In this document: piece by piece, positions 1 to 64,000 of the stretch | Numbering within the stretch: position 1 is the stretch's first letter | Layout: the number at the start of each line of letters is the position of its first letter | Assembly (NCBI RefSeq): GCF_018977255.1 | Contig: NW_024704742.1 | Coordinates: forward strand, 30,878,001 to 30,942,000 | Origin: Callorhinchus milii | Lineage: Eukaryota | Direction of reading: 5' to 3' | Length of the DNA: 64,000 nucleotides | Notes under the pieces: generated by a model | The model's input: only the letters and a program-made list of their open reading frames with translations | What the model was told of the DNA's origin: nothing | Databases searched by the model: none | Made by a program: the position numbers and the translations under genes

Positions 1-395
1 GTGTGTGTGTTTATGAGAGTGTTTGTGTGTATAAAAATGAATTAGTTTCTCTGAATGCTGATCTTTGTTCTGTCTAGGGATCGGTGTAATGGACTGTTAG
101 TGGGATTGCATTTTAAAACCACGCAGATTACCTCATCGCATTAGCCGATGTAGAATTGAGCGCTTGGTGCAGATTTCAAGGCTCTTAAGAATCACTGCAG
201 CTAAGATGAGACTTTAGAAGGATCCACCGTTTTATCTGGCCGCTGGGATCTGTGCTCAGTGTCAGAATGGTGCACTTATCTGATCAGTGCCTTTTCGTTT
301 ATTAAACAGGAATCAGGCCTGAATTAGCAGAGTGGAGTGCGGAATGCTTATCTTCTACTGTGTTAACTAATCTTAAAAGGAATCCTCTCCCTTTA

Positions 396-466
396 AGAAC
401 ATAAGAATTAGGAGCAGGAGTAGGCCATTCAGCCCCTCGAGCCTGCCCCGCCATTCGATAAGATCG
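396..466 (-). mobile_element. CR1 3'UTR end
   Basis: taagaacataagaattaggagcaggagtaggccattcagcccctcgagcctgccccgccattc is close to the reverse complement of the 3'UTR at ~17490-17550. Confidence 0.85.
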
Positions 467-879
467 AATTTTTTAGAGGTAGTTGAATCAGACACTCTTT
501 ACCAGACACTCCTGTTCAGATCACGGTCTAAGTTACTGTTGCGACTTGGGGTTATTGCTGTTGGGCAGGGTCTAGTTGACTTTATTTGAAGAACAAATAG
601 CCTTGACTATCTTTGCCCTCTGAATGCTGGCATGTTTGCCATGTTCTCCGATGTGATTTGCGATTTGTTATTTCAATCAATTAGTATTAACCTATTTAAA
701 TATTATTTAATAATAATTCTTGCATTTTATATATCACCTTATCACATTGTTGAGGCGTCTCAAAGTCCTTCACAGAATATAATGTAAAGTGGATTGACTG
801 CTTATCTTGTGGGCAAAAGATTCAATATTCAGTGGGTAATGGTGTGATACCTGTTCTTTGTGTTACAGTAACTTGCACC

Positions 880-1150
880 TTACTACGCTTTTCACGTAAG
901 AAAAGAGAATAAATGTAAAAGAGATTTTAGGAGGAGCTACTTAACGCAGAGGGTAGTGAGATTGTGGAACTTAATATCTGTAGAGGTAGTTGAATCAGAT
1001 AGTAATAGAATGAGCATTCCCTCATTCACATGAGGGTGAGGGGAATACAAAGGATATGAGAGGGAGTAAGGAATGGGTGAAGATTCACCTGCTGTACTAA
1101 CATTGGCATGGACTGGTTGGGCCTGTTTCTGTGTTGTGCATTCTTTGTAA
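880..1150 (+). mobile_element. Decayed CR1 3' fragment
   Basis: acgcagagggtagtgagattgtggaact (TQRVVRLWN), followed by a CR1-like UTR gggcctgtttctgtgttgt. Confidence 0.7.
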
Positions 1151-2821
1151 ATCATCTCAGAGTGTTTCATACCATTTGAAGCCTGAGCAGGGTAGGGGAT
1201 GTGTGGATGAGGGGAGGCAGGAGGGAGGTGGCTTAAGTCAAAGAGGTAGGTTTTTAGGAGGGTTTTGAAAGCAGAAAAGGCAGGTTGCGAAGTGGAAGGG
1301 GTTTAAGAGCATTCCACAGAAAGGCATAATGGCTGAAAGCTCATTTACCAAGTAGTGGGATGGAGGAGGGTCAGGGAACATGAATCAGGCCTGAATTAGC
1401 AGAGTGGAGTGAGCAGAACTGGACCACACAGGTAGGATGGGCAAGGTTGTATTTGAAGGTAAGAAGAAGGGTTTTCACGTTGACCCAATGGGAAACCGGG
1501 AGCAGTGGAGCCTGATGAGATTGAAGGGTGATGAGCTCATGGAGCCTGATACAGGAAAGGATTTCTGAATAAACTTGCGCTTGTAAACTAAACTGGTGAG
1601 GGACTCAGTAGAGATATCACAGGTGACAAAGGCATGAATCCAGATCATCTAACCCACGCAGATGGTGAGTGTACTTTAATTAACCTCAGTGTCCGTGAGG
1701 TCGGGAGGGGGAATTCAGACAGATTCCTGCTATTGATGCCGAACTAGTAATCCTGCCTGGAGAGTGCCTGAGTGCGCAGAGCAGGATTGCATTTGGTTAC
1801 AATATTAATAATAAATAATAATAATAATAATCCTTGCATTTAATATAGTGCCTTATCACATCGTTGAGACGTCTCAAAGCATTTTGCACAATATATTGTG
1901 AAGTGGATTGACTGTGTATTTTGTGGGTGAAATGTGGCAGCTAATTGCACATGGCAGTATCCCATAAACAATCCTGGATTGAGTGACCAAATGTTTTTGT
2001 GTTATTCTCACCTTTGCTCCCATTTCCCTGTACTCTCTGACTAGGCACCCACGTGAAGAACAATCAGTTGCAGAAAGTGCTTTAAAAGAGAGCAATAGCA
2101 GATGAACTTGGAGAAAATCTTCTGTTCTGTTTTAACTAATGGCTTTCGAGTTATTGATACATTAAGTATTTAACACAAATGATATCTGTTTGCAGCCAGG
2201 CACAGTGAATCAATTCTGTTTTGTTGCATGCATGAAACTATTGACTTCATTGTGCTGCAGGTAATATACAAAGGTTTGAACATGTACGTTCCCTTGACTG
2301 TCTTGTGGTATCACGGTCAGTTTAGTATCAAAAGTAATATAAAAGAGCACGAGACTTGATGCTGCTGTAGTTCTTTGCTCATGTGGTTAGTACCTTTCAT
2401 CTTGTGATTGTTCTTAATCGTGAAAAAATCAATTTTATGTGGGCCATAGATACCTTTGGTACTGTATTAACTGAAACAGAAAGTGATCTTGTGAAAGTTT
2501 CCCCAAATTGATTTAATAATCCTTGCAACTGATATAGGGCTTTTCATGTGCGGTGCACGTCTCAAAGCACGTCACAGGATTTATTGTAAAGTGTAGTGAC
2601 TGTGTGTTTTGTAGATGAATACTGTACCCACCAAGTGTTAGCAAGACTGGACTCACTCGGAGCTGACATTTGAATTTAAATAGTGTTTCTGGACAAAGTC
2701 TATTGAGTGAGCAGATTCTGATGTGGAGTATGAACATGATTTCTCAGTAAGCATTGGCAAAATAAACTAAAAATATCTTTTTTATTCTTACTGTTTTTAA
2801 TTTAATTTGTAAGGTTACTGT

Positions 2822-3335
2822 AAGATTTACAAGAATGGTAGCAGGAATGAGGGACCTTGACTATGAGGAAAGGCTAGAGAGACTGGGATTATTCTTATTG
2901 GAGCAGAGAAGGTTACGAGGGGACCTAATAGAGGTCTTCAAAATCATGAGGGGATTTGATAGGTTAGAAAGGGAAAAACTGTTTCCACTGGTGAATGTGT
3001 CGGTGACTCGAGGTCACAGATTTAAAATAGTCTCTAAAAGAAGCAGAGGGGAGGTGAGAAGCAATTTTTTCACGCAGCGAGTTGTTCGAATCTGGGTCGC
3101 ATTGCCTGAAAGGGTGGTCGAGACCGATTCGATAACAACTTTTAAAAACAAGTTGGACAGGTATATTTGAGGAGGATGGGTCTGCAGGGTTATGGGGAAA
3201 GGGCTGGGGAGTGAAATTGACATTACATTGCTCTTTTCAAGAGCCGGCACAAACTCGATGGGCCGAATAATAATAATAATAATCCTTGCATTTGATATAT
3301 GGCCTCTTTTTGTGCTGTACGATTCTATGATTCTA
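2822..3335 (+). mobile_element. CR1 LINE 3' fragment (ORF2 C-terminus and 3'UTR)
   Basis: ORF 2835-3170: YEERLERLGLF..EQRRLRGDLIEVFKIM..TRGH..FFTQRVVRIW. Ends in a (gattctat)n-type tail. A ~33-nt SINE tail interrupts it at ~3267-3299. Confidence 0.92.
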
Positions 3336-4228
3336 AAATTCTGTGAAGGATCGCACAGCACTATAGTATTGGCAAAGATAAGGTTGTATCTCCTGTGGTA
3401 AATATCCTTCAGTTTAAAAATTATTGAGCATTCACTTCATGGCTGTCTGTTGCTGTGTCCAAATGGATTGACAAGTTTGGTAACAAATACCCAGTCACTG
3501 TGCTTCACAGAAAGTCTTTGAAGTGCTTTGAAATGTTTCTGATAAGGAGCTACATTATATCAAGTGCAAGGCAATAACATTGTTCACTTACTCCATGGCT
3601 GTTTGTGACATTGCTATGCACAAATTAGCTACTGCATTTGCCCACAATAATACACACAGTCACTACATTTTACAGTAGATCCACTGAAACGCTTGGAGAC
3701 ATCCTCCTGACGTGAAAGATGCTGCAGCAAATATAATAATAATGATCATCATTGTATTTGATATAGCACCTTATTGTGTTGTTGAGATATTTCAAAGCAC
3801 TTCACAGAATATACTATGAAGTGAATTGACTATATTTTGTGAGTTAAATGTAAGGATTATTATTAAGAGCCATTTTAATAGAGTTGAAACAGCAGTGGTT
3901 CTCAATTTGATTTGGGTGTTAAATCCCTTTCCAAATCTAACTTGTAACTGAGAATGCAACTTGGAGGCTTTGGTACAGAACGCAACTACATGGGTATTTT
4001 GTTCCTGTATATCAGCAATTAAACAGAAATGGGAAGATTTTTTTCAGGTGGCTGGTTTATTTTTGAGGCACTCTCTAGGATTAAAATGAATGGGACACTG
4101 CATTGGAGAATGAAGGTTACTTCATTAATTAAGGTTACGTTAGTGGTTGTGAATTGTGCTTGGGTCAAATTTGATTACAGTGGAAAAGTGAAATGTTCTT
4201 TTTTGATTTAAACTGGAGAAAGGTAAGG

Positions 4229-4365
4229 CTCAGCAGATCAGGCAGCATTTATGGAGAGAGGAAAATGAGTTAACGTTTCAGGTTGATGACCTCCTGACCT
4301 GCTGAGTGCTCCCAGTGACTTTGGTTTTTATTTCAGATTTCTAGCATTTGCAGTATTTTGCCTTT
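4229..4365. mobile_element. Collapsed inverted Penelope-like end
   Basis: A minus-oriented arm (ctcagcagatcaggcagcatttatggag...aacgtttcagg) fused directly to a plus-oriented arm (cctgacctgctgagtgctcccag...gcagtattttgc). Confidence 0.75.
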
Positions 4366-4819
4366 CGTTTGGCTCAACTACAATATTTGACTAAGCAAAA
4401 ATAGAATTGCTCCAATTTTGTAATGCCCAGTGAGTGTTATTATTTCGTTGGTCTAAAGTTATAATTCAGCTGCATAGCACTATGGTCTGTAATTAACCTC
4501 AATTCTGGAAGGTTATAGCATTGGATTGACTTCATGATTTGTCACTTGACATTTTGAGTGTTTCTTTCCCTCATAAGGATCATGTTCGGTATTGAATCTA
4601 TCAAATCTTTAGACACAGGAATAAATTTCAATGAATGATTTAATTATAATGCTTTGAATTTTTTTTAATGCTAACCTTTGAGTCTGCAAAATGTCCTTGA
4701 CATCTGTATGTGCTCACAGTGCTTCCCCATTGTGGGGTATTTACAATAACTGAGGTTGCTTGGAAAACAACAAATTGTATTTATAAAGCATCCTTCACAC
4801 GGGGCAGCGTCTCGGAGCG

Positions 4820-5332
4820 CTAAACATCGCCCGGCTCCGCCACTGCCTCTCCCCTCAGGCCGACAAAACCCTCATCCCTGTATTTATCACATCTAGGCTC
4901 GACTACACCAATTCCCTGCTTGTCAGCCTTCCCAACTCCTCCCTCCACAAGCTGCAGATCATCCAGAACTCTGCAGCTTGTGTCCTTTCCTTCACCAGGC
5001 TCCATGACCCTATCACCCCCTCCCTCAACCTGTATGCTCCCTCCGCTCAGCAGCCTGCTCCACAACCCCCTGCCTGACCTGCCCCACCATCGGTGGTCGA
5101 GCCTTCAGCCTCTCTGCCCGCACCCTTTGGAACTCCATCCTTGCTCCTTTCCTTGCCTCCTTTAAGGCACATCTCAACCCCTTTTTCAACCATGGCTTCG
5201 ACCACCCTCTTGCCCTACCCTCCCTGCCCTCCTATTCTCCCCTGATCTCAACCCTTGCTCAGGTCCAAATCCTTGACTGTCCAGGGCCTTGGCACACCTT
5301 CCCGATGTAAAAGGCATAATTTGTTGTTGTTA
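4820..5332 (+). mobile_element. L2 LINE 3' fragment
   Basis: tctaggctcgactacaccaattccctgctt (SRLDY.N.LL) and ctgcagatcatccagaactctgcagct (LQIIQNSAA), then a C-rich UTR and a (ttg)n tail. Related fragments at ~17660-17912, ~21240-21530, ~39030-39320 and ~50140-50505. Confidence 0.85.
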
Positions 5333-5563
5333 AGGAGGGACTATAGGAGGGAATGAGAGCTAAGCCAATAGTCTACAATAAAATTTCTGCTGAAATTAGA
5401 TATTAAATTGTAATGTTTGGAAAATAAGCATTTTGGCATTCATGTGACATAATGGTAATACTAACATTAATAGTTTCTGCATTTGATAGAGTGCTTTTCA
5501 AGCGGGTTGGGCATTTCAAAGCCCTTCACAGGTTTTGTTGTAAAATGCAATGACTGTGTATTT

Positions 5564-5807
5564 CAGGGTGGTCCAACCTTTTGGCTGCTGAGGGCCGGAT
5601 GCCGGATTTGAGAAATGTCCCCGGGCCGCATAAGCAATATTTTATCCAGATTGGCCAGTCCCGTTGGCGGCTGACCATCTCCTGATTGGCTTGGGGCCCG
5701 TGTGTCGCCTATATTTGCTCATAGGACAATTAAGTTGGAAATGGTTCACAGACAAATCGTTCCCCAGGGCCGGATGCGGCCCGTGGGCCGCCCGTTGAAC
5801 TACCCTG
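5564..5807. mobile_element. Non-autonomous hAT-type MITE (244 bp)
   Basis: TIRs cagggtggtccaac / gttgaactaccctg, an exact 8-bp TSD gtgtattt (5556-5563 and 5808-5815), and subterminal gggccg/cggccc motifs typical of hAT-Charlie/Chap MITEs. Inserted in a minus-strand SINE tail. Confidence 0.93.
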
Positions 5808-7002
5808 GTGTATTTTGTAGGGAAAAGGTATTGAGGACTTGAAAACTTTCAGATGTGACTGAATAAGAGCTACATCTTTCCAAATCAAGTGTTCAAAGAT
5901 TGACCTAGTTCCAGATGATGAGAATTAGTTTGTTGGGTGGGAGGTGAGGGGTTGTAAAGGGATTCATTCAATTATTGCCTCATTAGAGGCAGGATCAGGA
6001 CAGAAATGAACATCCCCCAAAAGGTTGGAGACAAATTAGCAGAACTTTAAGAAGCAAATCAATGAAAAAGTTAGAAACTAAAAATAACTTGTGGAAAAAC
6101 AAAGACAAAGGGATTGGGGGGAGTCACTTTGGGAGGAAAAGAAAGGGGTTTTGTAATTAACTAATGTGAATTATTTTAACTATTTTACAGTCTATCCTGT
6201 GAAGTGCTTTGAAGTGTCTAGGAGACGTGAAAAGCGCTATATCAAATGCAAGGATTATTATCATTATTTATCTTTGGAGGTACTTTTCAATGAAAACACA
6301 CAACAAAAGTGTCTTTTTACAGCAGAAAAAAAGCATATATCCCAGGTAGTTTGGTGAGCATCTATTTATTCTTTTTGTGTTTTGGCTTTGAACTCAATCT
6401 GCACGGACTCATTTTCCTCCTTCTCGTCTTAATGCTGCAATATTGACTTGCAGGTTTTACACAGGCTGTATCTTGGCCATCGGTGTTTTGTTTCTGGAGA
6501 AGCATCAAATATCTGGCGTACCATTCAGTTTGTGGCGAGACAGAGAGAGGGACGGGGAGGGGGAATTGGGAGGAGAGATTACAAGAATTCCCACTGGTGG
6601 TCTCTCACTTTCCCAGTGGTTGCTTTGCAATGCCTGTTTATTGATCTTCTGTAATAAAGCTAAAATGTAGAGCTTACCGACTGCGCTGATATTTCAGTGG
6701 CAGTGATACTTATCCACACTGGGGATGTTAGAAGGATTCAGTAAGGCTGCTGCCTACTTTGTCTGAAGAAGTTCAGATGACATGAGGTAGCACAACATTA
6801 AGTATTTACGACAAAAAAATGGTGGGAATTGCAGAGTGCAGCCACCGGGAGAGAGCTATAGAAATGGATTAAAGTGCTTTGTTGCAGTTCTTCCGCGAAA
6901 TGAGCCTGATGTGAAGTACACTGTGTTTGTATATTACCTATTATATATTATATTGTAGTTGTCCACTGTGTGCAATTGGCTGCCGTGTTTCATGCACAAA
7001 AC

Positions 7003-7343
7003 ATCACGTTTTCAAGAGCGCTTCACAGAATATGCTGTAAAGTGAATTGACTGTATTTTGTCGGCGAAATGCAGCAGCCAATTGCGCACAACAATGACCC
7101 ACAAACAGTCGTGAGGTGGGTGACCAAATTATTATTTTTCTTTTAAAAATGTTTTAAGGGATTATTGCCCCCAGAAAAGCCAATCTGCCAATCGACTAAC
7201 AATTGGATTCCTACTTACCTGCTAGGTAAACAGAGGCGTGTGGAGTAAGGAAAATTGCCTAACGTTTCACTCTGCCTGGGAAATCAAACCTAGGTCCTCT
7301 TGCTTGTGAGATGCGTGCTCTAACCAATACGCTACAGGACTCC
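7003..7343 (-). mobile_element. tRNA-headed SINE (family B, extra internal segment) nested in a plus-strand SINE body
   Basis: Head ends ...gctacaggactcc at 7343 and the copy includes the family-B block ttcctacttacctgctaggtaaacagaggcgtgtggagtaagg. Host fragments at ~6961-7002 and 7344-7436. Confidence 0.85.
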
Positions 7344-9280
7344 ACTGTGTATATTCTGTGAAGCTCTTTGCGACATCACAATGACGAGATAAGGCGCTAT
7401 GTCAAATGCAGAGATTATTATTATTATTTATTATTATAGAGCAGAGCAGCACAGACACCAGTCATTTTGCCAGTGTAGTTGCTAATTTGTACGTGACTCA
7501 TTCTGTCAGAAATAGTTAATGATAGAAAAGGGACCAGTTTTATCGCACGGAACCATTTGGGACGTTTTCTTAAATTAATATGGAACTCGTAAGTTTGTCT
7601 ATGCTTCACAAAGCCCAAAGAAACTTGCCATTTTGTGAGTGACTTAAAATTGTCAGTATCGCATGACAAAGTAATGACACGGCAGCACTTAAGTGGTATT
7701 GAATGAATTTGGGAACATTGCAGTGCAGATCAGATGCTAGCGACCTCATTAGGGACTGTCTCAGTAGAGAAATGGATGGGATAGAAATGAGAACATTAAG
7801 TGCTGATACATTGGCTTCATGTTGAACGTATCATATTGCGTTGAAAAAGGAGCAGGCGGCAAATTCATTGGATTTGGCGGTCTGGAAGGGTTTTTGAGAA
7901 GTGAAGTCGACCGCAGCTCACACAAGAATGTTCGTCATGGTTGGCTAGTGGTAATGCAACATTTGGCATTTTGCATGGTTAAGAAGGATGTGGATTTAAG
8001 CTCTGCATCAGGCACTTGGAGTTCATGGTTCAGATTAACATTTCAGCGCACTTGATTGCTCATTCACCTTCTGGACATTACCGTGCACAAATTGGCTGAT
8101 GTTCTTCTTTCCAAATATACGGTCACTATACTTTATAGAAAACTCTGTGAAGCACTTTGAGTTGTTTCGACATAAGGCGCAATTATTTTTTATTATTATT
8201 TTAGGTACCTAAAGCCCTCAATGTAACTTGTTATTCTGTTGCTTTTAACAGCTTCAAATTGAATTGTGTGGATTTGTTCTAGCAAATGTCCAACCTAGTG
8301 CTTTTACTCCCTCTGATGTTCAGAGCACACTTAAAGATAAGTCAATGGGAGCAGTTGAGCATGGGTGGGAAAGGCATGCTCACTCATTGCTCTGCCTGTG
8401 CGGTCCAGCTAAACCAATGTTTAAATTCACTAGCTGTGAACCCTTGATCTAAGCTCACACAAGAAGACTAGTCACTTGAGAGAGGTACAAACAGGCTGCC
8501 TGTGCCAATCGACGTGTGTTAGTCCCTTCAGGAGAAAGGTAAACTGCAGTGTAACAGATTATGTGCTTGGGGTGGGAATGCCTCAGCTACAGCCATGGCA
8601 GCTTATGCTGTTTACTCCCCAAAGGTAAAATTCTGTCAATGTTCCAAGTTTCACCTGTGTCAGACACCTGGCTGACCCAAAAAAAATAATACCAAGTAAT
8701 AGCCAGCTAAAGGTTTGCAAGAGCGTGATGTTTGAAATGAAATAAAAACCTTTCTGATGATCAAACAAAGACGTGTTTAGTCTTTCCAGTGGGGTTCAAT
8801 AAATGTTTACTTTGTTCATTTATTTCAAGATCCTTCTTTTTTCAATTGAGTCAGTGCCTTGTGATTCAGGTGGACGTGAAGGGGACCCTCTTCCTGCCAG
8901 AGCTAATGTGGAATTTTATTCCCTGCTCACCTTGGTGTAGATTTTATCCTAATCCATTGTTGTTTGTAGAGCATTGTTGGTGCAAATTAGCTGCAACATC
9001 TGCTTCGTTTCTAATTGATCTTGTTCTGTAAAGTGCTTCGAGACTTTCCGTTTGCGTTGCCTACACGTGAGTTGTTGAATGGGGATTTGGCAGAGATAAA
9101 GAAACATTTGCTCCAGTTCACAGGCAGACTGAAAACTGAACCCCAAAGCTTGACAGATGTAAAATAGCTTAGTGTCATATCCTGTACTTTACAGGCATAA
9201 TTAATATAAGCACTCTATCGCATTCCATGTCATTAAAGGAGGAATTGAAAAAAATAGTATTTGCGCCAAACTCAGTTATT

Positions 9281-9388
9281 TGAGTTCTGATGAAGGGTCG
9301 TGGACCCAAAACGTTGACTCACTTTCATTTCTCCATAGATGCTGCCTGACCTGCTGAGTGTTCCCAGCGACTTCTGTTTTGTTTCAGT
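9281..9388 (+). mobile_element. Penelope-like terminal fragment with a degenerate hammerhead core
   Basis: tgagtt-CTGATGA-agggtcgtggaccc-AAAA-cgtt-gactca. Same family as 37460-37580; GAAA is mutated to AAAA at 9308. Confidence 0.8.
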
Positions 9389-9473
9389 TGTCAGACTGTG
9401 GGTTCAAGGCCCATATCAGCACTTTGAGCTATAGTTTCGGTTAACTTTTCAATGCTCAGTGAGTTCTGCATTA

Positions 9474-9789
9474 TAATAATATAATAATCCTTGCATTTGA
9501 TTTAGCACTTTTCACGTCTTCTCGACGTCTCAAAGTGCTTCACAGAATAGACTGTAAAGTGAATTGACTGTATATTTGAGGGTGAAACGCGGCAGCCAAT
9601 TGCGCACAGCAGTATCTCACAAACGGTTGTGGTTTGAAGTGACCAATTTATTATTGTTTTATTTTCTTGAGGGATTATTATCAGGCATGTGGAGTAAGGA
9701 AACTTGCCCAAGGTTTCAAGCTGCTGGGAATCGTACCCAGGTCTCTCACTTGCAAAGCGAGTGCTCTAACCACTGAGCTACAGGACTCC
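9474..9789 (-). mobile_element. Full-length tRNA-headed SINE (family A) inserted into an older Deu-type SINE
   Basis: Reverse complement of the family A sequence. The flanks (~9390-9473 and ~9790-9985) join into a plus-strand Deu-type SINE (gtgggttcaaggccc...ctgcatt | ggaggtgccattctttggatgagact..aaac). Confidence 0.9.
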
Positions 9790-11475
9790 GCAATTATTGG
9801 AGGTGCCATTCTTTGGATGAGACTTTAAACAGTTCCCATCTACATGTTCAGGTAGATGTTTTAAGATGTCACAGCACTATTTTAAAAGAGAAGGGAGTTT
9901 CTCCTCCCAGATAGAAGTCACTTCATAGCTGTTTGTGGTGCATTGCTGCCACGTTTGCTACAAATATACAGTTGCTATATTATTACAATAATCAGATTAG
10001 TCCATTAATTCCACTTGACAACAATCTGCTCATTTCTGTCTGCACATTTTTAAAACCATGTCCAATTGAATGTAATGAAAATGAAATAATTTAAATAACT
10101 TCAGGGATAGAACGAAACAAATGTATCTGAGAATGCCAGACTATTATTTGTTGTTTCCTTCCCTGACAGACCAGCTACCATACTATGTATCACAATCCTG
10201 AAATCTCACGTTTACGTTTGTACAATAATAATCCGTCCTCCCAAAGAGATTGATTACTCAATCCACAACTGTTTGTGGGACACTGCTGTGTGCAATCGGC
10301 GGCAGCATTTTGCCCACAAAATACAAAGTCAATCCACTTTACAGTATATCGATTGAAGCACTTTGAGATGTCTCAACAACGTGATAAGTCGCTATATCAA
10401 ATGCAAGGATTATTATTATTATTACAACTTTTCTACCCTCTTTCTCCTCTTCTTTCTCATACACATTTCACTTTTCGGCTTATACACATAATAGGACCAG
10501 GCTAAGAGATGACAATATGTTGCTTTTGAAAAAAGTGAAATGATTTGAATTGCAAGTTAGCTGGTTTGTTTCAGAATTAATACTGTACTGTGAGCTATTG
10601 GATTTTGATTTCTAATGGGTGGGGGGAGATTTTTTTTATTGCTTGGAGGGGGTGCGGGGGTTAGCAATTCAGATACAAAGCCTGCCTCTGATATTGGAAA
10701 GAATTACTTTATAGATGTAACTGAGCTTACTACTGCTGCTGGTGATTTATTTTCAGTCTATTGTGTCCACTTCCTGTGTGTCAAAGGTCTTTGGAGGAGG
10801 GTGGTGTAAAGATGGGAAGCTGGCAGGAAAGTGACCAGACTGGATGTCGCAGGGCAGGCTTGAGCGCAGCAACACTCGCTGAATCGATTGAATTCACAGG
10901 CAGCCGAGGGTAAAACTTATAGAAATTAACTTTATTTTTAGTCGTACTGCAACGTAATGTTTTGTGTCTGGCGTGGAGCCTCTTTGAGGTTCCCTGGGCT
11001 GGTGGGCAGCTTGCTTTCCCTTCGGTGGAGCTTTAGTGGGAGACGCTGTGTGAAAGTGAGAGTCGAGGGTTGGGGTGGGAAAGCTCTGCGACTGCAATCG
11101 TGTCATTTATATGCCATTTGTTTTCCAAGGTGAAAGTCCCTTCACTGCATTGAGTGGGGGTCCAGATGCCAGCCAGTCGGGCAACGAAAGGGATTTTCGA
11201 AATTGAATAGAAATAGAACTGTTGTCTGCAACACTGGTTTCTGATAAACTTGTGACCTCTGTAGCACAGGGCAGGGGGTCTTAAGGTTGATTTCAGTATA
11301 TGGTGATTTGCTATGGCACTTCATGTGCTGCGCTCGCGACCAAAGATTTCAGTGAGTTAAACTTTTAATTGAGTGCAAAGTTGAAAGCATAACGGGCTGT
11401 GTGAATACTTTAGCTATTTGTAACTTGACTTTCCAACTTGCAGCGTTGAACGCTTTTGATTGTCTTCAAAAAGGT

Positions 11476-11479
11476 TCTC

Positions 11480-11511
<32 letters not shown>

Positions 11512-11523
11512 GCTCTCTCTCTC
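11476..11523. repeat. (CT)n microsatellite
   Basis: Interrupted ctctct run. Confidence 0.9.
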
Positions 11524-14500
11524 GTGTGTTCTCTTGCCTATGTGTCTTGTTTCTTTCTGCCTGTTATTTGTTTTCCAGCTGCACTTTCTCTAACGGATAT
11601 TTGCACTTGAACCAGTCTATTAATGGAATTGCAATATTTATTTGTTTTCTTGTATTTAAGTTTCCATTGGTTAATCTAGCATTGGGTTCAGGGACCGTTT
11701 GGGAATGGTGTAAAGAACGTCCAAGCCTGTTGTGAAGTGTGCACTCTTAAAAAAATCAAGTTATTGAAAGGCAACCCTTGAGCTGTTTTATATATAAAAG
11801 AAGTATCCTAGTTGTAATTCTGTAATGTCGTAAGCCTCGAAGGGCAGATCGATGCAATGGTTTGGGACTTTTGGATTATTTATAAAAAAGTTGAAGTTGG
11901 GGGTTGACGGCTTTGGGTCTTAACAAATGTGAAAATCCTTTGAAAACAGGAAATTCGGCCACAGTGTGTGTGTGAGGAACAGATGATCAGGATGATAGCT
12001 GGCGGAGTGGAAACTTCCAGCAAGGCTGTTTTTCTGCCTTGTTTTGCTCAGTGCACCACCGAGCTTCCTGGAAAACAAAAAAAGATTGTTAGCGCGTTCT
12101 TTTGAGTTTTTGTGAGTCGGGCTCAACAGCAAGCAGGTCTCCTTGTATTGTACATTTGTTATCACAGACCCTGAGAGAACGTCAACGTTCTGACACTACG
12201 ATTGCCTTTTTTTTAAAAAGAAAATACAAGCAAAGATGGCTTTGTAATAATTTTAATTCATATTTTTATTTCAGCAATTACAGCACAGAAGGTGGTCATT
12301 TTTAGGGGTGGGAGGGGGGATGGTGAGCCGAGTATAAATTTCTACGGTTCTATAGTTCCTGACGCATGTTTAAGAGTCACCAAACTAAACTACTGAGAGT
12401 ACAACTGAATGTATGGTTTCCGTTTATCTGCCCGGAGTGAGTAGTCTTTCTCTCTACCCTGAGGGACACACCTTGCTATTCAAACCATGGAAGGTCTGGA
12501 CACAGGTTGGCAAGAACAAGGCTTGGGGAGCGCAAAGTGTGCATTTGGGGTGCTACTGGAAGTTTGAACCAGCTCAAGCCTGAACATTGGCAAACCTGCT
12601 GCAGTTTGGTTAACGAGAACAACCCCAAGGGAAACAGGGTTCTAGATGGCAACCCGTCAGTGGAGTTCTGCTTGTGCCATTGATCCATGTGTGTTGTTGT
12701 GTAAAGAAATGTCCCAAGAGATGGCTCACAGAGTTGGCGAGAGAAGAGTGATAGAAAGGCAAACTTTTGCTCCATCACATAGTTGCTATCTTCAATACAA
12801 TATTTTTTTTTATAAATAATAGAAAATTCAATGGGACTTGGGTAGATGTACAATTTGGGTGATTATAGGATTGATATGTGAGTTTTAATGTCCTGCTTCA
12901 CAGGTAAGGAGCATTTGGAATAAATGGCTTGAGTGGTCTCCACCTCTCTTGAGAAACGACTGCTTTGCTGTATTGAATTCCCTGACCTTTCCTGGTTCGC
13001 GCATCCTCTTGTGGGGATGAAACTCACAGATTGGCTGCAGTGAACCGACATGAGGTTAAACTGCATGATTCAAATTCTGCAAAGTTTCCTTGCCTCGTCA
13101 CTCTTTGTTTTGACGGCACAGATTTATTAATGTCCAGGTAAACGCTTCTGGGCTTTAACCAGTTAAGCAGATTTCGATTCTGTACAACAGATTGAGCTTG
13201 GATTATAAAATAGTTATATATTTTTTTCCTGTTTGTGTTGAGTCATGGTGCTTTTTCTAGCCCGGTGATTCGTTGGTGCAACCTGTTTGGTTTGAGTCAT
13301 GAAAAACTTTGAGCGTTGTTTTTAATAACTTAAAAGAACTTGTGAGATTGCAGGAGGTTTGTTTGCAGTGGTCTACTTGGAGCAACACTGAGTGTAAATT
13401 TGTTCATCTGAAGACAGATGGCCTGTGGGACTGTGTTGTTAACTAGTCTGTTCATTGAAAATAGCATCTACTGCCATGCTCTGCGGATGACAATAATAAT
13501 AATAATCCTTCCATTTGGTATAGCGCCTCATTACGTCAGAAAGACATCTCAAAGTGCTTTGCAGGATTTACTGTGAAATGTAGCGACTGTGTATTTGTAG
13601 GCGAACACGGCATTTGATATAGCGCCTTATCACTTTATTGAGACGTCTGAAAGCACTTCACGGAATATATTGTTAAGTGGATTGACTGTGTATTTTGTGG
13701 GCGAAATGCAGCAGTCAATTGTGCACAGCACTGTACAGAAACAGTCGTGGATTGAATGGGGAGGGATTATTACCCCTGGAAAGCGATCCGCCAACTGAAC
13801 TAACAACCAATTCCTACTTCCTGCTAAATAGGACTGCATAGTTGAAGGGTCCATCTTTGGTTGTGATGTTAACTTTGCATCCTTATTTCTGGCCTATCCC
13901 TTTACCATTTAAGTGCTGCTGTGTCATTACTTTGCATGCGATACTGCCAATTTTATATCACAGTCACAAAAAAGTTTCTTTGGGTTTTATGAAACACGGA
14001 CAAATTTTAAAGTTCCATATTCATTTACCTCTTGAAACCGGTAACCAAAGGAATTGCTTGTGTCCAACGCCTTGGGACATGAAAGGCGCTGTACAAATTT
14101 AATTTTGTTGTTGTTGTGAATCACTTTGACACAATAAAAGTGCTATAAAAAGTAAGTTCTTTCACATCTAAATGTCTAAATCTCTAGTACTGTTTTGTCA
14201 GAGTTGCCGTACGTCAATTGAGTTATTTAAATTTAGTCATTGAATCCACGACTGGGGTGGGCACTTAGCCTCTGTGTTTCACCCTCAAAATACAGTCAAT
14301 CCACTTTACAATATATTCTGTGTAGTGCTTTACGACGTCTCAAATGCAAGGATTATTATTAACTAGCAGAATACGTTAAATCCCTGATCTGAATCGATAT
14401 AACAAAAGGAAGAGGAATAGTCCTTTAAGTCTGTTGAGCCTGTTCAGCTATTTTAATAGATCATGGCAGATCTTTTAACCCAATCTCCTTACCTATTCTC

Positions 14501-15599
14501 CAAATCTCTTAAACTCTTACATCCCCAGCATGTTTCTATGTCGCTTTGAAACGTTCCAATTGATTCATCATCTAATGGAAACCAACAGCAGTAGAGCAAA
14601 AGTTTTGAGTGGTTGCAGAAAGTCGTACTAGAGTACCACAACTGGAATCACAACCACTTTATATAACACCCTTCACACGGGTAGTATCTCCAAGCACTTA
14701 AACACAAGCTCGTGTATATAACTTTTGTTAGAAAGGCTGAGAATGAAATTTACTGGGCTGCAGTCTTCTTCCTTTTTCAAAAATTCTCTACGGAGATGGT
14801 AGACGCTACAATGAGTTATGTTTGTATACTCTTGGGACTTGGTTCAAGTGCAGTCTCTCTCACAAGAATGGAAATATACTGTATTGCCATATGATTGCTA
14901 TCCATCCAAACAGATGGGTTGCCTGTCTTCTTTGAAAGGAGGGGGCACACCTAGTGTACTGGGACTTTAAATAATCCATGGGTGACATTGATAGAGAAGG
15001 CTAAACCTCTTACCTTTAAAGTGATGCTTGTTCCACCTGAGCCTCCATTGTTCCCTGATTCAGTGACAAACCACATCAATACGGTGAGTCACACTGGTTA
15101 GCCTTATTTTCACATGTGGTCTGTGGTTGATGGTATCATTTCACAGTGCGCGAGTAGTGCGCTGCAAACGTGGTCAGGAGCTGAGCGCTGGTGAATTATT
15201 TTGAAAACCTGATGTCACTTTATCAGGGCTGCCTATTGCATTTATTCTCGGATTTGGGGGTGTAAAAGTTCCAATTTTATTGTTTCTCTAGGATGTCCTC
15301 CCGATGTAAAAGGCACTATACAGATGCAATTTGTTGTTTTTGTTCTACTTCTTACCCGAATCCCTGCTGTGGATTCCAAGGCTTGATAACACAGTGACAA
15401 TGGGATGGTGTTCATTCAGTTCATGGCAGTAATAATTATGAAGTTATGCTACATCAAGATTTTTACACAAGAGACTACTTCATAGTGTTAGTCTGTAAGA
15501 AACAATACAGGAGAGGGATTTGTAAATTACTGATCAATAGATATCTACAATCATTGGCAAGGTGAACTGCATTGATTTAAAAAAAAGTGATCCAAACCT

Positions 15600-16000
15600 A
15601 ACCTAATTAGAGGCATAGAGCGTCAGTCATATGAAGGAATACAGAGCATTAACTTAGCCCCTTGTATAACCCTGGGGTTGTATTACGAAAAGCAGTTTTT
15701 AGCATTGGACAGGGTATCACGAAGGGTTGCAGGGTTGATGGAAGAAATTAGGCACCTACATTATGGGCGGAAGGTACAGAAGTTAGGAATATTTGCACTG
15801 CGGATCAAGGGAGATCTTATTGAAGTATTGAAGTTGATCCCCAATGATATGTTTAGCAATGTTAAATAATCTAAAGCAAATGCACACAGACTCAAATTCA
15901 GAAGAGGGAAGGTGAAGTAAGTTTATTTTTTGCACAGAACATCAGCAAATTCAAGAGGAAATTATGTACCTATTAGGCGATAAAATGGATTAACGGGTAT
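15600..16000 (+). mobile_element. Old, decayed CR1 ORF2 3' fragment
   Basis: Peptide ALDRVSRRVAGLMEEIRHLHYGRKVQKLGIFALRIKGDLIEVLK resembles the CR1 C-terminal region at 2835 and 17050. Confidence 0.7.
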
Positions 16001-16328
16001 GAGAGAGTGAAGAAATTTAGTGAGGATGTGGGAGAAAGAGAGAGTAAAGAAATCTATTCTGGATGTGAGATACTGAAGAAATCAAACAATTTGATCTGAT
16101 CACTTCAGTTTTAAAAGTTCAGACAACGTGATATGCATTGACACCTTACTAATGCTAATTACTGAGTACTGGTTTGAAATATGTGTGATGACATGTTGTG
16201 TAAGACCCTGAGAATACATTTAGCATATGTTGCTTACTGCTCACTGAATTCCCTAGTAACCACATTTAAATTTAGATGAATTAATAATCCTTGTATTTGA
16301 TTTGTTGCCTACCAAATAAAAGGATATT

Positions 16329-17551
16329 TTGAGTAAACTAGATAAGGATGTATCAGTGGATGTGGTCTATTTGGACTTCCAGAAGGCATTCGATAAGGTG
16401 CCGCATAAAAGGTTAGTCCAAAAGTTAGGGGCCCATGGAATTGGGGGGAGCATATTAATGTGGATTGGGGAATGGTTAATGGGTAGGAAACAAAGAGTAG
16501 GGATAAACGGGTCCTTTTCAGATTGGCGGGATGTGACTAGTGGAGTGCTACAAGGATCAGTCCTTAGGCCTCAGCTATTTACCATCTACATCAACGATCT
16601 AGATGAGGACATCGAAGTTAATATATTTAAATTTGCAGATGACACAAAACTAGGAGGAAGTGTCAACACAGAGGATGATATTAAAAAAATGCAGCACAAC
16701 ATAGGTTAGGTGATTGGGCAGGTAGGTGGCAGATGAAGTATAATGTAGGGAAGTGCGAAGTCATCCACCTAGGTAGCAAAAACAGTAGAGCGGGTTATTT
16801 GTTAGAAGGGGAGAGATTGGAATGTGTTAGCGTCCAGAGGGACTTGGGTGTCCTTGTACACCAATCACAGAAAGTTAGTCTGCAGGTGCAGCAGCAATTG
16901 GGAAGGCGAACGGTATGTTAGCATTCATTATGAAAGGAGAGTATAAGAGTAGGGAAGTCTTGCAGCAACTGTATAGGGCCCTGGTGAGACCACACCTGGA
17001 ATACTGTGTGCAGTTTTGGTCTCCTTATTTAAGGAAGGATGTACTTGCCTTGGAGGGGGTGCAGCGTAGATTTACTCGGTTAGCACCAGGGATGAAGGGG
17101 ATGAGTTATGAGGATAGGCTGACCAATTTGGGCCTATATTCTCTAGAATATAGAAGAATTAGAGGGTCTTATAGAAACCTATAAGATCATCAAAGGGCAT
17201 GATAGAGGTAGATAGTGGGAGATTGTTTTCCCTGGTTGGAGAAACTAAAACCAGGGGTCACAACCTTAAAATCAGAGGCCAGCCCTTTTGCACTGAGTTG
17301 AGGAAGAACTTCTTCACTCAAAGGGTGGTGAATGTATGGAACTCACTACCCCAAAGGGCTGTTGACGCTCAGTCCTTGAACATATTCAAGACTGAGATAG
17401 ATAAATTACTTATTGCAAAAGGGATTAAGGGATATGGGGATAAGGCAGGGTTATGGTATTAGCTGGAGTTAGATTAGAAGATCAGCCATGACTGAATGGC
17501 GGGGCAGGCTCGAAGGGCCGAATGGCCTACTCCTGCTCCTACATGTTATGT
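16329..17551 (+). mobile_element. 5'-truncated CR1 LINE: disrupted ORF2 reverse transcriptase, C-terminus and 3'UTR
   Basis: Consecutive ORF pieces carry YLDFQKAFDKVPH, VTSGVLQGSVL, YINDL, FADDTKL, LYRALVRPHLEYCVQFWSP, TRGH and FFTQRVVNVWNSLP. The 3'UTR reads gggccgaatggcctactcctgctcct. Broken by a stop and frameshifts. Minus-strand SINE sequence on both sides (16282-16300 and ~17555-17660) suggests insertion into a SINE. Confidence 0.95.
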
Positions 17552-19457
17552 TAAGTCAAACTTTCTCAAAACACCTCACGTTGCAGTCAAGTTTAGTGAC
17601 TGTATTTGTAGAGAAACATAGAAGGCACTTTGTGCACATTAGGTCCCATAAACAGCCATTGGCAGTCAGGCTTTCATCCTATCTGCTCCCACTCTTTGGA
17701 ACTCCATCCTAGGGTTGCTCTGACTTAACCCCTCCCTCATCTTTTTCATACTCAGTCTCAGGACCTTCCTCTTTGTCTGCGCCTTCGGTCATGTTTCCCC
17801 TCCTCCGCCCCCCTCAGGTCCCACCCTCAGCTCGAGTGCCTAGCTTGGACTATCAAGTGCTTTGGGATGTTCTCTCAATATGAAAGGCGCTATATAAATG
17901 TAAACTTTGTATTATATGAAGTAAATGACCAATTTACTTAGAGGATTCTTGGCCAGGACATGAGAAGAAATTCCCTGAATTTCACTGAAATGCATTGTAT
18001 AAATGGTCCACATCCAAATTGTAATACTTGGAAGTGGATCATTAATACAATGCATTTCACTAGCTGCTGTTGAATTGTATTGTGGGATCTTTAACATCCA
18101 ACTGAATGGGCAGATGGAACTTCAGTTTAACATCTCACCCGCAGCACTTCCAAAAATATAGTGTTCTTCCTGCCAATACCGCACTCAATTGTTAGTAGGA
18201 GCTATAAGCTTAAGTCATGTTTTGCGGCTTGAACCCATAACTGTTTTTACACAGAGGAGAGAATACTACTAAAGGACAACCCAATGCTTTGTTGATCATA
18301 CAACATTAACATAGCAATGCATTATTGAGGCAGATAAGAGAGAGTCATTGGCAGCTATGAAGCACTCCGAGACCCTGCCCCACATAAAGGGTGCAAGTTG
18401 TTGTTGTCTGAATTCTTACCCCCAAAATAGGCTCAGAATTAAATATACCCATTCCCTTTAATAGAACAACAAATCTATTATGAAAAATCACCCATACTAG
18501 TGAGGGCTTCAAAGAAATATTCCTGTTTCTGGAATAATATATTCTGGGAAACAGAAATATCTAGGGAAATGATTAACTGTTAGAATTTACTTGGCTTGAA
18601 GCCTGAATGTTTTAGATTATTATTGGTTTGGAATCATATCCAAATATGTATTTTTTTTGAATGGATTCTTGTCTTTCCTTTATTGGATATTTGGACGTGG
18701 ACCATTAATACGATGCATTTCAGTGGCTATTAAATAGAACGAGGGAAAAAGCTGGTGGTGTATTTTTATGGGATAATTTGAAACTGCTGCAGACACTTTC
18801 ACCACATTGCATTGCCAAACTATGACCTCAACCGAGCAGTTTGGACACATTCCAGAGTCTCTGATAAGGTTTTGCAATAAGACTAAAGGATTTTTATTAC
18901 ACTTCCAACCAACCATTGATCACTATGGAAGGAAGTTTAATAACAATCCTGTAGCGTATTGGTTAGATAATAATAATCCTTGCATTTGATGTAGTGCCTT
19001 ATCACGTCTTCAAGACGTCTCAAAGCGCTTCACAGAATATACCGTAGAGTGAATTGACTGTATATTTTGCGGACGAAACGCAGCAGCCAATTGCGCACAG
19101 CAGTGTCCCACAAACAGTCGTGGATGAAGTGACCAAATTATTATTGTTTTTAAGGAATTATTTTTGAAATCCTAACTGGCGTTATAACAAGGCTGTGTCA
19201 GTCGGTTTCCCTGTGCATGCCTACAATTAGCCAGCTCGCTTCTTGTGCTCCGACTTGAAACCCACGCAAACAAAATAGAGGCCGAGTGTTTTTGGGGTGA
19301 CCTAATAACCTGGAAGTTGGCTATTTTACCATGGGTACCGTTGATGATTGGAAACTGAGCTGGTCGGCTGCGCGTGCCCACACAGCACAGCATATTGAAT
19401 TTGTATTAGCAACAAATCGGCAGTATAATGAAGCACACTATAATGGGGCCTGTAGTA

Positions 19458-19579
19458 CAGGGTGGCCAAAAAGTTGTGATACCATTACAATGTATAATCA
19501 TTCTTAAAGAAATTATGGTATTTCGGTGGGGGGTTGGTTTAGATAATAGGGTAGTTATCACGACTTTTTGGTCACCAGG
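19458..19579. mobile_element. Small Tc1/mariner-like MITE (~122 bp)
   Basis: Left end TA|cagggtggccaaaaagttgtgata; right end tatcacgactttttggtcaccagg. This is a 24-bp imperfect TIR with a decayed right terminus. Confidence 0.7.
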
Positions 19580-22500
19580 GATATCATGTGAACTGAACTT
19601 TGGTTGTGTGCTTCAAGTTTTTATGATCACCCCAGTTATTGGATCTGCACTGCTCCAAACAGCATCTTGATGGATTGGGTGTTGGATTTCACTTTAAGAT
19701 GAATCTAAGCCTACATTCCCATTCACAGTATTTCACATCGAAATTCAACCCAAACTGTGCAGGACAAATATTGCTTGGTAAAAGGGAATATTAATTGTAT
19801 ACATGAGATTGGTGCAAGCTTGAGCACGTGGTTACCTTTGGTTCCTGAATATTAACTTAATATGACTGAGAGTACATTACTGATGTTGAAAGATTGTCAA
19901 CATTGTGAGTTGGCTGTTGTTTTCGTCTGTCTTGCAAGAAGCTGCAAAACAAAGTTAATCAAAATACATCTTAAAGGATATCCTCCCTCTCTTCTAACCC
20001 CTCCACTCGCCCTCACTGCCACGATCAAGTTAATCCTCTTTATTCAATTCGTATGAAGTAAATGGTTTGCAATAAAAACTGGATCCACTCCACAGAACAG
20101 TGAGCTCAGTTGGTGATGGCAGATCTGCTTTATGTGCTGAAAGTCAGGGGGGAGACTTACACTACCTGTTTTTAGTCTCAAAATACTTTTTACAACGCAG
20201 GAAGTGGAAGTTTTTTATTTGGACTGCAGAGCTTATCAGTGGCGCAGATGAATCCAGAGGAAGGGATAGTAATTGTAAAATATAAACTGTAGCCACAGGA
20301 AAACCTGAGTGGTCTCCCAGCACAGCCTGCTGATAGAATAAGCTTGTCATTGCTGCGTCAGTCTGGTCTTGCATCTTTAGGATTGATATGCATTTCCAAA
20401 TAATAATCCTTGCATTTGATGTAGTGCGTCGGTTGAGATGTTTCACTTCAGGATATCCTATGAAGTGGTGTGACTGTGTGTATTTTGTGGGGGAACTTGA
20501 CAGTGAATTTGCACAGAGCAAAGTTTAAGGTGTATAAATAGGATAACCTGTCCTGTGTTAAGCTTAAATTGGCTGTATTTGGCTCGCGGCGGTTTAGAGT
20601 TTGGTTTGGGTTTTGGTTGAGTTTTCTTTTCCTGCTTTGCTAGTTGCGTCCTTTTGTCCCAGCCCCAGAAGCACGAACGTTTAGTGGGTTGAGAGCTTGT
20701 AACTTGGTTCGATCCAGAGGACCATCCCAACTTGTGGATACTCTGAAAGTGACGATCTCTCAGATCGTGAACATTTTGTAACCGTAGCAACTGGAATTGT
20801 TTGCCAAACAAAATCAGTCTGTGTTAGTTGTGGAAGGGCACGGTCTGAGAATTCATCTGGATTTGCTGCCGGGCTGATGTAATTTGATTTTAAAAAGAAA
20901 TCTTCAGAAACGGTCAAATGACAATCGTGACATTTTAAGGAAACGTAATAATCAGCAGGGCCAAGGGCTGCGTTGGCTTGATCACAAGCGCCAGAGAACG
21001 GAGTTAGCGAGGCAACCAGCCAAGCGTAAAGTCACGACCATACAGATTTTCAGCAATACAATTCAACATGTGGTTTCTATCATGTTGCAATTTCTGCAGG
21101 GTTTTTTTTTGCTGTGAACTAAATGGAAGTCTAGATCCCTTTTTCCAATTTGTGGCGAATTCAGGAACTGTTCCAAACATTATTTTTAACTTACGGATTG
21201 AGCAGCCCTGAATGAGTGTATTCCCTAAGGGCTACCTCACTTTAAATCCCTCCACACCTCTCCCCACCCTACTCCTGCAATTCTGCCTCCACTCAGCCTG
21301 CTCCTTGTCCCCCACTCTACCAGCCCCACCATCAGTGAGTGAGATTTCAGCCATTCTGCACCCTCTCTCTGGAATTCCATCCTGAAGTCCCTATATCTCG
21401 ATTCCTCTCTCTTTTTGGTATCTTCCCCCCCTCCCACCCCCACCCTCCCCTTCTCAGCTTTGCCCCCGGAGCTCGGGCTCCCAGTTGTGAAGCTCTTTGA
21501 GAAATCTTCCTGATGGAAAAGGCGTGCTCTCAATGGCAAGCTATGCGATTTTAGCTGGTTAGACTCCAGTAGTACCACAACACACACTCTGGGTCCTCAA
21601 GCCTTGGCTCTTGCCAACGTGTAGATAGATACCTACAAAAAGTAAATTCCAAGCATATGGGGAAAGGGTAGGTAAATGGGACTGAATGGATTGCTCTTTA
21701 AAAGAAACAGCACAGACACAATGGGCCGAATGGCCTTCTGTAAATTTCTTTGATTCCTCAGTATAGGGTGTTGTTGGGTTGGTTATACATCATGCAGAAA
21801 TTAAGCATTGAGGTTTCTTTTTTGGATGAATCAGATTTTTTAGTAATGTCAACAAGGCTGACCTTGAGTATTTTTTTTGTTGTGGATGGTTTTGAAAATA
21901 GTTCGGAATTGTTGAACTCAGCAAAGGAGCCAGTTTGTTTGTTTGTTTGTTTTAGAAATATTAGCTTGTCGTTTAAAACAGCCTTATTGATTTCCTGTTC
22001 GGTCCAACCTTTTCAAGGCTTAGGAAAATAACAGCGCTGTGAATTGAAAGGTTGCATTCATCTACATTGTGCCATGCAGGAGGATGTTATTTCTGTGAAA
22101 TATGCTTGCATTTGTTATTTTTTTAAGGAGAATATTTACATTTGAGCTAGCTTTAAGCAACATTGCACTGTTTAGTATATCTTCATATTTAACCTTTTTA
22201 TGCCAGGCCTCACATTTACATGAGACTTAATTAACTGAAGAGATTAAGAGAGAACTGGTTTAGCTTTGCTCACTGTATTTCTTTGTGATTTGGACACAAT
22301 GAGGAACTGAAGGTAAACATACCGTGTCCAATTCTCTTGCAACCTCTTTAGCTGAATTAGTTTTAACTAAATCTTGAAACGTTGGAATAAATAGGTTAGA
22401 ACTCACGTTGTCTAAACCAGTGGAGGCCAATCTTTATGGTCCGCCAACCAAATACGTACATTTTGCTTTATTGAATTTATAGCCATGCCATGGGTTTTGC

Positions 22501-23389
22501 AGCTCAGTAGCTACTGGAAACAAGGTAATGATTTGGCACAGACTTGCTTGTGCTGCCGGTGTTCAGCAGGCCATTTTTTGATGGCTAAAAGTGATTTGTG
22601 GCTCACTACATTACACTGGTCTGTGTGTGTGCCCGGCGTACCCCTATGTGTCTCGTCTGCCCAAGCGTTCTGGGACTCTACCCTGCGTGAGCGGCCCTAT
22701 ATAAATGCAAGTTGTTGTTGTTGTGTTCCTGGCCCCTTTGCTGGAGCCTGTTCACCAATCACGTGATGAAAGTTGCCAGACGGAAATTCCATCAGGCGCC
22801 CCCCAAAACCTAAAGAAACTTTGTTTTTGTGTGTCAGAAACAACTCGAAACCAGGTGTGATCAGAAAGTGCGTGTACTGGAGAGTTTGAAATGGAGTGGA
22901 GGCGGAGTGTTGCCGTTTCAGTAAGCTGGGAGTATTAACAAACTGAGTTTTCCCTGGCTGTACAAACTGGAAGACTTAAATATAGAACGACTGTTTCATT
23001 TTTAAAAAATCCCAGATATTTGTGCATAACAAAGAGTGATTTATATCAGCACGTCCTGCAGATTGACAAAGCACAGAGGAGCGTTTGTGCTGTGACTGAA
23101 CAGGGAGCTGATGTCAGGGTTCTAAGCCTCGCATCCAGCATTATTCTGGTGTTAAATTGTTCATTGTTCTGTAATTCAGGGAGCCTTTGCTTCCAAAGTT
23201 ATTAAACTCTCTAGTTGGTGTAATTGCTTTTGTTCTTTATTTTGACAGTGATTAGGCAGAGATGTGAGTCATTACATGCAGACGGTGAATAGAACTAGCT
23301 TGGTTAAGTTGTTCAGGACTGCACTATGACTAACATGGCAAGCAGACCCCGACTCTTTGCAAAGAAGATATCTGTCTTGTGAGGCATAA

Positions 23390-23498
23390 TGTTTACTGAA
23401 GTCCCTTCACATGTCACTCAGGTTCCTTTGTGTGTTATCGAGATCCCTTTGTATGTTACCGAGGTCTCTATGTGTGTTACTGAGGTCCCTTCCCATGT
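23390..23498. repeat. Degenerate 21-bp minisatellite, ~5 units
   Basis: Units like tgttactgaggtcccttccca and tgttaccgaggtctctatgtg. This explains the periodic VTEVP peptide in ORF 23389-23607. Confidence 0.85.
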
Positions 23499-24529
23499 TC
23501 ATTGTGTGCGTGACTGTCTCTGTTATAGGCTCCACAGCCCTCGATCACTTTCCTACAGAAAGATGGATTCTTTTGCTAATCAATTTCATTACCTGTTTTA
23601 TCTGTGAATCTATCCATTAACTCCCATAAACAATCAGCGGCCTCTGACCTAGATTCTCACAGGGGGGTTTGTAAATAATGTGCATTACAAGCAACGTCAA
23701 ATCAAGCAATGAATGCTGCAGTCAGTGAAGAGGAACAAGCCAACAGAAATTATAAAGAGAATTGTGTGTGTTTTTTCACATTTATTGCCTCGAGCACATA
23801 TTTTGGAGGCTTTGGTGAATTTCTGTGATATGGTAACGTACTGTATAATGGATTTGTTCAATGGTGCTTGGAGCCCCTTTTGATATATTTAGAACTCATT
23901 CCTCCCCTTCCCCCCCACCCCCCCATACAGTGAATTAGCTGAGTGCATGTGACATGAAGTATCCGTGTGAATAATTCAGTATAGTACAGAGACAATTCCA
24001 CACCACAGAAATGGATTTCCTTAAAAATGATCAAAATCTTTGAGAAATTGATAATATGATGATTCAGGGTGACTGCTCACTCAGGGTTTAGTCATTAACT
24101 TGTTGAGTTTCTGTTGTTGCCAGACAGAAACTTTGTAAATCTCCAAGTGTTAACCTCAGTTAAGAGGTTAACTGTCTGGCAAAGCACACTGAGTGAAACT
24201 CACCTGAATCACTGTGATTCTTAATCTCTAATTCACTGGAAAGTAGGAACGCTACCAGCGGCAGTGTTAAGTTCATAGATTTCAGTTGAAATGATTTGCA
24301 TTCACGCGGAGTACAACTCCTGTGAATGTTTTGAGAATAACATGTGCAAACTAATGTTTAATCTGGATAAGGATCACAAAGTTGAACATTGCTGTTGGAT
24401 TTTCCTGCAGCTGCTTCAGATTTCAAATATTTGGCACCTCTCGTTGTTTACTGGAGATGTTTCGCACCTGCACATTCACGGTTAGAGATTTGTACAAATT
24501 CACAGGCTCAAGATAATCTGAATGTCGTG

Positions 24530-24580
24530 GTGAGGTGAGATCAGTGAGGTGAGATCAGGGAGCAGTAAGGTGAGATCAGT
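24530..24580. repeat. 14-bp tandem repeat (gtgaggtgagatca), ~3 units
   Basis: Seen directly, immediately upstream of the SINE head at 24590. Confidence 0.8.
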
Positions 24581-24589
24581 AGCGATGTG

Positions 24590-24915
24590 GTGTCCTGTAG
24601 CTCAGTGGTTACAGAACTCGCCTCAGAAGCGAGAGGACCCGGTTCGATTCCCGGGCAGGGCGAAACCTTAGACAAGTTTCATTACTCCACACGCCTCTGT
24701 TTACCTAGCAGTAAGTAGGAAGCCAGTTGTTAGTTGATGGGTGGATCGCTTTTCTGGGGGTAATAATCCCTTAAAAAAAATCATCTTTTGGTCACTCAAT
24801 CCATGGCAACACCAACAACAAATTACATTTGTATAGCGCCTTTCACTTCGGGAGGACGTCCCAAAGCTCTATTTCTGGAACATTGCTGTATGCAATTGGC
24901 TGCCGCATTTTGCAA
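24590..24915 (+). mobile_element. tRNA-headed SINE (family B), interrupted by a minus-strand L2 tail at ~24808-24868
   Basis: gtcctgtagctcagtggtta...ggttcgattccc head plus the ctgtttacctagcagtaagtagg block. Confidence 0.88.
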
Positions 24916-25042
24916 TGGTCAGTACGCTATCCTGAGTCCGTGCCTTTAGGAGAGCAGAGGAAAGAATTAGCACAATTCATGCTGTATTGTTACTGTTATT
25001 GGCTGTGTGATATGGCGAGCAATGTGTGTGGTACAGGAGATT

Positions 25043-25220
25043 ATTTTTTAAGGGATTATTACCCCTGGAAAAGCGATCTGGCAATCGACTAACAACCGAG
25101 TTCCTACATACTGCTAGGTAAACAGAGGTGTATGAAGTAAGGAAACTTGCCCAACTTTTTGCCCTCCCCAGGAATCGAACCCAGGTCCTCTCGCTTGAGA
25201 GGCGAGTGCTCTAAACTACA
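25043..25220 (-). mobile_element. tRNA-headed SINE (family B), 5' half
   Basis: Reverse complement of ~24600-24780 (agggattattacccctggaaaagcgatc...ggaatcgaacccaggtcctctcgctt). Confidence 0.88.
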
Positions 25221-28200
25221 TGCACCACACAAGCAGGTTTCTCTTTAACCACATGAAGCGTAAGATTTTTAAGGTGTCATCAAAAAGGCTTAGTTTGTAA
25301 CTTTTTAAAATGTAAAACCTTTTCTCTCGGTCTCAGAGCAAACTTTCTGACTGGCAATGCCTCTCCCAAAGCTGTCACCTCCACTGACCACTAATGTTTT
25401 GTCAATAGGAGGCGGAATTCAAATGGGACAAAATATATATTCTATATACAGGAGTCAACTGTACTGTATCACCGTAACCCCCACCTACGCAGCTTTTAAA
25501 TCAGCTGTTACACATGAAATTCCACCTGCCTTTTTGTTTTTAGGATGGGTAAGAAACTGCTGTTCTCAGCAGATGTGAGTCACACAAGGTCCTGACATTC
25601 ACTTCATGGCATGGAAAGAGACTCAACTGGCTTGTGTCAGAAGCAGCTGTGTGTGTGTCATTTCTGCTGGTTCCTGACCACAGCTCTCACCGAAGTCCAG
25701 GTGCCTTTTGATAACAATACTCCCTATCCCTGGACACCACTATATACGCTACTTTGGGAGCCTCTCTTTGCTCTGACAGCTGCCCTGTTCTCAATAGCAG
25801 GCACTTTTTTAGAGTGGGAAGATGGTAGCTATCCAAAGCAGGGAACAAATCACAAATTTCTCCTAACATTGTTTACAGGGTATTGTTTTAATAATCTTTT
25901 CACTTTTTCTGTTTGTAATGAAGAGGGTGTAGCTTTATATTGAACGATACTCTTTCCTTTCCTCCTCAAGAAAATAATAATAATCATTGTATTGATGTTA
26001 TAAATTATATGATATAAAAATATTTGCTTCTTCAATGTTGTCTCCTTTAGCTTGTATACTGAACTGCACTTTGTAAACCAATGGACATAAGCTTATAACA
26101 GAGACCAAGTACAGTAGGACCAAGAATAATAGTCCTATTAAGTACCTCAAAATGATTAAATGATTCCTTCCCTTCACCCCACCGAAAGGTTGGTGACATG
26201 GAGATACGTTCTTAACTATTGAGGTAAGTGTGCCGAACATTGGGCGGTTAAAATATTTCAGTGAACAACAGAATTGATTTGTGCTCTGAGATGCTGTCCG
26301 GCGTGGAAGGCGCTATATAAATCCAAGTTATTATTGTTGTTTGTGACATGCTACACCTGTCCGGGTGGATCTTGAAGGTCCCAATTGGCTGCCGCGTTTC
26401 GCTCACAAATTATACAGTCAATTCACTTTACAATATAGTCTGTGAAGCGCTTTGAGACATCTCGAAGAGGTGATAAGGCGCTATATCAAATGCAAGGATT
26501 ATTATTATCCCGTGACACTATTTGAAAAGAGAAAGGTGCTTCCTCTGGTGTATCAGTCGGCAATCCTCCACATAAATTGGACATTCTCCTCCTGACAATT
26601 TGTGAGGCATTGATGTGTGCCTACAAAATTCAGTCAGTTGTACGCTTAACAATAATCATCATAAAGTGCCTCGAGATGTTTCAATGTTCTAGGTGCTAGG
26701 TGNAAAAAACAGTAGTTTTTTATTATGATGCCGTTATCAATAATGATGATTCTTCCATTTGATATAGCATCTTTTCATGTCAATATGTCTCACAGCTCTT
26801 CATTGAATATATTATAAAGTGGTATGACAAATGTAGATAAGGCTCATTGAAGTGGGCAATCAGATGTATTTATGTGGAGATTTTCATATTCCGACCCTTT
26901 CAATCAGAATTGAACTTCAGATGTTCACTGTGTAAAAAATGTATTTNCCCCTTCCAAAAAAGAAACCCCCTCAAACTGCTCCACTGATTTCAGACTATCT
27001 TTATTTGTGACACTAAATGGTCTCTATTCCATCGGCAAAGTGTTTTGGATCTCACACTGTGTAATGTTTGTATTGACAAATGGGCCGGATCCACGTGTGC
27101 AGATGTCTATTAAGGCGTTTACAGCCATTCTCACACCATGAATTGATTGTTCAGGTCTTGTATCTTCTTTCTGATTTTGTACTTCAAGTAATCTGCATTT
27201 GGGAGTTTTGGGAATGAACACGTCATGGCAAATTCAGACCTGCCAGGATCTCAGATTCAGCATTCATCACTAAGGATTTCTGAAATGATGACAATACTGT
27301 AAAATCAACAGAAATGGTCATGTCTCTGGCATATTGGGCAGGTTACAAATGTATAAGTCACTTGTTAAAGGTGCATCAGTGAAAGGTGAAGTTAAACCCT
27401 TGTACTATAATAATGATTGCATTTGATATGGCACCAAAAGCATTGAAACATCTCAAATGATTTAACAGGTAATTGATGTTGAGTGTAGTGACTGTATATG
27501 TAAGCAAATGTGGCAGCCATTTTCACACAGCAGGGTCCCTCATAGGTGAATGAGTAATTTAATGGAAAAATGGTTGGTGAGGATTGGGTTCATAGAGTGA
27601 TACAGCACAGAAAGAGACCATTTGACTCAACTAGTCCATGCTGGTGTTTATACTCCACACAAGCCCACGATTCTGCTATCCCCTCACTTATATCCTCATC
27701 TCTCGCAAATCTAAGTAATTCATATTTAATGCTTAAGAATTCTCTACTTTAGACGCAATTAGCCATCATTGCTACTTATTTGTTCTCAAGGCTCGACTGT
27801 TGTAAATTGCGCAGGAGTGCATATTACTCTTAGTACAGGATTTAGCTCATCCAATAAAGGCCAGAGAAGCCTCATAAAAAGAGCAGCATTTCAGCCACTT
27901 CAGTAACTAATGATTCTGGTGCGTCCATGGGTCTCTGCAGGTGATACCTGCAGCAACTGGGAGAAATTGTCTTGTGTGCAATTATCACATTAACATTTTT
28001 TCCGCTCAGTTGCCGAGACCAAAGCAAACTGTACTGGGCACTTTTGGTTTCTGGTTAAACAAGGTCACTGTAGCCAAGAGAATACCTGGAAGAGGAGGAG
28101 CTGACAATTATTTCCTTATACTTGTTACTTTCCCATCAACTTTTGTCTATTGCTTATCCATTTTCCTGGCCCTGTTTTGTGACCGCGGACTAAAACATTA

Positions 28201-30897
28201 TGCATAAGAATTTTTGTTTTTAAATGGTACGTCAGGTAGTCAGGTAGTCATTACTTTCCAGAGACTACTATTTTAGTCACTTCAGTAACTCATAGTTCTA
28301 CATGCCTAGACGTGCACTGAGCGCTCAGACTTGTATTGTAGTTTTGCTTGTTTGCGGTCACGCCTGCTCTCTGTTCTGCATGGTCTCACTTGACAGAGTC
28401 AGCGAGAGCTTGACTCAGGCCAGAGTCTGCATTTCTTTGCAGGCACACTGAGGAGAGGACTGGGTTTGACCAGCGAAGGACAGAATCGGCAATTTTGCAG
28501 AACCAAAAATAGAGTGGAAGTAGAAGAGCAATTAAGACGTGTGAGAAAGATTTGAAGATGGTTTATCACAATTTTATTATTTTTGGGGGGTGGGGTAAAA
28601 CTGTGTTTTCAAGAGAATAAAATCAAGCTACGAGAAAAATATTTCAGATATGATCATCCTAAAATACTGAATTGAGGAAAATGGGAGATTTCAAGAGACT
28701 AAGGACCGTATATCAATCAAAATGAAGATTTTGTTTGCAAGTATGAAGCAGAATAGATGGTTCATGTGACAGATATTATAGAACAATGTGGCTGGAGAGA
28801 AGACTTTTAAGGAAACCATCTTAGACTTGCTGGATCTGTTCACAAGTCGCTGGTAAAGTACACACCATTTGATTTTTGCCAGCTACTTCTCCAGCGAGAT
28901 GTCCTTTGATTACACAAGCATAACTGCTATCGGATCCTAAAAGCAGCATAAGTGATTCTGCTACAATTGTATGTGTGTGTGTGTGTGAAATGATGTTGTA
29001 TGGGTGGTTGTGAATCTGAATCTGCTGCCGATCATTAAAGTTTTCCTGAAAGCTGCACTTTCTCTGTACATGTCTAAACTCCAGGAAGGTCTGGCTCACA
29101 GATGCTCCCTGTTCCTGGCTGCAGTAGTTGTGAAATGGACTACTAGAAAACCCAACTGAAATCCTGAAATTTCCACCAATGTGATGATATGTTGTTGCTG
29201 AAAACTTTATCCATGTACGGTGGGGTGGGACAGGGAGAGGGTGAGAGAAAGAAGAAGAGAGAGAGAAGCAGATTAAGCAGAGGAAGGAAATAATGGTGGG
29301 GAAAGAGAATCTGGGAATCCATGAATAAGCGCTGGCAGAGGCAGTGGACCATTCTCTGTAGTTAAGGTGGGAACAAGCATAGGATTTGGTTGTTCAATCC
29401 TCAGAGCAATAGAAGCTGGTTACTGTTTTGAAATTTATGGCCGAAGTTGTGCGAAGTTGATCAAATCTTGCGTTGGTCTCAGAGCAAATGTGAATCTTAA
29501 ATTTCTCCTTCCAGAATACTCTAAAACAACTCATGGCGCTTTTCATGCAGGACAGTGTCTCGGAGCGCTGCAACCTACCATACCGACCTCCCATCACAGA
29601 TTCAAGCTTTTTTTAAAAAATGGGTTCAACAACATAGTCTCAACTACACTTCCTGGTAACTTGTTCCACTTATTAATTGCAGAAACACTTCCTGGTGCTT
29701 GCCCTGAAATTGTCCTTTGCAGTCCTGCACCTTTTCCCTCTTATCTATTGTCTTTGTGCATCTGGAGGTAAAATATGATTGAGGGACCTTGTATTGTGCA
29801 TCAGGAATATTGATGAACACAAGAAACCAAAAAATCTTCTTTGAGATTACTAAAAAATTGGGATAGGCCATGAAGGGTAGTAAGATGCTTTTAAAAAATA
29901 AACAGATGATGTGAATGAAAAGGGAAGATTATTAAACTGATAATACACGGCAGTGCCTTGTAGCCAAAGATTTGCTGCTGAGTCAGCGATTCATGTCAAC
30001 TTGGGGGTAAGTAAAGCAGATACAGGAAACTCCTGATATCAAGACCCTGGCTTAAGTTGTCACTACCATTTAAGTAGCCATGTTCTCAATACCCTGACCG
30101 CATCCCTTGCAAAATGTAAATTAAGGACTCTGCTTTACTTGTCACTCTGCTTAATACGTAACATGTCATATTCTAGAAATTATTTTGAGTACTTATAATG
30201 TAAAATTGATTGTCCTATAAGATGGCATCATACATTGCAGAGGACTCCCATCCCATCCCCCACCCCCATCCAGTGACTGGTGTGGGCGTTAGGAGGAGGT
30301 CAGGTGCACATGCATCGCAGAGGTCTCTGGTCTATTGAAGGGTCGCACCATGGCCTCCAGACCCGAACCAATGCACCTCTGCTCAATCTGAACCAAACGC
30401 CCGCACCAGTCACTGCGCCCCCTTGTGGCCTAGGAGAACCTATGCCTAATTTGCCACTCCAGATAACTCGTCGTCAAGCTCTATTTCCATGGAGTTGTGA
30501 AAACTGAACAAAAGGAAATTCAAGTTAGTTTGGGTTTTTAGCAGTTTGTTGGATTTGACCAGTGGTGGCTTGATTGAATATTTTCTTGATTTATGCCATC
30601 AATCAAGAAACATTCAATTAAGAAGAAACTGAAAACACACTAATGATCAAACACAAACTTACCTAGACTCGTACGAATGTTCAGGGTGGGGGGAGGGGCG
30701 CTTCTTGGGCCACAGATTGGCCACTGCTGGATTAGACCTATACCAAGTAACAAGCTTGTGAGGCAGGTTCCATGATTGTCACTTGCGCTTTTTTTCTGTC
30801 TAAGTTCCACAGAAATATTGTTCCCTTCGGGATAATTTTTATTCTTTGCTTTATGTTAAAGATAAGTTCCTAAAAGTGTAGCATTTCAAAGTACTTG

Positions 30898-31300
30898 GTA
30901 TCAGCCTGGCTCAATTGATAACACTCTGGCTTCTGAGTCAAAGTTTTGTAGGTTCAAGCCCCATGTCGGTATTTTGAGCTCATAGTCTAGTGCAGTGCTG
31001 GGGGAGTGCTGTATTGTCAGAGGTGCCATCCTTTGGATGGGACCTTAAGGCGAGTTTCCGTCTCCCAGTTTAGGCTGACGTTAAAAATCACAAGGCACTA
31101 TCCAAAACATTTCTTCCGGTGTTTTGGTCAACATTCCCCAGATAAAATTGGTCACTCATTCCATAGCTGTTTGTACGACATTGCTGCTGCATTCGGTTAC
31201 AAAATACACAGTCACTGCACTTCATAGTACATCCTGTGAGGTGCTTTGAGATGTTTGGTTGATTTGATATGGCGATGAATCAAATGCAAGGATTTTTATT
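30898..31300 (+). mobile_element. Deu-domain SINE
   Basis: Same head and core: agtgcagtgctggggagtgctgtattgtcagaggtgccatcctttggatg. Further copies at ~33838-34175(+), ~38270-38500(-), ~42430-42822(-) and ~18075-18275(-). Confidence 0.8.
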
Positions 31301-31977
31301 AACCAGTCATTCTGCAAGGCATCTTGCCATGATAATTTCAGAGAATATGTTGCATTTCTTGGCAGAGATTTTTTCCCCTATTTCTGTGACCATTTGGAAA
31401 TCCCCTGAAGTAAAAAACAAGGCTGAACATTTCTGGTCCAAAAGGCAAGTTTCATCAAAGAAAACTGGAAGCATCAATTCCACAAAATGAAAAGGAAGTG
31501 CATTTTTCTTTGACTTTTAAAAAAATAACTACTTAAAATTTCAATGATTACACTAGAGAAATTATAATAATAATAATCCTTACATTTGACACAGCGCCTT
31601 ATCATACCATCAAGACGTCTCAAAGCGCTTCATAGGATTTACTGAAAAGTGGAGTGACTGTATTTTTTGGGCAAAATACTTTAAATTAATTAAACTTGCC
31701 AAACCTTGTTTAATACCTACTGCTCCACGTTTCACTCAAGATTTGGCACCACTGTGTGATAACAGTTTGATATGGTGAGATAAGATTCAGGTAGTCAATG
31801 CATTTGGGGTTTCTTAGTTGGGAACCAATTTTTGTGTTGATGTTTGTGTTACTTTTTGATTATGACATCAGCAATTTTTTCTCTTTCCCAGTTTCTGTTT
31901 GACTATTTTGGTCTCATTTCTCTCTTTCTGATTTCTTCCCTTACAACCGTCTTCTTTAAGCAACCTTAAAGAACCTT

Positions 31978-32292
31978 GGAGTCCTGTAGCTCAGTGGTTA
32001 GAGCACTTGCTTTGCAAGCAAGAGACCTGGGTTTGATTCCCGGCAGGGTGAAACCTTGGGCAAGCTTCCTTACTCCACACGCCTGATAATAATCCCTCAA
32101 AAAAACAATAACAAATTGGTCGTTTCAATCCACGACTGTTTGTGGGACACTGCTGTGTGCAATTGGCTGCTGCATTTCACCCACAAATATACAGTCAATT
32201 CACTTTACAGTCTATTCTGTGAAGCGCTTTGAGACGTCCAGAAGACGTGAAAAGCGCTATATCAAATGCAAGGATTATTATTTTTTTATTAT
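31978..32292 (+). mobile_element. Full-length tRNA-headed SINE (family A; tRNA-Ala-like head, L2-type tail)
   Basis: ggagtcctgtagctcagtggttagagc (A box), an anticodon-like loop tttgcaa and ggtttgattcc (B box-like). Tail: tgtgaagcgctttgagacgtcc..gtgaaaagcgctatatcaaatgcaagg(att)n. Confidence 0.92.
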
Positions 32293-33086
32293 AACCTGAT
32301 AGTTCCCCTGATAGTTCCCATGACACGTGCTTTACGATGCCTCACCAACAAGAGGTTCCTGTTCATTCCTGACATCTTTAGAAGACTTCACTTGATTAGA
32401 TGGTTTAAATAGTCATGCACTCGCACCTTATATGACACTACTGTTGCATCTTGGAGTGTTACATTTGGCAAATTCTTAACCACAGCCTTAATTTTGAAGC
32501 TGTTTTTCCATAAGCTCTTATGAGTACTGCAGAAAAACGACTTCAAAGTTAAGGCTGGATTTAACAACTTGCCATCGCCTTGACATACTAAAATGCTACG
32601 TTGACAGAGCAAATCTAGCCCCAACTGGATTTTCTCCCCGTACATGTCCTACAGAGGGAAGATATTGGGTCTCTCCCTGTTCCTCTTTCTCTCCCTCTTC
32701 CCCCACTAATGAAGGAGCAGAAACAACAACAAGGAAATTACATTTGTAAAGCGCCTTTCACGTCGGGAGGACGTCCCGGAGACTGGAAGGTGGGAGGGAG
32801 GACAAGTGGATGGAAAGGGTTCAGACTCTTGATGTGGATTGAGGTCCAGATCAGACCGAGAGTTTCACATATGCATTGCCACCCACACACGTGGAAATTT
32901 CCTATGCCTGGAATGGAGTGCACACTCTCTCCCTGTTACGGAAAGTATCTTGGTGTTCCCAGGAGTGATGGGAAAGCTGTAGTGTCATGAAAGGTTCAGA
33001 ATGAGTGTTAACCCTCAGTCTTGCCTGCATCCCAAACCACAGTACAGGCTATAACTGCTTTATGAACCCAGAGATCAAGACGATGC

Positions 33087-33115
33087 TCAGAAACCACTCA
33101 TTGAGTGGTTTCTGA
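33087..33115. repeat. Perfect 14-bp inverted repeat with 1-nt spacer
   Basis: tcagaaaccactca-t-tgagtggtttctga. Confidence 0.95.
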
Positions 33116-36100
33116 ATGGAAAATTATGGAGTTTAGGGGCAAGCTTACCAGAATATAACAATACGGCACAGAAATAGTTGTAAATATGTATTAATGCTTC
33201 TGTTTTCTTCTTTTAAAAATCACCTTGGGTTTAAGCCTTGCATAATAATAAGCCTTGTGAATGATAATCTCTTGGGATTTTAATTTTTTTGCAGAAACAA
33301 TGGTAGTTAGGGGAAGGAAATTGGCTACAGTAACTTTTTTTAAAAAGCTTACAGGGAAGTGATCTGGGTGCCCAATTTGAGAATATTTAATACAAGTGGT
33401 TGCCCAAGATTTTGTTCTTTCAAATGTTCTGCAAAAGAGTGAGCTCAGCTATTCTATGTTGTACTGACTAGGAACTCTTGAGATCTCAGCAGAGTACTGC
33501 AAAATGGTAAAATGTGAGAGAGCGACAGTGCTTGAGGAGTTTTACTGACACAAAATAATAATCCTTTGCATTTGATATTGTGTCTCATCTCATCATTGAA
33601 AAGTCTCAAAGCCCTTACCTTGTAAAATGGATTGACTGTGTATTTTGTGGGCAAAACAAATTTCAATCAAAAAATGAATGACCAAATGCATTTTTTTTTG
33701 TGGTGCTGTAAAGTTACCTTAATTTGTAATCAGTAATAAATGGATGCCAACTGATTAGGATTTCTTTAATCCATTCAGTGCAATATTTGATAGTAAAGTT
33801 TAACTTTTTGGGTTTGTACTTGCACACCGTGTCTCCCTCAGAACTCTGGTGAAGTGCTGGGGGAGCTCTGCATTGTCCAAAGTACCAGCCTTCGTATGAG
33901 ACATTAAACCGAGGTCCCATCTGCTTGTTCAGGTGGGCATTATAGATCTCATTGGCTCTATTTGAAAAGAGGAGAGAGTTTCTCCCGGTGTCCGAACTGA
34001 CAATCCCCCCCAAATAAAATTGGTCATTCATTACATGGCTATTTATGACACATTGCTGCACGCAAATTGGCTGCCGTGTTCACCTAAATAATATACAGTC
34101 GCTACACTTTACAGTAAGTCCTATGAAGCACTTTGATACATTTTGGCAATGTGATAAGACGCTATATCAAATGAAATAGGATTTGATATATCAAAGGATT
34201 GTTGTTAAATTCAATGAGTAGTTTTCGTATATATAATAATATTTTTGATTGATATGGTGCCTTATCAAATTGTCAACACTAGGATCCCCAAGCCTTGACT
34301 TTTGCCAACCTACATTTAATATTTTCTGGTATTTAAGCGCTCTCAGACGCTACCCTGCATGGAGGGTGCTATACAAGTGCAATTTGTTGTTGTTTTTATT
34401 ATATTAAATAGGCAGCGTGGATCCCACCAGGGTGAGAGCCCAGACTCAGAAATTTCCATGTGTAGATGCAATGTATGTGTGGAACTATTAATCTGATCTG
34501 GATATTCTTGAGCACGGTGATGTGTTTCCACAGTGTCAGACACATGATTGATCAAAAATAAAACTTCAAAGTAGTTCTTTACATAACAGTTAATTTTTGC
34601 TTGGTTTCATTTCCTGTTCTGAGTGCCCTGATTCTTGTTGAGAAAACATTACTGTATATACCAAAAAATGCTGACGTCCTTACTGCAGCTTCGACTTTGA
34701 GTTATAGCGCTTCAATTATTTTTATAATAATCAATAAATGTCATACTTTGGATACTACCTTCCTTAATGAAACAAATTGGGTGGTTAAGATAGAATATCA
34801 CTCCAGCATAGTATGAAGAATGTACTCTATAGGCATTGATTCACTTTACAGTGCTCAACTGGTGTTTGGACACGTCAGGTATGATCATTTAAAATTTTGG
34901 ACAAGGATCGTTTCATTTGATCAAGTAACTGTAAAAGATTCTTTATTTGTTTTGATGTAAATTGGGCTGTTTTGCTCATATTGCTTGGCCATGCTCTTCA
35001 GCATGTAAACTGATGTGAAATAGATATTTTTACTGTTCATTCTGTTTGCTAATTTCTTGTAGGAAATCACATTAGTTGGATTTGTTTGTTGCTATAGCTG
35101 CTAGCCAGAGAAAAGTATAATTTAAGCTCGGAGCTTATCTCTGGAACCTTAGAACTTTCATAAAAAATCCTAGAATTACACAGCACGGAAGGCCATTCAG
35201 CCCATCGTGTCTTGCCGGCTCTTTGAAAAGAGGTATCCAAATCAATCCCATTCCCCCGCTCTCTCCCCAAAGCCCTGCAAACTTGTCCTCCCCAAATAAT
35301 TATCTACTTCTTTCTTACAAGTTGTTATCAAATCGGCTTAGACCACCCTTTCAGGCACACTTCTTTATGGCATAAAAGAAGGCAATTCGGCACGTTGTGC
35401 CTGTGCTGGCTCTTTGAAAGAGCAGTCCTTTCAGTCCCATCTTATTTGCCATTCTCACAAACCCTGCTAATTATTCTTTTTAGATATCTTTTTAGTTCCC
35501 TATAGAAAGCGAATGTGGATCTGCTTTGACTGCCACACCCAACAGGGCATTTCACATCCTAATAACTCTGTGTAAGAAAAATTATAATTTTCTCTTTTGC
35601 TGACTATATTAAATTGATGTCCTACAGTCACTATCTCAGCGCTCCGAGATGCCAACCAGCATGAAGGGCTTTACATAAATGCAAGTTGTTATTATCTCAC
35701 TGACCAGTGAGAGAAAAAATAATCTCCCAAGTCCACTCCATCAATACCCCAACTGAGGTTTCTAATTACTGGTCCACACATGGAATGAGAGCAATTTATT
35801 GAACCAAGGCTTCTTTGGGGTTGGGTGGGTCTTTGAGTGCAATGTAGCATCTGATGTTAGTGTTCCTAAATGTTGCCTGTGCTTTAATTTGTGTGCATTC
35901 TTTGCATGTGATTCTCTTAACCAGAAAAGAAAAGTTGATCCCAATAGCGACGGCCATTGTTCTCCTACCATTATCTACATTGTGTGTTGACATGAAGTAG
36001 ATTTCTGGAAAGCTATTAACTTTGCACTGTTTCTATCTCAGTGTTTTCAAATCGCTTGTTGCCTTGATATCTATAAACTAAGTGATAACTTTTCCTGAGT

Positions 36101-37150
36101 TTCAGACAAGTGTGAAAGAGCCACTGATTGCCATTAAAAGAGAGCACTTTGTTCCCAATGCATTGCACCTGTGAGCTGAGACAGAGCACCAACAGAAAAT
36201 GTGATTCACTCAGGCGTCCCCAGAAGGACATTGATGTGCAGTGACCTTCTGGTTCAGAATGCCGACATTAGTGGCTGTATAACAATTTGGGAAATTTCCC
36301 GAGCATCTCCGTATTTGGCTCTGGAGTGCCCCCCCACCCCACGGCTCAAGGCCCTTATTTACACCAGAATCCCGAGCCCTTTCAGGAAACCAGTCCACCA
36401 CTGACTGATACCAAAACAACTGGCCCACGACTGGGCTAACGCCAGCCAGCCCAGCGCAGAGTGAAGTTAAGTCCTATTCTGGCACCAAATTCCAATATTT
36501 TCAATAACATTAAAAGCCAGTTTTGGTGTTCTGCACGTGGGCCAAGCCGTGAGCACAGGAAACTAAAATCAGTTCTGAGTCTTTGGTACAGTTCCTCGTG
36601 AACGTATTATGCAGTGGATTGCAGAGTGTCTTCAGTCCCAGCAATATATCTACGGAGGAAGAAATGGGTAGTGCCAGAGAAACCAGTATTTTAAAAATAT
36701 GTATTTTGTTGTTACATTGTTTTTGGAACAGAATTCTAGCAAGGAAAGAAGTTGAAACAAAGTGTCAGGCTCTGCTGTCTGGGTCCGATGGCTCAGACAG
36801 GCATTGTAAGAAAGAAGCGTGAGAAATATGTCTGGCTTCCTTGAACTCAAGCCACCCCTAACATCACTTCCTGCGCATTGCACCAATGTGCCATGCCTTT
36901 GCGCACTTAAACAAAAACTTCCATCAGTTTGCTAACTTCACTTGCTGTATGCTGCACGTGCATATGCTCCTGACGTCACTTCCTTCGCAAAGTGTTGTCA
37001 GCGGTGCTTCCTGTAAACACTGCACAACGTGTAGGAAATGATGTCGGCAGCGATCTGGAGACCAAAGATTGGCCACTTTTTAAGTACAGGAAGCCAGCAG
37101 GTCCATGCATCAAAGCCAGCGGCAGGCAAACAAATCCACCTTATAACAAG

Positions 37151-37614
37151 AAAGAAAAACAGAAGTCGCTGGGAACACTCAGCAGGTCAGGCAGCATTTA
37201 TGGAGAAAGGAAAGTGAGTCAACGTTTCGGGTCCACGACCCTTCGACAGAACTGGGGCATGTTGGGAGGGAGCGGCTTTTAAGGGCTAACAGAGAGGGGG
37301 GAGGCAGGACAAGGAAGACAAAGGAGAAAATGGGGGTTAAAGAGGTATTAATGATGCAGAACAAAGTGGGGGATTGCAACAAAGCGGGGGAATAGAGGTG
37401 TTAATACTGCAAAACAAAGGGGGAGAAATTGCAAAAAAAATAGGCAGAAAATCTGGCCTCTCCCTCCCAACATGCCCAGTTCTGATGAAGGGTCTTGGAC
37501 CTGAAACGTTGACTCACTTTCCTTTCTCCTTAGATGCTGCCTGACCTACTGAGTGTTCCCAGCGACTTCTGTTCTTGTTTCAGAATTCCAGCATCTGCAG
37601 TATTTTGCGTTCTG
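37151..37614. mobile_element. Penelope-like non-autonomous element with inverted terminal arms
   Basis: ~120-bp inverted arms (37151-37272 and ~37460-37580) and an exact 16-bp direct repeat tccaccttataacaag at 37135-37150 and 37615-37630. The arm sequence ctgatgaagggtc..gacc.gaaacgtt..gatgctgcctgacctgctgag matches recalled fish/shark Penelope ends. Confidence 0.85.
37478..37514 (+). ncRNA. Candidate minimal type I hammerhead ribozyme motif
   Basis: Stem I agtt/gact; core CTGATGA (37482-37488); stem II gggtc-ttg-gacct; GAAA (37503-37506); loopless palindromic stem III AC/GT; NUH triplet GTT ending at 37510. Confidence 0.6.
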
Positions 37615-40600
37615 TCCACCTTATAACAAGGTTCCTCTGTATCTTACAGTTGCTTAATCTAGCGATATAATTTGTTGCATATTCAGTGCAATCTCAAATT
37701 CCCATCACTTCAAAGAACATTGTGCTGGGATTTGTTGTTTCAGGTATCAGGACTCAGTAAATGCCTGTACTGTATTGGTCTGGCTTGCATTGTCTGTTCT
37801 TTTTATCTGCTGATCCCTCTGTTCCTTTACTTCATTGATTTTAAACTACTCTGAACTATTTCTACACATATGAAGTCAAAAGTATCCGTGTCTTGTTAAT
37901 TTAAGAAACGAGTGTGAATAGTTTGAAAACTGAAAAATCTATTATGTTAAGACAAGGTTTATAATAATCATCCTCACATTTTCATATAGGCTTTTCAGCT
38001 GAGGAGGATTTCTGAAAGTGCTTCACAGGCTTTATTGTAAATTGTAGTGACTGTGCTTTGTGGGGGAACACGCCAGCCAATTTGTGTACAGCAGTGTCCC
38101 ACTAACAGCCATGGAATGAGTGACCAAATGAAAAAAATACAGATCCTTTTAACTTCATGTGTATATAAATAATCCAGAGTCATTTAAGATCAATGAAGTA
38201 AAGGAACAGAGGGATCATTAGATAAAAAGAACAGGCAGAGCAAGCTAGACGAATACAGACCTGATACCTGAAGACCAAATCCCAGGACAATGTTCCGTTC
38301 TCTTTGTGAACAGTGCCATGGGATCAACATCCAACAACTACTACTTGCATTTATATAGTACCCCTCATGGAAGGTAGCATCCCAAGAGCACTGCACTGGA
38401 GTATCAGGCTAGACTGAGTTCCAAGGCTTGACACGGTGCTTGAGCTCACAATCCTCTGACGCAGTGGCGAGCTTGCTACCAACTCAGTCAGGCTGATACC
38501 TACATACATTTGTACTGTATGGAGTGATATCTTGCACCAGGTCTAATTTAAAGATGCCTCAAACAATACTATACAGTTGTGACAATTTGCAACCCATGAA
38601 ACTGCAAACTGCTGACCCTTGTATTCTGGCACTTCTGTGGGAAGGATTCACATAGTAATGGATCCTCATGTATTATGCAGCTCAAGTAACAGCTGGTTCC
38701 ACTCCCTTGAACTTTTACTCCTAAAATGTGATACATCACTTGTGTCATGTTGGTACTCCCAGTGGTGGCTCTCTGATATCCTGAGCTTACTAGTCCTGTG
38801 GAATTCAGCCGTTTTACATCGAGGGGCTGATTGCACAGCTCCAACAGCAATGCACCATCTGTGTAGTTGGAGGTTGTGAAGAGATACATTTGTTATTTGG
38901 CCAATGGATCTCCCCCAACCCACGAGGGAAATGTAGCATTGTATATTCTCTCTGGGGGAATTACTCAGTTCTCTTTTATCGTTGTCCTTTCATGTATATT
39001 TGTTTAACCCCTTCCCTAAACCCAATACCAGTCCTCCGCCGGGCTAACACAGGCTTCCTGCACATCTCCGCCCCCTCTGCAGGGCATTCGGTGGCTGATC
39101 CTTCCGTCACTACACCCCTAAGCTCTGGACTCTATTCCTCTGTCCCTCTGGTTCACCCCATCTTTATTCGTCTTTAAATCCCACTTTAAAACCTCTCTTC
39201 AACCACGCCTACAGTCATCTCCCCCTTCGACTTTTCCCTTGATCAGTGTCTAACCCTGTCACTCTGAAGTGTTACGAGATATTATCCTACAAGAAGGGTG
39301 CTAGATAAATGTAAGTTACATTTTGTATTAGCCCAGCTGTTCTAGACATCCAGTGAATCAGAGACTACCTTGTGCATCTGTGACTCATGTAGGGAAGCAT
39401 GATTTAAGTGTCTGCCCAGTTGATGGTCTGATTTATGCTTGATTTTAAATGCCCCCCCCCCAATCACACCTGAAGTTGGCTAACATATGCCTCCAGTACA
39501 AAGTGCAGTGGAATTTTCACTATCCCAAGTTAATGTGGAATGCCACTGGATTAATTTATAACAAATCATTTCCTGATGGAGCAGACAGTCTCGGAAATAC
39601 CTGTGCCCAACAGGTAGAATAATAGAGCTTGGTGTTCAGTGACCAGTTAAATGTCTACACTAAAGTAATGAATAAGAGACAGAATTGGTGCGCTTTATTT
39701 CTATGCTTATGTGCAGTTTTGATGGACTTTTGAGATAGTCCTAGAGGTGCAACAAAGGATAGATTGCAGTGTGACACTGCTCTTGCCTTGCCTCTGACCC
39801 CTCCCTCCATTAATCTACACAAAGATCACTGAGCAGCAGATCATGTTCATAATTTTCTGACCAGGCTTGTAGGCACTGCTTTGAGAGAGCCTTTATGATT
39901 GACTCTCAATTCCACTGTGTGGGAGAGATCTTAGGAAAGGGAACTGTCCATAACATGCAATAGATAACTTGCACCTAAACAAAGGCACCTATAGTCTCTA
40001 AATTGTGTGTGAGCATGATTAAGAGTCCCATCCTTGAAGGGGGTGATGTGCAAGCAGCGTGTAAGACAAGATCCAGCCGAACTGTGATGACCTCACAGGT
40101 TAAAGGCCTCCCAACCCTCTGTCAGTGTCAGCACATGAATAATGGCCACTTAGGCAATGTATCAGACTCCTACCCCAGTAGATTTGAGTCTTAACAAGGG
40201 AGGGAGTAAATTTGGAAGAGGAAAAAAACTGTAATCATTCTATACGTTCTGATAAAAAATGTATATTATTGTGTATGTGTGTACCTACACACATATATAG
40301 ATTTTCTCATCAAAGGCTAAAGAGATCAAGAGGTTATGAAATATACCCTTTAATTGGGGATTTGTTTAGCAGGAGACATTAATAGTTATTGTAAAATTCA
40401 AATATTGACATCCAATCTGTGCACTCAGAGCCACAGGGTAAATGCGACACCTCATGTGTACTGTCTGTTTGGGGGATGTTGCTGCTGTTTCTTTGTTGAA
40501 CAGAAGAAGTTTCTTCGGGAAGCTTGCAGGACAATGGTGGCCCAGGGTAACTGCGTGAAGCTTGGCATTGAGCATCGATGTGAGCACGGCTTAGTTCAGA

Positions 40601-43600
40601 TGGTGTTTCACAGCATCACGGGCAGCCCTGTCCTGGTTTAACAGAGACCTCCCAATATTTCCTTGTCCTGCGCCAAGTCACAGCTGCGCAGCTGTGGCAT
40701 TGGAGCAGCATATTTAATAAGTGTCCGGGGAGGCGGGGGCAATGGCTTTCAGTGAGCCTTGGAAGATGAGGGGGGTGGGTTGAAGGAAACGGCAAGTGTA
40801 GGCTGAGCTCCAGTGTGTGGCACTTCCTGTGAAGGGTTATGGTGAGAGAAACATTTGACATGCTACTGCTGTTTGTCTGAAAGGACCCAATGTGTTTGGA
40901 CTTTCTCAATAGCTATAGGATTTGATGCAGGACCAGGTCAGTTCAGGCCACGCAAGTGCCATGCTGTGAAGGCGGGAGAAACAATTCCTGTTTACTATCC
41001 CAAGTTAGCTTCATCTCCACTACCGACCGACCCAGCTGCTTCCCTTAAGCCATTGGAACTATATTTACTCTGCGTTGTGCAAATCGTGGAGCGCAGCAAT
41101 AATGTCTCATTCAGAGCCTGTTCCCGTCTGAAATGGGTGTGGAATTTGCTATGAAGGTCTGACTTGTGTTGGTGAGTCTCATTCGTTTATCTCTTGACTG
41201 TGTTGCAGTCCCTCTGGCTATCTGCTGTTAGAGCATGAATAGTGTGCTGTGAGCTACAGTAAAGCGTTGGGATTTACTGCCCTCATTGCTCGGTTCTGTC
41301 AGAATGTCAGTAACCTGTTGAGATTGCTCAGGCTGACTGAGATAGTGAAACATCGCTAGAATGTGTTCTGAAAAGTTTTCAGTCACTTCAGTACATTCTT
41401 TCCGTAAAATATACAGCCTAAAACGCAAACCCCTAAAACTTTGAATATTCTGATTGATTATGATCTGCAAATGTTACACCGCAACTCAATGGTAAGCATC
41501 TGGGTGAATAACTAAGGACCTGTAGTATAAATGGTATTCTATATGGCCAATTCCACAAGCATGAATTGAACCTGGCCCCTCAGTTGACCCCGTCTAAATG
41601 TGCGCCTCACCTAAGCTGTTGGATAAAGCATTTTTTTTAATACCAGAGCACAGAAGTAGAAAATAATAAAGCCATCTTCTGTCAGTCAATGTGCTCTGTC
41701 ATCCTGAATAACACACTTGTGTGGTGCAGTTTTTGTAGCACTGTGCTTTTTGAGATCTACAGACTAACTGGGAACGGAGTTGAGCATTTTCTGAGTGAAG
41801 GGGTCTACTGTGTGGGAAGAAGCTTTTGACTCCTGCTGCACAAAGGAATTACCATATATACAGCATTAAAAAGCAGTCAAATAGAAAATGGGCAGACCTA
41901 GTGGTGCAAGGGTCACTAATTATCAATATAAGGCTGGACCGAGCTGGACAAGCAGCAGCAAGTTTGCTAGATAGACAGTGTTCGTAATGACAAGCTATGT
42001 GTTTTTAGCTGGTTAAACACCAGATTACTTCAACCAACCCCAAAACCTCAATCTTGCCAACATGCGCCTAATATTCTCTAGAATTAGGTAAACAAGATGG
42101 CCACAAAAACACAACCACTCCACTTTACAGTGTATCCTATGAAACCCTTTAGGACATCCTCCTGATGTACAAAGCACTATACCAAATACAAGTATTATTA
42201 TCAATATTATTACCTTTGGGAGAAGGCGATGTACAGTATAACATATATAATATATAAAAGCTAAGGTTGTGAAACAATGCAGTAACATCCTATGTTTTAA
42301 TGAAGACATTGCCAAATACATTGTTATGCTTTTAATATAAGCTCAGATTAGAGTGCTTCAGGTACCCAGGAAGTACTACAGCCAAGGAATACACATGCCT
42401 GACATTTAGTATGAGCTTTGCACATTCTAATTATAATGATAATCATTCTTGCACTTGTTACAGAACCAAGAATGTCAACATCTCAATACTCTTCACAGTT
42501 TTGAGATGTTGATCAGTGTAGTGACTGTGTACTCGAAGGCAAGTGCAACAAGCCATTCACAACAAAATAAATGACCAATATATCTGGAGATTTGTTATTC
42601 ACTGAGAAACTCCCTTCTCTTTTCCAGTAGTACCATGGGACCTTTAACATCTACCTGAATAGGCAAAATGGACCTCGGTTTAATGTCTCATCCAATGGAT
42701 TGCACCTCTGACAATGCAGTACGTCTGTAGCAATGCACTGGCATGCCAGTCTAGACATTGAACTCAAAAGTGCAGATCTGGGGCTCTGAGCCAGAGGAGA
42801 GAGTGGTACCAACTGAACCTAATGTTCTATGCTTTTTCAGAGTGCTGAAGATTTTGCCACAGACCATGTTGGAAAATTTTGTGGGCAAACACATGTATGT
42901 CAGACTGGTGATGAAATCTGGGAAAGACAGGATGGTAAAAATGTTTTACTGCAGGACCATTAGTTCTGAGCAAAGTTAGGATTTGTAAACCGTTAATGTA
43001 ACTCGGCAGTTTGTGGGACATTGCCTGCGCAAATTAACTCCTATGTTTGCCTACAAAATTCAGTTACCACACTCAACAGCAATTAGCTGTGAAAGACATT
43101 TTAGGCCACTCAGTGTTATAGGCACTACATCAAATGCAACGGTTATTTGTCTAAGGATCATTTTAACAACTTACAATGCGATCCAAAATGGGGCTTGTTT
43201 ATATGATCATAATTTTATGATGTTATAATTATTGCAGTATTAGGGAGCATCTGCTGTGGGTAAAACTGTCTTTGGAAGGAAGCATTTGATCCCTTTTGAG
43301 ATGTGGCTATTTTAAAGTATTTATGGTAAACCTTTTTTGTGTAGTAAGGGGCCGAAACACTGAGCTATTCAGTGTTGGACTTTCCTCCTTGGACTGAGTC
43401 TCCAGCAGCCTCGGTTTCCAGTAACACTGCATTTGTTCTGTGCTCACTATAACACCATTGTGTATCCAAGGCTGGATTGCTAAATGGTTCCCAACCACCA
43501 AAAAGAATCTGATACAATAGAAATACATCATTTTTGACAACTAAAGGACCTAGGAAGCTGTTATCCACTGTGTGTAAATTGTAAACCTTCAATATTAAGC

Positions 43601-45401
43601 AGCGTTTACTCATAAACCCCACACATTCCCCAGCGTTTGACTATTTTGGGAAGAAATAGCAGTTTTGTGGATTTCACCTGGTTTGTTATTTTGTAAGAAT
43701 TTGTAGCTCAATCAATTTTACAGGATGACCAATTTAAGCCACTTTGGCTTCAAATTTTCATTGTCATTTTGTGGAAAGTAATCTTCCTGTGTTGATAGGA
43801 GGTTGAAGATTGCATTGGCACATTTTAACGAAACAAAAAACAAACCTTTGTAAGTACTAAGAATGGAATCATAGAAATTTACAGGACTGAAGGAGGCCAT
43901 TCGGCACATCACGTCTGTACCTGCTCTCAGAGCAAGCTGTATTTTCAATCCCACTGGCCAACACTATCCCTATACCACTTCAAGTCTCTACCTTTCATAT
44001 ACCTGTCTACTTCCCTCTTAAAACCATCGCCCCTCTTTCCAATTCTGCCTGGATAAGAGTGGACCAAAACCTTATGTACCTGGTTCTACTAAAGCACAAC
44101 AGGCTACTTTAGGAAAGTAGGAGCTCTTGTGCAATGTAAAAGTATAGGAGAGGGGATTAAATGAGATGGAGGCTCATGTGGAATATAAACCCTGCCACGG
44201 ACTAGTCAGGCCAAATTACTGTAATGTTCTATGCATTAGGGAGAGGTATTGTAAGTGTCTAGGAACTGCCTACCCAATGAACAGAGAAAAGATGTCTTCA
44301 GGAGAAAAATGTAGGGGAGAAAACTGGCGGTGGAGGGGGAGGAGGATTAGGGTTAGTGCACCTAATGACTAACTTTACAGCTTGCTTTCATATTATCACA
44401 GTGTTTGATGTACTGTGATCAAAAGAAATGGGCCAAGGTCATTGTATAACAAAAACAGATTGACATTTATAAATGGTATCTTTTCAAGGAGGCACTTGTC
44501 TTACTTAAGTAATAAAAAATACAGTCCGCTCTCCTCCTTCCAAAGCAAATGACTAAACATTTATTTATATATTTGTTAAAAAAAAAGGCCTACCCCGCGG
44601 CTTACTGGTGTTGCAGTGAAGGTGTTGCATTGTGTGATTCTCAGCCACACATAAAAGGAAAGCTCGAAGTTCACTAACAGGTCTTGGAGAGACAGACCGG
44701 CCACTGGGGATGGAATTCTTCCAACTCAGCTTCTGTTATCCCTGCAAGCCAGAGCCCTAACGGGTAGGATGTCCTAACTGAACTGCAGTGCTTTCAATGG
44801 CAAGCTATGCAATTTTAGCTGGTTAAACTCCCAACAGTAGCCCAACGCACACTCTGGGGTCCCCAAGTCTTCCCAACCTGCGCCTAATTCTAGAATTAGG
44901 TAAGTGAAGTGGAAGAAGTTCACATTCCATACATCCGGATATTTCAATGTGTAGGTTGCTTAAATATATAGCTATGTCTGGTTTGGGATATTCTTAAGCA
45001 CGTTTATGGGTTTCTGCATGTGTCGGGACATCCGGCTGAACAAAAGATGGTCCCACATTTGATCCCTGGTCGATGCTGACTTTAGCTACCATTATACCGA
45101 GGGCCTGCGAGTGCTGTAAATTCTGTTATCACAGGAGGACTCACAATGATGGTGCATTGATCTATTTTGAGGTGTCTGTGAATAGTCTATCATGGTGGGA
45201 CTTTCAATTCGTGCATACATAGAACCAGTGGGATTTTCTGATTGCTGCATAAACACCCACTGGGACTAAGGACCTGGAGGTGAAGTCTTCTGATGTGCGG
45301 GGCAATGTGGCTCAAAGGCTGTCCTAGCGATTGAGTGCTTTAGATGTGTACTCCGAAATTTTCAACTGTTAAACTCTGTCTTTTACTTGGCTTATCTTCA
45401 G

Positions 45402-45696
45402 GCATGGAAGAAGCGCTGGTTTATACTCCGGAGTGGACGTCTGACGGGAGACCCAGACGTGTTGGAATACTACAAAAATGATCACACAAAGAAACCCATC
45501 CGCGTCATTGACTTGAATCTTTGCGAACAAGTGGACGCCGGGCTGACCTTTAACAAGAAGGATCTCGAGAACAGTTATATTTTTGACATCAAAACAATCG
45601 ACCGTGTCTTCTACCTTGTGGCAGACACCGAAGAGGAAATGAATAAGTGGGTTCGATGCATCTGTGACATCTGTGGGTTCAATCCTACTGATGAGG
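45402..45696 (+). CDS. GAB1: GAB1 coding exon 2 (bulk of the N-terminal PH domain), 295 nt, phase 0 to phase 1
   Basis: Acceptor cttatcttcAG (45400-45401) and donor GTaagt (45697). Translation: [98 protein letters not shown]. This matches my recollection of the GAB1 PH domain; [22 protein letters not shown] and [14 protein letters not shown] are GAB1-type rather than GAB2-type. Confidence 0.97.
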
Positions 45697-46164
45697 GTAA
45701 GTGTGCTACGTTCTGTCAGTCCACTAATAGATTTCTACCATTAAAGGTACTTTTGATGGCATGGAATGAGATTGCATTGATGTCTGATACACAATTAGTA
45801 GTAATGAAAAGATCTTATCTTTTCTTGGACCCAAATGATCCATGTTGCAATAACCCTTGTGGCTTCCAGTTCCACCAGATAAATCTGACTCACTGAAATG
45901 TCTGTTACAGTACTAGGGTATTCAGTATGGTGTTAATATCCACATCAAGACTAAAATGGTGGATAATTCAGTTAAAACTCTGATGTAACCCATACCAGAG
46001 TAGGAATGCAATAAGAAGTTAGTGCAAGCCTAAGACTGTGTTGTAAACTCTACACCCATTTCTATGTCACATGAAGTTTTTCTTTTGAACAAGGGAGGCA
46101 TCTGATAACACAAGTGTCCACTTTAGCCCTCTTACACTCAGGGTGTCAGTCTGGCTCATTTTAG

Positions 46165-46615
46165 ACGTCAGCCTGGCTCAGTTTATAGCACTCACACATC
46201 TGAGTCAAAAGGTTGTGAGTTCAGGCACCACGTTAGGACTTTGAGCTCCTATAGTCAATACTGACACTCCAGAGCAGTGCAGGCAGCCTCCCTCTTGCTG
46301 CATTGTTGTACATACCGTCCTTCAAATCTTGACGTTAAACTGAAGAGAAATCTGTCTGTTCAAGTGAATCTTAAAGATCCTATGGCACCATTCGAAAAGA
46401 GAAGTGAGTTTCTGCCAGTGTGCTGGCCAACAATTCCCCAAATAAAACTGGTCATTCACTCTGTAGCTGTTTGTGAGACATTGTTGTACAAATCAGCTGC
46501 CACGTTTGCCAATAAAATGCAGAGTTACTACATTTAGAGCATCATGTGAAGCATTTTGAGACATGCTCTCGATGTGAAAGGGGCTGTATCAAATGCAAGG
46601 ATTATTATTATTATT
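46165..46615 (+). mobile_element. Deu-domain SINE (DeuSINE/SacSINE1-like)
   Basis: Head gtcagcctggctcagtt..tagcact..tctgagtcaaaaggttgtgagttca, a Deu-like core (gacgttaaac..aaagatcctatggcaccattcgaa..gagttt), and the common L2-type tail. The family name is from recalled consensus. Confidence 0.8.
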
Positions 46616-48741
46616 GTCTGCCGCCTTTAGAACGGCGTCCAGGTAAAGCTGAGAGGTACAGACATGTTAACATAATTGCATTCCTATGATTGCTTCAGTA
46701 TTGGTAATGTGAGTGAGGGGAAAACAGTGATTGGAGCGAATCGTTTGTCACTTTTGAGATGTAGCCACTTTCAATTATTTATGATAAATCTTTTGTAAAG
46801 TAAAAGTGGCCGAAACACTGAGCTATTCAGTGTTGGGACTTTCCCGATTGTGCTGGGGCTCTAGCCACCTTGGTTTCCAGTAACGTGCCCTAGGGTCTGG
46901 CTTCTCCAGTCAATGAGAGCAGGCCAGGCAGTTCTGGAGGGCAAGAGTGAAGTTTTCAATTTCTTTTTCTTTTTGACTGCAAAAAAAAAACCTAGACAAT
47001 CATTCAACTTGCCTCGGGTTCACCTGCAATGTGTAGTAAGTTCAGAGGCTGAGTTAGAAACTCTCGAAAATGTCTGCGTTATGGAAACGCTGAAGATGTA
47101 TAGCGTACAGTATTTGTGTTCTATGGCAACCTCTGCTGTACCTCTGGTCTTGCCCTTCCCCAAGCTTGCATGCACATAATGAGCACTTAGACTGTTCAAA
47201 GGTTACTGAGAAATAAATAGGTCTGGGCTTAAGGATTTCATAACCTTTCTGCGTGTTGCCCTTGACTGTCACAAAGTGCAATTACGCTTGTCTACGGGCA
47301 TCAGTTAACCACTCCTCGCACTTGGTGACATTTACAAACAAGGTCACGGTTTGGGGTGCATCTGTGTCTAATGTTACAGATTGAAAAGAGGCCAGTGCTT
47401 GCTGGTTTTCTTTGCTGCTATCTCCTCCTTCGAGCGACGTTTGTTGCTATCTGCAAAGTGAGTTGATGTCATGAATCGGAGAATTTTTGGCAGGGTTATT
47501 AAAGGCTACAGAATGGTCTTTTATTCTCTATCACCAGAGAGGCAGCCTCCCTCTTGCTGCTGAAACACAAGTATTGCCGCGCGTGTAATTGTTCGAACTG
47601 AAAAACAAAATTTATCTTCTGTTTTGAGCACAAAGCTCTCGAATACACACTTGAGGGCTGAATTCACTGGTTTTAGCCTTAAGACTATTTCTTAAAATTT
47701 CAGATTGTGGTGAATTTTGGCAAATTCAAGAATTAAGTTTTAACATGGGAGCAGTTTTCCTATTTGTTCTTTCTTAAAAAAAAGTAGAAAACCAGATTCA
47801 AATTGAATCGGCGCTGTTGAGCACATGTTGATTTAGAGGGTGGGGTCGATTTTCGGGTCCTCTGTGGATTAATTACTGTACAGGATTCTCGTGCTGACTT
47901 ACCTGCTTACCATGATTAATAATGGTTGACTTCTGGCTCGTCAGGTCACCGCTGACATCAATTCCTGCACACTACGCGCAGGAGGTGCCACTGATGTCAC
48001 TTTCTGTGTGTGTGATATGACTCTGTGCGTTCATTAGAAAGAAGCCCGAAAAGTGACGCCACAATCCAGAGGGCAGACACTTCTAAAACTTCGTTCTAAT
48101 GGCAACCTCTAAGATATTGGGCCCGGAACACATTAGCACAGCATTGCCTTGTAGTTTTAAGGATAAAACCATGTGCATTTTCAGGGCTATGAAGGAGAAA
48201 GATATAAAATGGTGTTGTGCGTACAGAGCTAATTAATAAGGCGAACCACATTGGCTTATGCAAGATTTTCTCATTTCAGTTGCTTTGTTTTTACTAAATA
48301 ATGGAATCAGGTCATCAGTATATTCAGTGAATTTCTATTTGCATCTAGTAGGCTTTTACTTTACAATTATAGTATAATAATAATCAATTCATTTGAACTG
48401 TAACATCAAAACCACTCAAAAAGTGCTTCACAAGTAATTGCTCTAAAACGTGTAGTTACTGTGTAAGCAGACACAGCAGTCAATTTGCTCACAGTAATCT
48501 CCCATGGCCATAAATTGACTGAACAATTTTATCCATAGGATTATTATGAAACAAGTTTCCAAATTAAACCTTTCAGGTAACAAACGCAACTAGCAGCATT
48601 TAATTACTCACTTCCAGCCACTCAGCAAAGCTGGATATTTGACTTCCTAAGAGCTCAGAGTACAGTCTGTCACTGAAACCAGCGCTCTGAGACGCTACCC
48701 TGTGTGGAGGGCACTATATAAGTGCGTTTGGCCTGAATTCT

Positions 48742-49068
48742 GGAGTCCTGTAGCTCAGTGGTTAGAGCACTCGCTTTGCAAGTGAGAGACCTGAGTTCAA
48801 TTCCAGGCAGAGGGCGAAACCTTGGGCAAGTTTCCTTACTCCACACAGAGCCTAATAATAATCCCTCAAAAACCCAAAACAGCAATAAATTGGTCATTTT
48901 CAATCTACGACTGTTTGTGGGACATTGCTGTGCGCAATTGGCTGCCGCGTTCGCCCACAAATATACAGTCAATTCACTTTACAGTGTGTTCTGTGAAGCG
49001 CTTTGGGACGTCCTCCCGACGTGAAAAGCGCTATATCAAATGCAAGGATTATTATTATTATTATTATT
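48742..49068 (+). mobile_element. Full-length tRNA-headed SINE (family A)
   Basis: Closely similar to 31978-32292 from head to (att)n tail. Confidence 0.92.
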
Positions 49069-49309
49069 CTTGACAACGGTGGCTAGATGAGCCCACTGCT
49101 GAGGTAGTACATCAGAATAACAAAATAATCTCAACAGCAGTCATGGGGCGAGAACATTCGTGTAGGAAGATCGAGAAAACAGCTGTTGATCTGACATGGG
49201 CACACGTGGAATATAGTCATAGGAATGAGGTCATTCTAAACATTGCACAACTCAATGGAAAAATAACAATAATAAATTGTTATCAAATGCAAAGATTATT
49301 ATTATTATA

Positions 49310-50120
49310 GAACAACAACAAGAAGTTACATTAATAAACGCCTTTCACATCAGGAGCGCGGCTCAGAGAGCTTCATACAGCCATCTGGATCCTTGAGCTG
49401 GGGGTGAGGTGAGGTCTCAGTGGCTGAAAGCTTTAGTCAAAAAGATAGCCGTGTTTTGAAGGCCGAAAGGGACAGGTAAGGTAGGGCACCCGATATGGAG
49501 TTTTAGAGAGAGGGGGTAGCATTGTTGCAAACTTGTTGAGTTGCAGCCATGGAGGGATTTGAAGATGAAGATGAGGATCTTGAATTTAATCCTCTGGGTG
49601 GTGGGGAGTAAGGGGAGCTGAGGGAGGATCGGGTGATGGGCTCGGGAAGCCTGGTGCAGGATAGAAGGTGAGCTGCAGAGTTCTGGATAATCTGCAGTTT
49701 GCTAGGGAGAAGTTGGGAGACCAACAAGCAAGGTGTTGGAATAATCAAGCCGGGATGTGATCAACAACAACTTGGATTTATATAGCACCCTCCACACCAT
49801 AGGGTGTCTCAGAGTGTTTTACAGTAACGGATCCTGGGACCGAGCCAAGGGGAGGGGGAGGAAGGTGACCAAAGGCGCGGTCGAAAAGAAAGGCCTTCAG
49901 CTGAGACCTGAAAATGGGAAGGAAGGGAGCGAGAAGAAGGGAGTGAGGAAGGCAGTTCCAGAGCCTCGGGACATAGTGGCTGAAGGCACGGCTGCCGAGG
50001 GTGGAGCGGAGAGGGTGAGGATCTTGAAATCGATCCTCTCTGGGATAGGCAGCCAGTGCAGTCTGGCAAGGACTGGGGTGATCGGGGAGCAGAGTTTCGT
50101 GAAGATGTGAATGAGAGTCT
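49310..50120 (-). mobile_element. Two adjacent or nested minus-strand L2 3' fragments
   Basis: Minus ORF 49503-49748 contains LPSKLQIIQNSAAHLLS. Two (caa)n tail starts at ~49311 and ~49762. A related decayed minus-strand fragment lies at ~1180-1640. Confidence 0.8.
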
Positions 50121-52566
50121 CAGCAGCCTGGGGGGAGGTTTCAAGGTCTTCACCCTCACCTATAATTCATGCCATGCCCAAGCACCTCCTTATTTCTGTG
50201 ATCTTCTACCCCACTCCTCTGCTTACCTCCACTGCTTGGAAAACTCGGGCTTATTGCACAACTGTGTCCAAACCTTAGAGTCTATGTCCCTAACATGTGG
50301 AATTCCCTGTCTCTGCAACTCTCTGTCTCTGAAACCCTCTGTCTCACCACCAGCTTTCTGTCTTCAGATCCCACCATAAAGCCTACCTTTTTAAATGGGC
50401 CTTCCTCCTTCCCCCTCTCGACATTCCCTTGTCCTACCCCATCCTTGCAAAATGCTCCGAGATGTTCGCCGACATGAAGGGTGCTGTCAAAAATCCAAGT
50501 TCTTGTAGATGAATCTGTTTCGCAAGTAAACAAATTCAATTCGGCATTGCCCTAAACGATTACACAAATGACATTGCAACATCACACAACTTTGCAAGGC
50601 TTCCAGACCCCAGTTGGAATTGCATTTTAAACATTTCACATCCAATTCTAATTAAAGACGCAAACGTGGCCATTGTAGCAACAGCCAAATGTTCTTCTCT
50701 TAAAACATACATTTGGATAAAGCTGAATGGCTTGCAGCCAGAGCTGTGTGTGAGTTTGGCAGGCAAAGGTTTGTCACCAACTCCACGACCCAAATGTTAT
50801 CGCTAGGTTCAGTCAGTCCTTGCCATCATGTTCACTGTGATAAATGGGCACATAGAAATTCCACCTGGTCTGGATTCCCACCGTGTAGCTTTTCAGTGTA
50901 CAGAATTTTGACAGCTGCATAAATGTAGTCTTTAACTTTGTAGCCATTTTTTATTTGCAAGTTCTTTATAAGCACTGCAGAGAACCGACTTCAAAAATTT
51001 AAGCCAGAATTGAGTAATTTGCTAACTTCTGGAAACTTGAAAATGCTACGAATATAGAGTAAACCTGGCCCAGGGTGGAGTTTCTCAGAGTTCTACTGTA
51101 GTATTCCCACTGAACAGTTGTAACGCCACTTCCCATTCTTGATTGTGACACTTAGGTTCCACATCCAGTATCGGTGTTAGTGTTGGAAGTGAACACGCTG
51201 CCATGCTTTGGTCCAAGGATCTCTTTTCATCTGCCCAATGCAACAAGAGCATTTTGTTTAGTGAAGCACACAATAAATGAGTAAAATGAATATCAACAAT
51301 GTAAAGTTGTATATTTTGTCAAACTTTGCTGGATTACCCTTTTACACAAATAAAACAGCGAATAGGAGTACATTCCTAAACTTAGTAACCACACTTGAGC
51401 CGGTTCCAGCAATACAAAACCTTAAACTGAGGTCTTGTCTTAATGTTCTGTAGATTATCATTAATAATAATAATCATCCTTGCATTTGATGTAGCACCTT
51501 ATGTTGTCAAAACATCTCAAAGCTCCTCACACGATTTACTGTGAAGTGCAGTGCATGTGTATTTTGTAGGTAAATGCGGCAGCCAATTTGAACACCCCAA
51601 TTGCAATAACAAATTGCATTTGTATAGCGCCTTTCACGTTGGGAGGACGTCCCAAGACGCTGGACAGACAGGGATTTGTACCCGAGCTGCAGGTTGGGAT
51701 CAGGAGGATAAAGAGTGTAGGGATAGGAGGAACGATCAGAGGCAATTCACTGCAATGTCCCAGACAAACAAACACACAACCATGAAGTGAATGATCAGTG
51801 TTGATGCTGTAAATCGCAAGGCATTATTTCAGTAAAACACAGGGAGTTCTCCTTCCTCATCCAAATTCAAGATTGTCTTTAATGAAATTTGGACATTCAT
51901 CTTTGATTTTGCACAGCTGCGGGCAACGATTAGCTGCCACATTTGCTCCATAAACAACTTCAAAAGCAGCCAAGTGCACAAAGCGCTTTTAAATATTTTG
52001 ACTTAGTAAAGATTTCATATCAAATGGAAATATTTGACTCAAAAACAACTGAAATGTTTCTCACGCTCCTGTCCTTCTCTGCAAAATGGGCTTTCTAAAA
52101 CCTCTGTGGGAAAGGATGTTGGTATCTTATATCGATTATAGTCCTTTCATTTGATGTGGCATCTTATCACATCAATGTATCAAATCAGTTCACAGGTAAA
52201 TGTAATAAAATAATAATCCTTTGAACTCGATATAATCCCTTATCATCTCAAAATGTCTCAAAGTGCTTCAGAGTGTTTGTGTAAAGTGTGATGACTGATT
52301 ATTTGTTGGTGAATGCGGCAGTCAGTGTGGGCACAGAAATTCCCACAAACAGCCATTGAGTGAGTGACCATTTTTTCTTTATCCGGGGGACTGTTAGCTA
52401 GGACACCAGGAGAAACTTCCTTCTCTTTTTAAATATCGCCATGGGATCTTTAATATCCAACTCAAAAAACAGATAGGATCTTGATTTAACATCTCATCTA
52501 AGAGATGGCACATTTAAACAATGCAGAAGCCACACCCCAGCTAACACTCCACCTGTGGGGCTTGAA

Positions 52567-53125
52567 TATCCAGGGTCAAATATGCCAACTCCCTACTTGT
52601 CGGCCTTCCCAAATCTTCCCTTAATCTAATTGCAGATTATCCAGTACTCTGCATCTCGTGACCTTTCCTGCACCAGGCTCTGTGACCTTACCACCCCCAC
52701 TCTCGCCCGGTTCCACTGCCTCCCCATCCCTTAGAGGATACAGTTCAAAATCTTCATCCTCGCCTTCAAGGCACTCCACGGCCTTGTTCCTTCCTATCTC
52801 TGTGAACTGCTAACCAAATATCAACCTGTCTACTCCCTGTGCTCAGCAAGCTCCAGCCTGCTCCACGATCCCCCGCCCGGCCCACCCCACCATCGGTGGT
52901 TGGACCTTCAGCCTCTCTGCCCCCACCCTTTGGTTCCTTTGCCTCACTCCCTCCCTTGCCTCTTTCAAGGCATGTCTCAAGACCCTCCAAGTCAACCTTG
53001 CCTTCCCTGCCCTCCACTGTCCCTAATCCCAACCACCCTGTTCGGGTCCAAATCCCTGACTGTCCAGCACTTTGGGATGTCTTCCCGCTGTAAAAGCTGC
53101 TATACAAATGTCATCTTGTGTTGTA
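52567..53125 (+). mobile_element. L2 LINE 3' fragment nested in a minus-strand Deu-type SINE
   Basis: gcagattatccagtactctgca (QIIQNSA-like), a C-rich 3'UTR and the tail ctttgggatgtcttcccgctgtaaaagctgctatacaaatg. TTGAA is duplicated at 52562-52566 and 53126-53130. Host SINE occupies ~52200-52561 and 53131-53185. Confidence 0.85.
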
Positions 53126-54972
53126 TTGAACCCACAACCTTCTGACTCGGAGGCGAAAGTGCTACAACTGGGCCAGACAGACACCTTAACCGTACATAAG
53201 AAGGAAAATCTAAAATCCCTGGTTACATTTAGACCCTTGAAATCCTAATTTGAGTTTGGAACACAGGAGGTTATGTGAATGCTTACAGCAGCACTGGCTG
53301 TGGTTGTACTATTTATTCAATTAGGTTTTTGCATGAAATGTTTAAAATATAATTCCAACTGAGCTCTGAAAATCTTGTTATTTATTGAGTGATGTATTGC
53401 AATGCAGATTGAATCATTTTGGGCAGGGCCTAATTGAATTTGACATTACGACTTTGTCAGTGAAGCTGAAGTGAAAACAAAATAATTTCCCTCTCAAGCA
53501 CAAAGTACCAATTTGTGTAGGTGGTGCTTAAAAAAGTGAGGGATTTTCCCACACTAAGCATGAGTCAGCAGGCACAATGACTGTTTCGTATTCCTAATGT
53601 CCTGGCATTATGATCCCTCTGTCAGTGTATGATTCAGATACGCCTGATTTAGTCATTCTTGTGGTATTCTTTCCTGCGCAAGAGAGCTGCAGACAAAATC
53701 ACTAATCTTAGTGACCCTGAGTAGATTATTATATTCTCAAAGACAGAAAGGAGTCCCAGAGAAATTGCGTGCCTGCGCCAGAAGAATCTGTGTTATTTCT
53801 TTTACAGTTGCAGCTTTTTAAAAGAAAATATTGAATCCATTTTCCTGTGGTTTGCACCCACCTCCTCTTTCCTTCTTGAATGCCACAGACGCATCCCCAC
53901 CCCCATCAACATTATAACCGAGAGGACTTCACACCCAACCCCCTAAACGTTGTCATCCAGGGGTTCTCATACTCACCCCCTTCCACGACCCTGTCACCCC
54001 CATCCTCACTCAACTCTATAGAGATACATTTAAGAGGGAGCTAGATATACACATGAGGAGAAGGGAATACAAAGGGTATTGGAGGGAGTAAGAAGTGGTT
54101 GAAGACTTAAACAACGGCACAGAGTAGTTAGGCAAGATGGCCCGTTTCCAAATTGTACAGTCTATGTAAATCTATCCATCCTATCCTCAGTGGGTGGGCT
54201 TTTAGCCATTCTGTCCTCACTCTTTGGAACTCCATCCTGGAGTTCCTCTAACTTGTTCCCTCCCTAACAAATGGAACATTTGCCACCTGTGATACGTGCA
54301 AATTGGCCGCCACATTCACCTACAAAAATACACAGTCACTACACTTCATAATACAACCTGCAAAGTGAGTTAAGATGTGTTGACTACCTGAAAAGGCGCT
54401 ATATCAAATTCAAGGGTTATGATAACAAATGCAAGAATTATTACAACGAGATTCAAACTGTGGTTTCATATATTGATTTGAAATTGGGGTTGACGATGAC
54501 AAATTCTGGCATGGCAATTTACCCACAGACATTTAAGGGCCATTTGGCTTTTAAAAATGTGACTTGTGGTTTGACCCTGTGCACGGACACAGATGTGCAT
54601 GTTCAAATCTCTGCTCAAGCTCATTGACCACTGTCAGTTCAGAGGGGAAATTATACTTATTTGGGGTTAACCGGGTATCTGGCATGTATGGAAACTCATT
54701 GCCATGCTTGAAAATATCCAAACCAGAGTTCAAGAGTTCCCAGAAATACAATCATAATTTGCATTTTCCCTTCCTGTTCATTCTAATCCCAGAAGTGGGA
54801 GATAATTGCTGGCAGAATTATAGAAATGCAAGTTGTTGTTGTTAATTGCTTGCAGGATTTTAAAGCTTAAGCAAAATTCACATTGTAAAAATGTCTGTTT
54901 TATGATTTTTGTTATTGGTACAGTTGATAACCATAATTATTTTTTCCGCCTCTTTCTCCCCCTTTTCCCCAG

Positions 54973-55195
54973 ATGCTGTAAAACCAACGCATCTGTCTGG
55001 CCATGCTGCTACTGAGGTACCTCTTTCTGTCAGTACAATGCAGCCTTCTGTACGTGCAGCGGTTTCCATGGGCTCAATACCTCCCCCCTATCAGCCGATC
55101 AGCGTGCGGCACATGGAGTCCCAATCCAGTCAAGAAGAGCCACAGGATTACCTGCTGCTAGCCAACTGTGAAAGCAAAAGACCTGAACCTGCCAG
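54973..55195 (+). CDS. GAB1: GAB1 coding exon 3, 223 nt, phase 1 to phase 2
   Basis: Long polypyrimidine tract then AG (54971-54972); donor GTgaga at 55196. Phase continues exon 2 (G|AT = Asp). Peptide DAVKP...IPPPYQPISV...QEEPQDYLLLANCESKRPEPAR resembles mammalian GAB1 DPVKP...LPPPYQ...[21 protein letters not shown] (recalled). Confidence 0.93.
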
Positions 55196-56604
55196 GTGAG
55201 AGGAGCGCTTGAAGAGAAATGCGGTGGTGCTGTTCGGGATGTGCGTGTGTATGTACAATGCAATGTCTGAAGTACACTTTAATTCAAAATTCTTCGTGTC
55301 TCGACAGCCTGCATCACAGTCTTCATATGAATTGAAGAAGGGTAAATGTTTTTTTCCCCCCCAATGGTAAAGAGTGTCATGATTTGTAGGGGAAGAGGAA
55401 TCTGGAGTTTAAAATGAAGTACAGGATGTTCACAAAGTCCTGTTACCCCACTCCCCCATGTTTTTTTTACACGAACAATTGAAACATGTGGAAGAATGAT
55501 GATAATTGTATTTGGAAGACCTTAATTGTATTCAGTACAAATGTTTAACTGTAGTTAGACGTCGAAAGGATTGCTGTGAACCCCATCATTTTCATGGCAG
55601 ATAATGATCCGTTGCCATGTTCAGTGCGACATCTTCGGTAACATGGATGGAGTGACGGGGAAGTTACTGGTATCAGACATTGTTACACTTGACTCACTCC
55701 AACAGCAAATCAAAAATCATTGGAAGAACAAAAACAGGGTGGGGTTGGGAGGGCGTAACAGGACTTTGTGAGCACCCTGTAGATTTGATTTGAGGTGGAT
55801 GGACAGTGGTGGGGGAGGGGGAGGGCACGGAATGGAAGAGGGGAGTCAGGTTGAGGTGGAAGTGGTGGCTGCAGCTGGAGATGCAAAGGGAATGGTGACG
55901 TAGGTGTGATGATGAGGTGAGTTCATCACTGAAACATGAGCTGTCACATTACAAATGGAATGTGGATCACTAAGTGATTTTTTATTTATAAACATTAATA
56001 TAAGTATGATATTACTGTAATATTAATGTATTTATTTATCAATAGATACATTTGTTAACAAATACACTTGGCAGTAAATACTATCTAGCACTACTAGGCG
56101 TCCCCCTTACATCGAATGCAAGGGAAAAAATGCAAGGATGTTTATGCAACCTATTAAAATGTCACCAACCTGCCCGCTCCCTCCACTCTGCAAGTATTGA
56201 TCTGCTCCATGTCTCCCACCCCACCCCCCAGCTGGTTCCACTAGCGACAGTCAGGGCTTCAGCCTTTCTGCCCCTACCTTCTGAAACTCCACCCGGAGCC
56301 TCTCCTCCTCGCCCCTCCCTTTGAAAGATTGAATCGTATTGAGCAGAGGAGCTAAATGATCTGCGACCAGCAGTGACGGACAAGGTCGTGTATTAATGTT
56401 TCCTGTGTGTCAATTGGCTTAACTTCATCAGTTTTGAAATTTAGGGGGAATTTTCAAGTGAGTGGATGGCATTTCCTTGGCTAAATTGATTGGAAATTGA
56501 AAGAAGTGGAGCAGGGAGTTTTAACTCTACCACTATCTGGCACTGTTCTATACTTTTGAGTTTTTCTCACTCATTCCTTAACTTGTTCTTTCTCAACGTT
56601 ACTT

Positions 56605-57210
56605 GGAACCCAGTTGTTAGTCGATTCGTGGATCGCTTTCGGGAGGGTAATAATCCCTCAAAAAAAAGTGGTCACTCAATCCGTGACTATGAGTGGACAC
56701 TACTGTGCGGAATTGGCTGCCGTGTTTTGCCCACAGAATACACAGTCATTCTACTTTACAGTATATTCTGTGAAGCGTTTTGAGACACCTCAAGGACATG
56801 TTAAGGTGATAATCCTTGAATTTGATATAGCGCTTTATGATGCTATTAATTATTATACATCAAGTAACATCAAACCCACTTTCAAATGTTAATAATATAA
56901 TAATGATAATCCTTGCTGTTAATACAGTGCTTTATCACATTGTTGAGGTGTCTCTACGCTTCACAAAATATATTATGAAGCAGATTGACTGTATAATTTG
57001 TGGATGAAACGCAGCAGCCAATTGAACACAGCAGTGTGCCACAAACAGTCATGGATTGAGCGATCAACTTTTTTTTTGCGGAGGGAAAGCAATCTGCCAA
57101 TCATCTAACAACCAGGTTCCTCCTTACTGCTAGGTAAACAGAGGCATGAGGAGTGAGGAAACTTGATTAAGGTTTCGCCCGGCCCAAGAATCGAACCCAG
57201 GTCCTTTCGC
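56605..57210. mobile_element. Tail-to-tail family-B SINE pair (+ ~56605-56808; - ~56891-57210)
   Basis: Both carry the shared SINE body and the family-B block, in opposite orientations. Other partial SINE copies at ~700-820(-), 1805-2000(-), 10250-10425(+), 13490-13830(-), 18967-19160(-), 26380-26508(+) and 58975-59240(+). Confidence 0.85.
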
Positions 57211-57809
57211 TGTTTGTTCAGAAAGTTTCTTACTATCTCATGGCACATTCTACATGAATCCATCAGCCTTTGATCTATCTTCTTTCACGCACACACACTC
57301 CTTTTGGTGATATGGAATTCTCAGCTAACTCTAAAACGGCCAGGTTTCAAACCTTGCATCTACATGGAGCATTTGGGGTCCTTTGACCTAAAAGCTGCAG
57401 CAGATTTCTGCACTGTGTGAATCTTCAGATGCGCATTTTAAAAATTATGATAGTAGAAACAATTCATTCAGAGAAATGTTTTGGTATTTCAGTTCTGCGT
57501 TGAATTATTCACTGTAAGATCCTGAAATCTTCAAGCTCTGTCGGGACAAAGCTACTTTGGCATGTGAATGTCTAAAATGTAAATGCAGTGTGTGAATATG
57601 CTGTGTGACCTGGCAATAGGTTATTTCTGGCCAGTTGAAGATTCATGGTGCTCCATAAATACACCAGCAACTGTTTGAAGTATTTGTGTGTGAGCACCTC
57701 TCTAATGTTTATCGATGATCCTTAAAAAGCCCTAGGACAAAATTGTGGACGTCAGATGGACTAAGTGAATATGTAACATATACATCTCAAGTTTTTTGTA
57801 AATAAACAC

Positions 57810-58097
57810 GTGGCAAGCTGGTCAGCTGGCAAGTGTGCTTTAGCTGGTCAGACTCCAGCTGTACCCCAACGCAAACTCTGGGGTCCCCAAGCCTTGGCTT
57901 ATGCCAACCTGTACCTAATACTGTCTGGAATTGTGTAAGCAGGATGCACCCTCCAGAGAGAGTGCACATTCCAACAATCTATCTCTGGAATTTCCATGTG
58001 TAGGTGGGATGGTGGGATGTATGGATTCTCAGTTTGGTTTGGATATTCTTAAGCATGGGTTTCCGCATGTGTCAAACACCCAGCTGACTGAACAAAG
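57810..58097 (+). repeat. Longest copy of an unclassified ~300-bp dispersed repeat
   Basis: Shared blocks ggcaagct..ttagctggt.a.actcc, ctctggggtccccaagccttggct..tgccaacc, aatttccatgtgtag and ggatattcttaagca recur at ~21531, ~34275, ~41985 and ~44795 (+), and at ~12500, ~32840 and ~62360 (-). Confidence 0.75.
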
Positions 58098-59764
58098 TGT
58101 AGTATAACATTCCCAAAATGTTCATAAAAGTATATTTAATCTAGTGATCCCCCCCCCAATGAAGCTGTCAAACTTGTTTACTGAATGTAATGCAAGATTG
58201 TAAGTTTGTGGTAAGCTGTATAAAATAAACATCCCTTGAATCTACTATATTTAAAACCACTTGTAAATATTAAGTCTTTACAACATACACTCACTGCTAA
58301 AAATAGCAATCTTTTTAGACATGGGGGGAAATGGGTGCTATTTTTAACTCACCACCATAAGGTTATTTGTATTAATAAATATATCCCAGAATTTAGAGAC
58401 TTTTTTTCCTCACTACATATTTTGGAGCTGCACTCACTTCTTTGCTCTTTGTAAGGCAACAGTGTGGTGAATCGATCACTTTTCCAGTTTATCCTACCCA
58501 CTAACAACATTCAAAATACCAATTTATCCTCTGAATCAGTGGCCAGGGTCATTGGTTTTAAAGTCAGGTCCACAATAATGCCTACAAGTTTGCCCGGTCA
58601 GGCCTGTTTGGCTGTGTTATTAGATAATGGGAGCTTCTCCTGCACTGCCCCACATGGGGCCCCAAATTCCACCTAGTGTCATCCTGTTGTGAAAAGGTTG
58701 TGTCGTGCACAACTGTGGAACATTCTCAAATTCAGTCCCAATTCAGAACCCAGTTTGTTGGAAATGTGAAAAAATCGAAGCTGAATTTAAGAATTTTCCA
58801 CAATAATGCACGATCTTAAATTTTAAGGCAAAATGTTCACAAAGGCTAAGACTCTGTAGAATTTTGATTTCCAAAGTATTTTCTCTCCACCCCACTTCCC
58901 CCACCTAACACTTCCTGCACCAGACATACGGTACCTCTGAGAGAGATTGCAAGTAGGAGTAAGTAACTAACAGTACGTAGGAACCGGGTTGTTAGTTGAT
59001 TGGCGGATCACTTTTCCGGGGTAATAATTCCTTCAAAAAAATATATATTTTTTAAAAAAATAATAATAATTTGGTCACTCAATTCATGACTGTTTGTGGG
59101 ACACTGTTGGGCATAATTGGCAGCCACATTTCACCCACAAAATATACCGTCAATTCACCTTACCATATATCTTGTGCAGCTCTTTGAGGCATCTCAAAGA
59201 CATGATAAGGGGCTATATCAAATGCAAAGATTATTATTATTGCTGTATTTTATAGAATGCATTCAGGTACAGTATCCTTCAGAATTGAATGACTTTATTT
59301 TAGTGACTTTATTTTAGATGAAAAGCTTCTACAGCTCTCTCAGATAGGTGATGCTTGTGAATTGTAGATCATTTACACTAGGGGAAAACAGTAGTAAAAT
59401 AATCCACAAGGCGGTGGCCAATGTTCAGTCAGGTTTTACGATTGATGGTTTATGTTGGATATTAACTTCGAGCAATTAAAATGCTGAAATTACCCATATT
59501 TATTGTCACTTAACATGTTTGATTTTCTTATTGGATCATAGGTTGGGATTTCCTGGCAATTTTAACGTGTACAGAATTAAAGGTTACAGATTAATTCAAT
59601 TTAGTACCACACCACTTTATGGTAGCTGCATTTCAGTGACAGATGGCAGTCTTGCAATTGTACGCTTCTTTTGTTTAAATGAGCTCTTTATTATGTTTGG
59701 CTGTTTAATTAGATATTGCCTTTGTTGTCTTGTCATCTTCCCATTTCCTCTGTTTACGAACTAG

Positions 59765-59851
59765 CCGAACGTCATCTTTTGCTACAGAAGAGGGGGACGA
59801 GTATCTTCTGCTGGAAGATTTTGAAAGCAAAAAGCAACCGTTTCACAACCA
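59765..59851 (+). CDS. GAB1: Putative GAB1 alternative cassette exon between exons 3 and 4 (87 nt, phase 2-2), (S)RTSSFATEEGDEYLLLEDFESKKQPFHN(Q)
   Basis: Pyrimidine tract (tcttcccatttcctctgttt) and ctAG at 59763-59764; donor GTgagt at 59852. Length is 29 codons, with no stop in the frame set by exon 3. A striated-muscle GAB1 isoform with an extra short exon at this position is known in mammals (recalled). Confidence 0.8.
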
Positions 59852-60444
59852 GTGAGTTTTGTAAGCTGCATACGAGTCTATGATGAAAGCGTAGGCTGGT
59901 GTGCAGTTCAGAGTGTTCAGGATTGGTTTTTTGTGACAGAAAATGAATGATTCGGCAATTCCACTCTGCAAATTATGCCACATTCACTGCTTGAAAAGTC
60001 TTGCTGTTGATATTAACAGGCTCCTACTAACACTTCACATGCACCGTGTTGATGCTTTGAATCTGTACGAGGTGAGATGTTGGCAGGGGCTCGAGCTTGG
60101 TGATTACTTGGTGGAGGTTGCATGGTGCATTTGATTTGTTAATCATAAACTGGCCACTGTAGCCCACTTCTCACACACTCTCCCTAACCTCATTGAAAGA
60201 CTTAATTGTGCAGAGACTTGCTCTTGAACGGCCTTACGCGAAGTAATTTGAAGGCAGAATGATTTTCGAAGTGTACTTACACACTCCCGCACAGTTAAAC
60301 ACACGTCAGGGTAAGTTGTTACAGTGGCCTTATGTTTGAGCGTTCGCGTGAAAATGCTTTATGAATCCTTAATAAAATGAAGAGGAATGACAATGAGGTA
60401 AACTCTGCAGATTTTCAGAGGCTGGCAAGCGAAGGGTGACATTT

Positions 60445-60680
60445 GGGAACATAGGAACAGAAGTAGGCTATTCAGCCCCCTGAGCCTGTTCCACCATTCT
60501 ATTAGATCATGGTTGATCTGTACCTCAACTCCATTTACCCACATTTGCCCATATCCCTAGAAACCCTTACGTAAGAAAAATCTATCGACCACTGTCTTGA
60601 AAATTTGAATTGATCCAGTATCCTCAGCATTTGGGAAAGCGAGTTCCAGATTTCTACTACTCTTTGTGTGGAAAATCTTG
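60445..60680 (-). mobile_element. CR1 3' fragment
   Basis: gaacataggaacagaagtaggctattcagccccctgagcctgttccaccattc...gagttccagatttctactactctttgtgtg. Similar minus-strand CR1 ends lie at ~14400-14580, ~35160-35580 and ~43860-44030; plus-strand ones at ~21640-21755 and ~54020-54175. Confidence 0.85.
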
Positions 60681-60959
60681 ACCTTGGCTCCAGACACCTT
60701 CATCCTTTCCCACTGCAACTCCAAAGAAAACAACAAACACAAGGATGTAGGAGAAGAAGATATAGCTGTAAAGGTAACCTTTCCAGTGGCCTTTTGCTGC
60801 CCCCACCCCCCCCACCCTGTAAAGGAAGTGATGAGAGAAAAATTACAATTACATGTCTGCCACCTTTTGATGGCAGGAAATGGTATTAGAGAGTGTTTTC
60901 ACTAACATTAAATAGCTAGCTAAGTTCCAGCTTGCAGTTTATGGTGGAAGGCAGAATTA

Positions 60960-61770
60960 TCATTCCTCAGGGCTCTATTCTCAATCCTCTCCTCTTCACC
61001 ATCTACATGCTCCCCCTTGGTGACATCATTGGTAACAGCATGGGAGTCCACTTCCACATGTATGTGGATGACACCCAACTCTATCTCTGTGCCTCAACCT
61101 TCGATTCCAGGACCACTGCTGCTCAAGTCCTAAATTTCTTCAGCTAAATGTCAACAAGACTGAAGCTGTCCTGCTTGGCTCCCACTAGCATCTTTTCACC
61201 TCAGACGCTGACGACATCAACCTGCATGTTCCTCTCTACACAAAGTGCAGGTTAGCCAGATCTCTGCAGCTCACATCCTCTCCTGCACCTGGATCCGTGA
61301 TCCTATCGTCAGTTAGCTCCATTGGCTCTCCATCCCCCAGAAGATCAAATTCAAGATCATGGTCTTTGTGTTAAAATCCCTTCAGACCCTCGCCCCATTC
61401 TATCTATTGTGATCTGAAACTCGACCAATCCAGCCTTCTTCCTGCCCCACCATCCGACCCACCAATAACAGCCAATGACAACAAACAACAAATCACATTT
61501 GTAAAGCGCCTTTCACATCAGGAGCACGTCCCAAGGCGCTGCCTTAACAGACGAACCTTGAGCCATTCTGCCCTCACTCTCTGAAACTCCATCCTGGGAT
61601 CCTCCCTCTCCATCTACCTCCCCATTACATTTCTTCAACCACTCTTTCAGCCACCTTTTCCACCTCCCCCACACACCCCCCCCACCTTGGATGTCCAATC
61701 AGCTGTGGGAAGTTCATGCAGAAAGTCCTCCCAACATGAAAGATGATATATAACTGTAAATTGTTGTTTG
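60960..61770 (+). mobile_element. Decayed L2-clade LINE: RT core fragment through 3' tail
   Basis: [22 protein letters not shown]...[12 protein letters not shown] (YADD-type RT motif), then LNVNKTE-like and LHWLP..QKIKFK-like segments. Ends in an L2 tail ...gtaaattgttgttt. Confidence 0.88.
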
Positions 61771-62059
61771 TGCTGATATACAGGCTGGATTAAAGGGAGA
61801 TTAAAGGAGCATTCGACCTGAGCTTTTGTTGGATGTGGGATGAGGTGGGGGGAGAGTTTTACTTAAAAATGTTTAAAAATGGGCATCTTAGTCTGATGCT
61901 AGAAACGTCTTGGAAAAACTGCTTGGTGCAGTTCTGATTGATTCAGACTTCAGCTGGTCTGAAGCAAAGGGTGAATGTTTCTAAAAGCAAGAGAGAGGAG
62001 TCACTGAGTCCCGACCAGCGCAAACCCCAGTGAATAAACCCCAGTGAATAACAGTGAAA

Positions 62060-62147
62060 CCTCCCGTACCTCCAGTCACCACCAGGAGTACTCAAGCTGG
62101 GGTCTCCCAGCCTGAGTACTCCTGGTGGTGACTGGAGGTACGGGAGG
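62060..62147. repeat. Near-perfect inverted repeat (42-nt arms, 1 mismatch, 4-nt loop)
   Basis: cctcccgtacctccagtcaccaccaggagtactcaagctggg-gtct-cccagcctgagtactcctggtggtgactggaggtacgggagg. Confidence 0.97.
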
Positions 62148-63966
62148 AAGAGAAGTGTTGGCATCGTGTATGGGATGTGGGAATGGAAAGAAGAGAAAGA
62201 ATATGGTTGGTTTGAGGGAGAGGGATGGGAAGGGCTGGCAACGTGGGGGTGAGGAGGGCCAGCAGAATGGAGAAGAGGATGAGTCCAGCTGCTGCTTCAT
62301 TGAGAAGAGAGAAGAGAAATACTAGCACTATGATATGCCTCGTTTTTTTAAAAATGTTTTGGTCAACTGGGTCTGAAAACCCATCACCACTCTTAAGAGT
62401 ATCCAAACCAGACCGAGAGTTCCAAGTATGTCATCTACGCATTCGGGAAATTCCCCTATTTGGAATGGATGCTCATTCCTCTCCCCAGAGGGACCCAACC
62501 TCCTTATCTAATCCCTGAAAGTATTGGCAGATTGGCAAGAGCCAAGGATATGCCAGCTACTGAATAAAATAAGGGAGATAAAAGGAGCAAATTTTTGCTT
62601 TGTGCATTTCCTGTGCAAATTATGCAGGGTTGGCTGGAGGGGCTGAATGGCTGACTCCTGTTCCAATGCTCTAAATTAATTTAATTTTGACGCCCCTGAA
62701 GTGCGGAGCTTCTTTGACCTTGATTTAAACTCACATAATCCAAGAATAACTCTTTTATTTTTATTTCTCATGGAATAAAATCGGCACAGTTCTAACTGAA
62801 GGACGACTTTACACTAGACGATTGCAGAGCATTCAAAGCAATATCAGCGATATCTTCACTTGGCAACAGTGGAAATGTGATCATGGGGAGTTTCATCTGA
62901 GCTGTGACACACTTTTGAATTATCGAGCTTGGGTTTGGATACAATCAACAATAGAGTTTCAAGGACAGTGTGATGTTTTCTGAAAAGTGTCAAAGCCTGA
63001 GATGCCTTTTGCTATAGCTGCTTCTGAAATACGTGTCACATCTTGTCTTGGCATCGGCCTCTTGCTCGTCCCTCGCATTCCTCCGCACCGCCATCGGAGG
63101 TCGTGCTATATACTTGTCAGGAGGGAACGTGATTTGCATAGTTCTCAACCAGAACATTCACCCTCATGATTCACGTCCACTCAGAGTCCACTCAACACTC
63201 TTGATTCCGGTGAGAGGTAGATGGGAGGCAAAATTAGAGCTCTTTATATTGGCTGTAACTGCTGCACAAACAAGAGTGCAGACCCAACTGAAATTGTACT
63301 GGACGTGTCATAAATTAGTATACTGTCGGAATGCACCATCAAGTAAAACATAATACAGTACAAAGAGAAAAAAATTGGAAATCAATGGTGCGCTGTCTGA
63401 ATGCATTTTGTTTGGAGACATTTTAAGACCAATTGATTTTTCTAGAATATTAATCTCATTTAAGACTGGCAGAATATTTCAATGTTCCTCAGGTTATCCG
63501 GAAGCACTGTGAAGTTTTTTTGTTAATTGAAAATGAAAATATGTGTTTTTCTATCTGCATGTAAATATTCGAATGGATTTAATTTCTTGTGTTTGCTGGT
63601 TGACATAATTATTTTATCTCAATTACCTTTTTCAGTCGGCAACCCCACCTTTTCTTATGCAGCTGGTCCATTCATGTAATGTGGATGCAGATAACACAGT
63701 GGCACCAGCACCTTCCTGGGCTCTTGTAAATTTGAAGTCATTGCCAACTTCAGACATAACATACTATTGTAATCCATGAATTGTGGATCTTATTGTTTAA
63801 TAAAAAAAAGAACTGTTGGGGTTGCTTGTTGTTATAGCTGTCAAATCAGTTTGCAGAAAGACAACCCAGCCCGTCTGATTTGCTCTGATTGCTGTTCTCT
63901 GCCTCCACTGACTGACGTTGACAAGTGGTTTCTGAAAAATGTTCTTACTTTTCCCTCCTGTTCCAG

Positions 63967-64000
63967 GTTGCATGCAAATGCTTTGTCCAAATCCGCTTCA
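63967..64000 (+). CDS. GAB1: GAB1 exon 4, 5' start (truncated by window end)
   Basis: Strong acceptor ttcttacttttccctcctgttccAG (63965-63966). Phase-2 continuation gives R-LHANALSKSAS, similar to mammalian RTHADSAKSTSS (recalled). Confidence 0.8.

Follow-up and report, generated by a model that had tools for sequence, protein, structure and literature searches.

How did a 464-bp fold-back with a hammerhead ribozyme motif come to lie within GAB1, and does its inverted layout belong to the design of a mobile element or to the way in which a copy was inserted? The window, by which we mean the whole 64-kb stretch of Callorhinchus milii DNA analysed here, carries GAB1 on the plus strand, with exons 2-4 placed at 45402, 54927 and 59763 by protein comparison, and the earlier reading of this strand as GAB1 sense is borne out by the exon and protein matches. 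Exon 2 (45402..45695, plus strand), recognised by domain and protein matches, encodes the PH domain; its protein is identical to C. milii GAB1, and the exon has 96-98% identity to GAB1 of sharks and rays. No coding sequence for GAB1 residues 1-24 was found within the 64-kb window, and a six-frame short-motif scan of it for GAB exon 1 motifs gave chance matches only. As exon 1 lies outside the window, the insert falls in intron 1, about 7.8 kb upstream of exon 2. Elsewhere in the gene, a 30-codon exon (59763-59852) is matched by C. milii and Heterodontus proteins and not by the tested Pristiophorus isoform; going by these matches, it is probably alternatively spliced.

We read the insert as a defunct piece of a Penelope-like element (PLE), an ordinary copy in a layout already described for PLEs. 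We consider it very probable that it represents a single inactive insertion by an endonuclease-bearing PLE and that the fold-back was made at insertion.

Anatomy of the insert

The insert occupies 37151-37614 (464 bp) between two copies of a 16-bp target-site duplication (TSD) of host DNA, TCCACCTTATAACAAG, the left at 37135-37150 and the right at 37615-37630, both read on the plus strand. The two copies are exact, they are the only occurrences in the whole window, and the match does not continue beyond either side, so the first-pass annotation was right to describe an exact 16-bp TSD around a 464-bp insert. In sequencing run X1, contigs cross the two outer junctions with 0 and 2 differences; the inner one is crossed by a contig from run X4, which comes from another study. 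With all three junctions spanned, the insert is not an assembly artefact. In each of two further organisms, B and C, the right-flank match of one contig starts at 37619, inside the TSD and without the tail, which suggests an empty orthologous site. In these organisms, matches extend over 300 bp of the right flank, whereas the left flank at 36850-37075 is thinly covered; the left flank may have diverged, or may itself be lineage-specific.

Two inverted arms, at 37150-37276 and 37456-37581, give an alignment of 127 columns with 91% identity, the 11 differences being 10 substitutions and one indel. The arms had been noticed before, at a length of about 120 bp that now proves slightly short. The insert as a whole consists of two head-to-head pieces of one element end. 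Arm alignment and a depth gradient delimit a 305-nt inverted half (37151..37455, minus strand), a 5'-truncated element end without a tail, and arm alignment delimits a 159-nt direct half (37456..37614, plus strand), likewise 5'-truncated and with a tail. What the halves do not share amounts to 179 nt present only in the inverted half and 33 nt present only in the direct half. The former is the middle of the insert (37277..37455, minus strand), which lies upstream of the shared arm, is pyrimidine-rich on the element strand, occurs in family contigs at falling depth and holds two 46-nt copies 53 bp apart (37328-37426). The latter is a one-sided tail (37582..37614, plus strand), present also in the family copy at 4293 and in the loose ends of hundreds of contigs, and missing from the left arm and from the copy at 9283. 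Both the tail and the family identity of the middle had been overlooked. A small hairpin, CAGA-AAA-TCTG (37443..37457, -3.7 kcal/mol as DNA), has its stem ending at the inner junction, 37455/37456.

This layout is familiar from PLEs. Among rotifer PLE insertions, Arkhipova et al. (2013, PMC3846280) describe an inverted pLTR with a 31-bp tail and a 9-bp TSD, TSDs there measuring 8-10 bp, and Craig et al. (2021, PMC8557442) describe an adjacent inverted 5'-truncated copy and a 30- to 40-bp tail in PLEs; the adjacent inverted 5'-truncated copy, the one-sided tail and the TSD around the unit are also described in PMC8969392. Like the endonuclease-bearing insertions in PMC3846280 and PMC8557442, ours has head-to-head truncated copies, a one-sided tail, a single TSD and a small junction palindrome. 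Unlike the rotifer examples given in PMC3846280, it has a TSD of 16 bp rather than 8-10 bp and no coding sequence left. The PLE traits seen here comprise an inverted 5'-truncated pLTR copy beside a direct copy, with a second case at 4229, a 33-nt tail where 30-40 bp is expected, two 3' ends and variable 5' truncation. PLEs are reported from all vertebrate lineages examined, elephant shark included (PMC4350176).

A six-frame short-motif scan of the window for PLE reverse transcriptase or GIY-YIG coding sequence gave chance matches only. PLE membership rests on the layout and the ribozyme, which together support the assignment made in the first-pass annotation. An RVT_1 match at 16320-16706 lies at a distance from the insert and was not connected with it. 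Broken reverse-transcriptase frames lie at 16320-17462 and 2766-3170, which resemble fragments of CR1-type LINEs. Four near-identical tRNA-like heads scored by Rfam (9716-9787, 24592-24661, 31980-32051 and 48748-48810) are probably one tRNA-derived SINE family and not tRNA genes.

The hammerhead motif and its predicted masking

The right arm matches a minimal type I hammerhead (37478..37514, plus strand) with its core letters intact and a predicted cut after 37510. A min-HHR descriptor that follows Cervera and De la Pena (2014, PMC4209133) was run on both strands of the 64 kb and matched at a single site, in this arm, with no match in 150 Markov-2 control windows. Helix I (AGUU/GACU, 37478-81 / 37511-14) is followed by CUGAUGA, one extra A and a 5-bp stem II; the 3' part consists of GAAA, a palindromic C-G (15.2-16.2), UU and the second helix I strand. 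The motif fits the consensus of Fig. S3 of PMC4209133 and resembles the metazoan PLE minimal hammerheads (min-HHRs) described there in its CUGANGA, extra base, G10.1 stem II, GAAA, palindromic 15.2-16.2, NUH and short helix I. Table S1 and the Fig. S3 rows of that paper include no cartilaginous fish. The same paper already reports min-HHR pairs 100-700 bp apart on opposite strands.

The motif had earlier been called intact. The core and layout hold, as does the predicted cut, but the pair closing stem II is G10.1-U11.1 in the right arm as against G-C in the other two close copies (left arm and 9283), so that "intact" applies to the core letters only. A U at 11.1 in place of C is shared by several of the min-HHR examples published in PMC4209133. 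The left arm holds the mirror motif (37217..37253, minus strand), delimited by alignment of the copies, in which the G-C closing pair of stem II is intact and the core is mutated (A6 to U at 37246); this is the minus-strand CTGTCGA that the earlier reading had correctly picked out. Private ribozyme changes differ among the close copies, with A6 to U in the left arm and G12 to A at 9283, and two of the changes are CpG-type. Each close copy is damaged at a different place, and none is therefore fully canonical. One stem II is common to the three close copies, which are too few and too alike to show covariation. The covariance-model check proposed in the first-pass annotation came out negative, in that no hammerhead family reached the Rfam gathering score anywhere in the window, nor did one appear at E up to 10 over 37100-37700, where the search gave three chance lncRNA matches.

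An ATG in the hammerhead core is followed by a stop after 20 codons, which sets the insert apart from the anole Poseidon element PAc, whose ORF begins at stem II (PMC11167929). Non-LTR retrozymes (Cervera and De la Pena 2020, PMC7229834; bioRxiv 10.64898/2026.07.22.740005) offer another comparison, being likewise short, non-coding, PLE-related and furnished with a type I hammerhead. Retrozymes, however, are head-to-tail tandems able to form dimers or circles, whereas the two copies in the insert face each other head to head and give each strand a single sense ribozyme. Identification as a non-LTR retrozyme was rejected on finding one descriptor match, a head-to-head pair and no head-to-tail units with complete hammerheads.

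When folded in full, the element is predicted to form one long hairpin (-250 kcal/mol, z -16.8). In an isolated 47-mer the hammerhead helices have a modelled probability of 0.54-0.90, which drops to at most 0.03 when the right arm is folded by itself and to 0.00 for the full element. Left to fold freely, a 56-nt piece with the motif does no better than its shuffles (z +1.1), and the modelled dimer fold reaches -10.5 kcal/mol against -24.4 kcal/mol for the best cofold, in a model blind to core contacts. In GAB1 pre-mRNA, transcription reaches the antisense arm before the hammerhead, and pairing between the two should keep the ribozyme from folding. Masking of this kind had been suggested before, and the predicted folds agree with it, but it looks like a by-product: 7 of the 10 arm substitutions break pairing and 3 keep a wobble pair, and the helices stay at or below 0.03 even in the right arm alone.

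That sequestration would be a selected function appears unlikely from such modelling, given that only 3 of 10 substitutions keep a wobble and given the behaviour of related ribozymes. In the experiments of PMC4209133, single min-HHRs showed no cleavage in vitro and dimers little; the anole PLE hammerhead required protein for cleavage and was dispensable for insertion (PMC11167929); and one of nine Xenopus dimers was cleaved (Li et al. 2026, bioRxiv 10.64898/2026.07.22.740005). On the GAB1 sense strand, the right arm also has two pyrimidine tracts ending in CAG that resemble 3' splice sites (37565-37584 and 37590-37601), the first of which falls in the portion masked by the antisense arm.

Copies and joints across the family

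Two further family copies lie in the window, and the relatives reported earlier at 9281 and 4229 are real, similarity to the arms placing them at 9283-9387 and 4229-4364. The former (plus strand) is a solo, tail-less copy that starts at helix I and carries the G12 to A change in its core. The latter is an older head-to-head copy, with an inverted part at 4229-4291 and a direct part with tail at 4293-4364, whose two halves have just 14 nt in common. No clean TSD was found at either copy. The 5' ends differ among the family copies in the window, and the arms of the insert differ from one another as much as from the 9283 copy.

Contigs from four runs (X1, X12 and X15 of DNA, X4 by our guess of RNA) were matched to 36700-38100 at a threshold of 80% likeness, yielding 15,816 (X1), 5,225 (X4), 31,373 (X12) and 27,303 (X15). 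The matches pile mostly on the arms, and some on a separate repeat beside the insert at 38015-38055, another high-copy fragment, at which every run shows a separate pile of depth and further loose ends. Along the inverted half, summed depth in X1, which is not to be equated with copy number, drops from 528k (37170-37216) through 143k, 38k, 12k and 4.6k to 2.0k (37405-37451), and the stepwise fall recurs in every run. From this falling depth we infer that the middle belongs to the family and that ever fewer copies extend into each successive part of it. We read the family as the 3' end of a longer element.

Among the 24 rows of loose ends listed, of 2,388, two 3' end classes are defined. Loose ends at 37150 continue into the tail (342 contigs in X12, 262 in X15 and 42 in X4). 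Those at 37151/37155 carry a few tail-like letters and then mixed AT-rich flanks, while those at 37608-37615 leave the end of the tail for sequence that is likewise mixed and AT-rich; agreement among flanks is 0.38-0.46 at both places. As the ends at 37151/37155 keep letters like the tail start, the tail-less end is not sharp.

There are 708 joints, and the 15 of them listed link arm to arm, each at a different point; none of these 15 is a direct 480-nt skip. None of the long family pieces listed crosses the inner junction of this insert. Together with the depth gradient and the solo copies, the varied joints and uncrossed junction speak against the part of the first-pass annotation that saw a short non-coding family with a fixed fold-back layout. 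Many arm joints of other copies fall at 37476-37480, just before helix I, where the 9283 copy also starts. This may mark a preferred 5' end or be an alignment effect; we do not read it as a preferred end, since a one-base indel at 37474 can stop alignments.

Exact-pattern searches returned nothing from viral contigs or prokaryote genomes. Six metagenome pattern matches were dismissed as chance, being 20-21 nt long, in contigs of 60-66% GC and with no further similarity. A literature search found no paper on this chimaera family, which may already be catalogued in Repbase or Dfam, both outside that search.

Origin and meaning of the fold-back

We propose a model where the element protein would nick both target strands, 16 nt apart, and each free 3'-OH would prime the copying of element RNA by reverse transcription, the two priming events using separate start sites that lie 33 nt apart. 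Synthesis of either cDNA would end early, at 159 and 305 nt, and the two would then join at their truncated ends, leaving a copy that would now decay without selection. With two priming events and early-stopped cDNAs joined, the fold-back would be a product of insertion and not of element design. Each half has its 3' end directly against a TSD copy, and the two halves represent different end classes. Each half holds sequence that the other lacks, and neither merely duplicates its partner, a pattern that favours two priming events, one per nick; a later central deletion could also be the source of the asymmetry. The purified protein of PAc, modelled as a dimer, was shown to cleave both strands and extend them (Frangieh et al. 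2024, PMC11167929); it initiates at two positions within the RNA, thereby defining the tail, and favours AT-rich DNA. The insert resembles PAc in having two 3' ends that delimit the tail, downstream of the hammerhead, and AT-rich flanks, and would resemble it too, under our model, in the cutting and extension of either strand.

Within the same PLE origin, the mirror half might instead have arisen by fold-back self-priming of one cDNA, with the 179-nt asymmetry left by a later deletion at the palindrome centre. Long DNA palindromes are prone to deletion, and the small hairpin ends exactly at the inner junction. Self-priming from palindromes at inverted junctions has also been proposed (PMC3846280). 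This route nonetheless requires a second event, the junction hairpin is weak at -3.7 kcal/mol, and the halves end at two separate family-wide 3' end classes, as two priming events predict; we regard it as unlikely. It is very improbable that the insert is a short non-autonomous element, a fixed 464-bp fold-back spreading as a unit with an antisense arm that controls the ribozyme. Non-autonomous PLE derivatives are known (PMC8557442; bioRxiv 10.64898/2026.07.22.740005) and the predicted hairpin is strong, but a fixed unit is at odds with the depth gradient, the varied joints and the want of any listed long family piece across 37455/37456. The 9283 copy is solo, the 4229 copy has another junction, the arms are as unlike each other as they are unlike the 9283 copy, and retrozymes are head-to-tail tandems rather than head-to-head pairs.

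Two readings that depart further from the proposed double priming fare worse. Co-option of the insert to regulate GAB1 pre-mRNA, by conditional self-cleavage or through a long dsRNA hairpin, would fit its sense orientation in intron 1, its intact core letters and its presence in samples of two studies (X1 and X4). We find it scarcely credible: contigs of two related species suggest that the insert is missing at the orthologous site, 7 of 10 arm substitutions break pairing, the helices do not exceed 0.03 even without the antisense arm, and the hammerhead has no dimer partner, the nearest sense copy being 28 kb off and core-mutated; the anole hammerhead, moreover, required its protein for cleavage (PMC11167929). 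To a MITE or fold-back DNA transposon, with the arms as terminal inverted repeats, we give next to no credence. In its favour are a TSD and inverted arms that start at the left boundary, but the right arm ends 33 nt before the TSD, which largely refutes the terminal-repeat reading. Solo and variably truncated copies without a fixed length, and arms that hold a hammerhead, also argue against it. TSDs of DDE transposons measure 2-11 bp, a range that 16 bp exceeds.

The preferred reading, then, remains a PLE insertion whose two halves were primed separately. As one of very many decayed copies, the single locus matters little, though it illustrates the inverted-copy-plus-tail layout with textbook clarity, and the fact that neither of its halves is nested in the other bears on how PLEs form inverted ends. 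Head-to-head geometry puts an antisense copy ahead of the sense hammerhead on either strand, and fold-back insertions would thereby silence their own ribozyme. It is tempting to go further, although we think the whole of it very unlikely, and to expect that, should chimaera min-HHRs cleave host transcripts in vivo, introns would be depleted of intact solo sense copies yet tolerate fold-backs; asymmetric halves with a long TSD would also record, in the genome, priming on both strands by a PLE protein acting as a dimer. The high-copy chimaera family could serve for measuring how far apart the nicks lie, where the two starts fall and whether selection acts against intronic sense hammerheads and, if the idea is true, its many genomic copies would form a natural test of minimal hammerhead action in cells.

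Follow-up and report, generated by a model that had tools for sequence, protein, structure and literature searches.

An alternatively spliced GAB1 cassette exon of the elephant shark resembles the Tyr183 motif of exon 3 and is probably an ancient duplicate of it

In mouse heart, a high molecular weight form of Gab1 (high-MW Gab1) contains, between exons 3 and 4, an extra exon of 81 bp that encodes 27 residues; this form is confined to heart and skeletal muscle (Yasui 2016, PLoS One, PMC5115770). According to the text of that paper, forms that include and forms that skip the exon both exist in mouse and human, NRG-1 leads to tyrosine phosphorylation of high-MW Gab1, and this form contributes to AKT activation; on overexpression, low-MW Gab1 was nearly as effective in enhancing AKT activation as high-MW Gab1 (Yasui 2016, PMC5115770). 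The legend of its Fig. 2E describes a gel shift from ∼100 to ∼120 kDa for the 27-residue insert, far above the mass of the insert (Yasui 2016, PMC5115770), and this excess may reflect the strongly acidic nature of the inserted segment.

The second described system is the motif around Tyr183 of Gab1. This residue is highly conserved in a published alignment that includes Callorhinchus milii, its phosphorylation has been found repeatedly according to PhosphoSitePlus, and NMR of the human protein places it centrally in an intrinsic helix, Pro180–Ile187 (Dietrich 2026, Biopolymers, PMC13435814). The text of the same paper describes the motif as having no known partner, states that the tyrosines of Gab1 tend to work in pairs, and names human Tyr627/Tyr659 as the C-terminal SHP2-binding pair (Dietrich 2026, PMC13435814). 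A term search of this text returned zero occurrences each of “isoform,” “exon,” and “splic.” A full-text search of the literature yielded no other primary work on the extra exon and no statement on its origin, and the texts of Yasui 2016 and Dietrich 2026, taken without figures (such as the species list of Yasui Fig. 2D) or supplements, hold no link between the exon and the Tyr183 motif and nothing on the exon in cyclostomes. The exon itself is already known, having been published in 2016 and annotated. What is new here is an alternative insert of 28 residues at the same position in lampreys, together with a modest new hypothesis, that the exon arose by duplication.

The DNA analyzed is a stretch of 64,000 nucleotides from C. 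milii, referred to as the window, in which an earlier note had predicted a hidden cassette exon of GAB1. The open frame around the cassette was used as the query of a protein search, which returned 31 candidates. All 24 of those with an E-value of 10 or better were named GAB1 isoforms of cartilaginous fishes. The best match, at 100% identity, was P0002, [quoted passage not shown] which reads ...ESKRPEPA-S-RTSSFATEEGDEYLLLEDFESKKQPFHN-Q-LHANALSK... and thereby has exactly the predicted junctions. This identity, together with the junctions, establishes the window as elephant shark GAB1 and the cassette as already present in RefSeq; isoform X2 carries the exact insert, with no difference from the window in either sequence or junctions. 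When P0002 was compared with the window by tblastn, matches were obtained to exon 2 near 45402, to exon 3, to the cassette, and to the first 34 bases of exon 4. The match to exon 3 covered P0002 residues 108–196 and stopped at 55193, and the 3′ boundary of this exon at 55195 was an end or a joint of contigs in four sequencing runs. Single N letters are present in the assembly at window positions 26703 and 26947.

The features of the region are collected in Table 1. The claim of an 87-nucleotide, AG/GT-bounded, phase 2-2 exon was confirmed by the flanking AG and GTGAGT, the open frame, and the preserved phase. The pyrimidine tract of the acceptor is interrupted by purines within its last nine bases. 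Translation from 59766 yields the stop-free sequence RTSSFATEEGDEYLLLEDFESKKQPFHN; of the two remaining frames, one contains a stop. The junction codons are AGC (Ser) between exon 3 and the cassette, CAG (Gln) between the cassette and exon 4, and AGG (Arg) where exon 3 joins exon 4 directly; because all three are in frame, the reading frame is intact with or without the cassette. That both exons end in phase 2, as the earlier note had pointed out, is true, but a cassette inserted into a phase-2 intron has no other choice if it is to preserve the frame. Between the flanking stops, the open frame that contains the cassette spans only 48 codons, a likely reason for its absence from the list of open reading frames. 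The exon is nonetheless not hidden, as had been supposed, since it is present in RefSeq isoform X2 and in 120/120 GAB1 isoforms among the matches listed in the region search described below.

Table 1. Positions of the GAB1 features in the window
Feature	Position	Strand	Details
GAB1 exon 3	54973..55195	+	223 nt; phase 2 end; donor GTGAGA at 55196
Exon 3 tyrosine motif QEEPQDYLLLANCESKR	55131..55181	+	Chimaera counterpart of the human Tyr183 helix motif; Gab-family-wide
Cassette acceptor AG	59763..59764	+	Sequence; joint 55195->59765 in runs X1 and X2
GAB1 cassette exon	59765..59851	+	87 nt, 29 codons including junction codons; phase 2-2; alternatively spliced
Cassette tyrosine motif TEEGDEYLLLEDFESKK	59784..59834	+	Probable second copy of the exon 3 motif
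Cassette donor GTGAGT	59852..59857	+	Sequence
GAB1 exon 4 start	63967..64000	+	LHANALSKSAS after the junction codon; window end lies inside the exon

Ten rows of sequencing runs contained the 87 bases of the cassette, the type of these runs being only guessed as RNA; the presence of spliced joints argues that runs X1 and X2 are RNA. Joints were read from runs X1, X2, X5, and X14 over 54900–64000. The skipping joint from 55195 to 63967, with GT..AG boundaries, was present in all four runs, and the inclusion joint from 55195 to 59765, likewise GT..AG, in two of the four, at a depth of 7.5 in run X1 and 24.5 in run X2. Contigs of these two runs span 59763–59853, and their short inclusion contigs include 28 letters of exon 3. 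In run X5, cover extends over the intron in its entirety (30/30 bins), which makes the run uninformative on inclusion. Run X14 has zero cover over the cassette and shows the skipping joint only. Of the two junctions by which the earlier note had suggested checking the exon, the first was thus observed in runs X1 and X2, but the joint from 59851 to 63967 was not among the 15 joints listed (59 more exist) and is supported by the RefSeq model. Exon 3 and the cassette occur together in P0002 and in the contigs, showing that they are not mutually exclusive. The segment at 59765–59851 is a genuine alternatively spliced cassette exon of GAB1, located between exons 3 and 4.

With 34 occurrences in the window and 55 expected, the RBFOX-type word TGCATG is not enriched, so that a specific regulator of this type is without support from the word counts and is a lead only. 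The nearest copy on the + strand lies at 60119–60124, 268 nucleotides downstream of the cassette, and another falls at 63969–63974, within the initial codons of exon 4. Within intron 3, two stretches, 56724–57331 and 59156–59459, have a word depth of thousands, compared with tens, in all four runs, and many joints connect ∼56.77 kb to ∼59.2 kb. Both stretches resemble an interspersed repeat of high abundance, and one of the putative copies lies only ∼300 nucleotides upstream of the cassette.

Comparison with the mammalian exon revealed a common position between exons 3 and 4, a common character as a short in-frame cassette, and inclusion as well as skipping, as far as the published text describes the mammalian exon (Yasui 2016, PMC5115770). 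A human immunogen peptide given there equals the chimaera cassette at 18 of 27 positions by manual count, including the whole EYLLLEDFESK block, and the common core can be written SSF..EEG.EYLLLEDFESK. The chimaera cassette is longer (87 nucleotides and 29 residues versus 81 and 27) and differs at its C-terminal end, which reads KKQPFHN versus KTIPLQ in the mammalian sequence. Judged by these likenesses, the chimaera cassette is the ortholog of the extra exon of striated-muscle high-MW Gab1. The mammalian muscle isoform that the earlier note had mentioned exists, and its extra exon is orthologous.

A region search with P0002 residues 150–250 produced 708 matches, of which 120 were listed. Both the exon 3 motif and the cassette were present in every one of the 120 GAB1 isoforms among the matches listed, which came from sharks, rays, coelacanth, paddlefish, sturgeon, bowfin, platypus, turtles, alligator, birds, a lizard, and many mammals, and which included a human entry of 721 residues; amphibian GAB1 was not among these 120 of 708. 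In an alignment of 25 gnathostome GAB1 proteins, cassette residues Glu206, Glu209, Tyr210, Leu211–Leu213, Glu214, Glu217, and Ser218 were invariant, as were exon 3 motif residues Pro179–Lys191. The core EEG-D/E-EYLLLEDFESK has scarcely changed from chimaera to human. An orthologous exon, which the earlier note had asked to be sought in other vertebrates, is found from sharks to mammals among the matches listed, and its suggestion that the exon is ancient in jawed vertebrates is not only borne out but conservative as to age, since lampreys have an insert too.

GAB1 also contains a second alternative region of ancient date, which lies outside the window. Between residues ∼620 and 650, comparison of P0002 with P0003 revealed that DEESFYCTVPITP substitutes in some chimaera and shark isoforms for a segment with a Tyr-Val-x-Met site. 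A similar swap, DETFFSYYCTSL versus a segment ending in PPYIPM, distinguishes lamprey P0129 from P0303 at residues ∼628–662. This looks like a conserved choice between alternative exons that would remove one PI3-kinase-type site.

The cassette resembles the tail of the preceding exon. Aligned locally with BLOSUM62, the two protein segments scored 45, compared with 18.6 ± 3.7 for shuffled sequences, of which the maximum was 38 and 0/5000 reached the observed value. At the DNA level, 33 of 47 positions were identical and the score was 19, compared with 8.0 ± 1.2 for shuffles, again with 0/5000 reaching it. The shuffled-control comparison proposed in the earlier note was thus passed for protein and DNA alike. 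Its gap-free alignment to the end of exon 3 holds over ∼16–21 residues, with the final Pro displaced by one residue. The DNA strings that it quoted are present, but they add nothing beyond the protein likeness, and the codon comparison that it proposed gave no significant excess: at residues common to cassette and exon 3, 6 of 10 codons were identical where 3.3 would be expected (P = 0.06).

A six-frame scan of the 64-kb window, in which the last 24 residues of exon 3 were compared with 12,780 windows, returned the cassette as the best non-self match with a score of 43; the next unrelated match scored 37, and the 99.9th percentile was 35. When the core of the cassette was compared with all 24-residue windows of its own protein, the tail of exon 3 proved to be the best partner in 14 of 16 lineages, namely 12 jawed vertebrates and two lampreys, and in these 14 the score was reached by 0–2 of 2000 shuffles; the 12 gnathostome lineages are not independent, as they have a common ancestry. 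The next-best internal matches were the two C-terminal SHP2-docking tyrosine sites. Alignment by hhalign of a cassette profile (14 rows) with a 15-row profile of the exon 3-type motif from paralogs that included GAB2 and GAB3 gave a probability of 93.5 and P = 2.2e-7 over 30 columns, with motif windows that, like those compared in hagfish, were chosen by a Tyr-centered pattern and are therefore biased towards likeness.

Residue by residue, cassette and Tyr183 motif have in common acidic residues, a Tyr, three hydrophobic residues, and a fixed downstream block of ESK followed by a basic residue; they differ in that the cassette copy has Phe in place of Cys and Glu-Asp in place of Ala-Asn. Of the two family features, the acidic-Tyr-three hydrophobic run is present in the chimaera cassette (DEYLLL), and the Cys six residues after the Tyr is replaced by Phe. 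In bowfin, cyprinid, and lampreys the cassette has a Cys here, as does the putative parent motif, and one hagfish paralog has Phe at the Cys position of its primary motif. In exon 3 the motif reads YLWL in sharks, rays, coelacanth, paddlefish, sturgeon, bowfin, and cyprinid and YLLL in chimaera and tetrapods, and in the cassette it reads YLLL in all of these lineages; the YLLL in exon 3 of chimaera and tetrapods increases the likeness of their two copies. The ESKK block is common to both copies in gnathostomes and absent from both in cyclostomes, a pattern that could reflect co-evolution, gene conversion, or independent origins.

The wider family was sampled by an exhaustive search of cluster representatives with P0002, after which names were looked up. 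The exon 3-type motif (acidic residue, Tyr, three hydrophobic residues, two residues, Cys) was present in 19 of the 56 representatives of at least 400 residues, and its carriers included GAB2, GAB3, a tunicate protein, and hagfish proteins; GAB3 was sampled only through the cluster representatives, and GAB4 was not identified. A third search found this motif in 120/120 GAB2 proteins, and a second motif within 10–70 residues of the first in 0/120. The comparison with GAB2 and GAB3 suggested in the earlier note therefore yielded a profile match by hhalign but no doubled motif in the 120 GAB2 proteins. Lungfish GAB2 (P0127) has, after its Tyr motif, the segment ...RRTENARSASFSQ..., which resembles the end of chimaera exon 3 followed by the start of the cassette, ...PEPASRTSSFAT..., with Arg-x-x-Ser-Phe in both. 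This likeness may be a common basophilic-kinase site or a trace of a relation of the cassette to the ancestral exon 3/4 junction.

In lampreys, isoforms X1 and X4 of a GAB1-like protein differ by exactly 28 residues (212–239, STRSTAPAPRADEYFLLGDCGVNCTPAD), which lie in the place equivalent to that of the cassette and contain ADEYFLLGDC. The same insert is present in Lethenteron, and the protein of Lampetra fluviatilis is without it. The two motif copies both read YFLL in Petromyzon, and in Lethenteron the cassette has YLLL and exon 3 has YFLL. In hagfish, two GAB1-like paralogs contain a further acidic Tyr motif, which follows the first by ∼28 and ∼39 residues and does not significantly resemble it (scores of 21 and 14, reached by 111 and 1042 of 2000 shuffles). 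In 4/4 comparisons, the second motif of cyclostomes was closer, by small margins, to the cassette of gnathostomes than to their exon 3 tail. Anchored scores were 31–50 between the two copies within jawed vertebrates and 17–31 between either copy and its cyclostome counterpart. A tree of 28 proteins, in which the cassette columns were kept in the alignment, has a three-way unresolved fork formed by the cassette-bearing cyclostome genes, gnathostome GAB1, and a second cyclostome group with GAB2 and GAB3, this second group joining GAB2 and GAB3 at 88/93 support. Placement of the cassette-bearing cyclostome genes as GAB1 orthologs was accordingly left undecided by the tree. As far as the alternative insert at the same place in lampreys is a guide, the cassette predates the jawed vertebrates.

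The observations can be explained by the following model. Before lampreys and jawed vertebrates separated, the 3′ part of exon 3 would have been duplicated within the gene and thereby have given rise to the cassette; this part encodes the family-wide motif that surrounds Tyr183 in human and consists of acidic residues, a Tyr, three hydrophobic residues, and then a Cys. That the cassette is such an ancient internal duplicate, older than the split between lampreys and gnathostomes, we consider probable on balance. The partial tandem duplication of exon 3 proposed in the earlier note is upheld in that the likeness goes beyond shuffles and exon 3 ranks first among internal partners in 14 of 16 lineages; by itself, this likeness is indistinguishable from convergence on a short motif. 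Against duplication it counts that the likeness extends over only ∼20 residues of a disordered acidic region, in which short motifs can converge, and that both cyclostome copies lack the ESKK block. An unrelated intronic sequence might have been exonized and then selected to bind the partner of the exon 3 Tyr183 motif, and we regard this as a rather unlikely alternative. The shortness of the likeness, typical of linear motifs, suits it, as do the codon identity that falls short of significance (P = 0.06), the hagfish copies that are not significantly alike, and the position following the three hydrophobic residues, which switches among Phe, Cys, and Trp between lineages; the Cys of bowfin and cyprinid is apparently a secondary gain, so that convergent change does happen here. 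However, the ∼20 residues are collinear and comprise two equally spaced blocks, acidic residues with YLLL and, three residues later, ESK with a basic residue, a stretch that exceeds most linear motifs in length. Moreover, the best internal partner is the preceding exon rather than the other acidic Tyr-hydrophobic sites of the protein, and the cassette profile matches the GAB2/GAB3 motif too.

Duplication could also have happened more than once, with separate copies of the exon 3 tail arising in lampreys or hagfish and in gnathostomes, or gene conversion could have kept the copies alike. The higher anchored scores within jawed vertebrates than between either copy and its cyclostome counterpart, the YFLL in both Petromyzon copies, and the fork in which the tree leaves the cassette-bearing cyclostome genes relative to GAB1 are what such histories would produce. 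They nevertheless appear improbable, given that the inserts agree in position, alternative use, and size (28 versus 27–29 residues), that the cyclostome second motifs are closer to gnathostome cassettes in all four comparisons, if by small margins, and that the Lethenteron copies differ (YLLL versus YFLL), which speaks against ongoing conversion; slow rates in gnathostomes and fast rates in cyclostomes explain the scores without extra events. That a real exon resembles its neighbor by chance, with neither origin nor function in common, is very improbable. Both segments are acidic and of low complexity, and the best unrelated match of the scan came within reach of the cassette (37 versus 43), but no shuffle among 5000 equaled the observed scores for protein or DNA, at most 2 of 2000 did so in the 14 lineages, the top non-self match of 12,780 windows falls on a proven exon of the same gene, and the hhalign P value is 2.2e-7.

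Under the duplication model, inclusion of the cassette would place a second copy of the motif 28 residues past the first, the two tyrosines of P0002 being Tyr182 and Tyr210. Where a single docking or helix site is otherwise available, the partner of the Tyr183 motif would meet a pair of them in the muscle isoform, and such a pair would modify signaling, for example from NRG-1/ErbB to AKT in cardiomyocytes. That inclusion gives this partner a second, paired site in muscle is a tentative proposal, and the nearly equal enhancement of AKT activation by low-MW Gab1 stands against it (Yasui 2016, PMC5115770). The doubled kinase/SH2 docking site put forward in the earlier note is likewise a hypothesis. 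An AlphaFold2 model of P0002, built on a 25-row alignment, has a mean pLDDT of 37.8, which is too low to judge helices; it lacks a helix at both motifs, including the exon 3 motif, which is helical by NMR in human. The cassette also loosely fits three further motif classes, none of which is adopted here: an LC3-interacting region (acidic residues, then aromatic-x-x-aliphatic), an acidic dileucine sorting signal, and a STAT5-type phosphotyrosine site. The combined explanation, an orthologous cassette that arose by duplication from exon 3 and would provide a paired docking or helix site in the muscle isoform, is in our estimate the likely one.

The cassette is far older than “conserved in mammals” would suggest, being alternatively used in lampreys and having a core that is near-invariant from chimaera to human. 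It also repeats the Tyr183 motif, to which the text of Dietrich 2026 (PMC13435814) assigns no function and in which the isoform goes unmentioned. A comparison of single-motif with double-motif isoforms could reveal both the partner of the Tyr183 motif and the role of the heart isoform. A bolder analogy, which we think doubtful, is that a duplicate of the Tyr183 helix motif more than 500 million years old forms, in heart and muscle only, one half of a two-pronged module, comparable to the Tyr627/Tyr659 pair for SHP2, for a tandem-SH2 or helix-binding partner; if true, this would account for the conservation of the Tyr183 motif as well as for the contribution of the high-MW isoform.

The pair proposed here has a counterpart within the same protein, as the SHP2-type pair of P0002, Tyr672 and Tyr703, is 31 residues apart, and both pairs consist of two acidic Tyr-hydrophobic sites separated by ∼30 residues. 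The exon 3 site differs in lying in a helix, according to the published text, unlike extended SH2 ligands. Alternative exons that derive from tandem exon duplication form a general class, recognized by likeness to the neighboring exon, equal phase, and alternative use. The GAB1 cassette agrees with this class in its significant likeness to the adjacent exon, its equal phase, and its alternative use. It is unlike the class in that only the 3′ third of exon 3 would have been copied and in that the cassette is added to its putative parent exon rather than swapped for it, by which the motif would be doubled and not replaced.
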